Shown piece after piece: positions 1 through 64,000 of a stretch of 64,000 bases of DNA. This DNA is from a virus (lineage: Duplodnaviria > Caudoviricetes), in the IMG/VR virus record IMGVR_UViG_3300010163_000007, positions 69,340 to 133,339 of that record, one strand, 5' to 3'. The notes beneath the pieces are model-generated. The model saw only the letters and a program-made list of their open reading frames with translations. It made no database searches and was not told the origin of the DNA. Within the stretch, counting starts at the first letter, position 1. Every line of letters starts with the position of its first letter. A program made the position numbers and the translations under genes.

Positions 1-3000
1 TAGCATAGCCGCTCGGGCGTTGAATCGAGACGCAATCATCTTGATTAGGAATATATTGCGATACGCAGCCCTTGAGCGACATTAGATTGATATCTTTCTT
101 GTCATAGAAAATATCGACCATTGCAATAATCTCATGAAAATCCTTAAGTTGCAGATATCCGGGGGCTGTTTCAGTGTAATCGGTCAGACGAATATACTTC
201 CCATTTACAAAGAGGAGCATTTTGCCATAGATGAATGTGAAATCGCGTCTGGTAAGATCGATGCACATCCGATATGCGTGCCCACGTTCGCGGTTTGTGG
301 TCTCTGGATTGGAATAATCCATACGGAAACGTCCAATGTTCGAGCTGTATAATATTGCATAATCCGAGGCTTCTACATCCAGCGTTGAGACTACGAAAGA
401 TGTTCCAGTGTATAGTCTCTGCAGCCCAGGATCGAATACATCTTCATGGGTAATAAGCCGTTTATAGAAAATATTGATATCATTCAAGGATAGTTCTCCC
501 GACCGAATCAGATCGGCAACGATACTCAGATAGCGAATACCAAGCGTCCCACGGAAGTTCATGAAAACATCATCAAAGGCAAACGCAGTAATATTGTCGT
601 CATCGAACTCAACCATAATGAGTCTCTCGTTAATACGGAGAATCATGCTGGTTTGATCGGAATATGCGACTATCCCAGATATGTCATCCAGAAATTCATA
701 CCAGATATCATCTTCTTTTAATTTTGATTCGTCGACTACCTTTCCGTAATGAATCGGATGCAGACTCTCATCTATTCTTTCACGGAAGAGTTCGCCAAGG
801 CCTTCTGTTCCTTTATCGTGTGGGTGATAGTCAAATGCAACGGTAGCAAGCGTATCATATCCAGAATCGTCATAATACCCTTCCGGGAGTTTTTCGCCGA
901 TTTCGAAGAGCGTACTAGAGATGACGTCCTTAATGATCTCTCCGAGTACTGCGGCAGGAATATTGATCCATAGATCGCCATTCTGCGGATCATCAGGCTC
1001 ATAATAGCTCATGATACATTTGAAGTTATGCTCCCGTACCGCATACCACTCTGGTAGGGCATATCCACTCTCGGCATCAATAGGATGTTTTTGTAAAAAT
1101 AGTTGATTCTCTTTAGTCCATCTGGGATAGTCTCCGACTATGACGCTATTGATGCTCTCAGGAAGACCTTCTCCTTCTATGGCAAGATCTCCATACTTTG
1201 CATTTTTGATATTGTAGACATGCGCAGCGAGCAGCACTTTATATACAACGAGGTTTAATACACCAGCAGGAGTATGTGTAAGATACTCAATCCACAGATC
1301 CCCTTCATTGGCATCTTCGGGTTCTTGGTCTTGTGTAATCAGCCGGTGTACGATATCTAGTTTTTCGCCGCCCGACATTTGTTTGATCAGATCAAGTGTT
1401 GTATTTTCGGCATTATCTGCATCAATGGTCTGAATTAGCTCTGAGATTTTTGCATCCACCTTTTCGGGGTCATAATTCCCCCGAATAGGCTCTAACGCCA
1501 ATTGGCCTTCCGGAATACCTAATACAGTATCTGGCTTGGTTAATCCTTCCAGCAGATCATCAATTGTAATTTCTTCATCATCCGTAACGCTGGGACTCTC
1601 CAACACATAATCGCCCATATCAGCGTCCAGCGCGTCGGCATTATTCGTGATAGTAATATGATCGGTTTCGGAGTCATACATATCCCCGGTAATTAGCCCA
1701 GGTAAATGTTCTCCATGCGTATCAATCCACAGTCTATTATCATTGCCTTCTGGTTCTTGGGGGCCCATGCTAATTTCATCGATTTCGGTATTCTCTTCTC
1801 CTGGAGGCGGAGTGCCTTCGTCTTTGTTTTTGAAGTACAAATCGCCTGAACTGTGTGGTTCCGTATAGGGGACTTCTGGAAATCCCTCTTCGTATTTCCG
1901 CTTAGTAGCAGTTGGATGAGTTTCGGGATCGTCAATTACGATAGCGTTTGGTTTGTCAATATCGGCCGGATTGCCAACGCTGAACTCGTCAAGTTCTTGA
2001 ACTCGAGGATCGTCTACGCCATCTCCAACCTGCAATGCAAGGTATTCTTTTCGATTTTTGGCAAGTTTGAAGTACGTTATCAGAATATCCTGGTACGAGT
2101 TCGGTCCTTCTTCATTGGGCTCTGCTTCCAGCATATATGCGCCATTGGCCACATCATCCGGTATCTTGTTGGGGTCAAGCCCATATAGGTTAATTTGCTC
2201 AATCGGGTTTGTTTCAAACATTTCAGGAATTGTGTTTGTGAGTAATTCAAACCAGAGATAATCATCCGTTGCATTTGGTTGTACTGTAGCAATTCGGGCA
2301 TAATCTCCACTATCAAGCAATTCGGTCCGGACGATAAGAAGGTTCCGGTAGAACCGATTTAATTTAATGTGAAGTCGGGCGATATTCTCTTCATTTATAT
2401 ATTCGCCAATGTTTATGAAGTTTGTGTCTCGATCGGTATTAAACTTGATTAGCGTAAACTTATCCGGAGAAAGAGACGTGTCGAATAAGTAGGATAGGTT
2501 TCCGGTAGGAGATTCAATTAACTTACTATCAACATATTTGAGCCTACGGATTGTATAGTCACTGAACACCATGCCGTCATAGAAGATAATATCCCGATAC
2601 TCTTCATATGGAACGCTTGCTACGATTGCTTCCTTTTCTTCATTCATAAGATATACAGTCTGCTTAGTGAAGATTGGATGTCCAAACTGAGAGTTGTCGC
2701 AGATAATAAAGTTTGACACTTCGCTTGTATCATGCGGGAATCGTTCCCACATTCTATAGCAATACGCCGCAATCTTCGAGAATTTTTCGACAACCACATC
2801 GTCACCATCTGAAGACAGGATTAACTCATCTACAGGTGCTAGATTATTTAAATATTCGTTGTCTGTGTTGTATGGGTCCACTACATCAAGGAACTCCGGA
2901 TATGCCAGAAGCCTGGATACCTCCGGGAAAAGCAATTGATGATATCGATCGTTATACACTCGAATAATGCAATCTTTATCCACTGAGATACAGGGATAGA

Positions 3001-3697
3001 ATCTTGCATCAATTGGATATGCAGGATCATGATCTATGATAATTCGATGGTAGGAATTATTTGAATATAGTTGATCGAGGTAGATGCCCTTTCCTGCGTC
3101 TGCCTTTAGAACGTTTACCAGGTTTGAGCAAAGGAAGAAGTCGATGTCATGCTGATATGGCGCTGTAAACGTGACGGTATTACCGTTTCGTACTGCATCC
3201 GGAATGTGATATTTATTCTCTGAGATATAATATGCGCAATGCTCGATATTTTGGATGTTGCAATAGGGCGCTTCTGTGAGATCGAGCATGACCGTATGGG
3301 TGAGAGTCTCATCAGAATCAGAAAGTGCGTTGAATCGATATACAATATTGGGATTGTGGTAGCACATTACAGGGATAGTCTCATCGTAGTCTTGATCCAG
3401 TATCGCATAGTCGCGATATGTACCAGTAATCCACTCAAGCATTTTTGGATTCAGATACCGGTCTTCAATCCATAGTTCAAATTTGCTATCATACCGAGGA
3501 TCAATTTCAACGTGTGGATACAGATATCCAATTCGATCAATATCTTTTCGCGTTAAATCCAATCGCACATATACGTCGTCTGCATCACGCATTCGGGTTG
3601 TTCGGATACGATATTCTTCAGTAGATAATAGACCCATCCATGCCAAGGTTCCGTAAAACTCGGATCGCCCTTCTTTGCGAAGAACCACATAGTTCAT
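1..3697 (-). CDS. Large virion structural protein (tail/baseplate/fibre-like), >1230 aa, 3' end outside the window
   Basis: Manual translation from ATG at 3697 (GAAAGGGG upstream) gives MNYVVLRKEGRSEFYGTLAW... with no stop found to the window edge. Acidic, with recurring EPxxxxxGDLWI-type motifs. Absent from the ORF track. Confidence 0.75.
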   Translation of the reverse strand, partial: MNYVVLRKEGRSEFYGTLAWMGLLSTEEYRIRTTRMRDADDVYVRLDLTRKDIDRIGYLYPHVEIDPRYDSKFELWIEDRYLNPKMLEWITGTYRDYAILDQDYDETIPVMCYHNPNIVYRFNALSDSDETLTHTVMLDLTEAPYCNIQNIEHCAYYISENKYHIPDAVRNGNTVTFTAPYQHDIDFFLCSNLVNVLKADAGKGIYLDQLYSNNSYHRIIIDHDPAYPIDARFYPCISVDKDCIIRVYNDRYHQLLFPEVSRLLAYPEFLDVVDPYNTDNEYLNNLAPVDELILSSDGDDVVVEKFSKIAAYCYRMWERFPHDTSEVSNFIICDNSQFGHPIFTKQTVYLMNEEKEAIVASVPYEEYRDIIFYDGMVFSDYTIRRLKYVDSKLIESPTGNLSYLFDTSLSPDKFTLIKFNTDRDTNFINIGEYINEENIARLHIKLNRFYRNLLIVRTELLDSGDYARIATVQPNATDDYLWFELLTNTIPEMFETNPIEQINLYGLDPNKIPDDVANGAYMLEAEPNEEGPNSYQDILITYFKLAKNRKEYLALQVGDGVDDPRVQELDEFSVGNPADIDKPNAIVIDDPETHPTATKRKYEEGFPEVPYTEPHSSGDLYFKNKDEGTPPPGEENTEIDEISMGPQEPEGNDNRLWIDTHGEHLPGLITGDMYDSETDHITITNNADALDADMGDYVLESPSVTDDEEITIDDLLEGLTKPDTVLGIPEGQLALEPIRGNYDPEKVDAKISELIQTIDADNAENTTLDLIKQMSGGEKLDIVHRLITQDQEPEDANEGDLWIEYLTHTPAGVLNLVVYKVLLAAHVYNIKNAKYGDLAIEGEGLPESINSVIVGDYPRWTKENQLFLQKHPIDAESGYALPEWYAVREHNFKCIMSYYEPDDPQNGDLWINIPAAVLGEIIKDVISSTLFEIGEKLPEGYYDDSGYDTLATVAFDYHPHDKGTEGLGELFRERIDESLHPIHYGKVVDESKLKEDDIWYEFLDDISGIVAYSDQTSMILRINERLIMVEFDDDNITAFAFDDVFMNFRGTLGIRYLSIVADLIRSGELSLNDINIFYKRLITHEDVFDPGLQRLYTGTSFVVSTLDVEASDYAILYSSNIGRFRMDYSNPETTNRERGHAYRMCIDLTRRDFTFIYGKMLLFVNGKYIRLTDYTETAPGYLQLKDFHEIIAMVDIFYDKKDINLMSLKGCVSQYIPNQDDCVSIQRPSGYA

Positions 3698-3730
3698 CCC
3701 CTTTCAGGTAAAGTTTAGAAACGAAACTAG

Positions 3731-3759
3731 GGATGGGAGGGAGCAGGCCCCTCCCATCC
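3731..3759. terminator. Intergenic hairpin/terminator
   Basis: GGATGGGAGGG...CCCTCCCATCC inverted repeat. Confidence 0.6.
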
Positions 3760-3766
3760 AGACGTG

Positions 3767-4816
3767 TTAACCAATCAAGGCCTGCAGACGCCGGTACATG
3801 TCAGTTCCACGGCACTTCTCGAGCATTGGCTCTAACGTAATACGGGTAATCAGCGGGGATTCGAGCAGAATCATACAGATTGTATAAAGCTGGAACCCGA
3901 GATAATCCAAACTTAGCGCAGTGGCCGCGCCATAGGATCGAATCCACTTATCATAAATGATATGGGTACTGATACTCTTCAGAGAAGGATAGACGTTTTT
4001 CAGCTCTTGTACAAAGAGCCCAAACTTGTCAAAATGATCTACCTTGAATTGATCATCGATTGCATCGGTTATCATCTTGCTCAGCTTCGGGAAGTAGAGC
4101 TCTTTATATCGGTAGAACATTTTGGTCCCAGCCTCAGTTCCGTACATTTGAATTAGTGCAAATTCGGTGGCGAGGTACTTTATCTTGTCCCGCATAACGG
4201 GATCCATGTGGACTAGACTGTTAATAACCTTTTCCATCATGCTCGCATGGAGGAGAACCATACCATCACCCAAATCAGCCGGAAGAGAACTGGTCAGAGA
4301 AATAATCCGATACGCGGCACATGCCGCAAAAAGTGCGGCCATTAACCCGTTGTAGTTCCGAGCCTGCGATACCTCATATAAGGCATACTGGTTCAGGTCT
4401 ACAAAATGGCTAATATCGACATAGATTCTTGCATAGTGTCCGCTCATCTGCGCGATATACGGCAGACAGGTGGGGAGGCGGAATTGGTCGCTAGCAACCA
4501 TTACAACATCTCCACCGTCTATCAGCTTATACATAGCAGACTTGCAGGAGAGTTTGAATCTCCCACCTTCAAACAGCTCGTATCTAAGGGTCTTATCAAA
4601 CTGTGATAAGGTGATATGATTAAACCCTTGGTCGGGAACAATCATTCGAGGGATAATATCTTCAAGCTTCATCCCGTTCTGTGTAATGTTTTTATTAGCT
4701 AACTGGAATAGTTCAGATTCGCCGAGCCGGTAAAATATCTTACGATCTCCCACACTCTCGTCAAGCACCATCTTAGAACAAGAAGGGAGAAAATCGTTGC
4801 CCATACCCTCGAGCAT
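3767..4816 (-). CDS. Hypothetical protein, probably late/virion
   Basis: 349-aa ORF with AAGGAG RBS, preceded by AACA-TCCC-TATA motif. Confidence 0.7.
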   Translation of the reverse strand: MLEGMGNDFLPSCSKMVLDESVGDRKIFYRLGESELFQLANKNITQNGMKLEDIIPRMIVPDQGFNHITLSQFDKTLRYELFEGGRFKLSCKSAMYKLIDGGDVVMVASDQFRLPTCLPYIAQMSGHYARIYVDISHFVDLNQYALYEVSQARNYNGLMAALFAACAAYRIISLTSSLPADLGDGMVLLHASMMEKVINSLVHMDPVMRDKIKYLATEFALIQMYGTEAGTKMFYRYKELYFPKLSKMITDAIDDQFKVDHFDKFGLFVQELKNVYPSLKSISTHIIYDKWIRSYGAATALSLDYLGFQLYTICMILLESPLITRITLEPMLEKCRGTDMYRRLQALIG

Positions 4817-4858
4817 ATTGTCGATCTCCTTTCATAGTGGGAGTACACCCACTGACGT

Positions 4859-4870
4859 TATAGGGATGTT
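4859..4870 (-). promoter_or_regulatory. Phage late-type promoter (AACA-N4-TATA)
   Basis: AACA-TCCC-TATA on the minus strand; motif recurs before about 17 transcription units. Confidence 0.6.
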
Positions 4871-4969
4871 CGGGCGAGCTATTGTCTCTCTTACATACCT
4901 GTATTTTTAGAAGAGCAGCGCGATATATTTATAATCATTTCAACCTTATAGTCGAGAGAGGGTATAATT

Positions 4970-5686
4970 ATGCCAAAGACAGATAACCATAATAAGGTAT
5001 ATATTAACGCAGAAGGAAACCGCGTTATGCGAGTCAGTGAAGTCATCAAAGTGCTGGCCAAAGACCAGCTTATCACTTGGGCAAACATGCTTGGTCTTAA
5101 GGGTATTTCTCACAAAGATGAGCTCACAAGAACCGCAAATATAGGTTCGCTCTGCCATGACGTATTGGATAAATATTTTGATAAGCACTATTTGGCAGAT
5201 ATCGACTATGATGCGTTCAATGTACTTGACCCCAATGATCAAGAAGAAGCTCTCCATGCAATTGATAGCTTCTTTGAGTGGTACGATAGGATTAAAGATA
5301 AGTATCCATTTCGGGTCAAGTTTACTGAACTCGTGGTAGTAGGGCATGACCTGGGCGGAACAATCGACTGTGGCATTGAAGGATGGAGGGATCCACGTAA
5401 GGTAATTTTTGTAGATTATAAAACCGGCAAGGATTTCTATCTGGCGCAGTTCCTGCAACTGGCCGGATACATTATACCGTATGAGGAGGTGTATGGGAAG
5501 GACACCGTAGAAGGTGTGATGGTATGCAGGCTGGAGAAACGGGAAGGCAAGAAAGCCTCCGCGTGGTTTCTCTCCAGAGATGACATGGATCCATACATTC
5601 TGTGCTTTCAGTGCCTATTCGACACCGCAATGGGAACGAAACTGTTGGGGTCTGCACTGAGAGGACAAGTATTACGTCTAGGGTGA
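4970..5686 (+). CDS. PD-(D/E)XK (RecB/Cas4-like) exonuclease
   Basis: Motifs GSLCH, GGTIDC, FVDYKTG, QLAGY. Confidence 0.8.
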   Translation: MPKTDNHNKVYINAEGNRVMRVSEVIKVLAKDQLITWANMLGLKGISHKDELTRTANIGSLCHDVLDKYFDKHYLADIDYDAFNVLDPNDQEEALHAIDSFFEWYDRIKDKYPFRVKFTELVVVGHDLGGTIDCGIEGWRDPRKVIFVDYKTGKDFYLAQFLQLAGYIIPYEEVYGKDTVEGVMVCRLEKREGKKASAWFLSRDDMDPYILCFQCLFDTAMGTKLLGSALRGQVLRLG

Positions 5687-5687
5687 G

Positions 5688-6344
5688 GTGGATAGTATGA
5701 ATATTCTAGGGACGATCATGATACCGTCGGTTGCTGTTATGCATTCGACTATGACAAACGAATATCGAATTTCTCTAACCAATGTTCCGGTTGAGACGAT
5801 ATTCTATTCTAAAACGGCCGAACCTATTATCCCAAACAAGTCGCGGTTTGTGCTGGCATTCACGGATACAAATACTACAAAATGCGTGACCGTGTCCACG
5901 GTTTATGATTATCGACTCGATATAACGGAGACTACTATATCGCTGTCGATTGGCTATTGCGATCAGCCCGATACAGTTCCTGGGCAGTCTGCGCAAGTGC
6001 AGATTCTGCATCCGGTGATTACAGACTATCTCGCATATCGCACTGTATTGTCTATTCAATTCGCTGTAGCGATACCCAGGGTAAGCCCCGATGCATATGA
6101 TCCGATGGAAAAATGGCTGTTGGCGTATATTAAGAATTCTTATGGGCGGGTTGAAAATGCTGGAATGCAGTATCAACTAATTGAGCCAGGCGAAATCGAC
6201 CCAATCATGCTCATTCAGGGAGGCAACCTATGTGCTGTTCGGGGCTGTTTGGCAACCTATACAAATAAGACCCCGCAGGTTGCCCAAGATATTCATCGAA
6301 TATTCGAAGAATGGAAAACAATGGTGAGAAAATCATATTACTAG
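5688..6344 (+). CDS. Hypothetical protein
   Basis: 218-aa ORF coupled within the operon. Confidence 0.65.
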   Translation: MDSMNILGTIMIPSVAVMHSTMTNEYRISLTNVPVETIFYSKTAEPIIPNKSRFVLAFTDTNTTKCVTVSTVYDYRLDITETTISLSIGYCDQPDTVPGQSAQVQILHPVITDYLAYRTVLSIQFAVAIPRVSPDAYDPMEKWLLAYIKNSYGRVENAGMQYQLIEPGEIDPIMLIQGGNLCAVRGCLATYTNKTPQVAQDIHRIFEEWKTMVRKSYY

Positions 6345-6356
6345 GAGGATAATATA

Positions 6357-7316
6357 ATGGGATATGCTGACTTTCTTTTTGGGCATAACTGTTCGGAGTT
6401 ATTGAAGCACGGCATCTCTGATGAGGGAATGGATGTAAGACCGCACTGGAGCGATGGAACTCCTGCGCACACCCGCAAGATACTGCATGTATGCGACAGG
6501 TACAATTACGCTTTATCCGGGCTGCACTGGAATGCTCTGCCGTGTATGACCATGCGCCGAATCCGGCTCGAGAATGCAATTGACGAGATTCTGTGGATCT
6601 ATCAGAAGAAATCCAACCGTGTGTGTGACCTTAGATCACATATCTGGGATTCGTGGGCAGATGAGTCGGGTACGATCGGCAAGGCGTATGGGTATCAGAT
6701 TGGTCGGATCGCCAGACATCATAAGTACACAGAAGCGGACTGTGCAAGGCTTGCAAAACTCCCCTCTGCTCAAGTAATTGACTCGTGGGTATGGCTGGAT
6801 CAGATAGACTCGGTGATCTACGACCTTAAATATAATCCGAGCAAGCGGAGTATTATGACGGATATGTATGATCCTCAGGATCTGTCTGAGATGGGCCTGG
6901 TGCCATGCGCGTACAACGTGCAGTATTCTGTTACCAAAAGCGACGATGGACTGGTGTTAAACTCCATGCTGCATCAACGGTCTCAGGACGTTCTTACTGC
7001 GAACAACTGGAATGCGGTCCAATATATAGTGCTCTTGCATATGCTTGCCCAAGCATGTGGCATGAAAGCCGGTCAATTTACCCATGTGATCGGCGACTAT
7101 CATGTATATGACCGGCACTTGCCGATTGTCACTAAGATGGTGGAGAACTATTGGAGGCATTCGGATGCATCGAACGCAGCAGACTATCCGCACCCTGATC
7201 CGAAGTTCTGGGTTAACCCGGAGGTAACAGACTTCTACGACTTCAAGGTAGAGGATTTCGCACTGCAGGATTATAGATATGAGCCGTTCGATTATAAGAT
7301 TGAGGTAGCAATATGA
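6357..7316 (+). CDS. thyA: Thymidylate synthase
   Basis: DEILWIY, IWDSWADE, AYGYQ, LVPC, QRSQD, NWN, GDYHVYDRH. Confidence 0.95.
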   Translation: MGYADFLFGHNCSELLKHGISDEGMDVRPHWSDGTPAHTRKILHVCDRYNYALSGLHWNALPCMTMRRIRLENAIDEILWIYQKKSNRVCDLRSHIWDSWADESGTIGKAYGYQIGRIARHHKYTEADCARLAKLPSAQVIDSWVWLDQIDSVIYDLKYNPSKRSIMTDMYDPQDLSEMGLVPCAYNVQYSVTKSDDGLVLNSMLHQRSQDVLTANNWNAVQYIVLLHMLAQACGMKAGQFTHVIGDYHVYDRHLPIVTKMVENYWRHSDASNAADYPHPDPKFWVNPEVTDFYDFKVEDFALQDYRYEPFDYKIEVAI

Positions 7317-8362
7317 GAGCCATCGTATGCGTGGACTCTGATGGTGGTATTGGGAAGAAGGGTAAACTTCTGTTCGACATTCCTGCAGATCTGCAATGGT
7401 TTAAGGAAGTGACAACAGGTGGAACTGTGATAATGGGCCGAAAGACCTATGAGAGTATCGGCCATGCTTTGCCGCATCGGAAAAACATTATAGTCAGTCG
7501 AACGATGAGAGCAGAGGACTTTCCGGATATCGTCATATGCCATGATATTCGGGGCATACGTGAGGTAGCTCCGAGCGATGCGTGGGTAATAGGAGGGGAG
7601 GAGATATACCGAACGCTCATTTCGTATTGTGACACAATCTATGAGCATTTGATAGATGGCCAGTATGGAGCGGACGCCTGGTTCCCAAATCTGAATCCGC
7701 AGGAATGGTGTAGTATATCATATGATCCTTTAACTGTGACAGATCGCAGCGGTACAACGATGTACAAAATGACCATGATCAAACGCTATCGATACAAAAC
7801 AGATAAACGGCAGGATGAGATGGCAGAGATATTGGCAACTTCATATGTACAAGAATCAGCACGTATGGAATCTGAGAGCGCTGGGTCCTGGATGAGTTCT
7901 ATGCTGTGCTCAATCCTGTCTGATAGCTTCATACAGATAGATGCAAAATCCGATAGAACAGACATACTGAATACCGCCGTCTCTGTAATACGATATGGAC
8001 ATGAGACCTGGATGCTGACCGATGCTAAGATATGCGAGCGAGATCCCGCCCATCCTTCCTCTGAGCTTGCGTTCCTACTATACCTGGTATCAATCTACGG
8101 CGACACAAAAGGCCCCCTGGACAGTATTATGCTGAGGGCAGTCAAGATTGTTGCCACAGAACTTGCAGATAACCCGCAGGTTAAGGGAATACTGAATGCT
8201 GCGAATCTCAACGACGCTGATTTATTCCGGGAATTTTTCAATACGTTCGCAGAGCTCGGTACACTTTATCGTGATGCGGCAAGCTATACAGATAGGAAGA
8301 TAGAGAGATATTATCGGTTGATGGAGATATACCATAGGATTACCACATATAACGATAAGTAA
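7313..8362 (+). CDS. folA: Dihydrofolate reductase with ~190-aa C-terminal extension
   Basis: GIGKKGKL, DLQWFK, VIMGRKTYESI, LPHRKNIIVSR, VIGGEEIY, DAWFP; ATGA overlap with thyA. Confidence 0.9.
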   Translation: MRAIVCVDSDGGIGKKGKLLFDIPADLQWFKEVTTGGTVIMGRKTYESIGHALPHRKNIIVSRTMRAEDFPDIVICHDIRGIREVAPSDAWVIGGEEIYRTLISYCDTIYEHLIDGQYGADAWFPNLNPQEWCSISYDPLTVTDRSGTTMYKMTMIKRYRYKTDKRQDEMAEILATSYVQESARMESESAGSWMSSMLCSILSDSFIQIDAKSDRTDILNTAVSVIRYGHETWMLTDAKICERDPAHPSSELAFLLYLVSIYGDTKGPLDSIMLRAVKIVATELADNPQVKGILNAANLNDADLFREFFNTFAELGTLYRDAASYTDRKIERYYRLMEIYHRITTYNDK

Positions 8363-8369
8363 ATCCAGG

Positions 8370-8380
8370 TATATATTATA
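8370..8380 (+). promoter_or_regulatory. Phage early-type promoter TATATATTATA
   Basis: Recurrent intergenic motif (14 copies seen) resembling the phiKZ early TATATTAC. Confidence 0.65.
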
Positions 8381-8453
8381 ACAATGGTAGCGATAGAAGT
8401 CTATAATCAGATTCTATCGCTACCAGCCTAATTTTGAAAGGACGTGAAAAGTT

Positions 8454-9746
8454 ATGCAAGCAATTTCAAGAGGAGAAGTCTATTATGTGGGGAGCCCGTT
8501 TAAATGCAACCCAACAGATCCAAATCAAGTACGGAAAGAGAAAAGGTTGGCCTATCTTGTCGGATCAGTTTCTGCCCGGCCGGTGCTGGTGATACGAGAG
8601 CCGAAAATTTGGGACAGCCTTGGTACGGTGGTGGTGCTACCGGCACTATCACATGAGAAACCAGCGTTTTCAGTTGAAATGTTTGATCGATATTGTCATT
8701 TTAGCATGATATACAAGTTCTGTCCCCATATGCCGCATACCATACCTGTTAGCCGGTTAGGGCGGTACATTGGGCGTTTATCTCCAGTCGAGCTCGAAGA
8801 GGTTACGCAAGCATTTAACTGGATCATGGGCGATGGAACCGGCGAAGACATACCACCCATGTATCGAGAAGTTGTTGCGAATGGTTACAGGCTTTCGCAT
8901 GAAAATAGAACTTCTCCACCGCCATTACCTACTCTGTACGCTACCTGTAATAGTGCTACAAAAACTACCACGATCAGCACAGAGCATGGCACAAAGGATC
9001 CACTAGAGATGACTGTAACGTTTGACATGGATGCTGTGGTTATGCCTAGTGAGCAAGACCTAGCGCTCGAAGATCTTTACGGGAAGAAAAAACCTACTCG
9101 AGTTTGGACGATTTCTGCAGAGGATAACGCCAGGTGGCCGGATTCGACGGTTAGTGAATTCCAACTGAAGAAGTATGCTAATGAGTTCAGCATTCCCGAG
9201 CGTTTCTATGCCACTAATCCAAAATTGACGACAGACATGCTCACAGATGATGAAGAAAACGAGATCAGAGGAGGGGCATTATCGGGGTATGACTATCAAT
9301 GTATTACCGATACGTACAAAAATCTAACCTACTTTGATCAAACATTTCTTGCTCCCCGACTGCCGGCCTTAGCGATAGCAGACGTCTTTCATATACCGTC
9401 CTCATACGTGAATGCTTTTAAGGTTTTGGCGAACATAATGTTGGAGATGGTTAAGTCCGGAGAATACTCCCGCCGGATTGCCGAAGCCGAAAGCCACGTA
9501 GAGACTGTAGATTCCAGTGAGAACGACACTGCTGATAGCCCTGACGGAGACGATTCGATAGTTTTGGATCCCTCATACTATGAAGAATTGCGCCCGTATA
9601 TGAACGAAAAGCAAATCTGCTCTGTCCCAGAAAAACTGCAGACCCTATTTGTGCAGGCACCGACGTGGATACTCAAGGCAATGTACACTGGCAAATCATT
9701 CAAGTACAGATACGGTGAAGCAATGTCACGTTACGCCAACAAATGA
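8454..9746 (+). CDS. PemK/MazF-like N-terminal domain protein with long C-terminal region
   Basis: ISRGEVYYV...ARPVLVI...VVVLP...SRLGRYIGRLS..ELEEV matches the PemK fold pattern. Confidence 0.65.
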   Translation: MQAISRGEVYYVGSPFKCNPTDPNQVRKEKRLAYLVGSVSARPVLVIREPKIWDSLGTVVVLPALSHEKPAFSVEMFDRYCHFSMIYKFCPHMPHTIPVSRLGRYIGRLSPVELEEVTQAFNWIMGDGTGEDIPPMYREVVANGYRLSHENRTSPPPLPTLYATCNSATKTTTISTEHGTKDPLEMTVTFDMDAVVMPSEQDLALEDLYGKKKPTRVWTISAEDNARWPDSTVSEFQLKKYANEFSIPERFYATNPKLTTDMLTDDEENEIRGGALSGYDYQCITDTYKNLTYFDQTFLAPRLPALAIADVFHIPSSYVNAFKVLANIMLEMVKSGEYSRRIAEAESHVETVDSSENDTADSPDGDDSIVLDPSYYEELRPYMNEKQICSVPEKLQTLFVQAPTWILKAMYTGKSFKYRYGEAMSRYANK

Positions 9747-9750
9747 TTAG

Positions 9751-9790
9751 AAATAACGGCGGAGAGGGAAACTTCTCCGCCGTTATTTTT
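9751..9790 (+). terminator. Intrinsic terminator
   Basis: AAATAACGGCGGAGA...TCTCCGCCGTTATTT plus T-tract. Confidence 0.8.
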
Positions 9791-9832
9791 TCTTTTATTT
9801 CTGGTAAGACATGCGTATTGAGGTGAGGGCAA

Positions 9833-11011
9833 ATGCGTGAATATAAGATTATTGCAGCGATTGCAGATATCCATATTGGAGTTAGGCATATTACTGCAAG
9901 TACATTGAAAAAGCAGTTGAAAGAACATTTCTTTGGCGTCCTCAAGAAGATGTCCAGCTTGGATATGATTTGCATTCTGGGAGATGTTCTCCATACCGTA
10001 CTGTCACTGAACTCTGAATACTCCGAGCTATATTTGTGGTTCATTGACAAGGTCTATAAGGTTGCGAAAAGTCATGGGGCGACGGTCATCATCATCAAAG
10101 GTACAAACTCCCATGATAATGACCAGCTCCAAAACATCCGATCCTATATAAACAATGATGATGGCGTGGATTTCAGAATCTATGAAACTGTTGAGGAAAT
10201 TACCATATGGGGGAACTATAAGGTGCTGGTTCTCCCGGATATTCAGGTAAAAAAGAACAGCGAAATTGATAAATATTTAACCGGGGATAAGAAATATGAT
10301 CTAATTCTTGGACATGGACTAATCGATCGAATGCGGTATTTTATCCAAGACTCAGAAGCCATGCCAACCCATGTGTATGAGTATAATGTAGAGCGGTTAA
10401 TTGATTCATCAAAAGGTCCGGTGCTGTTTGGGCACATTCATCAATATCAATGCATTTTGGACCAATTTTGGTATGTTGGGCCATTTACACTCTTAGAGCG
10501 GGGCGGCATTGACGCAGGATTCGCCGTGTGCGGAATCTATGACAAAGACCGCACCAAGTTTAGAGTAGAGCATTATATAAATCCAGATTCTGCAACCTAC
10601 TATGAACTTAAGATCTCCAAGAAATTGTTGGAATCATATCCAATCGATGATATCATAGAGGCTATTGACGAAATACTTGAGGATTCCAAGCCGAATGACT
10701 TAATCTCAATGAAGATTACTCGAGGCAATACTTTAGAGGACTCCGATAAAGTCGCGCTTCTTGAGTCCAGATATCGAAAGGATAATCGGATTAGTATTGT
10801 TAAGAAGATTAAAACTGCACGGGAGGAAGAGGCAGAAAAAGAAAATTTGAAACGTAAAGAAAAATTTTCTTATCTGCTGGACGACAATCTTCCGCTATCT
10901 ACAATCTACTATAAGTACTACACAGATGAAGTTGTTCCTACCTTGCCTGACAAATTTAGTCCAGTTGCTACATTAACATTGGAGCAATTTAAAGAAGTGT
11001 TTGGTGAATAA
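9833..11011 (+). CDS. SbcD/Mre11-like metallophosphoesterase nuclease
   Basis: ADIHIG, LGDVLH, GTNSHD, LGHG, FGHIH, YVG motifs. Confidence 0.85.
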   Translation: MREYKIIAAIADIHIGVRHITASTLKKQLKEHFFGVLKKMSSLDMICILGDVLHTVLSLNSEYSELYLWFIDKVYKVAKSHGATVIIIKGTNSHDNDQLQNIRSYINNDDGVDFRIYETVEEITIWGNYKVLVLPDIQVKKNSEIDKYLTGDKKYDLILGHGLIDRMRYFIQDSEAMPTHVYEYNVERLIDSSKGPVLFGHIHQYQCILDQFWYVGPFTLLERGGIDAGFAVCGIYDKDRTKFRVEHYINPDSATYYELKISKKLLESYPIDDIIEAIDEILEDSKPNDLISMKITRGNTLEDSDKVALLESRYRKDNRISIVKKIKTAREEEAEKENLKRKEKFSYLLDDNLPLSTIYYKYYTDEVVPTLPDKFSPVATLTLEQFKEVFGE

Positions 11012-11013
11012 AA

Positions 11014-11050
11014 GAAATACCCGCGGGGAGTATTCCCCGCGGGTATTTTC
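11014..11050. terminator. Bidirectional terminator
   Basis: AAATACCCGCGGGGA...TCCCCGCGGGTATTT between convergent genes. Confidence 0.8.
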
Positions 11051-11081
11051 CTTGCCCAACTATAGGCTTGCCCTGCACGTG

Positions 11082-12788
11082 CTATTTGTCAGTGATGTGC
11101 CCTTGAAGCTTCAACTGAAGCCGCTCCTGCATTTCCGTGATATCGGGATGCGACGCGTATATCCGCACGAAGATCTCCGGATCGTCCAGTACCTTGGCGA
11201 TCAACTCCGCATCATCTCTGGTCAGCAGGATATAGTTGCTCAGGTTGCCGAGATGCTGCAGCTGCGTATTGTTGAGGTGAAGTTTACCAAAGTATTCCAT
11301 TAGCCAGGGGAACCGCATTTCCTTAGTGCTGCGGTACACAATGTGCCTATCAGAATCAATCCACAGCGCAGGGTTGCGCGAGTCCTTCTTGTCCGCTCCT
11401 ATAAGCTCCTCTCCAATAGAGATGGTGTCTTGAACCATTGTCTGAAGCCCCTTCACATACTTCGCGTATGCGTTTGCGGCAATGTGGTCCAGCGGCCGGC
11501 CAGCGGTGGTATCTCGGTAGAGTGCATCCATAATCATATCCCCTATGAGTCGCTGGCTACTAAGATAAACAACATTGACATCCAGGTCATGGGTCATGAT
11601 AAAATCTTCGATTGCAGCATGATGTTGGCAGATAAAGTCGGTAGGAGTATCTGAATACTGCTGATGTGCTGCCTCCGGATTATCGCAGAAGCTATCCACA
11701 GTTACCCAGAACGCGTCATAGTCGTTACTGCATCCATATTGAGGTTTCCGCAGTTTCTTTGGGCAACGAAAATCAGCCCAGCGATCATATTCTTTGTATT
11801 CGATGTCGCGATAATAATCGCCTATAAATCGTCTATCAGGCAAGGGAAGCCAGATAGTAACATCATCGCAGTGGAGAAGTTTCATACTGGCCAGAGCGCT
11901 CTGCACAAGCGGGATAAGCACAACGGCCTTTGCGTAACCAGTGCGGGCGGCTGTAACTCTTGCTTTAGCTGTACTGTAATGGATGAGCTCATGCAGGTAC
12001 TTGAGATCATCGATTGGCTCCATCCGGCAATCTTCCAGTATGATCCGACTATCCGCTTGCATGGAGGCATAGCATTTCGGCCCAATCATACCAGGGGCAA
12101 CGAAGATCACCGCTGTAGTGGTATCGAGTGCGAACGTACTCTCGACGTCACCGATACGCATTTCCTCGACCTTCACCTTTGGCTTCTCATCTTCTGCATT
12201 CTCAGAGCTGGGATCAGGGTTGTTAGTTTCCATGTCTTCTTCGTCTTCATCCGAAGAGTCGTCTGAATTGACGGCTCCGCTTGAAAAGACGCCTTCTATC
12301 GCCATGTAGTTAGTTTCGATCACCTGGATGATATCATCTGGTTTGTCTACCAAAGCTATGCGCATAGCGTTATCGGGGTCGAGTTCAAAGCAGTCGTCTA
12401 ATGTATCCGGAAGCAAGAAGTTGCGATCAAGGATGCCGAAGCGAGGAGAGGCATTGACCAGTACCTTGTCCCACCACTCTTTGTCTACTGGAACCAGAAC
12501 AACTACGCATTGACGGCTAATTGTGTTGAATCGTTTTTTGAGATCATCTTTCAGATAGGCGAATTCCTCGCCATTCGTCTGATAGGTTGGGTAGGCTATG
12601 AAGTCCTTGTCGCCATAGACGATTATCTGAATGTTCTCGTTCAGCCAGTGGGAGCGGAGGCGTCTATCAGAGAAATAGCACGGACCCTCCTGACTCAGGA
12701 CGGGGACGACGTTTACCCAGTCGAATATCTCGGCCGGGTTGGGCAGCATTGCGTTTTCATTTTCGCCAACTACGAAGTACGATTGCAT
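11082..12788 (-). CDS. Hypothetical early protein (568 aa, acidic linker)
   Basis: Long ORF, AAGGAG RBS, upstream TATATACTATA motif at 12841-12851. Confidence 0.75.
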   Translation of the reverse strand: MQSYFVVGENENAMLPNPAEIFDWVNVVPVLSQEGPCYFSDRRLRSHWLNENIQIIVYGDKDFIAYPTYQTNGEEFAYLKDDLKKRFNTISRQCVVVLVPVDKEWWDKVLVNASPRFGILDRNFLLPDTLDDCFELDPDNAMRIALVDKPDDIIQVIETNYMAIEGVFSSGAVNSDDSSDEDEEDMETNNPDPSSENAEDEKPKVKVEEMRIGDVESTFALDTTTAVIFVAPGMIGPKCYASMQADSRIILEDCRMEPIDDLKYLHELIHYSTAKARVTAARTGYAKAVVLIPLVQSALASMKLLHCDDVTIWLPLPDRRFIGDYYRDIEYKEYDRWADFRCPKKLRKPQYGCSNDYDAFWVTVDSFCDNPEAAHQQYSDTPTDFICQHHAAIEDFIMTHDLDVNVVYLSSQRLIGDMIMDALYRDTTAGRPLDHIAANAYAKYVKGLQTMVQDTISIGEELIGADKKDSRNPALWIDSDRHIVYRSTKEMRFPWLMEYFGKLHLNNTQLQHLGNLSNYILLTRDDAELIAKVLDDPEIFVRIYASHPDITEMQERLQLKLQGHITDK

Positions 12789-12939
12789 AATACATTCTCC
12801 TTTTCTTTGAATATGTTTATAGGTACCCGAGTTACGCTGTTATAGTATATACGTGATTTCTAATTGTTTCATCAGTATTCTAATGTGAGTTTTACCTTAA
12901 CGGTACTATAATTACTGGCCTGCGGAGGGAATATTGTTC

Positions 12940-14751
12940 ATGGGCACCGATTATATGAAATTGCTTAAGAAAGCAGATAAACTCCCAGTGAGCGATGATT
13001 TGGATACCTTGGATCTCTACTGCGAATATCTGCTGAACTATGATAACAAAACAATTAACTACTCCAACCTGACAAACCTGAAAGAGTATTTTGCCCGCAT
13101 CGGAGATGATATGTTTAAGCAAAATGAATCGAAGATGGCAAGGTACTTTTTCATTACTTATTACCTTGAGGCCAAACTTGACAAGGGTGTAGCTTCGCAT
13201 AAGATCTGTACACAGTATGTAATGAGCAGAGTATCAAAGCGCTATGGGGCGATTATCAAGCGCGAGATCCTTGAGTCGATTGAGCCGAATCGTCTTAGTA
13301 AGAAAGATATTGAGTTTATCAACTCGATTATTTTCTGTCAGCTGAATACGATCTTTATGCATGAGTATAAACCTGCGCTGATGCGGCTGGTAGAAGATCT
13401 TAACATCAATGAGTTCGGAAAAGATATGGATAACGTCGAAAGTGCTATCTCGATGTTCCAGAGTATCTTAAGCGAGCTCACGAAGGTGCAGCGCCGCTCC
13501 AAGAAGGAGAATCGCTTCAACCTTACGGATGTGGATCATTTTAATGCTATGATGATGGAGGCGATTGATCGCTCTCTATCGGATTCGCACTATTGGCAGA
13601 CCGGATGGCAAGGGTTGAATAAAATGTTGGCCGGCGGATTTGAAGATGCCCGCGTCTATAACTTTATTGGAGCTACTGGTGGTTTCAAGTCCGGATTGCT
13701 TCTAAACCTTATGAAACAGATTAAGTTGTATAATAAGAGTCGCCCGCATAAGGATCCGACGAAGCGTCCCACCGTCCTGTTCCTATCTCAGGAGAATAAT
13801 ATTTGGGAAACGTTCCTGCGTATCTGGGCAATTTTTGGAACTATTGAGAACATTAAGAACTTTAAGCCAAAGGATATCATGGAGATTCTGAAGAAGGGTG
13901 GGTTTTGTTCTGTTCAAGATGATCTAGATATTGACATTGAGTTCCGATACTATGGGAATATGGACATCGGTGTTCCAGATATTAGGGGTATTGTTGAAGA
14001 ATTGGATAACTCTGGCCGAGAGGTCATTATCATTCTACAGGATTATATTGAACGGCTGCGTCCTCCGTTCATGGGTACAGACAAGCGGCATCAGCAGTTG
14101 TCGGATGTTTCCAACCAGCTGCATGATCTAGCAATCGAATTGGATATCCCAATCATTACTGCATCTCAGTTTAACAAGGAGGGTGTTAATATTATCGAAG
14201 AGTCAAGGGAGAGAGGGAATTCTGATATCGGTAAGAGAGTAGGAAGCGGCAACATATCAGAGTCGTTTGGCATGCTTAAGAACTTTGATATGAATATAGG
14301 CATAGTAATAGAGTACGATCCGAGAGAGCAGCGATTTTATTTATCGTTCCGAAAGTTGAAATGGCGCGGCGACGATTCGAACACGATTGACTACTTCCTG
14401 CAGCCATTTATGTATAAAAACAGCAAGATACGGCTACAGGACGATATCTATACCGAGCCGGTATACCGATTGAGTATGATTGATGAGATTGCAGCAGATA
14501 TTCATGAAGACATCAACGAGATCAAAGAGATTACAAGAAGGACGAGAAACTTCCTCGAGCCCATCAATGATCCGGACGAACAGATCGCATCCGATTTTAT
14601 CGACCAAATGGTTACTGATATTGATAACTCTGCGGCAGTTGAGGATAATCAGATTCGGGATGAAGATGGTTATATTATTCTGGTTCCCATTAGCAAAATT
14701 GCATCAAGCTTGGAGGCAGTTGGGATAAAATCCCATACCTCTAGTACTTAA
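12940..14751 (+). CDS. DnaB-like (SF4) replicative helicase, jumbo-phage type
   Basis: TGWQGLNKML, GATGGFKS (Walker A), FLSQEN, QDYIERL, PIITASQFN, ISES. Confidence 0.9.
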   Translation: MGTDYMKLLKKADKLPVSDDLDTLDLYCEYLLNYDNKTINYSNLTNLKEYFARIGDDMFKQNESKMARYFFITYYLEAKLDKGVASHKICTQYVMSRVSKRYGAIIKREILESIEPNRLSKKDIEFINSIIFCQLNTIFMHEYKPALMRLVEDLNINEFGKDMDNVESAISMFQSILSELTKVQRRSKKENRFNLTDVDHFNAMMMEAIDRSLSDSHYWQTGWQGLNKMLAGGFEDARVYNFIGATGGFKSGLLLNLMKQIKLYNKSRPHKDPTKRPTVLFLSQENNIWETFLRIWAIFGTIENIKNFKPKDIMEILKKGGFCSVQDDLDIDIEFRYYGNMDIGVPDIRGIVEELDNSGREVIIILQDYIERLRPPFMGTDKRHQQLSDVSNQLHDLAIELDIPIITASQFNKEGVNIIEESRERGNSDIGKRVGSGNISESFGMLKNFDMNIGIVIEYDPREQRFYLSFRKLKWRGDDSNTIDYFLQPFMYKNSKIRLQDDIYTEPVYRLSMIDEIAADIHEDINEIKEITRRTRNFLEPINDPDEQIASDFIDQMVTDIDNSAAVEDNQIRDEDGYIILVPISKIASSLEAVGIKSHTSST

Positions 14752-14765
14752 GGAGGATATCTATT

Positions 14766-15395
14766 ATGAGTGATAATGTGATTAACCCAATCGATGCAAA
14801 AGCGAAGGCTACTGCGCCACAGACCGCCGAGCGGGAGCACAAGCATCCGCAGGTCGACCTCGAGAAGGTTACCTTTTACGAGATTGACAAAAGTGATAGA
14901 GATGACCATGTTCTCACTGAGGAGGAGATGGCCAAAAATGACGAATTCCTGCAGAAGCACTTAATTCCCGAGTTGACCAAGCGGGCTAAGATATGCGACT
15001 GCCGCATGCAGCAGGTCATCGAGAAGAACATCCGGAAAGCCCAGCTGATGAATATGGATCCCCGGCAGCTGCATGTCACGCTTGACCAGAGCGATATTGA
15101 CGCCTGCAACTTCGGAGTCATTGTTACATCTGTTGATGGAGTCTATGACGGAATCGCTTGTATCACTGTTGAATGCGCGGAGTGCCGTAAGCTCGATATA
15201 TATGGCGATGGTAGCATTATCACAACGCTACTCGCGAAGGACCTGTATAGAACCTACCACAGCGGTGCTCAGTCTGAATTATCCACAGCCGAGGATGGGG
15301 TGTCTCTGGAGGATCTCTACAATTCCGAAGATACCATCTTTGAGGATCTGCCGGACGATGTTCCGCCGGCCGATAGCGGGCCCGATCAGGAATAA
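14766..15395 (+). CDS. Hypothetical protein, possible Zn-binding (CDC...CAEC)
   Basis: AAGGAGG RBS; Cys pairs; acidic C-terminal tail. Confidence 0.7.
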   Translation: MSDNVINPIDAKAKATAPQTAEREHKHPQVDLEKVTFYEIDKSDRDDHVLTEEEMAKNDEFLQKHLIPELTKRAKICDCRMQQVIEKNIRKAQLMNMDPRQLHVTLDQSDIDACNFGVIVTSVDGVYDGIACITVECAECRKLDIYGDGSIITTLLAKDLYRTYHSGAQSELSTAEDGVSLEDLYNSEDTIFEDLPDDVPPADSGPDQE

Positions 15396-15402
15396 CCGGA
15401 TA

Positions 15403-15442
15403 AATATAAGGGAGCCTCTCCAACCGAGGCTCCCTTATATTT
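15403..15442. terminator. Bidirectional terminator
   Basis: AATATAAGGGAGCCTC...GAGGCTCCCTTATATT. Confidence 0.8.
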
Positions 15443-15860
15443 AACTAAGCTTAGTCAGGTATTCATTCCAATTTGCGCTCAATGCGTCGTTTGAGCGAGT
15501 GACAACCGTGTCATACAACTGTGACAGCATGTCAGATGGAACCAGTTTAATCGTCGATTTGATCGTAAATTTAGAGGGGCATTCACGATCATTTAACATC
15601 AGGATTAGCCATGAGAGTTCAGGCGTTCCATAGACATCGTAGCTCAGTAGCCGCGGCTTATACCTATAGTATTGGCGATATTTTGGGGCAACATTGTAGA
15701 CTGCAACATAATCGCTGACATATCTCCGATAAATTTGGAACAGCGTAGTGTCTTGAATAATCAAGTCGTTATCATCGGTCATTGTGAAGAAGGTGATCTT
15801 GTTTAGATCATAGCGGTCTTGGCGATTAAGAAGATCATCCAGTGTCTTTATATCCGGCAT
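15441..15860 (-). CDS. Baseplate wedge protein, T4 gp53-like (LysM-like)
   Basis: YRYKPRLLSYDVYGTPELSWLILMLN signature; start reassigned to MPDIK after GAGGTG RBS. Confidence 0.75.
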   Translation of the reverse strand: MPDIKTLDDLLNRQDRYDLNKITFFTMTDDNDLIIQDTTLFQIYRRYVSDYVAVYNVAPKYRQYYRYKPRLLSYDVYGTPELSWLILMLNDRECPSKFTIKSTIKLVPSDMLSQLYDTVVTRSNDALSANWNEYLTKLS

Positions 15861-15870
15861 AGAGTTCACC

Positions 15871-16230
15871 TCACATGTATAGCAGATAGCCCTCTTCCAA
15901 TCTCCCGGTTGGAGTAAATAGGAGGAAGGGCGTATCCTTGTTGAAATATACTGGGCATTGAGTTCCTCGCAATAAAGGCAGCGTAATGTAATGCGTGACC
16001 TCAACTGACGTGTCGTTTATAGGGAAATTGCTGTTTGCACAATAGTTCGAAGAGATTCCAATCATCTCAAATTTATCATCACGGGGAATAGTTGGCGTAT
16101 ACTCTGGGATGTTGATATCCACATAGTTTGTTAGGCGGGGATGCTTCAAATCATAATCCCGTGCGGCATATACCTTCATTACCTGTTTATCGGTAGTTTT
16201 AATTGTATTGACTTTCAAAGTGTTCACCAC
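15871..16230 (-). CDS. Hypothetical baseplate-associated protein
   Basis: 119-aa ORF co-oriented with the gp53-like gene; late motif AACA-TCCG-TATA at 16235-16246. Confidence 0.55.
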   Translation of the reverse strand: MVNTLKVNTIKTTDKQVMKVYAARDYDLKHPRLTNYVDINIPEYTPTIPRDDKFEMIGISSNYCANSNFPINDTSVEVTHYITLPLLRGTQCPVYFNKDTPFLLFTPTGRLEEGYLLYM

Positions 16231-16271
16231 CCATTATACGGATGTTTTGCATCTTGTTAGGAGGAGAGGAT

Positions 16272-16670
16272 ATGATACTTGATCGGTTAAAGGGGCCCAA
16301 CACTATTTGGCGGGAGAAATGGAAACCTGACGAACAGGCACTGATTCCGTTAACTTCCGATAACATGACTAACAATGATAGAGCGCAAGCTTTACTGCTC
16401 ACTATTATTCAGCGGGTTACGGCCATTGATGTAAACTCAGTACCCCTATACGAGATTGCAGATATTATGGAGCTTTTGGCATGGCTTCATTATTACACAT
16501 TAAAGGACCCGTCCATTATTGTTCCGCACGTTCCGAACTTATTGCGCACGCTTATTAACGCGATGAAATATTTGCAGACTACAGACGGCACATATAATAC
16601 ACTTAAATGGCCAGTCGATACTACAGGGAGTGAAAGTAATGGCAAAGAAGAAAGCGCAGGCAACAAATGA
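16272..16670 (+). CDS. Hypothetical protein
   Basis: GGAGGAGAGG RBS, 132 aa. Confidence 0.6.
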   Translation: MILDRLKGPNTIWREKWKPDEQALIPLTSDNMTNNDRAQALLLTIIQRVTAIDVNSVPLYEIADIMELLAWLHYYTLKDPSIIVPHVPNLLRTLINAMKYLQTTDGTYNTLKWPVDTTGSESNGKEESAGNK

Positions 16671-17979
16671 TACGCTTCTTTTAACTACTTCTCATATTTA
16701 CTATGATGATTTGACCAAGGATCAGAAAGGTGCAGTAGACCGATTTGATGATTGGTACCATAGCCGGAAATCGAAGAAATCTGATATGATCTTCCGTCTC
16801 GGCGGCGTAAGCGGTACTGGTAAATCATTCCTGATCCGCTATCTAATCGAGCGGTATAAATTTAACGCTAACCAATGTTATGTAGTAGCATATACTGGGC
16901 AAGCAGTTAACGTACTTCGACGGTCAGGGATAATCGCAAAAACGATACATTCCACTTTTATGAAGGTGAAGGATGTTCCGTTGATGCAAAATGGCCGTCC
17001 AGTATACCGCAGAGGAATACCTATCACGCGGATGAAATTCACCCCAATCAAAAAGCTTTCCTCTGAAGTTAAACTGATCATTTGCGATGAGGCATCCTTT
17101 CTTCCAGAAGACTTAGAGAATATGATGCTAAACTATAACGTTCCGATTCTCGAGACTGGCGATCCAATTCAGCTTCCTCCAGTGACAGGTAAACAATGCT
17201 TTCATATGGAGAATCTGGACTGGTTTATGACAGACATCATGCGGCAGGCTATTGATTCGGAAATTGTACGTCTTAGTACTGCGATACGCCGGTATGATCC
17301 AATTGATAGTCGAACCTACGGCAGAGATGTGAAATTCCTCTGGGCACAAGAGGATTTGGAGTGCACGTTTAGCCGCTTTAAACCATTGATCCGTGGATGC
17401 GACCTGATTATGACATTAAAGAACAAGGATCGCAGAATACTGATAGACTTGTACCGAGAGAAGATTGTTAAAACAAAGAGCCCGTTTCCGGTAAAGGGAG
17501 AGAAACTAATCTGCCGTCAAAATGACTGGAATCTTCAGTTAGGGCCATATCCCCTCACCAACGGCACACAGGGATATGCGGTTCATACCGTAGGCAAGTC
17601 GGAAGTCGATTCTGTCAGTAAGTCGTTCTTTCTGGATTTCCGCCCGGTATTTCTAGATGATGAGTATTTTGATGGGCTACTATGTGATTCGGAGTTTATT
17701 CGCCGCCCGTATGGGGATAAGGATGCCGAAGAAGCGTGCCGGTATAACCCGGGTAAGAAATTTGAATTTGGACATGTGATTACAGTTCATAGCGCGCAGG
17801 GTTCCAGCGGTAAAACTGTAATGTTCTTTGATGCATTCCAACGCGATGCTGAGTATCACATGCGAGTTCGATATACGGCTATAACCCGGGCCGAAGAGAC
17901 ACTATATTACGTTCTTCCACGCAGTGAGCGGTATCCCGGCTGGACCGACCTGTGGAAGGGTGGATTTCGACCAAATTAA
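16639..17979 (+). CDS. SF1B (Dda/RecD-like) DNA helicase
   Basis: GVSGTGKS, AYTGQAV, TIHS, ICDEAS, GDPIQLPPV, MRQ, ITVHSAQGS, YTAITRA. Confidence 0.9.
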   Translation: MAKKKAQATNDTLLLTTSHIYYDDLTKDQKGAVDRFDDWYHSRKSKKSDMIFRLGGVSGTGKSFLIRYLIERYKFNANQCYVVAYTGQAVNVLRRSGIIAKTIHSTFMKVKDVPLMQNGRPVYRRGIPITRMKFTPIKKLSSEVKLIICDEASFLPEDLENMMLNYNVPILETGDPIQLPPVTGKQCFHMENLDWFMTDIMRQAIDSEIVRLSTAIRRYDPIDSRTYGRDVKFLWAQEDLECTFSRFKPLIRGCDLIMTLKNKDRRILIDLYREKIVKTKSPFPVKGEKLICRQNDWNLQLGPYPLTNGTQGYAVHTVGKSEVDSVSKSFFLDFRPVFLDDEYFDGLLCDSEFIRRPYGDKDAEEACRYNPGKKFEFGHVITVHSAQGSSGKTVMFFDAFQRDAEYHMRVRYTAITRAEETLYYVLPRSERYPGWTDLWKGGFRPN

Positions 17980-17994
17980 TAGGAGGGTACTACT

Positions 17995-18519
17995 ATGACT
18001 GATAGATTGCCAAAGGATTTTTATTATCTGCAAGTTGCGGAAGCCGTCGCCCGGCGCAGCACCTGCATGCGTAAGCATTGGGGTGCTATCATCGTTAAGG
18101 ATGATTCCATTATCAGCACCGGGTACAATGGCGCGCCGAGAGGTACGCCAAACTGTTGCGATACTGGATACTGCCCACGCATGGAGAATAACGTGCCTCG
18201 AGGCACCTCCTATGCGACATGTACGTCGGTGCATGCAGAAGCAAATGCGATCATCTTTGCCCCTCGGGAGGAGATGCTGCATTCAACGTTATATATCTAT
18301 GGATATGATGTTGTGAACCGGGAGATTGTGAAGAGGCCCGATAGTTGCTGTATGTGCAAGCGGATGATAATTAACGCGGGTATCGATCAAGTCTGTCTTG
18401 CAGACCCCGATGTTGGTATCCCGTTCACCCTGAGACACCTTCCCTACAACGCGCGATTTGTTAACGTATCCGATTGGATAGAGCATCCAGATTGCCTTCG
18501 GGATAACAGTGGATATTGA
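17995..18519 (+). CDS. dCMP deaminase
   Basis: RSTC, GAIIV, TGYNGAP, VHAEANAI, CCMCKRMIINAGI. Confidence 0.92.
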   Translation: MTDRLPKDFYYLQVAEAVARRSTCMRKHWGAIIVKDDSIISTGYNGAPRGTPNCCDTGYCPRMENNVPRGTSYATCTSVHAEANAIIFAPREEMLHSTLYIYGYDVVNREIVKRPDSCCMCKRMIINAGIDQVCLADPDVGIPFTLRHLPYNARFVNVSDWIEHPDCLRDNSGY

Positions 18520-18627
18520 TGGAATTGCCGCTTAAATGGAAATAGACTCTCCGTAAGGTATGATAAACTCATGCCGGTTGCCTGAACAACAAACCTATAT
18601 TATGACAGTACGAAAGGAGAGTTAGCT

Positions 18628-19218
18628 ATGTCTATGCTCGATCTCGCATTAAACAGTGTCAAGACTAAGGGGTGGCTTTCACTTGCTACCCTATTTTTTG
18701 ACAATGGCTATACGGTATCTGTGTTCAACACGCTCGGCGCTATAGCATATTCCCCCAGCGAGGATGCATTTTTCTCCATAAATTCATTGGACTCCACCAA
18801 TACAGTTCAGATCCAAACATGGTTCGCCATTACGGGGGATCGCTACTATGTGGGCCAGCAGCAGATTCTGACAGTTATTGCAAGCGAACATCTTCAGCAC
18901 GTGAGCTTTGCCACGTATGCGCATGCACGTTTCTTTAACGAGCCAGAAGACGGTGGCGAAATAACTTTGCATGGGCCGGTAATTCCAACGGTAGCTGAGC
19001 TTGATGCACTGACCCCAGATCCACAGACGGGGCTGTATGATGGGCAGGATACGGCATGCCGCATGTCTGGGGAAAAAGTTTCCACAATTCCATTGTACCC
19101 TGATCATACGAAGTACTATAGCGGTGCGATTATTACTAACTGGAAGAAATTCTACAAGGCGCATAAAGCGTTCCTTGGGTTTGTTCAGGATGTTACTGGG
19201 TGCGGGGATGCATTTTAA
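18628..19218 (+). CDS. Hypothetical protein (late promoter)
   Basis: AAAGGAG RBS; AACA-AACC-TATA at 18588-18599. Confidence 0.7.
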   Translation: MSMLDLALNSVKTKGWLSLATLFFDNGYTVSVFNTLGAIAYSPSEDAFFSINSLDSTNTVQIQTWFAITGDRYYVGQQQILTVIASEHLQHVSFATYAHARFFNEPEDGGEITLHGPVIPTVAELDALTPDPQTGLYDGQDTACRMSGEKVSTIPLYPDHTKYYSGAIITNWKKFYKAHKAFLGFVQDVTGCGDAF

Positions 19219-19423
19219 AACGAATGCGTTAACAGGTTAATACAGGCTCATCGGGTTTGGTCTGTCGGTATAGTAGTACATCAAATTATGCGCAAGCTGG
19301 TTTGAGGTATATATTATACTGGTGACTGGAAGGGTGCAGTAATATCGCTCATGATTACTGCACCGTTTCGTCATTCAAACTGTTGGCGCCAGCAGTTCGA
19401 AGATATTTAAAGGAGGTTGCGTT

Positions 19424-20119
19424 ATGGGCAAGAGCAAAAAGAAGAAGAGCAAGAAACAGCGAGCGCGCGATTATTACGATTTCGCGTACCACAACAAGAG
19501 TGACCGGTCCTACTATGACTATCACAAGAAGAGCAAAAACAAGAAGGGCAAGACCGTCCAGTATGAGCACCCCAGCAAGATGCTGAAGGATGTCAAGCTC
19601 TCCGTGAGCAAGAAGGAGATCAAGGAGGCCGAGAAGACGGTCAGATCTCCGGTGGAGGTTCCGAAAACCTTCAAGAAACACCGGGAGCACTGCAATCATG
19701 CCGGAAAGTTAATCTCCCCCGCTGAGTTCAAGGAGATGACCCCGGCCTATGCGGCGTATACGCCGCTGCTGGACGCGGCGATTGCCAAAGCTGGCGAGAG
19801 CAACATCTCTGTGTGCAAGTCCTGTTACGACATTCTGGTCAATCCTACACTGATTGATGCCGATACCATGAAGGACGCGATCGTGAGCCTGTATCTCGGG
19901 GCGAACATTGTGCTGGCGCATGACCGGATGAAGAAGGATGAGATCAAGGAGATCGCAAAGCTGCGCGATAGCTTGACCGAATGGGGTCAGGTTATCGAGA
20001 CGATGCGGAAGCTGACGGAGTCTGGCGCATTGGATTCGTCGGCCGTGGGCGGCTCGACCCTCACCCCGGAGGAATTGGCCAAGTTGTCTCGAGCAGATAC
20101 GGTTCAGCATACCACATGA
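19424..20119 (+). CDS. Lys-rich early protein with possible Zn site (HCNH...CKSC)
   Basis: Early motif at 19308-19318, AAGGAGG RBS, strong codon bias, terminator at 20130-20165. Confidence 0.75.
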   Translation: MGKSKKKKSKKQRARDYYDFAYHNKSDRSYYDYHKKSKNKKGKTVQYEHPSKMLKDVKLSVSKKEIKEAEKTVRSPVEVPKTFKKHREHCNHAGKLISPAEFKEMTPAYAAYTPLLDAAIAKAGESNISVCKSCYDILVNPTLIDADTMKDAIVSLYLGANIVLAHDRMKKDEIKEIAKLRDSLTEWGQVIETMRKLTESGALDSSAVGGSTLTPEELAKLSRADTVQHTT

Positions 20120-20182
20120 TCCAAACCTGACAGACCTGGGGAAATCCCCAGGTCTGTTATTTTTTGTAAGGGTGATGACATA

Positions 20183-20623
20183 GTGATTGACGTTGTGCGT
20201 TTTTATCAAACTTTTTACCATGATAGACGGAAGCTCCCCTTTGTAGATTTAGTAACATTATCGTTGAAAGTATCGTCTTTATGGGCCACGCAGAAGATCC
20301 TCGATTATCTGATACCATCCACCACGCTCTATCCACTGCTCTATGACGAGTCCAAGAATACTGTTATCGATTGCAACACCCCAGACGAGAATGCGGAATA
20401 TGACTATATTGTGCTTTGCACCTCGCCTATTTCTTCACGTCTCAAAGTAGGTGCAATTGCGAAGAGCTTGCGATTAGGACCATTCAGACGATTTGAAATT
20501 CAACCAGAACCATTACCGTGGACCAATCCATCCAACACTGATAACCAACTTGTTCATGTTATTCAAACAATCCGGGCGATAGCATTAACAAATTTCGCTG
20601 ACATCGACACTCTACTCGGATAG
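20183..20623 (+). CDS. Hypothetical protein
   Basis: 146-aa ORF filling the gap before the topoisomerase gene. Confidence 0.55.
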   Translation: MIDVVRFYQTFYHDRRKLPFVDLVTLSLKVSSLWATQKILDYLIPSTTLYPLLYDESKNTVIDCNTPDENAEYDYIVLCTSPISSRLKVGAIAKSLRLGPFRRFEIQPEPLPWTNPSNTDNQLVHVIQTIRAIALTNFADIDTLLG

Positions 20624-20682
20624 CATCTGTATTTTATGAAGATAGAATAGACAGCTATATATTATACCGCTGAAAGGAGGAG

Positions 20683-21990
20683 ATGCCTATGGCCAGAAAG
20701 TACGATGCTGACTCAATTATCGTACTGGAGAATGACCGAGAACGAATAAGGCAGTCCCCAAGTATGTATGTGCCGGATATCTATAAGAACGGCGCAATCC
20801 ACATCATATTCGAGGTTGTGGATAACTCGATTGATGAGTTAGCAGTTAAGGAAGCTGTCGGTAGTCATATCGAGGTAACATTTGATAAGAAGACGAAGGA
20901 GGTCAGTGTTGCAGATGATGGATCTGGCGTGCCGCTGGAGAAACTCTTTGACGTACTGACCAAGCTTGCCGCGTCGGGCAAGTTCAACAATGGAGAGGAT
21001 TCAGCATATCTCACTTCCGCCGGAAGATGGGGCCATGGTCTAAAGACCGCTACCTATCTTTCTACCTCATTTGAGTTCACCTCAATGCGGGAAGGGAAGA
21101 GCCTTAGATATGAGTTCAAGGATGGCCTTAAGACGGACGAGAAGAAAGGGAAGTCAAGTAAACACGGAACCTATTGTAAGTTCATAATTGATCCGAAGAT
21201 TATTGACACCAGAGAGGTTACGGCTAAGGACATTCAGATTCGGATGGAGGAGAAATCGTATCTGTATCCCAATATACACCTTACACTCACAGTGTTCGAG
21301 GATGGGAAGCAGGTAAAGGTCTACAAGTATGGTGGCAAAGACATCATGGATAGACTAGAGCAATGGGAGCCCGATACTCCTCCCGTCCGAGTTACCGAGA
21401 AACGTAAGGTGACGTATCTCAAAGGTATCACGGACGACGAACTGACTACAGAAACCGTGGATATCGATATCGCATTCGCATTCAAGGAAGCTGTTCTTGA
21501 CACTGAGAATCGCGACGACTATCTGATAAGCTATGCGAATGGTGCAAAGACATATGCTGGCGGCACACATAACGATGGGCTAAAGCTGGGTATTCAGCGC
21601 TACTTTAAAGAGGTGGCGATTCCCAAGCTGAAGAATAAGGATAAGGATCTCCCTATTATGCCCTCCGATATGATCGCAGGTCTATGCGCCTTTGTAACGG
21701 TTCGTGTAGTATCTCCCATCTATATGGGGCAGGAGAAGTCACAGTTCTCTAATCAGGAAGTCAAGTTCGCAGTTCGTGATGCTGTGTTTGACGCGTTATG
21801 CGATGAGAAGTCCAGTACCACAAATCTTATGATGGATTTTATCAAACGTGTAACGAGAGGACGGATGGCTTCCAAGAAGACGCGCAAAAAGAATGTCCAA
21901 AACGCGTTTTCGAAGGACCGTCCCGAGAAGTATCAAGGGATTGTGGAAAATCTGAAGACCACACATCCTGAGCTCATACTTGTGGAGGGT
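20683..21990 (+). CDS. gyrB: Type IIA topoisomerase/gyrase B subunit, exon 1 (GHKL ATPase and transducer)
   Basis: EVVDNSIDE, VADDGSGVP, SGKF, GRWGHG, GGTH, GQEK; ends at ...LILVEG. Confidence 0.92.
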
Positions 21991-22289
21991 TAGGAGCTTA
22001 TATGCGAATTGCCCTTATCTACTTTACCCAATGACCATGGGGGTTATCCTATTTAAGGATAGCTAACGAGGGTATGCTATATAGTAGCGGCACTATATAT
22101 GCAGGTCTCGTGGGAAAACGACTAGCTAATGCGTAGGTGCTAGTTGTAAGCCTGTACAGACTATCCCCGTTGCTGGGGAGTAGGGACACTATTGGTACGT
22201 GTCAGGGTTCTAGGAAACGAAGCCCTTGAGAACCGAAACGGTAGACTGAGCAATATTGCTCAGAAGAAATAGTCGAACTTAACAAGTTG
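21991..22289 (+). mobile_element. Group I self-splicing intron (299 nt, no ORF)
   Basis: Splits EG|DSA. Exon ends in U and intron ends in G. P1: GAGGGU pairs with GCCCUU (22011-16). P10: GAAUU (22006-10) pairs with GAUUC. P7: GACUA (22159-63) pairs with UAGUC (22270-74). Confidence 0.88.
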
Positions 22290-23360
22290 GATTCCGCCGC
22301 AGACAACGCAGCTACCGCAAGAGATCCACACAACCAGGCAATCTATGGTATTAGTCGTCCGGCGAATATCTTCGACATGGACAGCAGCCTTATTGAGCGT
22401 ATCAAGGGAACGTTTAATGATGTGCTGGACATCTGTGGCGTTAAACCGGGAGACAAGTGTGATCCCGCAGACTGTCGCGTGAAGCTGATACTGTTGCTGA
22501 CAGATGGAGACATAGATGGAGATGATATTGCAATCTCCACCGTTTGTTTCCTCGCTAAGCATTGTAAACCTCTAATCGATGCGGGAATGGTAGGACGTAT
22601 TCTTCCTCCGGCCTATTCAATCCCAATCGGAAATGGGAAACGCATATATGTGCGGTCTCAACGTGAGTTCTTTGGAGAGATCGTGAAGAGCTTCATCAAG
22701 CGGAACTCAGTAGGGTTCAGAGGGAAGACGATGGCTAAGCAAGAACTTCGCCAGTTCATTCAGAAGAACTTTGAGTACGATGTTCGTTTGAATTGGCTGG
22801 CTGATCGTCAGTGTTGCGATCCCCTGCTGATGGAGTATATCGCATGGTCCTACCATGGTCATGCGAAAGATCAGAAGAAGAGCTATTGGATGGAGAAGTT
22901 CAAAGGCAAGTATAAGGGCCTTAACGTCTTAATGGAGAACGGGCAACTGATAATCGATGGCGATCCATCTGGAATGGATCATGTGAACCTTGGATTCGAT
23001 GATTACTTCGATAAGCATCTACACAAGTTCAAGAAGTATCAATCGATAAACAGTGACATCTATGGGTTCTCTGTAAACGGCGAGAAGGATAAGACGCTAT
23101 ATGAAGTAATGAGTCTGGTCCGCAGCTATATACCAGAAGGCGTGAAACGCTATAAGGGACTAGGTGAGTTAAGCACAACGGAGATGAAGGAACTGTGTAT
23201 GGATGTAGACAAGCGCACAGTCGTCATTTTCAAGTTCGAAGACTTTGAGAAGGACATGGATAAGATCAATGTGATCATGTCTACCAAGAAGCAATACGTT
23301 GAAGCTAGAAAGAGGCTTCTGATGAATATGGTATCGGATCCTCTGGATATTGATACCTAA
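22290..23360 (+). CDS. gyrB: Type IIA topoisomerase/gyrase B subunit, exon 2 (TOPRIM)
   Basis: DSA...ARD, TDGDIDG, KRYKGLGEL; spliced product 792 aa. Confidence 0.9.
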   Translation, partial: DSAADNAATARDPHNQAIYGISRPANIFDMDSSLIERIKGTFNDVLDICGVKPGDKCDPADCRVKLILLLTDGDIDGDDIAISTVCFLAKHCKPLIDAGMVGRILPPAYSIPIGNGKRIYVRSQREFFGEIVKSFIKRNSVGFRGKTMAKQELRQFIQKNFEYDVRLNWLADRQCCDPLLMEYIAWSYHGHAKDQKKSYWMEKFKGKYKGLNVLMENGQLIIDGDPSGMDHVNLGFDDYFDKHLHKFKKYQSINSDIYGFSVNGEKDKTLYEVMSLVRSYIPEGVKRYKGLGELSTTEMKELCMDVDKRTVVIFKFEDFEKDMDKINVIMSTKKQYVEARKRLLMNMVSDPLDIDT

Positions 23361-23380
23361 TCTTACTGGAGGCGTGAATA

Positions 23381-24064
23381 ATGAAATATCCCGAGATCAC
23401 AATCGCCGGTCAGTGCGGACCAGTAGACGAGATGCTTAAGGCAGTCTTAAATCAAGATGTGATACCTGAGCCAGCGCATTTATATTCAACTGCGCCCTGG
23501 ATAGACCGCAATGGAGTCTCTCAGAATGTCAGAATACTATTCTCCTCGGCCACTCCTCCAGAGATAGATCTGTATCTGCAGAGCAGAATAACATGCCACT
23601 TCGATCGTCTTACTCAGAATACGATTGAGCTGATTGATAGGCTGATCAAAGAGGCAGTTGACGAGACAATCGATCCGAACACACTGCAACCCTCTGCGGT
23701 TAACGAATTGAATCTTACTGATGATGAAATTCGCATAGCTATTATTCACTACCTCAGCCTTCCGTATGTAGATATCTATCGCAGCCGCTGCCATAAACAA
23801 GAATACTATGGCGAGGTGTATCGCGAACCTATTATCCGGAATGGAGTTGATGTGGCAGGGCTTGAAATCACCTTGGGAAATAGTGTGGTTAAACAGCCAA
23901 TCGACATGATTCTTACCCGCGCTCCGGAAGGAGAAGTGGTTGCTGAGGTTCTCAGTCAGGTTGAGATGCTCCCTGTTTCATCAATCATCTGTAGCTATAA
24001 GAGTAACTATATGCTAAATGCCGCAGCTCGGGCAAATACTGCATGGCAATGGAAGATATCGTGA
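23381..24064 (+). CDS. Hypothetical protein
   Basis: GGAGG RBS, 227 aa. Confidence 0.7.
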   Translation: MKYPEITIAGQCGPVDEMLKAVLNQDVIPEPAHLYSTAPWIDRNGVSQNVRILFSSATPPEIDLYLQSRITCHFDRLTQNTIELIDRLIKEAVDETIDPNTLQPSAVNELNLTDDEIRIAIIHYLSLPYVDIYRSRCHKQEYYGEVYREPIIRNGVDVAGLEITLGNSVVKQPIDMILTRAPEGEVVAEVLSQVEMLPVSSIICSYKSNYMLNAAARANTAWQWKIS

Positions 24065-24101
24065 ATACTCGAGCAATATCAACCAATAAGAGGTGAACTA
24101 G

Positions 24102-24458
24102 ATGAAAACGGTTAAGATTCTTGAGCATAATCGAGTTGGAAATACGCTAGCCTCAGTTATACTCCGCATTCAGGATCCTGAGGAACGCAGGATGTATCGT
24201 GCATTCTTGGAGTCTGAGGTATTAGAATGTCCCAAATGCCATAACAAGTATACAGTAGGGGATTTTGAGGCGGACCTTCAAATTGATAGCCCGCTCGCTG
24301 CAAATCCGATATTGGCAATAGCGACCCCGGTTGCGCACTGCACGAATCCTGCCTGTAAAGCTCCGCTGAACTTATCAGTGCTGGATTATAGTGCATTTCC
24401 GTCGGTAGTAGAATTCCTGAAGAAGCTGCAGGCTAAGTATCAAGCAAAGTCAAGGTGA
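24102..24458 (+). CDS. Zn-ribbon protein
   Basis: CPKC and CTNPAC. Confidence 0.65.
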   Translation: MKTVKILEHNRVGNTLASVILRIQDPEERRMYRAFLESEVLECPKCHNKYTVGDFEADLQIDSPLAANPILAIATPVAHCTNPACKAPLNLSVLDYSAFPSVVEFLKKLQAKYQAKSR

Positions 24459-24465
24459 GATTCAT

Positions 24466-26994
24466 ATGGCTAAGGTTATGAAGCTTGAACCCATACCCGG
24501 CGGGAAGTTCGATCTTTGGCTCTCCCGTCGGAGTAAGCTCCCTAAAAACCCGGATGAACTTGTCGATGCGTTTGTAGACAAGTATGGCGTGGGTGCGGTT
24601 GTCAACATGGCTGAGATTGACATCGGCGACTATGTGTATCAGAAGGGTATTATCCATTCGCAAAATATGAACGTAGGCCGGGCCATACCATGGATTGAAG
24701 ACGGGCTCAAAGCAGTTGAGCGCCGAATTCTCTATATTATGTGGCGGGCCAAATTGTACAACGGTAAATTCGATAAGGTCGCTGGCGTAGCTGGTGATAT
24801 GGTGAAGGACGTCCATCCTCATGGCGAAATGTCTGCTGCAGACACCGTATACCGGCTTGGACGTTCGCGGTCAATGATGCTGCCCTATATCATTCCCGAT
24901 GGGAACTATGGTAATATGGACACGATGCGTCCAGCATCTCCTCGTTATGCATCCGCATCATTGTCCAAGTATGCGATGGACTGTTTCTTCAGTGAGATTG
25001 GAGCAAAGCGGCCTATCTACGATGAGAAGGACAACTACAAGTATTCGGCTAAGGAACCTATGTTCTTGACCTCCAAGTATCCGAACATGCTTCTGCAATG
25101 GAATCAGGGTATTGGCAAGGGAGCATCATCCTATCTGGGTGGATTTAACTCTAAGGATCTGTTCAAGGTAGCGATTAAGATGTTGGATGATCCTGAATGT
25201 AAGGTAGACATCTATCCGGATGTCCCGGTGCCAGTCGATATTGTAAACAAGTCCGACCTCAAAGGATGTTTTGATAAGCATAACTTTAAAGTTCGAATGA
25301 GAGCTCGCTACAAGATTGTAGATGACAAGAAGTATGACGAGCATGGCAGAATTGTAGATAAATACACGATCGTGTTTACCAGTCTTCCCCTTACGGTCAC
25401 TGGTCAGACTATCGTGCATGAGATTAAGGCGATCAAGGCAGCGGACGAGGGCCGGGCAAATAAAAAGCTTCCAGAGATTATTTCGATGGAACCGGCCGCT
25501 ACTGATGACACCCCTGGAGGAATCGATTTCTATATCGAGTACGAGAAGGGCTATGATCCAGAAGCATTGGTAGAGAAGCTGTACACCATGACCAGTCTGG
25601 AAAAAACGCTAGGGGTGCAGTATGCGCTGATTAGCGACTATAAGCCGGATCTATACACGCCAAGAGATATCATGAAGACTTGGATCATGTACAGATTCGA
25701 TCAGAAACGCCGCTATTGTCATCAGTTAGTGTTGAAGTACGCCAAAGATCGCGCTCGGTTGGATGCAATCTGTAGGATCCTGGAATCCAAGGATGTTACA
25801 GATAAAGCAATTGCGATTATCAGGAACTCTAAAAATGATCAGGATACGACTGCCGCGCTTATGAAAGCGTTCAACTTCTCGGAGTTTCAGGCAGTATCAG
25901 TTATGCGAATTCAGCTTAAAACTCTGTCCAAGATGAACATTGAGGATGTTAAGGCAGAGCGAGACTTTGCACATGCAGAGTATAAACGCTATCGAAAGAT
26001 TCTCACAGAAGATTCGGCAATCAAGAGTGCCATTCGTGAGGATCTGGAGGACGGTCTGAAGAAATATGGAAAAGACAGAATCTCTGCTGTCATAAACCTG
26101 AAGGACAAGGGGTTGGGCTCACCTGATGAAGTCAAGACTATTGTCTACAACTCCGACATGTACTACGCAGTCACTGATACAGATGATCTCAAACGACTGA
26201 AAAACGTAGCAGGAAAAGACTGTAAGGTTGTACAGCTGAAGAATACAGATCGGGTCATGATTATATCCACAAATGGTTCCAATAAGATCCTGGACGGATT
26301 CGCATTCAGTACTACAACTGCCGGGATCTCAACTGAGCGGTTTGGAATCGGGAAACTATTAAGTGTGATTCCGATCACGGACAGTTTCGATGGTGTTATG
26401 CTAGTGACATCCAGCGGATACGGAAAGCTGCTTGGCGCTCAGGATGCTTCGAAGTCAACAAAGTCGAAGCTTATGGTTATCCCAGCAGGGGATCACCTGA
26501 TAGCCGCGATTCCGATTATCGATCTGGATCCTGAGCAAACTGTTGCGATGTGGTCAGAGAATGACGTATATTGCGTAAAGCTTGCAGACTTCCCGTTCTT
26601 AAAACGGTTAGCTGCAGGCAATCGTATCTTGAAGTTTGATGTCGATACTCTGGTTGGTGCAGCAATTCTTCCGAAATACGACAGTCATATGATTGTGTGG
26701 GGAGATTATGGATATGCGAAAGCGATACCGCTATCAGCGCTTAGCTATAAACGTAAACGGCCCCAAGCAATCAGAATGGAAGGCAAGTCGATTCGCGCTA
26801 TTACTTCAGTGCGTAACGACACTAAGTTGAATCTATACTGTTGGGAAGGAAAACTTCCTGTTACAGTAAAGATTGATAAATTTATTACTATTAGTATAAA
26901 GGGAGGCGATATTAGATTCAAACCGGGGACATCAATCAGTACTCCCGTTAAAGTCCTGAAAATTGCGCACAACGAGTATTACCAATTCCTCTAA
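24466..26994 (+). CDS. gyrA: Type IIA topoisomerase/gyrase A subunit with beta-pinwheel-like C-terminal domain
   Basis: RAIP..EDGLKAVERRILY, HPHGE, GNYG, ASPRY (catalytic Tyr), FSEFQA. Confidence 0.92.
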   Translation: MAKVMKLEPIPGGKFDLWLSRRSKLPKNPDELVDAFVDKYGVGAVVNMAEIDIGDYVYQKGIIHSQNMNVGRAIPWIEDGLKAVERRILYIMWRAKLYNGKFDKVAGVAGDMVKDVHPHGEMSAADTVYRLGRSRSMMLPYIIPDGNYGNMDTMRPASPRYASASLSKYAMDCFFSEIGAKRPIYDEKDNYKYSAKEPMFLTSKYPNMLLQWNQGIGKGASSYLGGFNSKDLFKVAIKMLDDPECKVDIYPDVPVPVDIVNKSDLKGCFDKHNFKVRMRARYKIVDDKKYDEHGRIVDKYTIVFTSLPLTVTGQTIVHEIKAIKAADEGRANKKLPEIISMEPAATDDTPGGIDFYIEYEKGYDPEALVEKLYTMTSLEKTLGVQYALISDYKPDLYTPRDIMKTWIMYRFDQKRRYCHQLVLKYAKDRARLDAICRILESKDVTDKAIAIIRNSKNDQDTTAALMKAFNFSEFQAVSVMRIQLKTLSKMNIEDVKAERDFAHAEYKRYRKILTEDSAIKSAIREDLEDGLKKYGKDRISAVINLKDKGLGSPDEVKTIVYNSDMYYAVTDTDDLKRLKNVAGKDCKVVQLKNTDRVMIISTNGSNKILDGFAFSTTTAGISTERFGIGKLLSVIPITDSFDGVMLVTSSGYGKLLGAQDASKSTKSKLMVIPAGDHLIAAIPIIDLDPEQTVAMWSENDVYCVKLADFPFLKRLAAGNRILKFDVDTLVGAAILPKYDSHMIVWGDYGYAKAIPLSALSYKRKRPQAIRMEGKSIRAITSVRNDTKLNLYCWEGKLPVTVKIDKFITISIKGGDIRFKPGTSISTPVKVLKIAHNEYYQFL

Positions 26995-27049
26995 CTATGC
27001 GAATAGAGGCGGGTGGAAGCCCGCCTCTACAATGAAAGGAGAATGACAA

Positions 27050-27730
27050 ATGTTAATCATCTTCTCTTGCGGAGCTCCCTGCTCTGGCCGCACTACGACT
27101 GCAACTGACCTGGTGGAGTACTTCTCTAAGCACGCTCGTACTAGGCTGATCAAGAAGAGCGAGGGGACGTTCGATCCGACAGCTGTCAACTACCAGCTGT
27201 ATCGGGAAGTGGCTAAGAAGACCGCGGAAGTCATCATCATCGACGGCGTCGCCTATGATCACTTTGATCGAGACGATATGCTGCGCACCATATATGATGC
27301 TCCCGGCATGGAGGATATCAAGCCTGCGTCTGCCGACAGCGACGGACCTACCCTCAAGCTTGTTGCAATCAACCATGCTCGGAACGATGGGTTTATCTTC
27401 GCACATAACAACGATGTGGGCCACCGGAAGTATGAACTTCCCAATATGCGCCGGCTGATCTCCAGATACCAGCAGCCGGTTCTCCGTGAAGGCTTCGATA
27501 TGATCTATCAGGTACGAGGAGATCGTTATCTGAAAGTATGCGACTTCGTCGATATGCTCAACCGCCGGCTGGGCTACACATATCCCGTGGAACGCCCTGA
27601 TGACGCCGAGGCAACTGAGTTAGAGAAGATCCCTAACGACGAGAAGAACGACAACGATGAGCAGCCTTCCCTGGACGAGAAGCAGGAAACAACCGCCGAT
27701 GATCTGGTGCCTGAGGAAGGGAACGTTTAA
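27050..27730 (+). CDS. P-loop kinase-like (AAA_33/polynucleotide kinase-like) protein, divergent
   Basis: IIFSCGAPCSGRTT, VIIID, YQQPVLREGFD. Confidence 0.6.
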   Translation: MLIIFSCGAPCSGRTTTATDLVEYFSKHARTRLIKKSEGTFDPTAVNYQLYREVAKKTAEVIIIDGVAYDHFDRDDMLRTIYDAPGMEDIKPASADSDGPTLKLVAINHARNDGFIFAHNNDVGHRKYELPNMRRLISRYQQPVLREGFDMIYQVRGDRYLKVCDFVDMLNRRLGYTYPVERPDDAEATELEKIPNDEKNDNDEQPSLDEKQETTADDLVPEEGNV

Positions 27731-27741
27731 GGAGGAATTTC

Positions 27742-28407
27742 GTGATGGCAGACAATCTACAGGCTAATTCTGTTGATAGTGAGAAGACTTCTGTCTTCAC
27801 CGGCAAGGACGATATATCTGATGGATATCACACGTTTGGCGAGTTATATGCACATCGAACCGCGCTATTTGCCGCTTTATGCAATGATCACCTGGTGTAT
27901 GCCTGGAAATCCAGGAAGCATTCAGACGGAACTATGTACGATGGAATGTTCATCGCTGGCATCTACACCCCGGCGGGCGACATTTCCTATCATTGTGAAA
28001 GCACATACTGGAGCTGGTTTAGCAATGTTCGGGAATTGGACACCGCGCCGAAGTTCAGTGGGTATACCCCCGATGACGTAGTTCACCGGGTGATAGCCGC
28101 ATATGCACAACCAGTTATATATAACCGGCGATATGATAGCCTTACGTTTAGCGAGGCCGTACGGTGTGCGAAGAATTCCATGTCTGTGTCGAGGAACAGC
28201 TGGATGGAAGATGAGGAAGAGAATGAGCCGATTAGGCGATTAATCACGGTGGTCGAGTCGGCGCATGCTACCACACCGTTCCTGCTAATTGAGTCACAGG
28301 GCTCCAAGCTGAGAGCAGTAAAGGGATGGCATCCAATGGTAGAGGACATCCTGGCTACAGACTGGTTTGTGATCGATAGCACCGAACACATCGACATATC
28401 GTTATGA
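27742..28407 (+). CDS. WDGH-like domain fused to DUF2829 (Tad2-like) domain
   Basis: N-terminal SDGYHTFGELYAHR..LF, AWKSRKHSDG, ISYH; C-terminal LTFSEAV...VSRNSW...GWHP..EDILATDW. Confidence 0.7.
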   Translation: MMADNLQANSVDSEKTSVFTGKDDISDGYHTFGELYAHRTALFAALCNDHLVYAWKSRKHSDGTMYDGMFIAGIYTPAGDISYHCESTYWSWFSNVRELDTAPKFSGYTPDDVVHRVIAAYAQPVIYNRRYDSLTFSEAVRCAKNSMSVSRNSWMEDEEENEPIRRLITVVESAHATTPFLLIESQGSKLRAVKGWHPMVEDILATDWFVIDSTEHIDISL

Positions 28408-28460
28408 TAAGGTGGGAGAGCCAAACGGCTCTCCCACCTTCTTGTTTCGGAGGAAATACT

Positions 28461-28847
28461 ATGGGGCGAAAAACGTTGACATACCCGTTGGATCGGGTAA
28501 GACATTCAAAGGAATCGCGTCCTCAGAAAAAATCATTTCTCCCGCTCGACGGTTATGCACTAGGTCTCGAAGTTGATTGGGAGCACGAAGAACTCCGTTA
28601 TTTCTTGTATAAGGACAAACGCCGGAATACCTATTCTGAGTCCGACTGGGTTGGATTTTACGCCGGCGAAAAGGCACTCAGAAAACCTCTCTATGATCTG
28701 GTGGCTAAGTATTATACAGAAGTAGGGAGAGCCGGCCTGTTGGATTATACGAAAATGGAACTAAACATACCAGTCGGCCATCTGCATTACCATATTTGGG
28801 CGGGCACCTTGCAACGCGTACTGCAGAAGGAAGTTATCTACAATTAA
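28461..28847 (+). CDS. Hypothetical protein
   Basis: GGAGG RBS; start reassigned to MGRK. Confidence 0.65.
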   Translation: MGRKTLTYPLDRVRHSKESRPQKKSFLPLDGYALGLEVDWEHEELRYFLYKDKRRNTYSESDWVGFYAGEKALRKPLYDLVAKYYTEVGRAGLLDYTKMELNIPVGHLHYHIWAGTLQRVLQKEVIYN

Positions 28848-28848
28848 C

Positions 28849-28880
28849 AAAAACAGGGCCCAATGGGCCCTGTTTATTTT
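28849..28880. terminator. Bidirectional terminator
   Basis: AAAAACAGGGCCC-AAT-GGGCCCTGTTTATTTT. Confidence 0.8.
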
Positions 28881-28981
28881 TCCGATTTTGCGGCTATATC
28901 AAGTATATATTATAATAGTGAAGGAGCAGAGGGTGCCACATACTCTCTGCTCCTTTAGTTCACTTGAGGGAGGTGATAACC

Positions 28982-29143
28982 TTGAGTGTGCAACGCATTG
29001 ATCAGCGCCAGCTTGACGCTGATCGTGTCCTGTTGGCCCGACTCGCTTGGGCCAAGAACCGGCCGCCTAGGAAACGGCCAGCTGCTGGCTATACTGGCCA
29101 GCGGGAGTTAGCGATGGCCCGCTTGAATGCCGGCCGGAAGTAA
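28982..29143 (+). CDS. Small basic peptide (53 aa) embedded in a hairpin-rich leader
   Basis: GGGAGGTG RBS then TTG; MSVQRIDQRQLDADRVLLARLAWAKNRPPRKRPAAGYTGQRELAMARLNAGRK*; below the ORF-track cutoff. Confidence 0.5.
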   Translation: MSVQRIDQRQLDADRVLLARLAWAKNRPPRKRPAAGYTGQRELAMARLNAGRK

Positions 29144-29259
29144 CTCCATGTCCAGGGGCACTCAGGTGAATTGAGTGCCCTTGGCACCACATCCCTCTAT
29201 ACGAATGTTACGAGGGATAAATTTAAACAGCCCCAATGGGGCGGAAAGAAGGAAGAAAA

Positions 29260-29514
29260 ATGGAGAACACGAACAAGAACGAGAACCTGGAGCTCGCAGC
29301 CTTTGAGCGCATCAGCGCTCATCTTGACCTCCTGGCCAAGCGCGCTAGGCGCGACTTGACCAGAGAGTCTCTCCGCGCAGCGGCTGCGCAGAAGGAAGGC
29401 GACTTTGTCGCCTGTGCGGTGGCGCGTCAACGCGTCGCCGAGTGGAAGCGACGGCTCGAGGTCATCGGCCGCTTCCAAGATGAGGCGGCCGATGCCATCG
29501 AAAGGAGGCGGTAA
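29260..29514 (+). CDS. Hypothetical helical early protein
   Basis: 84 aa, purine-rich RBS. Confidence 0.6.
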   Translation: MENTNKNENLELAAFERISAHLDLLAKRARRDLTRESLRAAAAQKEGDFVACAVARQRVAEWKRRLEVIGRFQDEAADAIERRR

Positions 29515-29518
29515 ACCC

Positions 29519-29875
29519 ATGGCCGCCTCCTGGGTTGTGCCCGGAATGGGTGACCGCATCCGCAAGATACGGGAAGCCCAAGGGTACACCCGAGAACAGC
29601 TAGCAGAGCTCTGCGATTTGAGCCCGAGGTTTCTTGCCAACGTTGAGTTAGGTGAGAGTAATCTTGGGCTCAAGCCGCTAATTAGATTCTGCGAGGAGAT
29701 GGTCGCCCCCGCAGACTACATACTCATGGATCGCGACCCATTGGTACAGGACGATGTCTGGGCTCCTACAATTAATATGCTCAGGCATTTAAATCCGGAG
29801 TATCAAGCGTACATTGATCGGATGATCCTCGACATGGTTCGCTACATGAATCATGTCAAGATGTCCGATCAATAA
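29519..29875 (+). CDS. XRE-family helix-turn-helix regulator
   Basis: GDRIRKIREAQGYTREQLAELCDLSPRFLANVELG...ADYIL; AAGGAGG RBS. Confidence 0.9.
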   Translation: MAASWVVPGMGDRIRKIREAQGYTREQLAELCDLSPRFLANVELGESNLGLKPLIRFCEEMVAPADYILMDRDPLVQDDVWAPTINMLRHLNPEYQAYIDRMILDMVRYMNHVKMSDQ

Positions 29876-29941
29876 ACAGAAAGGGCTCTCCCGGGCCCTT
29901 TCTTTTTTCTGGAACAATCTTATATTAAGGTGGTGATAACG

Positions 29942-31096
29942 ATGATTCGAGATGCAGTCTCTGCTCAGGTGACTGCAGCGCTAACTACAGCGGCTATCAA
30001 AGAGATGATTCGTAGTATCGGATTATACGTAGACCGAAATGCTGAGATCTTAATGACGTTGGATTTAAGCCAACGCTATTCGTTTGCGGACAATGACCGA
30101 GAGGTTATATACAAGGCCATTGGCGTCCCAGAAGCTATGATGGTGGAGAAGATCCGAGAGTCCCGCACTATCAATAAAAGTAACCGTAACCATAATAATC
30201 CGTTTTATGCGGCTTGTCTTATTGCGATGCATTTTTTGGTTAAAAAGAAAATGGACGTTGAAGCTAAGACTGTTATGACATACATGTCTCTCATGATGTA
30301 CACTTCGATACATAAGGGCTTGTATAAGTATGGGGCAAATAAACAGATTATGGACTATACAATAGCTGGATTGGATAAGAGCTATCGCATTCGCACGATG
30401 AGTTCCATTTTTGAGTTTATTAAGGATAATGCAGACGTTGCGTTTGATACCTATAAACCTAGAATTGCAACCTGCGATGACAGTGATATTACGTATGTTT
30501 CTGATGCGATATGGACAAGACTAAAAGGCAAGCTAGTGAAGATTGCAAATGCATACTATGTGAATCATAAAGAGGGGCGCTATTTGAACGCTGACAGCGA
30601 GAACATTGGAGCTGACCCGAACACCTATCGTGAAATTGATAATAACTCGTACATGGTCGATCGACTGGCGACGAAAGTCTACGTCAAGCTGTTGAATCAT
30701 CAGTTTGACGATCGGTTTATCAAGTATGCAATCACCCGCTCGGACACATCGTATCAGAAACTAAAGAATCTGATCGACGATATTATTAGTACAGATAGCA
30801 ACAACGTATGTCGCAAGTATATTGTCGCTGTAATCGAGTACTATCTGGCTATGTCTGGGAGAGGATTCGATTACATCTCCAGAGGGGATTTCATTACATA
30901 TATGAAATCCGCATATGCATCAAACACCGATAAGGAACAGATGATATATATAAAGAACACGCTGGAGGAGTGGCTGACTGAGCACATGGCAACTGCCGGG
31001 CGTGCCAATTACGGAAAAACCTCCAGCCTTGGATATAAAAAGTCTCTGTACATGTTTTTTGTATTTGTCATCAATTATGAAGCCAAAGTATCATAA
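29942..31096 (+). CDS. Hypothetical protein (late unit, near RNAP piece)
   Basis: 384 aa; AACA-ATCT-TATA at 29913-29924. Confidence 0.75.
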   Translation: MIRDAVSAQVTAALTTAAIKEMIRSIGLYVDRNAEILMTLDLSQRYSFADNDREVIYKAIGVPEAMMVEKIRESRTINKSNRNHNNPFYAACLIAMHFLVKKKMDVEAKTVMTYMSLMMYTSIHKGLYKYGANKQIMDYTIAGLDKSYRIRTMSSIFEFIKDNADVAFDTYKPRIATCDDSDITYVSDAIWTRLKGKLVKIANAYYVNHKEGRYLNADSENIGADPNTYREIDNNSYMVDRLATKVYVKLLNHQFDDRFIKYAITRSDTSYQKLKNLIDDIISTDSNNVCRKYIVAVIEYYLAMSGRGFDYISRGDFITYMKSAYASNTDKEQMIYIKNTLEEWLTEHMATAGRANYGKTSSLGYKKSLYMFFVFVINYEAKVS

Positions 31097-31107
31097 GGAG
31101 GGTCATC

Positions 31108-31338
31108 ATGGTTAATGTTAAGTTTTTGACGCCTGAGGAGAATAGCTGCTTGTATCATCTTAAAGAGGCTCAGCGTATCTTTAATGATGTATGTGAGGAA
31201 GATCCGCAGTCTCCTACAGACTCCTATAACTTCGGGCACTATGTTGATGCTGCAGTTGATGCAGTAATCATTCGTGGCGCGCGCCGAATCGATCCTGAAA
31301 ACCTACTGGCCAAAAAGAAACCTACCGGTCAGAAGTAG
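31108..31338 (+). CDS. Hypothetical protein
   Basis: AAGGAGG RBS, 76 aa. Confidence 0.65.
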   Translation: MVNVKFLTPEENSCLYHLKEAQRIFNDVCEEDPQSPTDSYNFGHYVDAAVDAVIIRGARRIDPENLLAKKKPTGQK

Positions 31339-31348
31339 GTGACTGACA

Positions 31349-32098
31349 GTGAGTGTGCGGAAAGAGCTTGAAACTGAAATCTATGATTTTATGGATGATC
31401 TCGATCCATCTGGGAAAAACACAGAGCGTATGCGGCAATTCTTCTTATCGATGTCCGATGCGCAATTTTACCGATATATGATTCGCTTTTTCAATGATGC
31501 TGATATGAATTTTACGGTCGCCTACGAGCCGTTGAATAACCCCGTTACAGTAGACTTTGCAGTCAAGATTGGCAATAAACATGGCATACCTATTATGGAG
31601 TATGTATATATGCCATACTTGACAGGTGATACAGAGAATCCGCCGGCTAGCGTGTATCCGGTTCTAGTAGTCGATGTACCGATCAAACGACTGAAGCAGA
31701 TGGTTATCAGCAAATCGCATACATCGATTAGCAACACGAAACGTGATGCGCGTACAAATCAGGTAACTGGCGATGATAAAACTGCGCGCGTAACGGACGT
31801 TGAGACCTTCTCCCTTATTGTGCAGGAGCTATATGCTACTGCAGAAGAGGAATTTGGCCCCATGTCCGACGATTCGGCCGCCATGTATGAGATGCTGCGC
31901 CTAATCCAACGAGATGGCGAAGTGTCTCTACGAGACCTGCCGAAGGACCCGACAAACCGCACAACCATGAACACGATTGAAATGTACATGCTTGCTTCTG
32001 GTCTATGCACTAACATGATCGAACAATCCGGTTATGTTTTGCCGATTACCTTGAAATCCCAGGATGAAAGATCGTCCACCATTAAGAAAGGAGTCTAA
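31349..32098 (+). CDS. Probable RNA polymerase beta C-terminal fragment (likely virion RNAP)
   Basis: RLKQMVISK...RDARTNQVTGDDKTARVTDVETFSL parallels the beta region KLxHMVxDK...TQQP..G...RFGEMEVWAL. Confidence 0.55.
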   Translation: MSVRKELETEIYDFMDDLDPSGKNTERMRQFFLSMSDAQFYRYMIRFFNDADMNFTVAYEPLNNPVTVDFAVKIGNKHGIPIMEYVYMPYLTGDTENPPASVYPVLVVDVPIKRLKQMVISKSHTSISNTKRDARTNQVTGDDKTARVTDVETFSLIVQELYATAEEEFGPMSDDSAAMYEMLRLIQRDGEVSLRDLPKDPTNRTTMNTIEMYMLASGLCTNMIEQSGYVLPITLKSQDERSSTIKKGV

Positions 32099-32101
32099 CC
32101 A

Positions 32102-32236
32102 ATGGAACAGTCGAGAGAAGAAATCATGCATGAGATGCAGAAAGAGCTTGCTGATTCTGGGAGCTTCTACTTCAACGAAGTAGCCGTTCCCGGATGCAAG
32201 CCCGACAAAGTCGACCCCGATGAGGTTGATAAGTAA
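32102..32236 (+). CDS. Small acidic protein (44 aa)
   Basis: AAAGGAG RBS; MEQSREEIMHEMQKELADSG...; followed by terminator at 32246-32278. Confidence 0.5.
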   Translation: MEQSREEIMHEMQKELADSGSFYFNEVAVPGCKPDKVDPDEVDK

Positions 32237-32338
32237 GCACAGGATGAAGCCGGTCTGGTAAAACGCCAGACCGGCTTCTACATGTAGTTTTTCTGAATAT
32301 ATATTATATCCGAGATTAACAAGGAGGTAACAAATCCA

Positions 32339-33127
32339 ATGGACTATGTAAAGACTAGACGATCAAAATCGTGGACCCATTCTTATCAAATTGATATGGC
32401 TCTATTGTTAGGAGTTTTACTGGGTACCGCACTGTCAATCATTGTGGGCATCTCATTTTTCACATATTTACAGAGAGCCCACGACAACAAGCTCATGGCT
32501 ATGAGCTCACATTATGAAAGCACAATTCAACAACTTAACGCTGCTCATGAAGAAGAGTTAAGTAGGGCAGAGGCGCAAATTTCTGAGCTTACTGCCCGAA
32601 CCTTAGAACTGGAGGAGTCTCTGGAGACTATGCAAAATCTCCATACTGCAGACTCTGGTACTATTTCAATGTGGTTAGTAAAAAAGTATATGTATGTGAT
32701 CAAAGAAGCTCCGCTAAACAAGGGTGTTACGTTAGATTTGATTGCATATAATGATCAGCTCTGTAAAGAGAAAAATGTAAATCCCCATCTGGTTTGGGCC
32801 ATTATTAACCATGAATCCAGATTTAACGCTAAAGCCTGTAATCCCGAAACAGATGCTCGGGGATTTGGGCAATTCATCCCATCAACTGCAAAGAGCGTTT
32901 ATGAAAACATGTTAAAGCTTGGATCATATACACATGATTTAGCATATGATCCATACATCAGCATTCAGCTAATTGTCGAATACCTGAGGGATATCAATAC
33001 ACGGCAAACAAATAATGTTGATGTGCTAAATGAATATGGCGGTTATACCGCAGGCCGGTACTACAGAGAGATTAAAGCGTATATGGATGCTGTAGGAACG
33101 GACGCTACGGTTACTGTATATAATTGA
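32339..33127 (+). CDS. Membrane-anchored SLT lytic transglycosylase with coiled coil
   Basis: N-terminal TM helix; AIINHESRFN (catalytic Glu), ARGFGQFIPSTA, YDPY.SI; early motif at 32298-32308. Confidence 0.85.
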   Translation: MDYVKTRRSKSWTHSYQIDMALLLGVLLGTALSIIVGISFFTYLQRAHDNKLMAMSSHYESTIQQLNAAHEEELSRAEAQISELTARTLELEESLETMQNLHTADSGTISMWLVKKYMYVIKEAPLNKGVTLDLIAYNDQLCKEKNVNPHLVWAIINHESRFNAKACNPETDARGFGQFIPSTAKSVYENMLKLGSYTHDLAYDPYISIQLIVEYLRDINTRQTNNVDVLNEYGGYTAGRYYREIKAYMDAVGTDATVTVYN

Positions 33128-33205
33128 CAAGGAGGAGATGTAGAATGACTTAGATAACTCAACTCGCAAATGTACGTCAATAAATATCGTATGGAGGTAA
33201 CGAAT

Positions 33206-33925
33206 ATGGATAGGGCAAATATGGATAATGGCATTTGGAACTTTGCGAACACGTGTAAGACGTTAGAGGAAATTTACAAGTATTTCCCTGGCCTTATGGG
33301 CGACGCTCTCTTGCTGGATGGTTGGCCAAGAGATCCTGCGTCGCTCGGGGTTGGTCTGGAGTTTGTATCTATGGACCATATCGGTGACGAAGGGCCGGAG
33401 AGCATGCAGCTATATGTCCGTGATGCACCAATCCAATGGGCAACTCTACCTGCGCTGGCACAGGTTGCCAGGTATCAGATATGTGAGCGTTTGGGCACAG
33501 AGTCGGCGGAGGATCTGGTTCCGTTCATGCTTGCAAGAGACTATACCGACGAGGACAATGAAGAGACACTGCTTATTCACGCATGCGGCGCGCGCGAGTG
33601 GCTTAATTGCATGCACTTGGCCGCTGGCAGCCAGCTCCTGCAGATACTGCACGGGGACAATTTAAGGATCATGCACCGGAATGTTAAGCAGAGCTTCTAT
33701 ATTGGAGTGGTCTATGGCAAGTGCCTTCACAAAGCCATGGTTGTTGAAGTTAAGGGTCTGGATAACTTCTGTTCTGAAGTTAAGGAACATGTTAAAAACG
33801 GAGATACTCCCATGATTCTCTTATGGGCGGGAGACAATCTCCATAGAGCGACGATTTATTGGTTCTATGACAGGATGTATAATCAAGTGCCGAATACTAT
33901 GCAGAGCAAACGCACCGATGATTGA
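33206..33925 (+). CDS. Hypothetical protein
   Basis: GGAGG RBS, 239 aa. Confidence 0.65.
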   Translation: MDRANMDNGIWNFANTCKTLEEIYKYFPGLMGDALLLDGWPRDPASLGVGLEFVSMDHIGDEGPESMQLYVRDAPIQWATLPALAQVARYQICERLGTESAEDLVPFMLARDYTDEDNEETLLIHACGAREWLNCMHLAAGSQLLQILHGDNLRIMHRNVKQSFYIGVVYGKCLHKAMVVEVKGLDNFCSEVKEHVKNGDTPMILLWAGDNLHRATIYWFYDRMYNQVPNTMQSKRTDD

Positions 33926-33939
33926 TAAGGAGGAAAATT

Positions 33940-35100
33940 ATGTCTATCGAAAACGAGAACATCAGGGAGAATGAGAACATGGAAACTGCGCCGAGCGTTA
34001 AACGTACTCGCCGGTTTATGCTCATTGGCGTCGGCGACGGCGGATGCAACATCGCAGATACGATTCATACCGCAATCCCTGACAGCTACTTCATCGCTTA
34101 CAACACATCCATGAGAGCGACGGACAAGAGACATCCTAATGTGAAAATTGTGCCCTACGACGAAGACGGCACTGGCAAGGACCGGACATATTCTCAGAAT
34201 GTGTTCCGGCAGGGTTCATATCGTGATCTTCTGAGACTGGTCAACGAAGTCCAGGCTTTACCGAAGACTGCGTGCGATTATGTCATGGTGATCGCCACGT
34301 GCGATGGTGGAACCGGAGGAGGCGTATCTCCTATGATGACGAAGTACCTGAAGGACAATATCGAAATTCCGGTTCTACTGATGGGCGTATATCCAAACCT
34401 GCAAGAGGATGCCACTGCGCAATATAACGCAATGCAGTGGCAGGGTGAAGTCGAGAAGCACGAGTTGGCATATCTGGTATTGGACAACAACAGCGCGCTG
34501 ACACGAATGGAGTATCAGGCCCAGGTAAACAAGCAGGCTGCAGATATTATGAAGCTGCTGTCCGGGCAAATGTTCGGGGAGACTGATCTGGCACAGATCG
34601 ATAACCGAGACATGTATACTCTCTTAACCCACTTCCCTGGGCGCATCACGGTTCACTTCGGTACGACGAAGCCGGCAGTCAATAGCTCGATTGGCAGTTA
34701 TCTGCTCAACCTGTTCCCGCTATGGAATGAGCCTGCGCCCACAAATGCCAGAGGTTACGGGCTCTTCATAAAGGCACCGGAGGCGGTGCTGAAGGCGGCT
34801 GACACTACTATCGAAGAGGTTCGCAACGAAGTTGGCGATGTGGTTGTCCAGTATACACATCTGGAACCATCTGACAATGATGTGGCGATTGCACTCATCT
34901 GTGTAGGATGTACTGAGGCCAGCGACCGGATTGGCAGTATTTGGGCCAGGTATGACGAGATTCGGTTTAACATGAGGGATAATGCCAAAGGAGCCGTAAC
35001 ACGATATCTGGATGATATGGTTTCACCTATGGCTGCCGCCAGCGCGCCCGTTCGAAAAGACCCGGCATCAGAACCGGATCTCTCTGCCCTGGGACTTTAA
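33940..35100 (+). CDS. Tubulin/FtsZ-family GTPase (PhuZ/TubZ-like)
   Basis: LIGVGDGGCNIA, GTGKDR, GGTGGG, LVLDN, IDNRD. Confidence 0.88.
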   Translation: MSIENENIRENENMETAPSVKRTRRFMLIGVGDGGCNIADTIHTAIPDSYFIAYNTSMRATDKRHPNVKIVPYDEDGTGKDRTYSQNVFRQGSYRDLLRLVNEVQALPKTACDYVMVIATCDGGTGGGVSPMMTKYLKDNIEIPVLLMGVYPNLQEDATAQYNAMQWQGEVEKHELAYLVLDNNSALTRMEYQAQVNKQAADIMKLLSGQMFGETDLAQIDNRDMYTLLTHFPGRITVHFGTTKPAVNSSIGSYLLNLFPLWNEPAPTNARGYGLFIKAPEAVLKAADTTIEEVRNEVGDVVVQYTHLEPSDNDVAIALICVGCTEASDRIGSIWARYDEIRFNMRDNAKGAVTRYLDDMVSPMAAASAPVRKDPASEPDLSALGL

Positions 35101-35120
35101 TTTGGATTGGAGGGTTGACT

Positions 35121-35279
35121 ATGCAACCGACTTCTATCATGGCGAAATATGAGGCGTTGAAGCGCGACGCCGACAACATTGAGGACGAAGACGACAGACT
35201 CGCCTATACCACTAAAATGCTGCAGGCATTTACAGCTGACGAGCTGCGGGAAATTGCCCTCAATGTTGCTGGAAAATAA
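35121..35279 (+). CDS. Small hypothetical protein (52 aa)
   Basis: GGAGGG RBS; MQPTSIMAKYEALKRD...; terminator at 35291-35327. Confidence 0.55.
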   Translation: MQPTSIMAKYEALKRDADNIEDEDDRLAYTTKMLQAFTADELREIALNVAGK

Positions 35280-35375
35280 GATAGGTGGGAACAAATGCGA
35301 CCGGGTCACTCCGGTCGCATTTGTTTTCTAATATTCTAGTCACATAACTATATAGACTGAAAGGAAGTGCTAGTT

Positions 35376-36500
35376 ATGGCCAAGACGAAAACGAAGGCTA
35401 CTAAAGCATCTAAGCCCGAGCAAACAGCTGATATCTGCACAGTCAATATAATTGACAAGCATCTTGCTATCCAAATCAACGAGTGCAATATCCTGACCTT
35501 CAAACTGCGCAAGAACAAGATCAATCTGAAGTCATATTTCCTGGAGCATCAACAAAACGCTATGCTCTACGGGAAATATGCGCGGCTTCTGGATCGGATG
35601 GTGTTTCTTGCCATCTGTTCCAACATCGCACGGGATGTATATGAAGGACTGCATGATTCCAAAATTATGTCAGGCATTGCCGGTGTATGGGATGAGTATA
35701 CGATCTATAATATCGCAGCTGCAGCCATCAATATTATGACTGTTACTGACACTGGAGACGAGTATTTCACTTATGCTCAGTATAAACAGCTGAGCCAAGC
35801 GGAACTTGATAAACTCAATCCCGAGTGCTATATGGCTATGTCCGAGTATACTCCCAGCAAGTTCTATAACGTGTATATGGGCCTGCAGGTATTTGTTGTT
35901 GATACTATAATGGGTATCATGGCAAAGGAAATACCCACCCTGCTGCAGCATCCAAGTGCTGTAACCGACAATCAGCATATCACACTGGTTGTCAGACGCT
36001 CTATTGCACTGTCTGATCAGGAGAGAGCGGCATGGAGGTCCAGCTTCAATATGGGAGCAGTTGCGACTGATAATATGGTCGTCGATTTCAGCCGGCAGAT
36101 TGAGAAACCCTTGCTGCTGGCTACAGCGAATATGCTCAGGTCAGCTGGGCTATCCGACGGGGTTGTAGGAGTTATGCTGTATGCCACACAGGTACATGTC
36201 CTGTTTGGTAAGCTTGACGGTAAAACGCTGCGACATGTTCCGATCGAGATCCTTATGGTCTGTAAGAGCAATACGAACCTGAAGGTTAGCTATAAGTCTA
36301 CAGTTGGCGAAGAGTTTGCAATCTTCACCAGTGCAGATCTAGCGATAAGCCGGGAAGAGAGATATGGACAGCACATGCGGGCGTTTTTGACTAAGCTACT
36401 CGACTACACGGTTGCGGTTGTTTCCGAGACGGGACGCCGCAACACTAAAGCAGCGCAGGACATGCTATCCAAGGTAACAGATGATACACTCTCCGAATGA
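35376..36500 (+). CDS. Hypothetical protein
   Basis: 374 aa; CACA-TAAC-TATA upstream. Confidence 0.7.
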   Translation: MAKTKTKATKASKPEQTADICTVNIIDKHLAIQINECNILTFKLRKNKINLKSYFLEHQQNAMLYGKYARLLDRMVFLAICSNIARDVYEGLHDSKIMSGIAGVWDEYTIYNIAAAAINIMTVTDTGDEYFTYAQYKQLSQAELDKLNPECYMAMSEYTPSKFYNVYMGLQVFVVDTIMGIMAKEIPTLLQHPSAVTDNQHITLVVRRSIALSDQERAAWRSSFNMGAVATDNMVVDFSRQIEKPLLLATANMLRSAGLSDGVVGVMLYATQVHVLFGKLDGKTLRHVPIEILMVCKSNTNLKVSYKSTVGEEFAIFTSADLAISREERYGQHMRAFLTKLLDYTVAVVSETGRRNTKAAQDMLSKVTDDTLSE

Positions 36501-36575
36501 TCAGCACATTTTGCGTATATATTATAGCTATGTGCAAGGAGGAAATCACTGTAACAAATTATAAGGAGGTTTGAC

Positions 36576-37526
36576 ATGAGCAAAAACAATGGCGGAGATT
36601 TTAACAATCTTGCCGCCAAGCGGTTCAAGATGATTGACAAGGTGGATTTAATGCCACAGGAGGATATCTATGATATTCTCTCGTCGGACATTGATACGAT
36701 CCTTGATCAGGTCACGCAGCATCGAACATCCCACGGGAGATATCCTAAGTATCTTCCCAATGCATTCGCAAATATCAGTACGCCACAGTGGTTCTATAAG
36801 TATATTATGGACCACATCACGGTCAAGAAAGGCCGGAAGATTAAATCTGACCTCAGCCCTGATGAGGTCGAGTCTCTGCGGTTCATTATGGCCGACATCT
36901 ACAAGAAATCCTTGACCAACTACTACCAGTATCAAACGTTGGAGTTTGAGCCAAGGATGAAGTACTTGTCCAAGGCCTTCGTCCATCTATGCCCGGACCA
37001 GTATAAGCTCGCCAAGAAACTTGGGCTGAACGCCAGTAAGACCAGAGAACTGATCATTCAGGTATACGGAGATCCCGTGCAGAATATGAAATATGTATGC
37101 CGGATCTTCGATGAGAGCAACCTCTCGGACAAGAAGAAGCTGAAACTTCTCAAGAAACTCTATGGGAAGCAGCGGTTCGTCCGGGCCGTTGGAGCGGCGA
37201 TGACAATCAGCAAGAATGACTCGGACTGCATCGCGATGCTGTTCGATCTCATGATGTCTAAGAAGCCCAAGAAGAGAGCTCCGTATCTCTTGGCGTATGC
37301 ACGGGCATTCAAGGCGAACAAGACCTACAACTTCAGAATGTCCGAGCAGGAGAGCTACCAGAAGAACAAGAAGCTCTTTAAGGGACTTGGCCAGTGCGAC
37401 AAAGGCTTCGTAAAATCCTACAAGGTACTGAAGCCTAAAAAGGGCGCAGCCAACTTGCTGCTGGATCATAAAGGTTCCAAGCCCCGCAACAAGGATGGAA
37501 GAGACGACAGGAGGAACAAGGGTTGA
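36576..37526 (+). CDS. Basic early hypothetical protein
   Basis: Early motif at 36516-36526; AAGGAGG RBS; Lys-rich. Confidence 0.75.
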   Translation: MSKNNGGDFNNLAAKRFKMIDKVDLMPQEDIYDILSSDIDTILDQVTQHRTSHGRYPKYLPNAFANISTPQWFYKYIMDHITVKKGRKIKSDLSPDEVESLRFIMADIYKKSLTNYYQYQTLEFEPRMKYLSKAFVHLCPDQYKLAKKLGLNASKTRELIIQVYGDPVQNMKYVCRIFDESNLSDKKKLKLLKKLYGKQRFVRAVGAAMTISKNDSDCIAMLFDLMMSKKPKKRAPYLLAYARAFKANKTYNFRMSEQESYQKNKKLFKGLGQCDKGFVKSYKVLKPKKGAANLLLDHKGSKPRNKDGRDDRRNKG

Positions 37527-37587
37527 ACACGGGGAGGAGGGGAATTCCCCTCCTCCCTATTCTTTTCTGGAGGGAGCTGCAAACCTT

Positions 37588-38046
37588 ATGACTGAGGATA
37601 CCCAGCATTTTCTAGTTTCTATTATTGTATTTTCAGCAGTTGTTCTTGTGGCTTATTTTATCTATGTATTTTACCAGTGGAGAGTAATCCTTAAATATAT
37701 CCACAACGGGAGGCGTTATATACATAATACATTCAAAGAGTTTGTCGCGCACTACAAGGCGAATCCAACTCGATACGAAATCTATAATACACTGTATCAT
37801 GACCAGGTCGCAACGATGATCGATCCAAGCTACCACCTCGAAAGCATGCCAGATGACTGGGCGCGCGACAATGAGAAGGCCTTGATATGGATAAGATTCT
37901 CATACTTCGACTACTTCAAATTTCGCATCTGGGCCAAGATCGCGAAGTCAGCCGCATGGAGCAGCGCGAAGACAAATTTGTCTGAGAAGGAGTATTCTCG
38001 AATCATGAACATCATTGTCGACGATTTTGAGAATAAAGAGCCCTGA
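37588..38046 (+). CDS. Membrane-anchored hypothetical protein
   Basis: N-terminal hydrophobic helix FLVSIIVFSAVVLVAYFIYVFY. Confidence 0.65.
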   Translation: MTEDTQHFLVSIIVFSAVVLVAYFIYVFYQWRVILKYIHNGRRYIHNTFKEFVAHYKANPTRYEIYNTLYHDQVATMIDPSYHLESMPDDWARDNEKALIWIRFSYFDYFKFRIWAKIAKSAAWSSAKTNLSEKEYSRIMNIIVDDFENKEP

Positions 38047-38145
38047 CGGCCCTTCCTACGCGCAAAAAGAAATAGGGTCGAGAGGCCCTATTTCTTTTCT
38101 ATTCTCTATGCTACATGCATATACATTATTAAGGGAGGGCGTAAA

Positions 38146-39564
38146 ATGCATGACTTCCTAGATTATCTTTATGATAATATGGACAAGAAGAATCCGCTGC
38201 AAGTGGCATCCAGCATGCCGCAGTACCCTACTGGATTCATGTACTTGGACTACGGCAACGGCAGCTACATGAACGTCTATGATGACGATGAGGTGCCGCT
38301 CTATACCTTTCATAACATAGGAATTCCCCAGGGTTCTGTAAACGTCCTGATCTCAAAATCATCAGGTGGTAAAACGACTCTCGGTACCGAGATGGCTATG
38401 GCAATCGTTGAACCCTATATCTCAACAATGTTGTATCAACGAGCATTGACAGATGTCCGGAAATTGCTTCCTCCCAAAACCAAGGTGCCGGAACAAGATG
38501 CGTTTCCTCTCATTCAAATTCTCGATACTGAGAAAACCCTGCCAATCGATTATGTGAAACGCCTGACTCGGTATAAAAATAGAATACTGAAAAAGGTTGT
38601 TACGATCAATCAGATTACCACAGACAAAGATCTAATTGTAGCATTGGAGACACATGTCCGCTTTAAGGTAGAGCATATGAGCCCGACTATCATGCCAATG
38701 CTTGATCTGTTTGGTAAACCGATTTGGTGCTACCCACCAACAGCTCTGATTATAGACTCTATGTCTCAGTTGTTGCTTGAAGAGGTAGATGATCCTATGA
38801 CTATCAAGGCTGGCAAGAAAGGAAGTATGCGGGATCTTTATGAATCTGCAACAAAGGGCCCGGCTGGAGCGCAGCGTGCAAAGGTGATCTCTGCGCTGTA
38901 CAGTCAACTTGTCAACTACGCCAAGCGGTATAACATCATCATCTTCTCTATCAACCATATCAATAAGATGCCGTCTATTATGGGCATTCCAGTAAAGCAG
39001 TATCGTGGTCTTCGTGCTGGCGAGACCATCGGTGGAGGAGAGCGCGCGATCTATCTAGCGTCTGATATCCTGAGATTGGATGTCATTAAAAGTATTGGTG
39101 GAAAAACAGCCTCTTCTCTGCAGCTTGGCGATGGGGTAACCGGTCATGTAGCGATCGCCACATGGATCAAGTCCAAATCGAACTCTAAGTCCAATTCATG
39201 TCAGTTGGTATATACGAATGATGGCGGATATAACCAGCTATTGTCTTCTCTCTACTTTGGCAAAGAGACTGGGGACTTAGCGAAGAGCGGGAACTACCTC
39301 TACGTCAATGGATGCCCCGAGTACAAGTTCACGCTGAAGAATTATACAGATGTGTTTGGCGATCACCCGGAGCTCTTCTCCAGATACTATGACCAGCTGC
39401 GGGATCGATGCGCGCTGCTATTAGACAACCCAGATAAGGCTGCGGAACATGACCGGCAGCTGATGGAAGCTATTCGGGATGATATCCATAATGACGAGGA
39501 CTATAGTATGAGCGATGCCATGGATATAGACGATGTCTTTGCAGATCTTCTAAATTCCAATTAA
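38146..39564 (+). CDS. RecA/UvsX-like recombinase
   Basis: PTGFMYLD, SKSSGGKTT, LDTEK, LIIDS, IFSINH, GGG.RAIY. Confidence 0.85.
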   Translation: MHDFLDYLYDNMDKKNPLQVASSMPQYPTGFMYLDYGNGSYMNVYDDDEVPLYTFHNIGIPQGSVNVLISKSSGGKTTLGTEMAMAIVEPYISTMLYQRALTDVRKLLPPKTKVPEQDAFPLIQILDTEKTLPIDYVKRLTRYKNRILKKVVTINQITTDKDLIVALETHVRFKVEHMSPTIMPMLDLFGKPIWCYPPTALIIDSMSQLLLEEVDDPMTIKAGKKGSMRDLYESATKGPAGAQRAKVISALYSQLVNYAKRYNIIIFSINHINKMPSIMGIPVKQYRGLRAGETIGGGERAIYLASDILRLDVIKSIGGKTASSLQLGDGVTGHVAIATWIKSKSNSKSNSCQLVYTNDGGYNQLLSSLYFGKETGDLAKSGNYLYVNGCPEYKFTLKNYTDVFGDHPELFSRYYDQLRDRCALLLDNPDKAAEHDRQLMEAIRDDIHNDEDYSMSDAMDIDDVFADLLNSN

Positions 39565-39770
39565 CTTGTAATAAGACTACTAAGAACGAACCAAGGGAGC
39601 GTGTTCACGTCGAGACAAAATCCAGTTGTAGCCCTTCTGGATATCCCGGGCTGGTAGAACGTCTCTAGTTCATAAACATAACACAAGATACAGCCAGGGT
39701 TGCCCTGGCTGTATCTTGCTGGTAGTGCCGCTTGCCTATATACTATACATATAGAAAAGGAGGCGGCATA

Positions 39771-40457
39771 ATGAAACTTCTTACGTTAGATGAAATGGTA
39801 GCGATCACAACTGACATGTTCGATCAGTATGTAGAGCCAGTTGCGCTATCGTTGATGTCTGGAGAAGTTCCAAGTTCAACTTTTGCAATCCATCGGTCAG
39901 GCACTCGAGATAAGGATTGGTTAGCCAGAGTGAGGTTTAAAAATACCGTTACAATTTCAGTGTTTCGATGCGATGTTTATCTGGACGATGTTATGATGCT
40001 GTGCAGAATGTGTAAGATGTTTCTGGTTACACCCGAAGTCTTTCGCGTTGCCGTAACATTTTCAATGTTATATCCACTGTACCAGACTCAGCACATGAAC
40101 TTTAGTACCGATGTAAACAGCGATTATGATTCAATGATGGCCGGTGCAGGCAAGGCCACGTACACGTTTATGAGCCGGCATTTTGCAATGTCTTCAATAC
40201 ACGAGCAAGACATTTTAGATATACTGTACTATCGATCTATGACCTTTATCAACTGCTATAAGTATGCGCCAAAAGGTATTAGAGTTGGCGACTTAATAGA
40301 GGACTTGACAGAACGGTATATATATTATATGAGGGAGCACCACAAAGATGCTTATCGAACTGCTAGATATTATAAGGCTCGTACAAATCTTGTAAATGAG
40401 GAGGGTTATGTTATTTTAGAGCCTATAACCAAAGGAGGTATGTCCTATGAGCAGTAA
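39771..40457 (+). CDS. Hypothetical early protein coupled to the RNAP gene
   Basis: Early motif at 39737-39747; AAGGAGG RBS. Confidence 0.7.
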   Translation: MKLLTLDEMVAITTDMFDQYVEPVALSLMSGEVPSSTFAIHRSGTRDKDWLARVRFKNTVTISVFRCDVYLDDVMMLCRMCKMFLVTPEVFRVAVTFSMLYPLYQTQHMNFSTDVNSDYDSMMAGAGKATYTFMSRHFAMSSIHEQDILDILYYRSMTFINCYKYAPKGIRVGDLIEDLTERYIYYMREHHKDAYRTARYYKARTNLVNEEGYVILEPITKGGMSYEQ

Positions 40458-42486
40458 GGATCGAAACATGACAATACAGGAAAGGGAATTACTGAAACGA
40501 GCAGCGGCACTGGAGTATGATACGGACAGGCTTGGCCCATCTGCGTTAATGACTCAGCAGTCACACATCAGTTCTTCCCGTATGATTATGGGTGCGAATC
40601 AGATGACGCAGTTTGTAGATATCAAGAACCCTGAAGTTCCGCTGGTAGCTACCGGATTCGAGAATAAACTGGCGTCATATTCCACAATGCTCCTGCAAGC
40701 TGACGAGAACTATGAGATTGTGGCAAAGTTTGTTAAGGACGAATACACTTATGTGCTTGTGGGCTTCGACCGAAAGCACAGACGATATCATGCGTGGAAA
40801 CGAGTTGAATTGGAGGAGCATTCGGAGGGATGCTGCACCCGGTACAACAATAGCTATCTCGACAGTCTTGAGGTTGGGGACGTTATCCATGCTGGGGAGT
40901 ATATTAAGAAGAGCGAATCTTTTGACAAGTACCAGAACTATCGGTACGGGAAGAATCTTAACAGTGTGTTGCTGATCTCCACAAGGGTGCTTGAAGATGG
41001 CATCCTTCTGATGAATGGCGCAGAGCATATGATGAACACCTACCGATCTACGCACGATACCATCATGCTGGCTGAAAATGAGATTCTGCTCAACTGGTAT
41101 GGGGACTCCAGTCATTATCAGCCCTTGCCAAAAATCGGAGAGAAGACAAAAGATGGAGTTCTCGGAATTGTTCGGAGAATTGATAACTCGAAAGCTCCGT
41201 ATGCGATGAAGGCAAAGAGGCTGCGCATTCCAGAACAAGGTGATCGGTACTACTATGGCGAAGGCCGGGTAATCGGTTACGATATCTATTATAACTACAA
41301 GGATTACAACCGTATGCCCACTGTGGGAGCATTCGATATGCTCAGGGAGATGTTCGACAGGCAGCAAATGTATCATATGTCTGTGTATAAATATCTCCGG
41401 TCGATTGTAGATGGGGCGAAATCCGACGACTATACGTTTACAGATGAGCTGACAATCATCTGTGAGGAATCACATGCGTTTGTTGACTCTTCGGCTTTCT
41501 TCGTCGATAGCAATTCGAATATCTATGGCAATATCATGATCAAGGCGCATATCATGGGCGAAGAGAAGCTGCGAGTAGGTTCTAAATTGGTTGACCGGCA
41601 TGGTGGTAAGGGTGTTGTATCAATGATCTTACCGCCAGAGAAGTCCTGGAGAATGGAGGATGGACGGCCTATCCATCTGGTCAGATCTGCTCTTGGAATC
41701 GTAGGGCGATTGAACCAGGCCGTCATGAATGAGCATTCGGCGAACGAGTTATCCAATACAGCATCTGAAATGATGCGGCTTACGGATAGCGTCGATAAGA
41801 AGCTCAAAATCGTGCACAATCTGTTACGGTACCTGAATCCCGAAGAGGCCAAAAGCTTTAAGGCATGGTATAAGGCGCTAGATAGCAAAGGTAGAGAGAA
41901 GTTGGCTAAGCGCATCGAGCGGCAAGGTATCGTCATCATCCAGGAACCTATTGACAATGCGGATATGTTCGATATCGGAAATGCCTATGGAGAATTTCCT
42001 CCTAACTGGCAACGCATTGTATTCGAGGATGGAGGAAAATCTCTCCGCAAGGTTCTGTGCTCGAAGATGTATTATATTAGGCTAAAGCAAGATCCGCTGG
42101 ATAAATACTCTGCCCGGTCCAGGGGTCCAGTCCATCCAATGACTATGCTTCCTGCCAAGTCTGCAGCAAAGAAAAAGGGTCTTGCACTCCATTCCAATGT
42201 GCCTGTACGATTCGGAGAATATGAGATTGAGGTTCTATTGGGTATGGTAAACCATCCCGCAATGATAGCTAGCTATATGTGTGAATCCTCCACTTCATGG
42301 CTGGCAAAGGTGCTGATGGCAGAGCAGACCTATATGGGAGACTTGGAGGAAGATGTCGATCTTAGCATGATTGAGTTTGCTGGGAAAAAGAGCAAAGAAC
42401 AGATAGACGCCTATTCCAATATCCTGTCGGCCCAAGTTGTAATTGATGTGGAAGAAGCGCCAGAAGGCGAATGGTTTGAGGACTAA
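40447..42486 (+). CDS. Multisubunit phage RNA polymerase beta, C-terminal half (probably non-virion RNAP)
   Basis: SRMIMGANQMTQ, YGKN, EDG, VGSKLVDRHGGKGVVS, GRLN, YYIRLKQ, SARS, PVRFGEYE. Confidence 0.9.
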   Translation: MSSKDRNMTIQERELLKRAAALEYDTDRLGPSALMTQQSHISSSRMIMGANQMTQFVDIKNPEVPLVATGFENKLASYSTMLLQADENYEIVAKFVKDEYTYVLVGFDRKHRRYHAWKRVELEEHSEGCCTRYNNSYLDSLEVGDVIHAGEYIKKSESFDKYQNYRYGKNLNSVLLISTRVLEDGILLMNGAEHMMNTYRSTHDTIMLAENEILLNWYGDSSHYQPLPKIGEKTKDGVLGIVRRIDNSKAPYAMKAKRLRIPEQGDRYYYGEGRVIGYDIYYNYKDYNRMPTVGAFDMLREMFDRQQMYHMSVYKYLRSIVDGAKSDDYTFTDELTIICEESHAFVDSSAFFVDSNSNIYGNIMIKAHIMGEEKLRVGSKLVDRHGGKGVVSMILPPEKSWRMEDGRPIHLVRSALGIVGRLNQAVMNEHSANELSNTASEMMRLTDSVDKKLKIVHNLLRYLNPEEAKSFKAWYKALDSKGREKLAKRIERQGIVIIQEPIDNADMFDIGNAYGEFPPNWQRIVFEDGGKSLRKVLCSKMYYIRLKQDPLDKYSARSRGPVHPMTMLPAKSAAKKKGLALHSNVPVRFGEYEIEVLLGMVNHPAMIASYMCESSTSWLAKVLMAEQTYMGDLEEDVDLSMIEFAGKKSKEQIDAYSNILSAQVVIDVEEAPEGEWFED

Positions 42487-42498
42487 CGGTGATGGAAG

Positions 42499-42786
42499 AT
42501 GCCTAGAGATTATATGTCATTGTATCGGGATCTCCGAGATTATAAAATTGCGATCGATGACAATGAATTTGGCCTAATCGATGAGCTTCACCATGCATAC
42601 TATGATGGAGAATACGTCAATGGTCTCGGTGAATGCATTCACCAATATTTGGTCAGACTCCATAAGGAGTATCCAGCCGTATATGCAATCACAATTGCTC
42701 AATTTCCCGATTTCGAAAAGTACCTTGACCGGTATGTAGATCCCGAGGGATACCAATTTCTTGCAGCTACAGTTTACAAAGACTAG
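42499..42786 (+). CDS. Hypothetical protein
   Basis: 95 aa, followed by a terminator hairpin. Confidence 0.6.
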   Translation: MPRDYMSLYRDLRDYKIAIDDNEFGLIDELHHAYYDGEYVNGLGECIHQYLVRLHKEYPAVYAITIAQFPDFEKYLDRYVDPEGYQFLAATVYKD

Positions 42787-42889
42787 AGAGGCCAAGCCTC
42801 TCTAGTCTTTGGTTTTGTATAAATGCAAATCGACTATATATTATAGTAGGGATCTGAACGCCGATCAAAAATATTAAGGAGATGTTAAA

Positions 42890-45253
42890 ATGGGTAAGAA
42901 TAAGAAAAAACACAAGGTCCAGAACCTGGCCATCGCTATGCCTTCAGTGGGGGTTGGCACTACGGGAGTATCGCACGCAGACGCCGGGAGCCACTATGGT
43001 ACCGTGCAACGGCGAGTATCCAAAATCAGTCCCGAAGCGCTGGTCTATGACCCGTCCGATATGAGTAAGACTCTGGATGAGCTCGAGGATGCGGTCACCG
43101 AGGGGAAGTACAAGAGTGGGTTAAAGGTAATGGACAGCGTCGTGGTAGATCGGTTCATCGATTATTATCTGTCGATGGGCGAGGATATCACTGGCGTGAA
43201 GGACATCCATGGGATGGCAAAAAAGTTCCTCAGCATCTGCAAATCGTACTATGAATATGCACCAGACAGCCAAGTACCGATTCCGGATGCCACATATGAC
43301 AAGCTTATCTCTAAGTATTTAAGCTATGATGGGAACATTGAACCCACCGGGATCATTCCAAAAGGGTCCCGGACTGTCAAGAAAGCGGAGATTAAATATT
43401 CTCTGCTCCACAACAACATGGACAAGAGCTATGCGATCCGGGAGACTGACCCTATTCCGGAAGGAGTGAAGGAATCCACTACGATCGAGCAGTTTCTGCT
43501 GAAGGTCTACACGTCATTGGGGCTGAGTCCGAAGACTGATGAGATTACAGTTGAAATCAGTCCTAAGGTTGACGGGGTGTCGGTCAATGGAACAGTATCC
43601 GGAGATCTGTTGATCGATCCTCAGACCAGAGGAAGTGAATCCGAGGCGATTAGTATAATTGGCATGAACGGCCTGCAGATCACAGAGGGGCATACGGTGG
43701 ACGAAGAGTTTGGTATTCAATATGAGCTCTTTGTCACCAAGCCTGATCTTGGAATAGCGTCAAAGCTGTTGAAACTTGACGCGCCCTATGTGTCCTGCCG
43801 GCATGCCGCAAGTGGAATTCTGAGAAGACTCTGCACGGCGGAGAATGATGAGCTGCTCAAATGTGTGTCTCTCTATCCGATCGCAAGCAGCGGTCTGGAA
43901 GGATCATATGAGGAGCGAATCGACTATCTCACGAATTTCGGGATTGTGCCGAAGGATATGATCTCCCGGGAGATGATCACTGGGAACTTGAAGGATCTTC
44001 TGGAGAAGATTGGTAAGAAGTTCGAGTACTATGGCTCGACCCATGTCAGAAGCAATCTGAGCTACGCGATTGATGGCATCGTGATCACAGTTGCGAGGGA
44101 TGAGTATCAGCAGGATCTTGGAAGAGTTGGGAGAACCAACAAATTCCAGGTCGCTCTGAAGTTCAACCCTTCCAATGCGATTGGCGTTGTCGATCATATC
44201 GCGCTCGATTGTGGAGCCAAGGGATATCGGACTCCGCAGGTCTATCTGGCCGAGCCGGTCTATCTGGATGGAGTACCGTATGATCACATTCCTATTCTGA
44301 GTATCAATTTGTTCAACTCACTCGGGCTTCGCTATGGGTCGGAAGTAAACGTCCACAGAGTGGGCGATGTAATTCCGTCTATCAGCATGGTCCGGGAGGG
44401 ATCCGGCAAGAAGATTGATCTCCCGGATGTCTGCCCTGAGTGTGGAAAAAAGCTAACTCATCTGAATTCCAAGCTCTACTGTGCAAATGCGACCTGTAGA
44501 GGTAATCTGGTTGGTATCTTCAGCCAGTTCTTTGACAGATTAGGCATGGACGGGTATGGAGATTCGTTCTCCAGAATGCTTGTTGAACAGTTGGGATGTG
44601 AATCTCTTGGAGATGTATTGGCGCTAAGCGATGAGTCTTTTGAGAGTGCCAATATCAATACCGAGCTGGCGAAGGGGTTCACTGGAGCACTGAGGACTGC
44701 CCTGAACAAATCTCAGGATTATGAAGTTCTTGCGGCGATGGGCCTTCAGGGCATCGGTGTCTCTCGAGCAAAGAGTATCTTGTCGAAGTGCCCCCTTAAG
44801 GAGCTTATTAACTTGGACAGGATTGACTGCGAGAATTTGGTAGCGTCGGCACTCGGAAATGGCTATGACGCTGTTACCGATGCATTGCGCAGCGATAGAT
44901 TCCGCAAAGCCCTGCGAGAGCTTCAGAAATACGATATTCACATCACGGAGGACTTCAGTCCAAAGACGAGAGTCGGTCATACCGGGAAGGAGCTCTCCCC
45001 TCGAACAGTGTCGCTCTGCCGGATGCTCGATTTCGAGGTTGCGGATGGCAAGGCGTTCGACATTCTGATAACTGCTGATATGGATTCTAACTCCAGCAAG
45101 ATGGAAGTTGCAAAGAGACGGAAGCTTCCTATCTACTTGGAAGAGGATTTCATCAATCGGTATATCAAGGATAGCGAGCTGAGCGCAAAGTTGACTCCAA
45201 TCGCGAACAACTTTGTTGCGGCCATGGTCAAATCTGTTGCAAAGTTTAGATAA
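42890..45253 (+). CDS. ligA: NAD-dependent DNA ligase
   Basis: PDATYD, PKVDG, DGIVI, ALKF, RVGDVIP, CPECG...CANATC, HhH, BRCT-like end. Confidence 0.92.
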   Translation: MGKNKKKHKVQNLAIAMPSVGVGTTGVSHADAGSHYGTVQRRVSKISPEALVYDPSDMSKTLDELEDAVTEGKYKSGLKVMDSVVVDRFIDYYLSMGEDITGVKDIHGMAKKFLSICKSYYEYAPDSQVPIPDATYDKLISKYLSYDGNIEPTGIIPKGSRTVKKAEIKYSLLHNNMDKSYAIRETDPIPEGVKESTTIEQFLLKVYTSLGLSPKTDEITVEISPKVDGVSVNGTVSGDLLIDPQTRGSESEAISIIGMNGLQITEGHTVDEEFGIQYELFVTKPDLGIASKLLKLDAPYVSCRHAASGILRRLCTAENDELLKCVSLYPIASSGLEGSYEERIDYLTNFGIVPKDMISREMITGNLKDLLEKIGKKFEYYGSTHVRSNLSYAIDGIVITVARDEYQQDLGRVGRTNKFQVALKFNPSNAIGVVDHIALDCGAKGYRTPQVYLAEPVYLDGVPYDHIPILSINLFNSLGLRYGSEVNVHRVGDVIPSISMVREGSGKKIDLPDVCPECGKKLTHLNSKLYCANATCRGNLVGIFSQFFDRLGMDGYGDSFSRMLVEQLGCESLGDVLALSDESFESANINTELAKGFTGALRTALNKSQDYEVLAAMGLQGIGVSRAKSILSKCPLKELINLDRIDCENLVASALGNGYDAVTDALRSDRFRKALRELQKYDIHITEDFSPKTRVGHTGKELSPRTVSLCRMLDFEVADGKAFDILITADMDSNSSKMEVAKRRKLPIYLEEDFINRYIKDSELSAKLTPIANNFVAAMVKSVAKFR

Positions 45254-45275
45254 TGAATCGATCAACAGATGTATA

Positions 45276-45672
45276 AGGATTCGTCAGTTGCTGCGCGTTG
45301 GGTAGCTGGCGAGCGATTCCATTCAACGCAAAGGCCAGGCTCGAACTGAGTCTGAGCCAAACTATAGCATTACCCTTTTAAAATTCTCCCACATGATTTG
45401 TATAAGGTGGTTCGGTACGGAACGCATATGCGGTCCTATGGCCATAAGTAGCTGGGTATGTGGTACGCTGCATGCTGATGGCGAACAAGGTGGTTTGGGA
45501 TTGACTTCAATGGCAGACTGCGTGGGCTGCTTTGGGGAAAGATGGATGGTAATGAGGTTGGTTATCATCCATGCCGTATCGGGCTGCTTGACCTAAGTAT
45601 CTGGATTTATCTAGATCGTCTATTGTGTTAGCCGATGAATGGATGGACTATTCTTGGTCCATCCATTCATTT
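45276..45672 (+). ncRNA. Candidate structured non-coding RNA (~400 nt)
   Basis: Own late promoter (AACA-GATG-TATA, 45264-75), terminal 14-bp hairpin, several G-U-containing helices, no RBS-supported ORF. Confidence 0.6.
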
Positions 45673-45756
45673 CATATTTGAGTGCTAACACGCTTATACA
45701 GTGCACCGAGGGTGAAAGCCCGGCTGCAAATATATCATGTACAGGAGGAAAAATCA

Positions 45757-46491
45757 ATGAGCAGTTTAACAATCAATACGTGGGTGAATCTGGAAAACGG
45801 ATCTTTCCACAACTTCTTTCCTGAGGTCGCGGAACTCCTCGAATCCGGCTGGTGCCGGGCGCTGACCGAGACTCTGCGACTCGGCCTTAAGGACAGCAAT
45901 AAGGTATCTGTCGAACTGCCCTGGGGCACCTACACCGCCGAGCTGATCCAGAAAGGTGAGGCCGGCAACATTACCCCGTCCTGGGAGCCCTCCAAGCGGT
46001 TTATGACCCTGCTGAACGGCGATCTGAGCAAGTCGGACAAGGACACGGTCAATCAGGAGACCTTCGATCCCACCTTTGTCCGGCTCTTCACCGACTGGAT
46101 CACGCATGGGCGCTTCTACCCGGAAGGGGCGAAGAACAAGGAGAAGACTGAGAAGCATAAGGGCATCAAGCTGAGCGATGACGAGGTGAACTACGTCCTC
46201 AACAGCTACGGGATGATGCTCGCCAGCATCGCCAAGGATAAGCAGCGAGACGGCAAGATCTTCCCGCTGGAGATCAACGGAACCTTCCCGCATGGCCGCT
46301 TCGACTTTGAGTACGATGATGACAAGATCACCCCCACGTTTGTGGCGGACAAGGTCTTCAAGCAGCTCCTCAAGGACGACGCCGCCGCGGCTTCTGCGGC
46401 GAAGTTCGACTTCACTCCTCTGCGCGAGGGCGAGGTCCGCAAAGACATTATCCCGACCAACCTGCAGGATAAGGAAGAGAAAGCAGGTTAA
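45757..46491 (+). CDS. Highly expressed protein with two HU/IHF-like repeats
   Basis: VELPWGTYTAE...ITPSWEPSKRFMTLL and FPHGRFDFE...ITPTFVADKVFKQLL; extreme codon bias; late promoter at 45687-98. Confidence 0.55.
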   Translation: MSSLTINTWVNLENGSFHNFFPEVAELLESGWCRALTETLRLGLKDSNKVSVELPWGTYTAELIQKGEAGNITPSWEPSKRFMTLLNGDLSKSDKDTVNQETFDPTFVRLFTDWITHGRFYPEGAKNKEKTEKHKGIKLSDDEVNYVLNSYGMMLASIAKDKQRDGKIFPLEINGTFPHGRFDFEYDDDKITPTFVADKVFKQLLKDDAAAASAAKFDFTPLREGEVRKDIIPTNLQDKEEKAG

Positions 46492-46580
46492 CAACGACGG
46501 AATAGGCCGAGGGTCCCTCCTCGGCCTATTCTTTTCTATGTATATATTATATCCGGAATAATAGAAGGAGGCGCGCTATA

Positions 46581-47357
46581 GTGGAACGCATAACAAAATG
46601 GAAAGAACATGCAATGATTATGCCGCATTACTGGACGAATAGGACGTCAATACTCAATATCGATGGCGACATCTACCTCATATACATTGGAGGTACGACA
46701 AGAGCATTATTCATTCTCCGGAGAGGAACAAAGAAGAAACCAGTCCAAAGAGCAGCTATGAGGATAGAGCTGCACAATGCCGGCGTACATGTGGCTATCA
46801 TATCCTGTACAACGCCGGAGGACCTCAATGACGAGATTCGTAGGTATATGGAATGGAATAAAACGAACGGATATAAGGCAGTAGATGCTGACGGGTATCA
46901 ACGGCTATATCCGACTGTATCGATGGCTGCATTGCGGAATAAGTCTATTCATCGCGCAAAGATGATATGCAGCGGTAACACAATTAAGGAAATACCTTTT
47001 CGTTCCGCTGACAGCAGAACATCCACGATAAAATGCATAGCGCTTTATGATATGGATGATGAGAAAAGAATGCTTATCCAAGACGTGGCGACTATGTGTG
47101 TTATGCACATGGGGCTCGCAGACATACGCTGGATGGCTATTTCCAGACAGGAGTCTGATGTACTAACTAATCGGGACGGCTCTGAGTTGATTAGGTCCAT
47201 CTCGAAGGCAGCTCCTGATATCGAGCTTCCGTATCTAATAGCCGCATTGTTGGCACAGACTATAGCAAAGGCCATTAGTCATTGGTCTGATGACAATGAT
47301 CCTAAGACTGAGTCTATGCCTGTGCCGAAAATTCGCATGTCGTTTGACACAATGTAA
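46581..47357 (+). CDS. Hypothetical early protein
   Basis: Early motif at 46541-46551; AAGGAGG RBS. Confidence 0.7.
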   Translation: MERITKWKEHAMIMPHYWTNRTSILNIDGDIYLIYIGGTTRALFILRRGTKKKPVQRAAMRIELHNAGVHVAIISCTTPEDLNDEIRRYMEWNKTNGYKAVDADGYQRLYPTVSMAALRNKSIHRAKMICSGNTIKEIPFRSADSRTSTIKCIALYDMDDEKRMLIQDVATMCVMHMGLADIRWMAISRQESDVLTNRDGSELIRSISKAAPDIELPYLIAALLAQTIAKAISHWSDDNDPKTESMPVPKIRMSFDTM

Positions 47358-47379
47358 GCTTGCTCAAGGGAGAATTATA

Positions 47380-49263
47380 ATGCTAGATTTCTATGCAGAT
47401 TACTGCCACCGATATGATAATAGAGTAAACGACGATTTGTTCACCCGTAAGTTTGACAGGCCGATGGTTCAATACGCCATTGACACGTGTAAGAACCTTG
47501 AGGTACTGCCGGCCATCAAGTTGGTTAGTTGGGAGTTTATCACCGATCAAACAAAGATCCATTCATCTATCAACAAGGATCTAGCCAAAGATCCCAAGAT
47601 TAAGTTCAATCGAGCGCTTGAGTGGTTGGCTACTCCTCAGAGAACAATCTACGATATGCTAATACTGCACTTTCATGTGAGCGCAAAAGGTCAGGAAGCG
47701 GATGTAACGCGGAGATTGCGGATTCCCAAACAGGTACTTGGACCGTACTATATCAAGAACGGCAAGAAAGTCCTTATGCTAATTCAAATTGTGGATAACT
47801 CCACGTTTGTAAAGGGCAACGTGCTGAACTTCAAGTCGACTCTCTATCCAATCAAACTTAGTCCTCCAAAGCATAAGATTAAGTTTGTGGATGGGGAGAC
47901 ATTGTCTTTACCTGTATTCCAGCTCGACCTGTTCAAGAAAGTAACAAATCCTCTTCTATATTATCTGGCGAGCTATGGGATTGAGAGCACGCTCGAGATG
48001 TTTGGATTGCAGGATCTTATCTCGGTTGTCGATGAGATCTTAGATGAGGATCACTATCGATATGTCGCGATTAAGCCTGGGTTATATCTGGAGGTGCATG
48101 AGAAGGCATTCCAGGTGCATCCATTTGTCCCAAGGTTTATCGGAACCTTAGCCAATGCATTGTTAACGGACAAGGCTAAAATCACTTTTGCTGATGTCTA
48201 CGATGTGGATTATTGGCTCGGTAGACTCTCAGAGGTATTCTCTAAAAAGCGAAATGTTAACAAGGGCAAGAGAGTACTCATATCATTCAGAAAACTCACA
48301 GATCCGTATACAAAGGCACGGTTAAAGCTACCTAAGTATCACAAAAAGGATACTGCGGCGGTCATTCGTTGGATGATGGTTAACTACGATGAACTGATTA
48401 AGAAGGATAGTAATGACCTGGCCAACAAACGGATGAGAGCAAATGAAACACAGGCATACTTCTTCGATAAGTATATCACGCAAAACGTGTATTCGCTGCT
48501 CAACACCGATAATCCGCCCTTTGAGAAGTATATCAGGCTGCTGAATTCCATCAACGAGTTTACCCTGATGCGGTCCAGTTCTGGCGGTAGGGGAGGATCG
48601 AGCATCTCGTCTATGTATCGCTACGAGCGATATAATGACTTCGATGCAATCGAGCTTGCTCGATACACCCTGAAAGGTCCCACTGGATTGAATGGCGGGA
48701 AGAAGAAGACCTCATTGCGATATCGGGATATCTATCCCTCTCACATTGGCAGGTATGATATAAATGTCTGTTCTGCTAATGACCCTGGGCTAACTGGGTA
48801 TCTTGCTGCAAATGTGAAGTTTGATAAGATGGGATACTTCAGCGACGATGCGTCTGAGCCGAATGTCTATGACAAGGTAATCGATAAACAAGTTGCCCGC
48901 TATGCGGAGGCGGGTTATCGGAAAAAGCGGGATAACTATATCAAGCTGCAGCTATCCCGTGAAGTCGATGGGTATATCCATCTGCAGCATCGCTTGACTC
49001 CGGAGAAGCTATTCGAGAAGTTTAGCGAGGATCCTTGGGCCTATGGCCTGTATTCAACGGATGAGGGCCTCAGACTAATCCGGAAGATAGATAACCTGGA
49101 TTCGCAGGGATATATCCAACTGGTCCGGCGTACTCAGGGAAAGAAACCCACGAAGAAGAATCAGGTCGAGCGGGATGAGGACGGATATATCAGGCTAAAA
49201 CACGTAGTGACCAAAATGGAGGTACAAAAGATTCGGAAACGGAAAAGTAGTTCCGGCTCATGA
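47380..49263 (+). CDS. Multisubunit phage RNA polymerase beta, N-terminal half (probably non-virion RNAP)
   Basis: IP...YYIKNG, DSNDLANKRMR, YTLKGPTGL, RDIYPSHIGRYDI....DPGL. Confidence 0.88.
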   Translation: MLDFYADYCHRYDNRVNDDLFTRKFDRPMVQYAIDTCKNLEVLPAIKLVSWEFITDQTKIHSSINKDLAKDPKIKFNRALEWLATPQRTIYDMLILHFHVSAKGQEADVTRRLRIPKQVLGPYYIKNGKKVLMLIQIVDNSTFVKGNVLNFKSTLYPIKLSPPKHKIKFVDGETLSLPVFQLDLFKKVTNPLLYYLASYGIESTLEMFGLQDLISVVDEILDEDHYRYVAIKPGLYLEVHEKAFQVHPFVPRFIGTLANALLTDKAKITFADVYDVDYWLGRLSEVFSKKRNVNKGKRVLISFRKLTDPYTKARLKLPKYHKKDTAAVIRWMMVNYDELIKKDSNDLANKRMRANETQAYFFDKYITQNVYSLLNTDNPPFEKYIRLLNSINEFTLMRSSSGGRGGSSISSMYRYERYNDFDAIELARYTLKGPTGLNGGKKKTSLRYRDIYPSHIGRYDINVCSANDPGLTGYLAANVKFDKMGYFSDDASEPNVYDKVIDKQVARYAEAGYRKKRDNYIKLQLSREVDGYIHLQHRLTPEKLFEKFSEDPWAYGLYSTDEGLRLIRKIDNLDSQGYIQLVRRTQGKKPTKKNQVERDEDGYIRLKHVVTKMEVQKIRKRKSSSGS

Positions 49264-49270
49264 CGAATGA

Positions 49271-49307
49271 AAAGCAGGCCGGGACTTCCCGGCCTGCTTC
49301 TTTTTTT
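49271..49307. terminator. Bidirectional terminator
   Basis: AAGCAGGCCGGGA-CT-TCCCGGCCTGCTT plus T-tract. Confidence 0.8.
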
Positions 49308-50095
49308 TATACAATGTGGAAGTAGGAGGCTAAGACTCGGTCAGGGAAACTTCGAGTACGCAGCTCTCGGAGATACTCCTCCCTATCGCGCTCAGCACTC
49401 TCCCAGTCCGATATCTGGAGATCGCTGTTCCCTACAGATGTAACAACGGGTGTTATATACTTTAATTCATTCCATAGTTTAATCTTGAGATCATAAAGCG
49501 CAAGCTTGATGTATTCGCTGCGGTACTCTTCTGGAACAGATGCAATGTTTGGATACCCTATTCTACATACGACCTCAACGGTACCCTCGAAGGTGTAGTT
49601 TCGTAAAAACAGAACATTGCTTCCACGCAATTCATGATAGCGTTTAAACGGAAAGTTAAAGTCCGTTAAAGTACGTTGGTAGGTATATTCGGGGCCCATC
49701 AGTATTCCTTCGAGCGTTACATTGTTTCGAGATGCGATTACACTAGAGTAGTATGCAGAGGATGAGGGATCGTATGGATCTACCGCTTCCCCATTGTTTA
49801 CGTAGTTAATCGAATCGACGCCCATAATAGAAATTCCATACTTATTTAATATCGGATCCGATAGATAGTACTCGATCCCATCAGTTGGGTGAGTTTTTGG
49901 GATAATTTTACTTCTATCCTGCAGGTCAAGATAGATGTTATATTTTACTGGAATCACATTTGCCATAGTCATCATAGTTTTAGTCTCTACTAAGTTTACT
50001 AAATCACGAAATTCTCCTTCTAGTCCAAGAACATCCAGTCCTAAAGTATCTTCAAACAATTCGGTATAAAACCGTGTAACATTCACATGCAGCAC
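49307..50095 (-). CDS. Probable virion structural (neck/head-completion-like) protein
   Basis: Late motif GACA-TTTT-TATA at 50104-15; AGGAGG RBS; function inferred from context only. Confidence 0.55.
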   Translation of the reverse strand: MLHVNVTRFYTELFEDTLGLDVLGLEGEFRDLVNLVETKTMMTMANVIPVKYNIYLDLQDRSKIIPKTHPTDGIEYYLSDPILNKYGISIMGVDSINYVNNGEAVDPYDPSSSAYYSSVIASRNNVTLEGILMGPEYTYQRTLTDFNFPFKRYHELRGSNVLFLRNYTFEGTVEVVCRIGYPNIASVPEEYRSEYIKLALYDLKIKLWNELKYITPVVTSVGNSDLQISDWESAERDREEYLRELRTRSFPDRVLASYFHIV

Positions 50096-50196
50096 CTCCT
50101 ATTTATAAAAATGTCATTCCGGTTATCTGGGCCACGTTAAATATATATTATAATAGTGGTACATAGGAACCATAAAGATAGAAAGGAGATATCGCT

Positions 50197-51744
50197 ATGT
50201 ACAGAAAGTGCCGTTTATATGAGGGCTTTGATGCTAGGGAGCAGGAGCTCCAAGAAGAGGCGGATTTTGAATGCCTCATGAGAGAAGGGCGATCTCGCCT
50301 TGACATCGCGATTGATCAGTATTATGATCGACGGATGGAGAGGTACGAGGATCTAATACCAGAATGCCCGTCTATTTCTGGCATCGGGTATTATGAACCC
50401 GGGCCGAGAGTTGTCACCGTTCGTATTTGCGGTGGCAAGCGGCTGCCGTCGTCAGCACGATTAACCGCGAGCCGGCGCGAGGCCTTAGAAGAGAACGTCT
50501 CCAAGCTTCTCCATCGGCTAGAAACCCTCTATCGGGAAACTTGCAAAGAGATGCTGAAAATGCATCAGCAAGTCCTCGATTGGTATACATATCTAGGGCA
50601 TGGAGATCTTGTTTCTAAGCCGGTGATCCCGGCTTGGGCCGACATCATAAACCAAGGTGTTGGGCCCACTTATGGTACATCCAGCGTGAGTAGAATCACG
50701 AATGCCATATACTTCGGGGATATCCCTGAAGATTTCCAGGCAATTGAGAAAGGGATTCTGGATGCCATTGAGGCTACAAAGCCTCGTATTCGCGACTACA
50801 CCTCTCGTTATCATACCATGATGAGGTATGCGAGCAGGATTATAGGGAGAAAAGTCTGCTTAAATATGGCAGAATACCGCGAAACACAGAAGGAGTTTTC
50901 AGAACTGTTGCGGGCCGGAAGATTTGATGCTTTATACGGGATCAGCCAGCGGTGTAAAACCACAGCGTTCTATTATGACATTCCTAACGAGCGCACCCTA
51001 TTCTGGCTATTGTCAGCACTTCCATATATCTACAAAGCTGGCAATAACGTACTACCCGCGTATATTATCGAAAACTTTGTCATGTTCTCGTCACAGGAGC
51101 GAATGCTTCTTGACTTTGTGGAGACCAAAGGGTTCCCGCTCCGGCTCCATATTAAACCTCATCCTGAATCGACTAATATGATCCAGGAGATTGAAACGAT
51201 TGTCGAAGGGGCAGATAAGATTAAAGAGTACCCTATTATGTGGCAGGAGTTCATAGATGTCTGTAACCGGAAAACCAATCGTTCTGGTTGGAGATACTGC
51301 CAGACAGATCGGGTATTGATAATCCGCGAGGAGGTTGCCAATGCGTTGGACGCCATTCAAACTACCAATTCGATTGAGTTTGGATGCATGCCTGTCCCTG
51401 CTTCTGTACTGGAGCATGTCGCAGGTGTCATGACTGAGTCCTGTACGTATAATAGGACTATACACCTCAGGATTGGCACTATATCTCCCGCGGCGCTTCC
51501 GTACATATCCGCAACAGCACAACTTCTGACGAATATGTATTCGCATATTCATGCGCTGGCGATCAATAACGCAATTCCGCCAGACTACGTCAAGAGCCTT
51601 CCGGACAGAATGTTTCAACATATCTGTCTGGCCGTATCGCTCGAAGGCGAGTGCGGCATAGACGTCAAGTTGAAAGACGGACCCATGAGCTCGTCGATCC
51701 GGCATATAGTCGGAACCGCCGCGCGGAAAGTCAGAATAAGATAA
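50197..51744 (+). CDS. Hypothetical early protein (515 aa)
   Basis: Early motif at 50142-52; AAAGGAG RBS. Confidence 0.7.
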   Translation: MYRKCRLYEGFDAREQELQEEADFECLMREGRSRLDIAIDQYYDRRMERYEDLIPECPSISGIGYYEPGPRVVTVRICGGKRLPSSARLTASRREALEENVSKLLHRLETLYRETCKEMLKMHQQVLDWYTYLGHGDLVSKPVIPAWADIINQGVGPTYGTSSVSRITNAIYFGDIPEDFQAIEKGILDAIEATKPRIRDYTSRYHTMMRYASRIIGRKVCLNMAEYRETQKEFSELLRAGRFDALYGISQRCKTTAFYYDIPNERTLFWLLSALPYIYKAGNNVLPAYIIENFVMFSSQERMLLDFVETKGFPLRLHIKPHPESTNMIQEIETIVEGADKIKEYPIMWQEFIDVCNRKTNRSGWRYCQTDRVLIIREEVANALDAIQTTNSIEFGCMPVPASVLEHVAGVMTESCTYNRTIHLRIGTISPAALPYISATAQLLTNMYSHIHALAINNAIPPDYVKSLPDRMFQHICLAVSLEGECGIDVKLKDGPMSSSIRHIVGTAARKVRIR

Positions 51745-51780
51745 GAAAGAACCCCGGGTTTCCCCGGGGTTCTTTTTTTG

Positions 51781-52659
51781 TCACATAAACAAGTTCCAGT
51801 ATTCGGCAGCCACCATCTTTCGGAGAGGAATCCGAACCTCTGTTAGCATGCCATTCCCGCTAACGCTTTCGAGCATAAGGAAGTTCTTCTCTACCTTCAT
51901 CGAGCTGTAGTCGAGCTTAAAGGTATCGCAGAGTATATCGATCTGCTGACGGGATGTAGATTCAGACAGCAGGAAATCGCCGAACGCGGGATCCTTAGTG
52001 TAATCATAAGGGATTGCACACTCGCTCATTGTGTTTTTAAGATCAGTGGTAATTGGGAAAGTGTTAAGATGCTCGCTTCCATTTACCTTGTACGCAACCT
52101 TATGAGAGGGCCGGATCACACAATCGAAAGTTATCGGGGTATAGCCGGGCAACACATTGCCATTTTTATCAACCCCACCGATAGCTCTGCTCGATGCCAT
52201 GGCGGGATATCCGGTCAGAACACGATCCCGGACCATATCACCGTACCCACCTGACAGTGTAGTGCATTGACCCATCAGCAGGTTTCCGCTTACCCAATAT
52301 TTATCGATTGTCCAGCATGCATTCGGGGGATGAATGGTCATCTGCCGTTGGAGCTCGTTCATACCTTTTTCGATCAGCGGATGGCCGTACTCGCCGGTCC
52401 ATGTTTTCATCTTAATATCGTGCTGAATCAATGGGTTTTTGTCCAAGCCTCCAACCACGATGGGTTCGCTGTAATTACGTCCATTCCAGTTGCGGATCCC
52501 GAAATCCTGCAACACCTGGTTAAAGGTAAGGGTGAAAAGTTTACTGTTGCCTAGCTCAACAACATTTTCCCGAATAATTTCTCGGTGATTTAGTGATGTA
52601 TCCTCTCCGACCAGTGTCTGGTTCAAAATAAAATACGTTGGCATTTGTACCATAGCCAT
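51781..52659 (-). CDS. Prohead (head maturation) serine protease, T4 gp21/phiKZ gp175-like
   Basis: NWNGRNY, GEYGHP, ASSRAIG, ITFDCVIRPSH. Confidence 0.88.
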   Translation of the reverse strand: MAMVQMPTYFILNQTLVGEDTSLNHREIIRENVVELGNSKLFTLTFNQVLQDFGIRNWNGRNYSEPIVVGGLDKNPLIQHDIKMKTWTGEYGHPLIEKGMNELQRQMTIHPPNACWTIDKYWVSGNLLMGQCTTLSGGYGDMVRDRVLTGYPAMASSRAIGGVDKNGNVLPGYTPITFDCVIRPSHKVAYKVNGSEHLNTFPITTDLKNTMSECAIPYDYTKDPAFGDFLLSESTSRQQIDILCDTFKLDYSSMKVEKNFLMLESVSGNGMLTEVRIPLRKMVAAEYWNLFM

Positions 52660-52692
52660 CGGATTGCCTCCTTTATAAGTTGTGACGCCGCA

Positions 52693-52728
52693 TATAGATA
52701 TGTTTCCCATACCCTCGACATGAGTATA
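52693..52728. promoter_or_regulatory. Back-to-back late promoters
   Basis: AACA-TATC-TATA (minus, 52693-704) and GACA-TGAG-TATA (plus, 52717-28). Confidence 0.65.
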
Positions 52729-52753
52729 AATATGAAAATAAGGAGGCTAGAGG

Positions 52754-53881
52754 ATGGTTCGAAATGTTATATTGCTAGAATCTGTGGACGATGCATCACC
52801 TATCGATAATGCGGTCAAAAGTGTTAAAAAGATACTCGGCGTATGCAAACTTACGAAATATAAGTCCCAAGCACAGTGCGCAGAGTTTTTCTCTGTTTTT
52901 TTCCTCTGTAATGTCGCATCCACAGACTCTGATGTCACATTTGCCGACTGGTGCATGATTTACAATCGGCTACTGTCGGATGATCAGTTCTGCAATGATC
53001 TTTGTTCGTACATGGCAATGTATCAACCTCCGCAATATGTTGGGATGTGGAATCCCCTGATTCGTCTGATTGACAGTGAGCTCGCCCATATCAAGGAACA
53101 CAGAATCCGCTACCTCTCGGAAGCGAAGGCGTTTTTTAAAGCGATGCAGCAGGCATTCGATTCGATTGGCGAGACGATTAAGGCTCAGATTATTGATCCT
53201 AATGCACTGAAGTTCATTACTACAGTGAATGGTGTATTGTCCACGCATATTTATTACATTACCCGGCTAATTCAGCGAGAGATGGCAGAGACCGATCCGA
53301 GTGATATTACGATTGTCAATCGGGTTGTTCCGTTGGAAGAGGATATTACCGAGATCTTCTGGCTGCTGGAGCATGCGGATGAAGAGATTGAACGATACAT
53401 GGGCCCAATGAATGAAGCCATCCTATCTAAGGCTGCAATGGCGGCTAAGACAGCTAAAGTAAAGGCGGATAAAGCTGGTCGGGAATTCGACATGTTTGTG
53501 ATGAGGAAAGTTAAAGAGGCCAGAGAAAAGCGCCGGAATCGGAAGCATGCCGAAATGGTAGGCGAGGCTCTTCGAATCAACCGGGAGCTAAAGCGTTTGC
53601 TCTTCAGTCTTGGTATTGGAGCGTTAAATCCGGCTCTAGGTGTTATTAACTGGGTAGTATCCGTAGTGATTGACCGCAGGACAGATAAACGTGATCGGGA
53701 TATATTGGTTGAACAAATTAAAGACGAGCTAGAGATTGTAGATGAGAAGATCCAAGTCGCTGAGCGCAATGGGGATGATAAAGCGAAGATCGATTTGATT
53801 CGTATTCGCCAGCGGTTACAGAAAGAGTATGCTCGCATTCAGAAGTATAAATGGGATCCCGATCGAGGGAATAGGGGGTAG
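52754..53881 (+). CDS. Head-associated structural protein
   Basis: Head cluster position, late promoter, LxE/MxE sites, C-terminal coiled coil. Confidence 0.6.
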   Translation: MVRNVILLESVDDASPIDNAVKSVKKILGVCKLTKYKSQAQCAEFFSVFFLCNVASTDSDVTFADWCMIYNRLLSDDQFCNDLCSYMAMYQPPQYVGMWNPLIRLIDSELAHIKEHRIRYLSEAKAFFKAMQQAFDSIGETIKAQIIDPNALKFITTVNGVLSTHIYYITRLIQREMAETDPSDITIVNRVVPLEEDITEIFWLLEHADEEIERYMGPMNEAILSKAAMAAKTAKVKADKAGREFDMFVMRKVKEAREKRRNRKHAEMVGEALRINRELKRLLFSLGIGALNPALGVINWVVSVVIDRRTDKRDRDILVEQIKDELEIVDEKIQVAERNGDDKAKIDLIRIRQRLQKEYARIQKYKWDPDRGNRG

Positions 53882-53887
53882 CATACA

Positions 53888-54694
53888 ATGGCAATCTCTA
53901 ATATGTACCTGCAAATGTTGTTGGAAGCAAACGAAGCTGCAAAAGGCAAGAAGACTGGAACAGAAGATACCGACGCTGATGCCAAAGACGCTAAGGGAAC
54001 TGACCCTGAGAATGCTCCTGATGATGCAAACCCGGATGATGCCGATACAACTAAAGGCTCAGAAGAGGGAGACGAAGAGACTAACGATAATCAGAATCAA
54101 GATGATAATACAGATAATGAAGAGACCGATGAAAACAACGATGAGAATGAGGAGAATAAAGACGACAATCCTGATGAAAACAATGACGATACTGGGAGCG
54201 ATTTTTCGATGGATGATGACCCAGGATCTGATACTGACAATGAGCCGCCTCCGGACGGTTTAGTAGACCCTGACGATGACGGGTCATCCGATATGGGACA
54301 GGATGATACCGAAACGAACGTTCATACAAATATTCTGCAACTGTCTAAATTAGATCGAACGCTGGCTAAGCGGAAGTGCTATAGTAACTATATGGATCTT
54401 CGCACTTCAATCGGGACTGTTAAGCGAATCATTGAGGACAACGTAGCCAAAATTGACCCTGAGGTACGTACAGAAGTCACCGATAATCTGGATGACCTCT
54501 ATATGAAGATAACCGATTATATTACAATTAAGTTTCCCATTACCAACTACGAAGAGAATCTCCAAAATTATATGATCTTTGTCAAAGACATAGCGCTTTT
54601 GGTTGAGATGCTGAACCCGGCCAGTAAGACTGCCAAAGATGCTGCCCGTAAGAGAAAAGAGGCAGCCAAAAATGCTAAAAAAGAGGAGGATTAA
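53888..54694 (+). CDS. Acidic scaffold/core-like head protein
   Basis: D/E/N low-complexity N-terminal half, LLE site, directly upstream of the capsid gene. Confidence 0.6.
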   Translation: MAISNMYLQMLLEANEAAKGKKTGTEDTDADAKDAKGTDPENAPDDANPDDADTTKGSEEGDEETNDNQNQDDNTDNEETDENNDENEENKDDNPDENNDDTGSDFSMDDDPGSDTDNEPPPDGLVDPDDDGSSDMGQDDTETNVHTNILQLSKLDRTLAKRKCYSNYMDLRTSIGTVKRIIEDNVAKIDPEVRTEVTDNLDDLYMKITDYITIKFPITNYEENLQNYMIFVKDIALLVEMLNPASKTAKDAARKRKEAAKNAKKEED

Positions 54695-54807
54695 GGTAGC
54701 CCTCTTACGAACAGATATATAATGGACTTTTAAGAGGTCCAGGCGCCTGGGACACAATTTTACCATGCAAAACTTCTAATTTCTCTATGAAAGGAGCTGG
54801 AACGATA

Positions 54808-56481
54808 ATGAGCACTTTGTTTGGTGGTAAGGATAAGAGCCACGACATTCGTGACATTGTTGAACGGCTGAGTAAGGGCTCCGCGCCCATCTGCAACGAG
54901 GCAGTGGCTAACACTACCGTGTCTGCCACAGATATCTGTGCTATGGCCGACGACATCAAACAGGCGATGGTGGAGCACTACTCCCAGTACTTCCCCTCCG
55001 AAGACGGCCGTTATGACGCAATGCTGGCGGAGGACGCCGAGGATGCGGCGCAGATCTTCAAGAACAATCTGGTTACTGATCAGGAGACCCTGAGCGAGTC
55101 CGCCTCTCTGCCCTCCCTGGTCACACTGACGGCCAGTATCGCCACCACAATGCGCACTCCTTACGAGGCGGTACTGCACCGCATGTATGATACTAGAACT
55201 ATCGACAAGCAGACCGTGGATATCGAGGAGGTCATCCCGACTATCCGGGCCCCGGGCGATGAGTATGATGAGGACCTGGTCGACGCCCTCTCTCCCAATG
55301 CCGAGATCCCCTTCGTGGATAAGACTGAGATCGAGGTAGATACCCTGGTCAACGGCCTGGTTCCTGGCGCGGCCTGCAAGCAGAAGCCTCTGCTGGACGG
55401 CAAGAACCCGCTGTTCCGGATTAACCGGGATGTGCGTATTACCCGCATCGAGGCTACCGTGGATGGCGAAGTGATCCCGGCCAAGAACATTCGCATGATG
55501 AAGGGCTCCGTTCCCTACTTCGAGGCCAAGAACAATACCCTGAACTGCATGTTCGAGGTGAAGAAGGCTGACGGCACCGTCGTGGCTGCCGATGTCACTG
55601 CGAAGATTAACTTCGATACCTCCACCATGGTGTATCTGCGGGCCGACGACTGTGTGACCAAGGTGTACTTCTATGCCACCGTGTCCCACTCTGAGCACAC
55701 TCACCCCATTCACACGTCCTTCCGCAACGGCTTTGAGCAGTATTGTGTGCCCACCCGTCCGCATATCGAGGTAAGCCTTCCTCAGGAAATGCGGACTGAT
55801 ATTGCCAATGCCATTCACCACTTTGCGAACACGGATATCGTGACCGCAATGACGGAGAATATCACGGTTATCTCCAGCCGAATGGAAGACCAGCGGCTGA
55901 AGAAGGGCCTGGACGAGGCGCACATGTGGGAGGCCGAGTTCTCCTTCGAGGCTCCCGATAACTTCGCCTATGGTAACCTGGAGTGGATCCGCCGGGAGTT
56001 CATCCCCTTCTTGGACCAGATTGCACTGGCCATGAAGAACGATTGGAACATCACCGACTGCCATTTCCGAGTTGCGGTCTCTCCGTACATCCTGCGTATT
56101 CTGGATACCGATTATAGCATGGACAAGGGCATGACTGAGGAGAGCAAGGGCTCCGGCGTGATCAACTACAGCATCGGCTGCAAGACATCCACCGCCACCT
56201 TCTACTTCATCTCCAGCCAGTTCATGAACAACTCCACCCTGCATATGAACCTGATGCCCAACAACTTCAAGAACAGCCAGGTCAAGACCTACAACTACTT
56301 CCGGTATACCAGCTTCCTGACCGATCAGCTGCGGCGCTCCGACAACAGCGTACAGCCCGCCGTGGTTTACAGTGAGCGGAACCTGCCCATCGTATTCACG
56401 CCGCTGAGCGCAGTGATCAACATCACCAACATGCCGATTCAGAAGACCGATGGGCCTCGCTGGATTAAGCGAGTAGCCTAA
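54808..56481 (+). CDS. Major capsid protein
   Basis: Very strong codon bias, own late promoter (54710-21), next to protease and scaffold, LSE-S putative cleavage site, 557 aa. Confidence 0.75.
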   Translation: MSTLFGGKDKSHDIRDIVERLSKGSAPICNEAVANTTVSATDICAMADDIKQAMVEHYSQYFPSEDGRYDAMLAEDAEDAAQIFKNNLVTDQETLSESASLPSLVTLTASIATTMRTPYEAVLHRMYDTRTIDKQTVDIEEVIPTIRAPGDEYDEDLVDALSPNAEIPFVDKTEIEVDTLVNGLVPGAACKQKPLLDGKNPLFRINRDVRITRIEATVDGEVIPAKNIRMMKGSVPYFEAKNNTLNCMFEVKKADGTVVAADVTAKINFDTSTMVYLRADDCVTKVYFYATVSHSEHTHPIHTSFRNGFEQYCVPTRPHIEVSLPQEMRTDIANAIHHFANTDIVTAMTENITVISSRMEDQRLKKGLDEAHMWEAEFSFEAPDNFAYGNLEWIRREFIPFLDQIALAMKNDWNITDCHFRVAVSPYILRILDTDYSMDKGMTEESKGSGVINYSIGCKTSTATFYFISSQFMNNSTLHMNLMPNNFKNSQVKTYNYFRYTSFLTDQLRRSDNSVQPAVVYSERNLPIVFTPLSAVINITNMPIQKTDGPRWIKRVA

Positions 56482-56589
56482 CCCATTCAATCCAACACAT
56501 TCGCCCCTCCCTGGGATTTCCGGGGAGGGGCAGTTATTTGATAAAAGAAAACTGCATATATACTATAGAGGTGAAAGGAGGTCAGTAAC

Positions 56590-57258
56590 ATGGACGTATA
56601 TCACTACCTGCGAGCCCGTATTAAGGAAGTCACATACTCTGACGCGATTTCCAATACTGTACGAAAGGAGATAGAGGATGCATATCGAGACAATAGAATC
56701 AGTGGTACTGACTACGACAATTTAATGACGCTTCTGGATGAATGGATATGGGAGGAAGTTATGAACGTTCCAAGACGTATAAAATACCCCGAGAGCTTCG
56801 TAGAGGCTATAAACAAATACATTGATGATCAATATAGCGATGACATTACCATCCCGTTTGCAGCGAAGATGGCAGACTACGCTATAAAAGCTCTCCCTGA
56901 TTATCAACGCACGCTCATTACGGAGCGCTATGTCAAGGGCTACAGCCTCGACAAGATTGGTGCTCGTCATGGGATAGCCACGAGCACAGTCGGTCATGAA
57001 ATTCGGCAAGTTCTTGATGGGTTGGCCTTCAAATGGACGTTAACCTGTCATGCTAGTGGCACAAGTCTTATGTTTGTTCCGGGCATTCCGCCAAGAGCAC
57101 TTTACGCATTATTACGTGCCGACTTCAAAACGGTGAATGATGTGGAAGGCATGACCATCACTGAGTTGATGTGCGTGGATAGAATCGGAAAGCAATTGGC
57201 ATGTAAAACTTTGGCTGCGATTAAAAACTGCGGAGGCAGCAAATATATTATACCCTGA
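56590..57258 (+). CDS. Sigma70 region-4 HTH fused to RNAP alpha-CTD-like domain
   Basis: LPDYQRTLITERYVKGYSLDKIGARHGI; RALYALLRADFKTVNDVEGMTITELMCVDRIGKQ. Confidence 0.75.
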   Translation: MDVYHYLRARIKEVTYSDAISNTVRKEIEDAYRDNRISGTDYDNLMTLLDEWIWEEVMNVPRRIKYPESFVEAINKYIDDQYSDDITIPFAAKMADYAIKALPDYQRTLITERYVKGYSLDKIGARHGIATSTVGHEIRQVLDGLAFKWTLTCHASGTSLMFVPGIPPRALYALLRADFKTVNDVEGMTITELMCVDRIGKQLACKTLAAIKNCGGSKYIIP

Positions 57259-57303
57259 CGATCCTGAGGACAATGATGTAACAAATGAGTTGAGGTGAGG
57301 AAT

Positions 57304-57870
57304 ATGGCTAAAGAACTAATATACACACCAGATCATCTGATGGATAGTATAAACAGTCGACTTCCCAAATATATCTCGAAGATTTCAACTATAGAGGAGT
57401 TGAATCAGATACTCGATCTGGCATATGATACTGCGTCGCCCGCGACAAACGTCGAAGTACACCGCACAATATTTCAGATGCGTTATTTCGAGGGCAAAAC
57501 TACCAGCGAGATTGCAGAGGTGGTACATATACCCGCCAATCAACTACCTTCAAAGACGTGCAAATGGATTGGCAAGTTGGCGGAGTGCGCACGACAGCTG
57601 GCTCGGCGATATGGCAAATATACCTGTAAACGCTACGAGCTGCGCGAGATCCCGTACCTGGCGGAGAACCCGAAGCTTTTAAAGGAGCTTATGCTTAAGT
57701 ACCCGTATGAGGATTGCGATACCTTCTGCGAGAAGCTCAAATACCACGGTCTGCTCAGAGTCTATGGCATTGGCTGCAATGAGGCGGCAAACATCTGCCG
57801 GTCTCTGCAATCGATTGGCTATGGTGATACCTGCCTGGTCAGCAGCTATTTGAACCTCAATGCGGGTTAA
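57304..57870 (+). CDS. Sigma70 region-4 HTH plus HhH (alpha-CTD-like) paralog
   Basis: IFQMRYFEGKTTSEIAEVVHI; LLRVYGIGCNEAANI. Confidence 0.65.
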   Translation: MAKELIYTPDHLMDSINSRLPKYISKISTIEELNQILDLAYDTASPATNVEVHRTIFQMRYFEGKTTSEIAEVVHIPANQLPSKTCKWIGKLAECARQLARRYGKYTCKRYELREIPYLAENPKLLKELMLKYPYEDCDTFCEKLKYHGLLRVYGIGCNEAANICRSLQSIGYGDTCLVSSYLNLNAG

Positions 57871-57959
57871 CAGCGGAAAGAGAAGAAACAGGGCCCTTGC
57901 CGGTCCTGTTTCTTTTTTCTTGGAACATGAGTATAACGATTTTAAAGGGAGGTACCATC

Positions 57960-59195
57960 ATGATTCTTAGCGATGCTGTCAGATCGCTGATCGTCAAAAT
58001 GGACGTGTTTATGACGAAGCAGGGAACAGACGTGCAAGTTCGTAATGAGTTAATCGATATTATAAATTCTATCTCTGGCAAGAATTCCCTGGACGCTATA
58101 TTTGTCAATGAGACTGATAACTTCCATATCCCTGATGTGGTAGTAATGCCGCTCTATCATAACGCGTTCAATGCGTTTCTTCTGAATGCTGATGACGCGA
58201 ACACATGCCCGTTTGGGTATACAGTGGAAATTCATAAGCGTTGTTTTAGCGAATTTACGGCGGAAGAGTTAACTGCACTAGTCATTCATGACATTATGCA
58301 GAATGTACAATCTGATAGTGCAAAGATCCGATTTATCAAAGCATATACTAACGTGATCGGTAGATATCCTGTTGATGAAGTATTGGATCTGTTTGATGAC
58401 ATATCCAGCAGCGAAGTTCTCTATATGGCATTCGCCGATATCTGCACGCGCCCGTTCCATGTACCGGTGATCGAGTTCGATTATTTGGGTACTGATGAGG
58501 TGCTGCGGTCAATGGGATTGGCTGAGGCATATGAGTCGTACCTGGATAAAAGCCAGTATGAAACCAAGCGCTGGGTTAACCGCGATAGTTCGAATGCGTC
58601 GCCTGAGGCTAAAATTGAGGCTGAAACCAAGAATGACTATCGTACAATGAAAACGATCATCGCCGCGTGTATGGATAAGGATATTCGTCATTATTATACT
58701 ATGGTAAGAAATGCGATGCCCCTGGTCTGTTTAGGGCATGTGTTCGGTTCTTCGAGCAGTCTGACTGGGCTTGGGTTTGTCTCTCGATCCAGACGCAAAC
58801 CGTCTCCGTCCAGTACTCCTGTCATGACAGAATCGGTTATTTGCCCTAAGACTGAATTAGAGCTCAGATTCCAAGTAGACAAGATCATCACAGAGATACG
58901 GTATATGGAATCTGAGGCGGAACGTGAGATTATACTCTACAAGATCAAAACAACCAGTCTGAAGCTGCATAAGATGTTGGCGGACCTGCAAAAACGGTTT
59001 GAACACAACCCTGCAGATAAAGCAATGCGTAGGCGTATTGAGTATATTCAGAAGCTCTTAGAAGAATTGGAAAAACTTCGAGCGTCTACAGTTAACATGA
59101 ATGTAAAGCAAAAACGGTATGGCGTCTTCATTAGTTGGCCTAAGGGATATGAGGATTCTGGGCCAATTTTGGACGATTCGCTCTATCAATTGTAA
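57960..59195 (+). CDS. Virion head protein with degenerate zincin-like segment
   Basis: Late promoter at 57924-35; FTAEELTALVIHDI; C-terminal coiled coil and WPKGYED. Confidence 0.6.
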   Translation: MILSDAVRSLIVKMDVFMTKQGTDVQVRNELIDIINSISGKNSLDAIFVNETDNFHIPDVVVMPLYHNAFNAFLLNADDANTCPFGYTVEIHKRCFSEFTAEELTALVIHDIMQNVQSDSAKIRFIKAYTNVIGRYPVDEVLDLFDDISSSEVLYMAFADICTRPFHVPVIEFDYLGTDEVLRSMGLAEAYESYLDKSQYETKRWVNRDSSNASPEAKIEAETKNDYRTMKTIIAACMDKDIRHYYTMVRNAMPLVCLGHVFGSSSSLTGLGFVSRSRRKPSPSSTPVMTESVICPKTELELRFQVDKIITEIRYMESEAEREIILYKIKTTSLKLHKMLADLQKRFEHNPADKAMRRRIEYIQKLLEELEKLRASTVNMNVKQKRYGVFISWPKGYEDSGPILDDSLYQL

Positions 59196-59290
59196 AACCG
59201 GTTTTACCAACATAGCCAAGTATATATTATAACTACGGTACATCGAGCGCCGTAGATAAGAAATACATAGATAGAAAGGAGGCGATTTTG

Positions 59291-59545
59291 ATGTGCCATA
59301 GTTTCCTATTACCCCCAACCCATTTCAACAAGAAGATGCCCGCTTCCATTGTGTATGTAGGAGGCGGCGATGGAGACCATGAGACATGTGGTCTCGACGC
59401 AGTGGACAAAGAAGTGCTGGACAATACCATGCTGGCAGCCGCAGCACTTGTCTGCGGTGTTGTGTCGGCCGTGTTGCTCGGCCCCATTACGATTGCATGC
59501 TTTGCTGCCGCAATCGTGGCTCTCATCCCGGGAGGACCCCGGTAA
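59291..59545 (+). CDS. Small early membrane protein
   Basis: Early motif at 59221-31; AAGGAGG RBS; hydrophobic C-terminal hairpin. Confidence 0.55.
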   Translation: MCHSFLLPPTHFNKKMPASIVYVGGGDGDHETCGLDAVDKEVLDNTMLAAAALVCGVVSAVLLGPITIACFAAAIVALIPGGPR

Positions 59546-59589
59546 TAGACAATGAGAGGGCCCATTGGGCCCTCTCATGTTCTTTTTTG

Positions 59590-60321
59590 CTAAAACGCGA
59601 TAATATACCCAATCCATTGTTCAATCAGCATCTTCTTCTCTAATTGAACTGTGTAGATATAGATAGACGGTAGATTAGTTTCCTGCACGCTAACGAAAAA
59701 CTCATCGCATGCTCCTATACCGAGCATGGATTTGCATATCGGTATTTGTATCTTTTTGCCCCCGAGCAGAATTGGATAATATACAATCCTTGACGATTGC
59801 TTTGCTCTATCGTATAATCCATATCGTATTCCATCAAACGCAACGCCATAACCCCCAACCTTGATATAGTTGAGCAGTTTGTCATATGAATTTACCACCC
59901 GCTCGACTTCGGCCCACGCGGGGTTTACTGGATATCGAAGATTCAGCGTGGCAGTATGCAGCAATTCATCCTGCACAATAAAGTGCATTTTAATTGCCGC
60001 AGAGTCATCTTTTACAACGAAATCAAACTCTTCACGAACCTCCTTGACTTTGGCACTGCGCTTCTTTTTCTCCTTAAGCAGAAGCTCATGCCCCTCTTTA
60101 TATAGTGCTATAATTTCTGCCGGTTCGATGAGAAGTGTGCTGTCATATATTTCTCCGCAATAGTCTTCAGTGTCTGGGATATGCAGAACATAATGCATAC
60201 CAAAATCTGAGTCTTCCTCTACCGTATAGCATTGCGTAATCATACGGTTGTGCATTAGCAGAACTGGATATTTTGACCGTGCTGCACGTTTGACAAGGTT
60301 AATAAACGGTACTAATGTCAT
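59590..60321 (-). CDS. Hypothetical protein coupled to the DNA polymerase gene
   Basis: ATGA overlap with the polymerase gene. Confidence 0.7.
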   Translation of the reverse strand: MTLVPFINLVKRAARSKYPVLLMHNRMITQCYTVEEDSDFGMHYVLHIPDTEDYCGEIYDSTLLIEPAEIIALYKEGHELLLKEKKKRSAKVKEVREEFDFVVKDDSAAIKMHFIVQDELLHTATLNLRYPVNPAWAEVERVVNSYDKLLNYIKVGGYGVAFDGIRYGLYDRAKQSSRIVYYPILLGGKKIQIPICKSMLGIGACDEFFVSVQETNLPSIYIYTVQLEKKMLIEQWIGYIIAF

Positions 60322-62432
60322 ACTGCTTCACCTCTAAGTTCATCATCGATAATACGTGACATTTCGTCTACCAGCGGAAGGTTAAACCATACCGCAGCAA
60401 AGGATAGCCAATCCTGACTAATATAATCTGAAGTGAATTCAGCACCGGGAATATATGCCCGGTTGTCTATCGGCCGCTTTACCTTTCCAAGCGGCAGCAT
60501 ATTCTGATAGTCGCTAACTTTCTCCTCGATCACAAGCCGGCCTATTTGTGTAGAGCGGCTAATAGACCGAGTGTACTTGGCATATGGATATTCGGCCTTA
60601 TAGTCCATATCCGATACTTCGTCGTGCACCTGCTTACTCTTAACTCCCGGTACCAGCTCAGTTCCATTTGGACTATTATAGTTTGGATCTCCTACAAGAC
60701 CTCCGGGTAAGGACAGCTTTCGATCAATGGAATCCTCAAAGACAGCCAGGTTACTGGCTGCTGTCTTTTTCACCTCTTCGGCGGCTACTTCAGATACTGT
60801 GGCCATATCATTGGGATCTACATCATCTTCATCAAGACCCAGATCGCTGAGCACTTCGTTGAGGGTGTCCGAATCTGCCAGTATATCTTCGATATCATCC
60901 GCATCAATACCCGCCTTATCCAATGCAGCTCGTATTTTTTTCCTCCGGATGATTTCCATCGTCTGTTCTTGTTCTTCTTCATTTTCGTATTTCACGTAGT
61001 TCGTATTGATGTTGTTTCCAGGCACATGCCCGCGCCGCAGATACTCTGTATAGTAAATATACTTTTGATACTTGGTCTGTTTCATCAGATGGTAGAGGGG
61101 GCAGTTGTGCTGGTTCATATCATACACGATCATTGTTATATCTGTCGTGCAGATATCGATTAGAACTTGTGACCATACGTCCCTGATGTTGTAGAGGACA
61201 AAGTCCCAATAGTCATAGATTGCCGCATTTGTAACATTAACACCATTCTTAAACTTCCACTTACCAGCGCCAAGTTCGATGTTTGCAATATTGTCCAATG
61301 AGTTTGACCCATATGCTTTCATTCCCTTACGGATTCCGGCATAGACCTGCATTTGGTCGATATACTGAGTCGTGGATGTCATACGGATATAGCTGTTGCG
61401 ATTTGCAATATCAATCGGCCGGTTATCCATGTGGAAGTTTGCGAAGCGGAAGTCTGCTGGAAAAAACTCTTTGTCTGACATAACGTTAATTGGGTTTAAT
61501 CCGAGAATCTCCATACGATTCCGCATTTTCGGCATATCGTATGGCATGTTCCAGAAGGCACATATATCAGGCTTCTCCAAATTAATGCGGTCGAACACTG
61601 CATTAAGAAGCTGCGCTTCTGTATCACACATATGAATCTGATATGTCGCTGGCGTATCTATTACCCGCTGCTCGCCATCTTTCTTAACCTTCTGACTGTC
61701 GAAGTGTTTATGACACTCTGCATAGAACTTATCCAAGTGCTCCTCAAAGTATAGCTGCTGCGGATATCGCTTATGATTGCGGAGGAGGTATGTGTGTACT
61801 TCTGTCTGGCGTTTTCCTCTGGGCCGGTTTTCATCGAACATGAAGATGAGCGTTACCGCATTCACCGGATCCATATTTGCAAGCATCTCGGCAGACGATA
61901 GCCCATAGACGTCGTTCTCGATATCGGCGAAGCATTTATCAATAATATGGCTGCCCGACAGCTTATAGTGATACCCGAGCTGTATCCAATAATACTCCGG
62001 TACGTCCATATCGCTCATAAGCACGTATGGCCATTTGAAGATTTCTTTTCGTGCACGGTACTGCTTTGTCTGTATGGCCGCTTGATACATATGTCGAAGC
62101 TTTACTGCGACTGGATCGGTTGCCTGCTGAATCTCATTATAGACACGCTGCAGAACAGACCGAGCAGGCACGGTTACAGAATCCAGTCGATCGATAGGGT
62201 AGTACTCTCGCGCCGTCTTGAACATACCTCGATATTGATCCTTTACAAAGAAAATCTCCATTGGCGGGTTTGCAATACGATGCACTCCCTTTTTTCCTTC
62301 TCCATTTCGATATACAATGAATACCTGATCAGTTTTCCCAACTCCTCTACACATCCACTGATTGTAATATATAACATCATACACTGTAAGCTCAGCATGT
62401 TCTCTCTCGGGTAAGATGTGGGTCATTCCCAT
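60318..62432 (-). CDS. Split family-B DNA polymerase, N-terminal/exonuclease subunit
   Basis: FADIEND (ExoI), FWNMPYD (ExoII), SLDNIA, YNIRD (ExoIII), DMDYKAEYP (motif A); motifs B and C absent. Confidence 0.85.
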   Translation of the reverse strand: MGMTHILPEREHAELTVYDVIYYNQWMCRGVGKTDQVFIVYRNGEGKKGVHRIANPPMEIFFVKDQYRGMFKTAREYYPIDRLDSVTVPARSVLQRVYNEIQQATDPVAVKLRHMYQAAIQTKQYRARKEIFKWPYVLMSDMDVPEYYWIQLGYHYKLSGSHIIDKCFADIENDVYGLSSAEMLANMDPVNAVTLIFMFDENRPRGKRQTEVHTYLLRNHKRYPQQLYFEEHLDKFYAECHKHFDSQKVKKDGEQRVIDTPATYQIHMCDTEAQLLNAVFDRINLEKPDICAFWNMPYDMPKMRNRMEILGLNPINVMSDKEFFPADFRFANFHMDNRPIDIANRNSYIRMTSTTQYIDQMQVYAGIRKGMKAYGSNSLDNIANIELGAGKWKFKNGVNVTNAAIYDYWDFVLYNIRDVWSQVLIDICTTDITMIVYDMNQHNCPLYHLMKQTKYQKYIYYTEYLRRGHVPGNNINTNYVKYENEEEQEQTMEIIRRKKIRAALDKAGIDADDIEDILADSDTLNEVLSDLGLDEDDVDPNDMATVSEVAAEEVKKTAASNLAVFEDSIDRKLSLPGGLVGDPNYNSPNGTELVPGVKSKQVHDEVSDMDYKAEYPYAKYTRSISRSTQIGRLVIEEKVSDYQNMLPLGKVKRPIDNRAYIPGAEFTSDYISQDWLSFAAVWFNLPLVDEMSRIIDDELRGEAV

Positions 62433-62523
62433 ACAGGGTGCCTCCTTCTTCAATGTGCTTATACGAATGTATTTCTTGACTTCACAATAAAATGCCCCGC
62501 CAGTATCGGCGGGGCATCCAATT

Positions 62524-63852
62524 CTAATACTGCTCTATTGTTCCAATAAACTTCTTAGCTTCACCTTCGCGGATGAGGTTGATGTTTCGCAGATTCAGAT
62601 ACATACATACAGTATATAGCTTATCTGGTTTCGGGTTGTTCAATGTAAGAATGCCTTTGTTATCTAAGACGTAACTGGTCTCTTTCAGCGATCCGTTAGG
62701 ATATACTCTGACCATAAGCAAATCGGAGAGTTTCCCATCGTGTTCAATGCACTCTCGAAGAACCCGATATATGTCAGGATGATCAGGTTCCAATACATCG
62801 AGAATTTCAACGGAGGTGCTGTCTCCTGCCTGATACATTAGATCGATTTTATTGCTGATCGTATAACCGTTGATTTCCGTGGGCCAATCCATATCTGCAA
62901 ATATGGGAGACACCAGATAGATGCTGTCTGGATCCTCTTCAATATGTGTGTCATATTTTGTGATATACTGCTTAGGTACCAATATCATATACTCGCTTGG
63001 AAGATCAGCGATAAAAATAAAGCTGTCAACTACCCTTGCTCCCCATTCTATAGCCTCTGAAAGCTCAGGACTGTCTTTTTGGGGGTACCCAGGTACCTCT
63101 ACTTGGATGTTCAGTGTTTGTTGGAAAAAGAACATATATTGGCCGTTTGGTGTAATACGTCTGATAATTGGGTAGTAGGAGATACTGTTTAGGAATGACA
63201 GAAACTCTTCACTCTTCCAGTCGAAATCATGGAGCAATGCAATGTTCCGGATATAGTGTATTGGGAGCAGCTGAGGCACAGTTCGCTCCAGAAGGAACTT
63301 AGAGTTGTGACGGATGTTCATCAGCATCCGATTAAAGGTATTTGTCGCAAGATCGAGTGTTTCTTCCATGATCATAACGTCAAAATCGAATTTATAGCGA
63401 TTCCGGCGATAGACAAGTTCGAAAATATCATCTTTCATAATACGGGTTGAGTAGAGCAATTTCGCCCCAATATTGTCTCTTCTTGGGTCAATCATATTGT
63501 ACCGATTCAGCATATTCTGACTAAAAATAGAACTATCATCATTTTCGAACTCCTTTGGATCAATCACCATGAACGGTTTTTCCTTCTTGTAGATCTGTTT
63601 CATGAATGATTTGAACGCGCTAAATGACGATTCGGTACGTAGCCGTACAAATTTAAAGTAATTAGGACAGAAGAATGACGTAATCCAGTCAGTGAAACAG
63701 CCTACAATATTGGCCTGAATATGTGAAGTACGTTGGATATGGGAATCGTATACGATATCCTCCGGCGGGGGAGGCGGTGGTACCGGATATAGCCGCTCGA
63801 GAATGCCATTATCAACCCGAAAGTCTCCGGGCCTATAAATCTCGATAGACAT
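62524..63852 (-). CDS. Probable virion structural protein
   Basis: Late motif AACA-ACCC-TATA at 63867-78; GAGGTG RBS; 442 aa. Confidence 0.6.
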   Translation of the reverse strand: MSIEIYRPGDFRVDNGILERLYPVPPPPPPEDIVYDSHIQRTSHIQANIVGCFTDWITSFFCPNYFKFVRLRTESSFSAFKSFMKQIYKKEKPFMVIDPKEFENDDSSIFSQNMLNRYNMIDPRRDNIGAKLLYSTRIMKDDIFELVYRRNRYKFDFDVMIMEETLDLATNTFNRMLMNIRHNSKFLLERTVPQLLPIHYIRNIALLHDFDWKSEEFLSFLNSISYYPIIRRITPNGQYMFFFQQTLNIQVEVPGYPQKDSPELSEAIEWGARVVDSFIFIADLPSEYMILVPKQYITKYDTHIEEDPDSIYLVSPIFADMDWPTEINGYTISNKIDLMYQAGDSTSVEILDVLEPDHPDIYRVLRECIEHDGKLSDLLMVRVYPNGSLKETSYVLDNKGILTLNNPKPDKLYTVCMYLNLRNINLIREGEAKKFIGTIEQY

Positions 63853-63908
63853 AATAATCACCTCTTTATAGGGTTGTTTTCAATTTCCGATTTCTGAGCA
63901 TTTTCACG

Positions 63909-63919
63909 TATATATTATA
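63909..63919 (+). promoter_or_regulatory. Phage early-type promoter for a gene beyond the window
   Basis: TATATATTATA followed by an ATGGG...CCCAT hairpin. Confidence 0.6.
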
Positions 63920-64000
63920 ACAGTGAACATGACAAAGTATGGGTCTAAAGTTTAACCCCATAGGTTGTGTTCAAAATTTGGTATGATGGGCACCAGAAAG

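What the first reader, a model, noticed from the sequence alone, without database searches (positions are those of the whole stretch)
45264..45672. Independently transcribed ~400-nt structured RNA with a pseudoknot and a possible terminator switch
Seen: in a gene-dense genome, ~400 nt with no credible ORF lie between a phage late promoter (AACA-GATG-TATA) and a perfect hairpin (ATGAATGGATGGAC/GTCCATCCATTCAT). TCGTCAGTTGCT pairs with GGTAGCTGGCGA using several G-U pairs, and its loop GCGTTG matches downstream CAACGC, giving an H-type pseudoknot. CAGGCTC/GAGTCTG forms a hairpin. CATTACC...CTCCC pairs long-range with GGGGA...GGTAATG. The 5' end ATTCGTCAGTTG can alternatively pair with TAGCCGATGAAT, overlapping the terminator's 5' arm. 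It lacks tRNA, tmRNA and RNase P hallmarks. Inference: an undescribed jumbo-phage ncRNA, possibly acting with the adjacent HU-like protein or in packaging or anti-defence.
Basis: partly seen in the sequence, partly recalled or inferred. Interest (0 to 1): 0.75.

Follow-up and report, generated by a model that had tools for sequence, protein, structure and literature searches.

The report
New structured RNA gene in jumbo phages
The 400-base gap after the DNA ligase gene holds a real, previously undescribed folded RNA gene with its own phage late promoter and terminator, conserved across a clade of uncultured ~250-kb phages; what it does is unknown.

Summary
Window 45275-~45680 (+) is a stand-alone non-coding RNA gene. 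It starts at an AACA-N6-TA motif, the published AR9 late-promoter consensus. It ends at a 17-bp intrinsic terminator, and a second such promoter follows for the next gene.

The same RNA sits in the same ligase-to-next-gene gap in 13 other metagenomic loci from about six clades (ligase 47-60% identical).

Its centre, 45409-45585, is a five-way junction of seven helices:
- 92.7% of pair cells are paired, against 37-40% in slid controls.
- 38 of 54 pairs changed on both sides.
- 0 of 500 shuffles reached these values.

Many G-U pairs and the folding energies (z -2.8 on plus, +0.5 on minus) place it on the plus strand. The 67-aa ORF is not conserved. No Rfam family, tRNA or tmRNA matches. The RNA is absent from AR9, LPJP1 and Machias.

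The pseudoknot is only compatible with the data. The CATTACC/GGTAATG pairing and the terminator switch are not supported.

The downstream protein does look like a tandem HU/IHF fold. Function is inferred only: most likely a trans-acting, protein-binding structural RNA.

The parts
42890..45253 (+). NAD-dependent DNA ligase gene (upstream neighbour). It ends with its own stop 10 nt before the RNA promoter.
   Evidence: Pfam PF01653/PF03120. PHROG 3869 covers 23-654 of 656 profile positions. The synteny nvRNAP beta - ligase is also seen in AR9.
45264..45275 (+). Late promoter AACA-N6-TA. The predicted start of the RNA is A45275.
   Evidence: It matches the AR9 late consensus AACA-(6N)-TA/G, where the last base is the TSS (PMC5312081). 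It is present -2 to 26 nt after the ligase stop in all 14 homologous loci. AACANNNNTATA occurs 11 times in the window against 2.2 expected, 0/100 shuffles.
45277..45320 (+). 5' hairpin: stem 45281-45292 / 45301-45312 with several G-U pairs, loop 45293-45300.
   Evidence: MFE. 11-12 of 12 pairs are kept in L004 and L007 with compensatory changes. An equivalent 5' strand:middle strand duplex is found in L008, L009, L010, L015, L016, L017 and L018.
45295..45329 (+). Candidate H-type pseudoknot: loop GCGTTG (45295-45300) with CAACGC (45324-45329).
   Evidence: The complementarity is kept in the 3 closest sequences, but the only change is A to G giving U-G. CAACGCAA can equally pair with TTGTGTT at 45623-45630. 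Unproven.
45333..45358 (+). Second 5'-domain hairpin (GGCCAGGCTC / GAGTCTGAGCC).
   Evidence: MFE. L004 and L007 have a hairpin of different sequence at the same place.
45409..45585 (+). Conserved core, a five-way junction. P1 45409-45420/45574-45585. P2 45423-45432. P3 45434-45445/45490-45500. Loop-E-like internal loop AAGUA 45446-45450 / GAACAAG 45483-45489. P4 45451-45453/45480-45482. P5 45455-45476. P6 45506-45536 with the invariant 10-nt loop ACUNCGNGGG at 45517-45526. J6/7 GAAAG 45537-45541. P7 45542-45572.
   Evidence: MAFFT alignment A5: 90.1% of cells paired against 37-43% slid, 36/55 pairs changed on both sides, 0/500 shuffles. CM-realigned A7: 92.7% paired, 38/54 pairs changed on both sides. 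RNAalifold recovers P1, P2, P3, P4 and P6 on its own. The single-sequence MFE gives the same helices. CM R1 scores 120-155 bits in 14 loci.
45600..45615 (+). Small 3'-domain hairpin (TCTGGAT/ATCTAGA).
   Evidence: MFE. A hairpin is present at the same place in L004 and L007 with changed bases.
45634..45681 (+). Intrinsic terminator: 17-bp stem, 4-nt loop, T-rich tail. The predicted 3' end of the RNA.
   Evidence: Terminator scan. 14/14 pairs are kept in L004 and L007 with compensatory changes. GC-rich hairpin plus U-rich tail is present at the end of the RNA in every other clade.
45687..45698 (+). Second AACA-N6-TA late promoter, downstream of the terminator, serving the next gene.
   Evidence: It is conserved in L004, L007, L009, L016 and L019, and as AACG variants in L008, L017 and L018 (read).
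45757..46491 (+). Downstream neighbour 'gene X', 244 aa: a tandem HU/IHF-like fold of unknown function. Context and possible partner, not shown to belong to the RNA.
   Evidence: Alignment A8, 43-67% identity. AF2 pLDDT 73.8, pTM 0.77, with a twice-repeated H-H-E-E-E-H pattern. VIA-align: single-chain IHF 2iif_A Z 7.2 over residues 1-214, and HU/Hbb/IHF Z 4.1-4.8 over 1-90. No Pfam or PHROG hit. In IMG/VR it is found only in the three contigs that also carry the RNA.

Best explanation
Window ~45275-45680 (+) is a stand-alone gene for a ~400-nt structured non-coding RNA of a previously undescribed family.

**Shown or strongly supported**
- It has an AR9-type late promoter, so by analogy it is made late by the phage's own non-virion RNA polymerase.
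- It ends at its own intrinsic terminator.
- It folds into a five-way-junction core whose helices covary. The junction and loop nucleotides are nearly invariant: AAGUA/GAA (loop-E-like), the loop ACUNCGNGGG, and GAAAG.
- It is single-copy and restricted to one clade of uncultured AR9-like jumbo phages.

**Inferred**
- The invariant unpaired nucleotides form a tertiary pocket or surface that binds a partner. The RNA therefore acts in trans as the RNA part of an RNA-protein complex, as scaffold or decoy, rather than by coding or by regulating its neighbour in cis.
- The most obvious candidate partner is the co-inherited tandem HU/IHF-like protein encoded just downstream.

**My odds**
- Real independent structured ncRNA of a new family: about 0.9.
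- Acts mainly as a protein-binding structural RNA: about 0.45.
- The partner is the HU-like neighbour: about 0.2.
For: **Own transcription unit**
- AACA-N6-TA sits right after the ligase stop in 14/14 loci. This matches the experimentally mapped AR9 late promoter.
- The motif is 5-fold enriched in the window.
- The terminator is conserved.
- A second late promoter follows the terminator.

**Structure under selection**
- 92.7% of cells are paired against 37-40% in slid controls. 38/54 pairs changed on both sides, and 0/500 shuffles reach this. The MAFFT-only alignment agrees, as does RNAalifold.
- P5 is missing in one clade and P7 varies in length, as peripheral helices of real RNAs do.

**RNA, plus strand**
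- G-U is the commonest pair in several columns.
- Fold z is -2.8 on the plus strand and +0.5 on the minus strand.

**Not coding**
- Stops in 10 of 14 homologues.

**More conserved than its neighbours**
- Core 78.5% nt identity, against ligase 63% and gene X 69% in L004.

**Trans rather than cis**
- L015 keeps the RNA and terminator but has a different downstream gene.
- L010 has a small ORF inserted before the terminator.

**Partner hint**
- Gene X has an HU/IHF-like fold and shares the RNA's distribution.
Against: - There is no transcript data. The promoter and terminator are inferred from motifs and from analogy with AR9, a distant relative (ligase ~24% identical).
- No binding partner, ligand or activity has been tested.
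- Adjacency of the RNA and gene X in related phages is shared ancestry, not independent evidence, and L015 breaks it.
- There is no terminator between the ligase and the RNA, so the RNA may also exist as the ligase 3' UTR.
- The 14 sequences fall into about six clades, so the effective sample is small. Shuffle controls overstate significance for related sequences; the slid controls are the fairer test.
- In the larger variants the 5' domain has two mutually exclusive, both-covarying pairings. That would also fit a switch.
Confidence: 0.6

Rival explanations
1. Cis-regulatory leader (riboswitch or attenuator). The core senses a ligand or protein and decides whether transcription from 45275 stops at the 45634-45671 terminator or reads through into gene X.
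For: - A complex conserved fold is followed by an intrinsic terminator just upstream of a gene.
- In the larger variants the 5' domain has two mutually exclusive pairings that both keep complementarity.
- In the window, P7's 5' strand and the terminator's 5' arm share AUGGAUGG. Both read AUGGG in L004 and L007.
- In L010 an ORF lies on the same transcript before the terminator.
Against: - A late promoter (45687-45698) sits between the terminator and gene X and is conserved in most clades. Gene X therefore does not depend on read-through.
- About 50 nt and another hairpin separate the core from the terminator.
- L015 keeps the RNA without gene X.
- No riboswitch family matches.
Confidence: 0.12
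2. A new large ribozyme, self-processing or acting on another substrate. The invariant junction nucleotides would form an active site.
For: - The multi-helix junction has near-invariant unpaired nucleotides and a conserved 10-nt loop.
- From general knowledge, large and intricately folded bacterial and phage RNAs are often catalytic.
Against: - No similarity to any ribozyme family in Rfam at E up to 10. The same scan gives a weak group I hit to the window's other candidate intron.
- It does not interrupt a gene.
- No conserved cleavage-site signature was identified. Catalysis was not tested.
Confidence: 0.12
3. A base-pairing regulatory RNA or decoy against a host factor, for example an anti-defence sponge. 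It would use its conserved loops to pair with or mimic a target.
For: - Late, independent expression and invariant single-stranded loops.
- The clade-restricted distribution is typical of accessory or counter-defence genes.
Against: - At 400 nt with seven covarying helices it is far more elaborate than known pairing sRNAs.
- No target was identified. My duplex scan of the 133-kb record returned only the RNA's own antisense and was not pursued.
- The host is unknown.
Confidence: 0.1
4. A structured 3' UTR of the ligase mRNA (stability or processing element) rather than a separate gene.
For: There is no terminator between the ligase stop (45253) and the RNA, so ligase transcripts must run into it and end at its terminator.
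Against: - A consensus late promoter is kept between the ligase stop and the RNA in all 14 loci. The 5' hairpin starts 3-8 nt after the predicted start.
- A stabiliser needs only a terminal hairpin, not a 180-nt junction with invariant loops.
- AR9, LPJP1 and Machias ligase genes lack it.
Confidence: 0.05
5. The translated unit is the 67-aa ORF 45393-45596.
For: The frame is open in the window, L004 and L017.
Against: - There are 1-7 stops in that register in 10 of 14 homologues.
- L007 has a 1-nt insertion and one clade lacks about 20 nt.
- Substitutions follow base-pairing rather than codon periodicity.
- No Pfam hit. The residues are Cys/Trp/Gly-rich, as expected from a G-rich strand.
Confidence: 0.01

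Closest known systems
GOLLD and ROOL: large orphan structured RNAs often carried by phages and prophages (Rfam families; comparison from general knowledge)
   Same: A several-hundred-nucleotide, multi-helix RNA that is not translated. It is phage-borne, was found by comparative genomics of metagenomes, and its function is unknown.
   Different: No covariance-model match at E up to 10. It is shorter (~400 nt), has a different architecture (a five-way junction plus a variable 5' domain), and sits in a fixed position after the ligase gene rather than next to tRNA genes (no tRNA in the window).
AR9 late transcription units (AACA-(6N)-TA/G promoters read by the non-virion RNA polymerase; PMC5312081)
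   Same: The same promoter consensus, the same placement upstream of a unit, and the same nvRNAP-beta/ligase synteny.
   Different: In AR9 these promoters were described in front of protein genes and some antisense RNAs. AR9 has no gap and no match to this RNA after its ligase.
phi29 pRNA (packaging RNA; from general knowledge)
   Same: A phage-encoded structural RNA that works as part of a protein machine rather than by base-pairing or coding. It shows strong structural but weak sequence conservation in its peripheral helices.
   Different: No sequence or model similarity. pRNA is ~170 nt and belongs to small podoviruses with protein-primed DNA. Nothing here links this RNA to packaging.
HBsu-scRNA (SRP RNA Alu domain) and HU-RNA complexes in bacteria (from general knowledge)
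   Same: A precedent for an HU-family protein binding a structured RNA in Firmicutes. Here an HU/IHF-like protein is encoded next to the RNA.
   Different: No SRP RNA model match. Gene X is a single-chain tandem HU-like fold with no Pfam hit. Binding is untested.
Group I introns of phages
   Same: The size range, a short CAGACU string, and the fact that the same window appears to carry one elsewhere (weak RF00028 hit at 22055-22290).
   Different: It does not interrupt a gene, has its own promoter and terminator, and has no RF00028 hit. The CAGACU lies in a simple hairpin (P6) whose pairing covaries, with no UAGUC partner for a P7.

Membership tests
AR9-type late transcription unit | Promoter AACA-(6N)-TA/G directly upstream of the transcript start | tested here: met
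   AACAGATGTATA lies at 45264-45275. The motif is present in 14/14 homologous loci. The consensus is taken from PMC5312081. It is enriched 11 vs 2.2 in the window. Transcription itself was not measured.
Intrinsic (factor-independent) terminator | GC-containing hairpin followed by a U-rich tract, conserved at the 3' end | tested here: met
   17-bp stem plus TCATATTT tail. Compensatory changes are seen in L004 and L007. Equivalent hairpins are present in all clades.
Structured ncRNA (generic criterion) | Base pairs maintained by compensatory substitutions beyond controls | tested here: met
Any Rfam 15 family (including RNase P, tmRNA, 6S, SRP, T-box, riboswitches, ROOL, GOLLD, OLE, HEARO, self-cleaving ribozymes) | Covariance-model match | tested here: not met
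   No relevant hit at E up to 10 in window 44500-46500. None at E up to 1 in six homologous loci. None at gathering score in the whole window. ARAGORN finds no tRNA or tmRNA.
Group I intron | Interrupts a gene whose exons join into one frame | tested here: not met
   The ligase is complete (PHROG profile 23-654/656) and ends with a stop. Gene X has its own RBS and ATG.
Group I intron | P3-P7 pseudoknot core recognisable by RF00028 | tested here: not met
   No RF00028 hit here. The same search gives 14.2 bits, E 0.73 for the window's other candidate intron. This is a weak positive control, so sensitivity is limited.
Riboswitch / transcription attenuator | Sensor and terminator lie in the 5' leader of the regulated gene, with no promoter in between | tested here: not met
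   The late promoter AACACGCTTATA at 45687-45698 lies between the terminator and gene X.
Riboswitch / transcription attenuator | Conserved mutually exclusive antiterminator pairing with the terminator arm | tested here: inconclusive
P7/terminator similarity is seen only in the window's own clade. Alternative pairings exist in the 5' domain but do not involve the terminator.
HU/IHF family (for the downstream protein) | Sequence-profile match to Bac_DNA_binding | tested here: not met
   No Pfam or PHROG hit at E up to 0.01-1.
HU/IHF family (for the downstream protein) | HU fold (two helices, three-stranded arm, helix), here twice in one chain | tested here: inconclusive
   Single-chain IHF Z 7.2 (rmsd 3.6, 122 aligned). 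HU/Hbb/IHF Z 4.1-4.8 on residues 1-90. The top rows are unrelated microtubule inner proteins at Z 10.8, and Foldseek found nothing with E <= 0.001.

The most novel reading that the evidence does not exclude
This would be a new class of large functional RNA specific to gut-type AR9-like jumbo phages. It could be a ribozyme, or the RNA subunit of a phage ribonucleoprotein built with the neighbouring single-chain HU/IHF-like protein, made late in infection for genome organisation, packaging or host takeover. Its 5' domain would switch between two conserved conformations.
Probability: 0.3. Interest if true: 0.88.

Novelty: categorically new. Interest (0 to 1): 0.74.

Why it matters
New large RNAs with many covarying helices and invariant junctions are rare. 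Historically they have turned out to be ribozymes, RNP scaffolds or sensors.

This one comes with a defined promoter, a defined terminator and a defined core of about 180 nt. It has natural minimal and extended variants and a plausible protein neighbour. It can therefore go straight to in-vitro transcription, chemical probing, cryo-EM and binding assays without a cultured phage.

It also shows that the AR9-type late promoter code extends to uncultured relatives and drives at least one non-coding gene.

'Categorically new' is meant at the level of RNA family: no described family matches. The function, and so the kind of mechanism, is still open.

Tried and rejected
- **Nucleotide and protein searches of GenBank phages.** Neither the gap nor gene X gave a match.
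- **Single-sequence scans of IMG/VR.** Gene X found nothing. The ligase found one distant locus, L003.
- **L003.** It has a late promoter and a strongly folding gap (z -5.6). There is no detectable homology to this RNA by nhmmer or by the CM with filters off. I treat it as a different or unrecognisably diverged RNA.
- **Pattern scan of metagenomes.** Two of the five hits (L011, L012) were chance matches.
- **Pattern scan of 185,579 species genomes.** No hits.
- **Protein coding.** Rejected.
- **Group I intron, RNase P, tmRNA, T-box, 5S/loop-E mimicry, K-turn, promoter-template mimic (UA-N6-UGUU).** All were considered by eye or by CM and dropped for lack of the defining features.
- **L6 loop pairing with a CCCAC-like 5' segment.** Rejected, because L009/L010/L013 changed the loop base without any change in the partner.
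- **Target search by RNAduplex over the 133-kb record.** It returned only self-antisense and was abandoned.
- **ESM Atlas for gene X.** No usable hit.
- **Column-wise test of the two alternative 5'-domain helices.** Not done, because MAFFT misaligned one strand. Only duplex energies and by-eye pair lists are available.

Full report
**Setting.**
- The window is the last 64 kb of a 133-kb IMG/VR phage record estimated at 52% complete.
- It encodes multisubunit RNA-polymerase pieces, a UvsX-like recombinase and an NAD-dependent ligase.
- Its ligase is only ~24% identical to those of cultured jumbo phages such as AR9/PBS1. The order nvRNAP-beta, small genes, ligase is the same as in AR9.
- The window also carries AR9-like early-type motifs (GTATATATTATA).
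- The target is the 503-nt gap between the ligase stop (45253) and the start of a 244-aa gene (45757).

**The observation.**
- The gap has no credible gene. The 67-aa ORF at 45393-45596 is open in only a minority of homologues, and one close relative has a 1-nt insertion inside it.
- The plus strand folds much better than shuffles and than the minus strand. With the terminator, z is -4.8 against -1.3. Without it, z is -2.8 against +0.5, with MFE -126.5 against -75.6 kcal/mol.
- The terminator scan finds the 17-bp hairpin with a T-rich tail.

**Relatives.**
- The ligase has more than 170 close homologues in public assemblies, many on 230-290-kb contigs.
- Every neighbourhood I could fetch has a 470-650-nt gap between the ligase and a homologue of the 244-aa gene.
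- The two closest relatives (ligase 59-60% aa) align through the whole gap. A central stretch is nearly identical.
- Pattern scans and nhmmer brought the set to 14 loci in about six clades.
- The same pattern found nothing in 185,579 species genomes.
- A covariance model finds exactly one copy in the window's record and one in a complete 287,660-bp genome. It finds none in AR9, Listeria phage LPJP1 or Staphylococcus phage Machias.

**Transcription signals.**
- AR9 late promoters were mapped experimentally as AACA-(6N)-TA/G, with the last base as the start (PMC5312081).
- All 14 loci have AACA-N6-TA beginning -2 to 26 nt after the ligase stop. The conserved 5' hairpin begins a few bases after the predicted start.
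- In the window, AACANNNNTATA occurs 11 times against 2.2 expected, mostly in front of genes.
- One further copy lies at 45687-45698, just after the terminator and in front of the next gene.
- The region therefore reads as promoter - RNA - terminator - promoter - gene. The step from motif to transcript is inference.

**Structure.**
- After trimming to the closing helix, MAFFT alone gave a clean 186-column alignment.
- The proposed structure has P1 closing a junction from which P2, P3 (continuing through a loop-E-like AAGUA/GAA internal loop into P4 and P5), P6 and P7 emerge.
- On that alignment 90.1% of cells are paired, against 37-43% when partners are slid. 36 of 55 pairs changed on both sides, against 8-11 in the slid controls. 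No shuffle of 500 reaches the observed values.
- After realignment to the covariance model the figures are 92.7% paired and 38 of 54 pairs changed on both sides.
- RNAalifold, given no structure, recovers P1, P2, P3, P4 and P6. The single-sequence MFE of the window RNA shows the same helices.
- P5 is absent in one clade and P7 varies from 4 to 12 bp.
- AAGUA, GAA..AG, the 10-nt loop ACUNCGNGGG, GAAAG and the two G-C pairs closing P1 are invariant or nearly so.
- Several pairs are predominantly G-U. That fits selection on the plus-strand RNA and not on DNA or the opposite strand.

**Peripheral domains.**
- The 5' hairpin is conserved.
- In five clades its 3' strand can instead pair with a downstream strand (12-13 bp), closing a ~100-nt subdomain.
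- By eye both pairings show compensatory or wobble-compatible changes. An example is GGACAGC/GCUGUCC versus GGGCAGC/GCUGCCC versus GGAUGAC/GUCAUCC.
- I could not test this column-wise. It may be a conformational switch or a folding intermediate.
- The window's clade lacks that subdomain.
The same CAACGCAA can pair with TTGTGTT near the 3' end.
- The CATTACC/GGTAATG pairing is not conserved and conflicts with P7. The proposed terminator switch is not conserved.

**What it is not.**
- No Rfam family matches the window or six homologous loci, and there is no tRNA or tmRNA.
- As a sensitivity control, the same search gives a weak group I hit (14.2 bits) to another candidate intron in this window.
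- The RNA does not interrupt a gene.
- A riboswitch reading is weakened by the promoter between the terminator and the next gene. It is weakened further by L015, which keeps the RNA but has a different downstream gene.

**Neighbour.**
- The 244-aa protein is conserved at 43-67% identity and has no Pfam, PHROG or Atlas match.
- Its model (pLDDT 73.8, pTM 0.77) repeats the HU-type element order twice.
- VIA-align places single-chain IHF at Z 7.2 over the whole model and HU/Hbb/IHF at Z 4.1-4.8 on the first half. Unrelated microtubule inner proteins score higher, and Foldseek finds nothing with E <= 0.001.
- 'HU-like' is therefore plausible but not secure.
- In IMG/VR the protein occurs only in the contigs that carry the RNA.

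**Verdict.**
- This is a real, new family of structured phage RNA, transcribed as its own late unit.
- The mechanism is inferred. The most economical reading is a trans-acting structural RNA whose invariant junction and loops bind a partner, possibly the neighbouring HU/IHF-like protein.
- Ribozyme, cis-regulator and decoy readings remain open.

Noticed in passing
L003:7173-7697: A more distant phage (ligase 44% identical) also has a late-promoter motif (AACACATGAATA) and at least 430 nt of ORF-free, strongly folding sequence (z -5.6) after its ligase. It has no detectable similarity to this RNA by nhmmer or by the CM, and the contig ends inside it. It is either a second RNA family at the same site or an unrecognisably diverged homologue.
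   Followed up: partly
L010:5767-5925: One homologue carries a 52-aa ORF with two CxxC pairs (zinc-ribbon-like) and its own RBS. It is inserted between the RNA's 3' domain and the terminator, so there the RNA would be the leader of a small gene.
   Followed up: no
L015 (minus strand), downstream of 657-802: This homologue keeps the ligase, promoter, RNA and a terminator, but the gene that follows is unrelated to the 244-aa HU-like gene. The RNA/HU-like adjacency is therefore not absolute.
   Followed up: no
L008, L009, L010, L015, L016, L017, L018: 5' domains (TSS to P1): The middle strand (consensus GGACAGCUGGCG) can pair either with the 5' strand (CGUUAGUUGU) or with a downstream strand (GUUGGCUGUCC). 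Both pairings keep complementarity across clades and are mutually exclusive. This could be a conformational switch.
   Followed up: partly
window 45623-45631 and 45685-45692: TTGTGTTAG before the terminator is the inverted repeat of CTAACACG, which overlaps the second late promoter. The terminator is therefore bracketed by a second, outer inverted repeat that is conserved in L004 and L007.
   Followed up: no
window 45727-45737: An A/T-rich motif (CAAATATATCA; ACAATATATCA in relatives) is conserved 20-30 nt upstream of the HU-like gene's RBS, after a small GC-rich hairpin (45704-45726). It resembles but does not match the window's early-type motif GTATATATTATA (8368, 28902, 32296).
   Followed up: partly
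   Followed up: partly
window 45757-46491: The 244-aa protein is markedly GC-richer (0.55-0.60) than its surroundings (0.43-0.50). Its model is a single-chain duplicate of the HU/IHF element order.
   Followed up: partly
L024 (Listeria phage LPJP1) 1456-3504: The ligase of this cultured jumbo phage is annotated as two adjacent CDS (ligA_2, ligA_1) with a ~100-nt gap. It could be a split gene or one interrupted by an intron.
   Followed up: no
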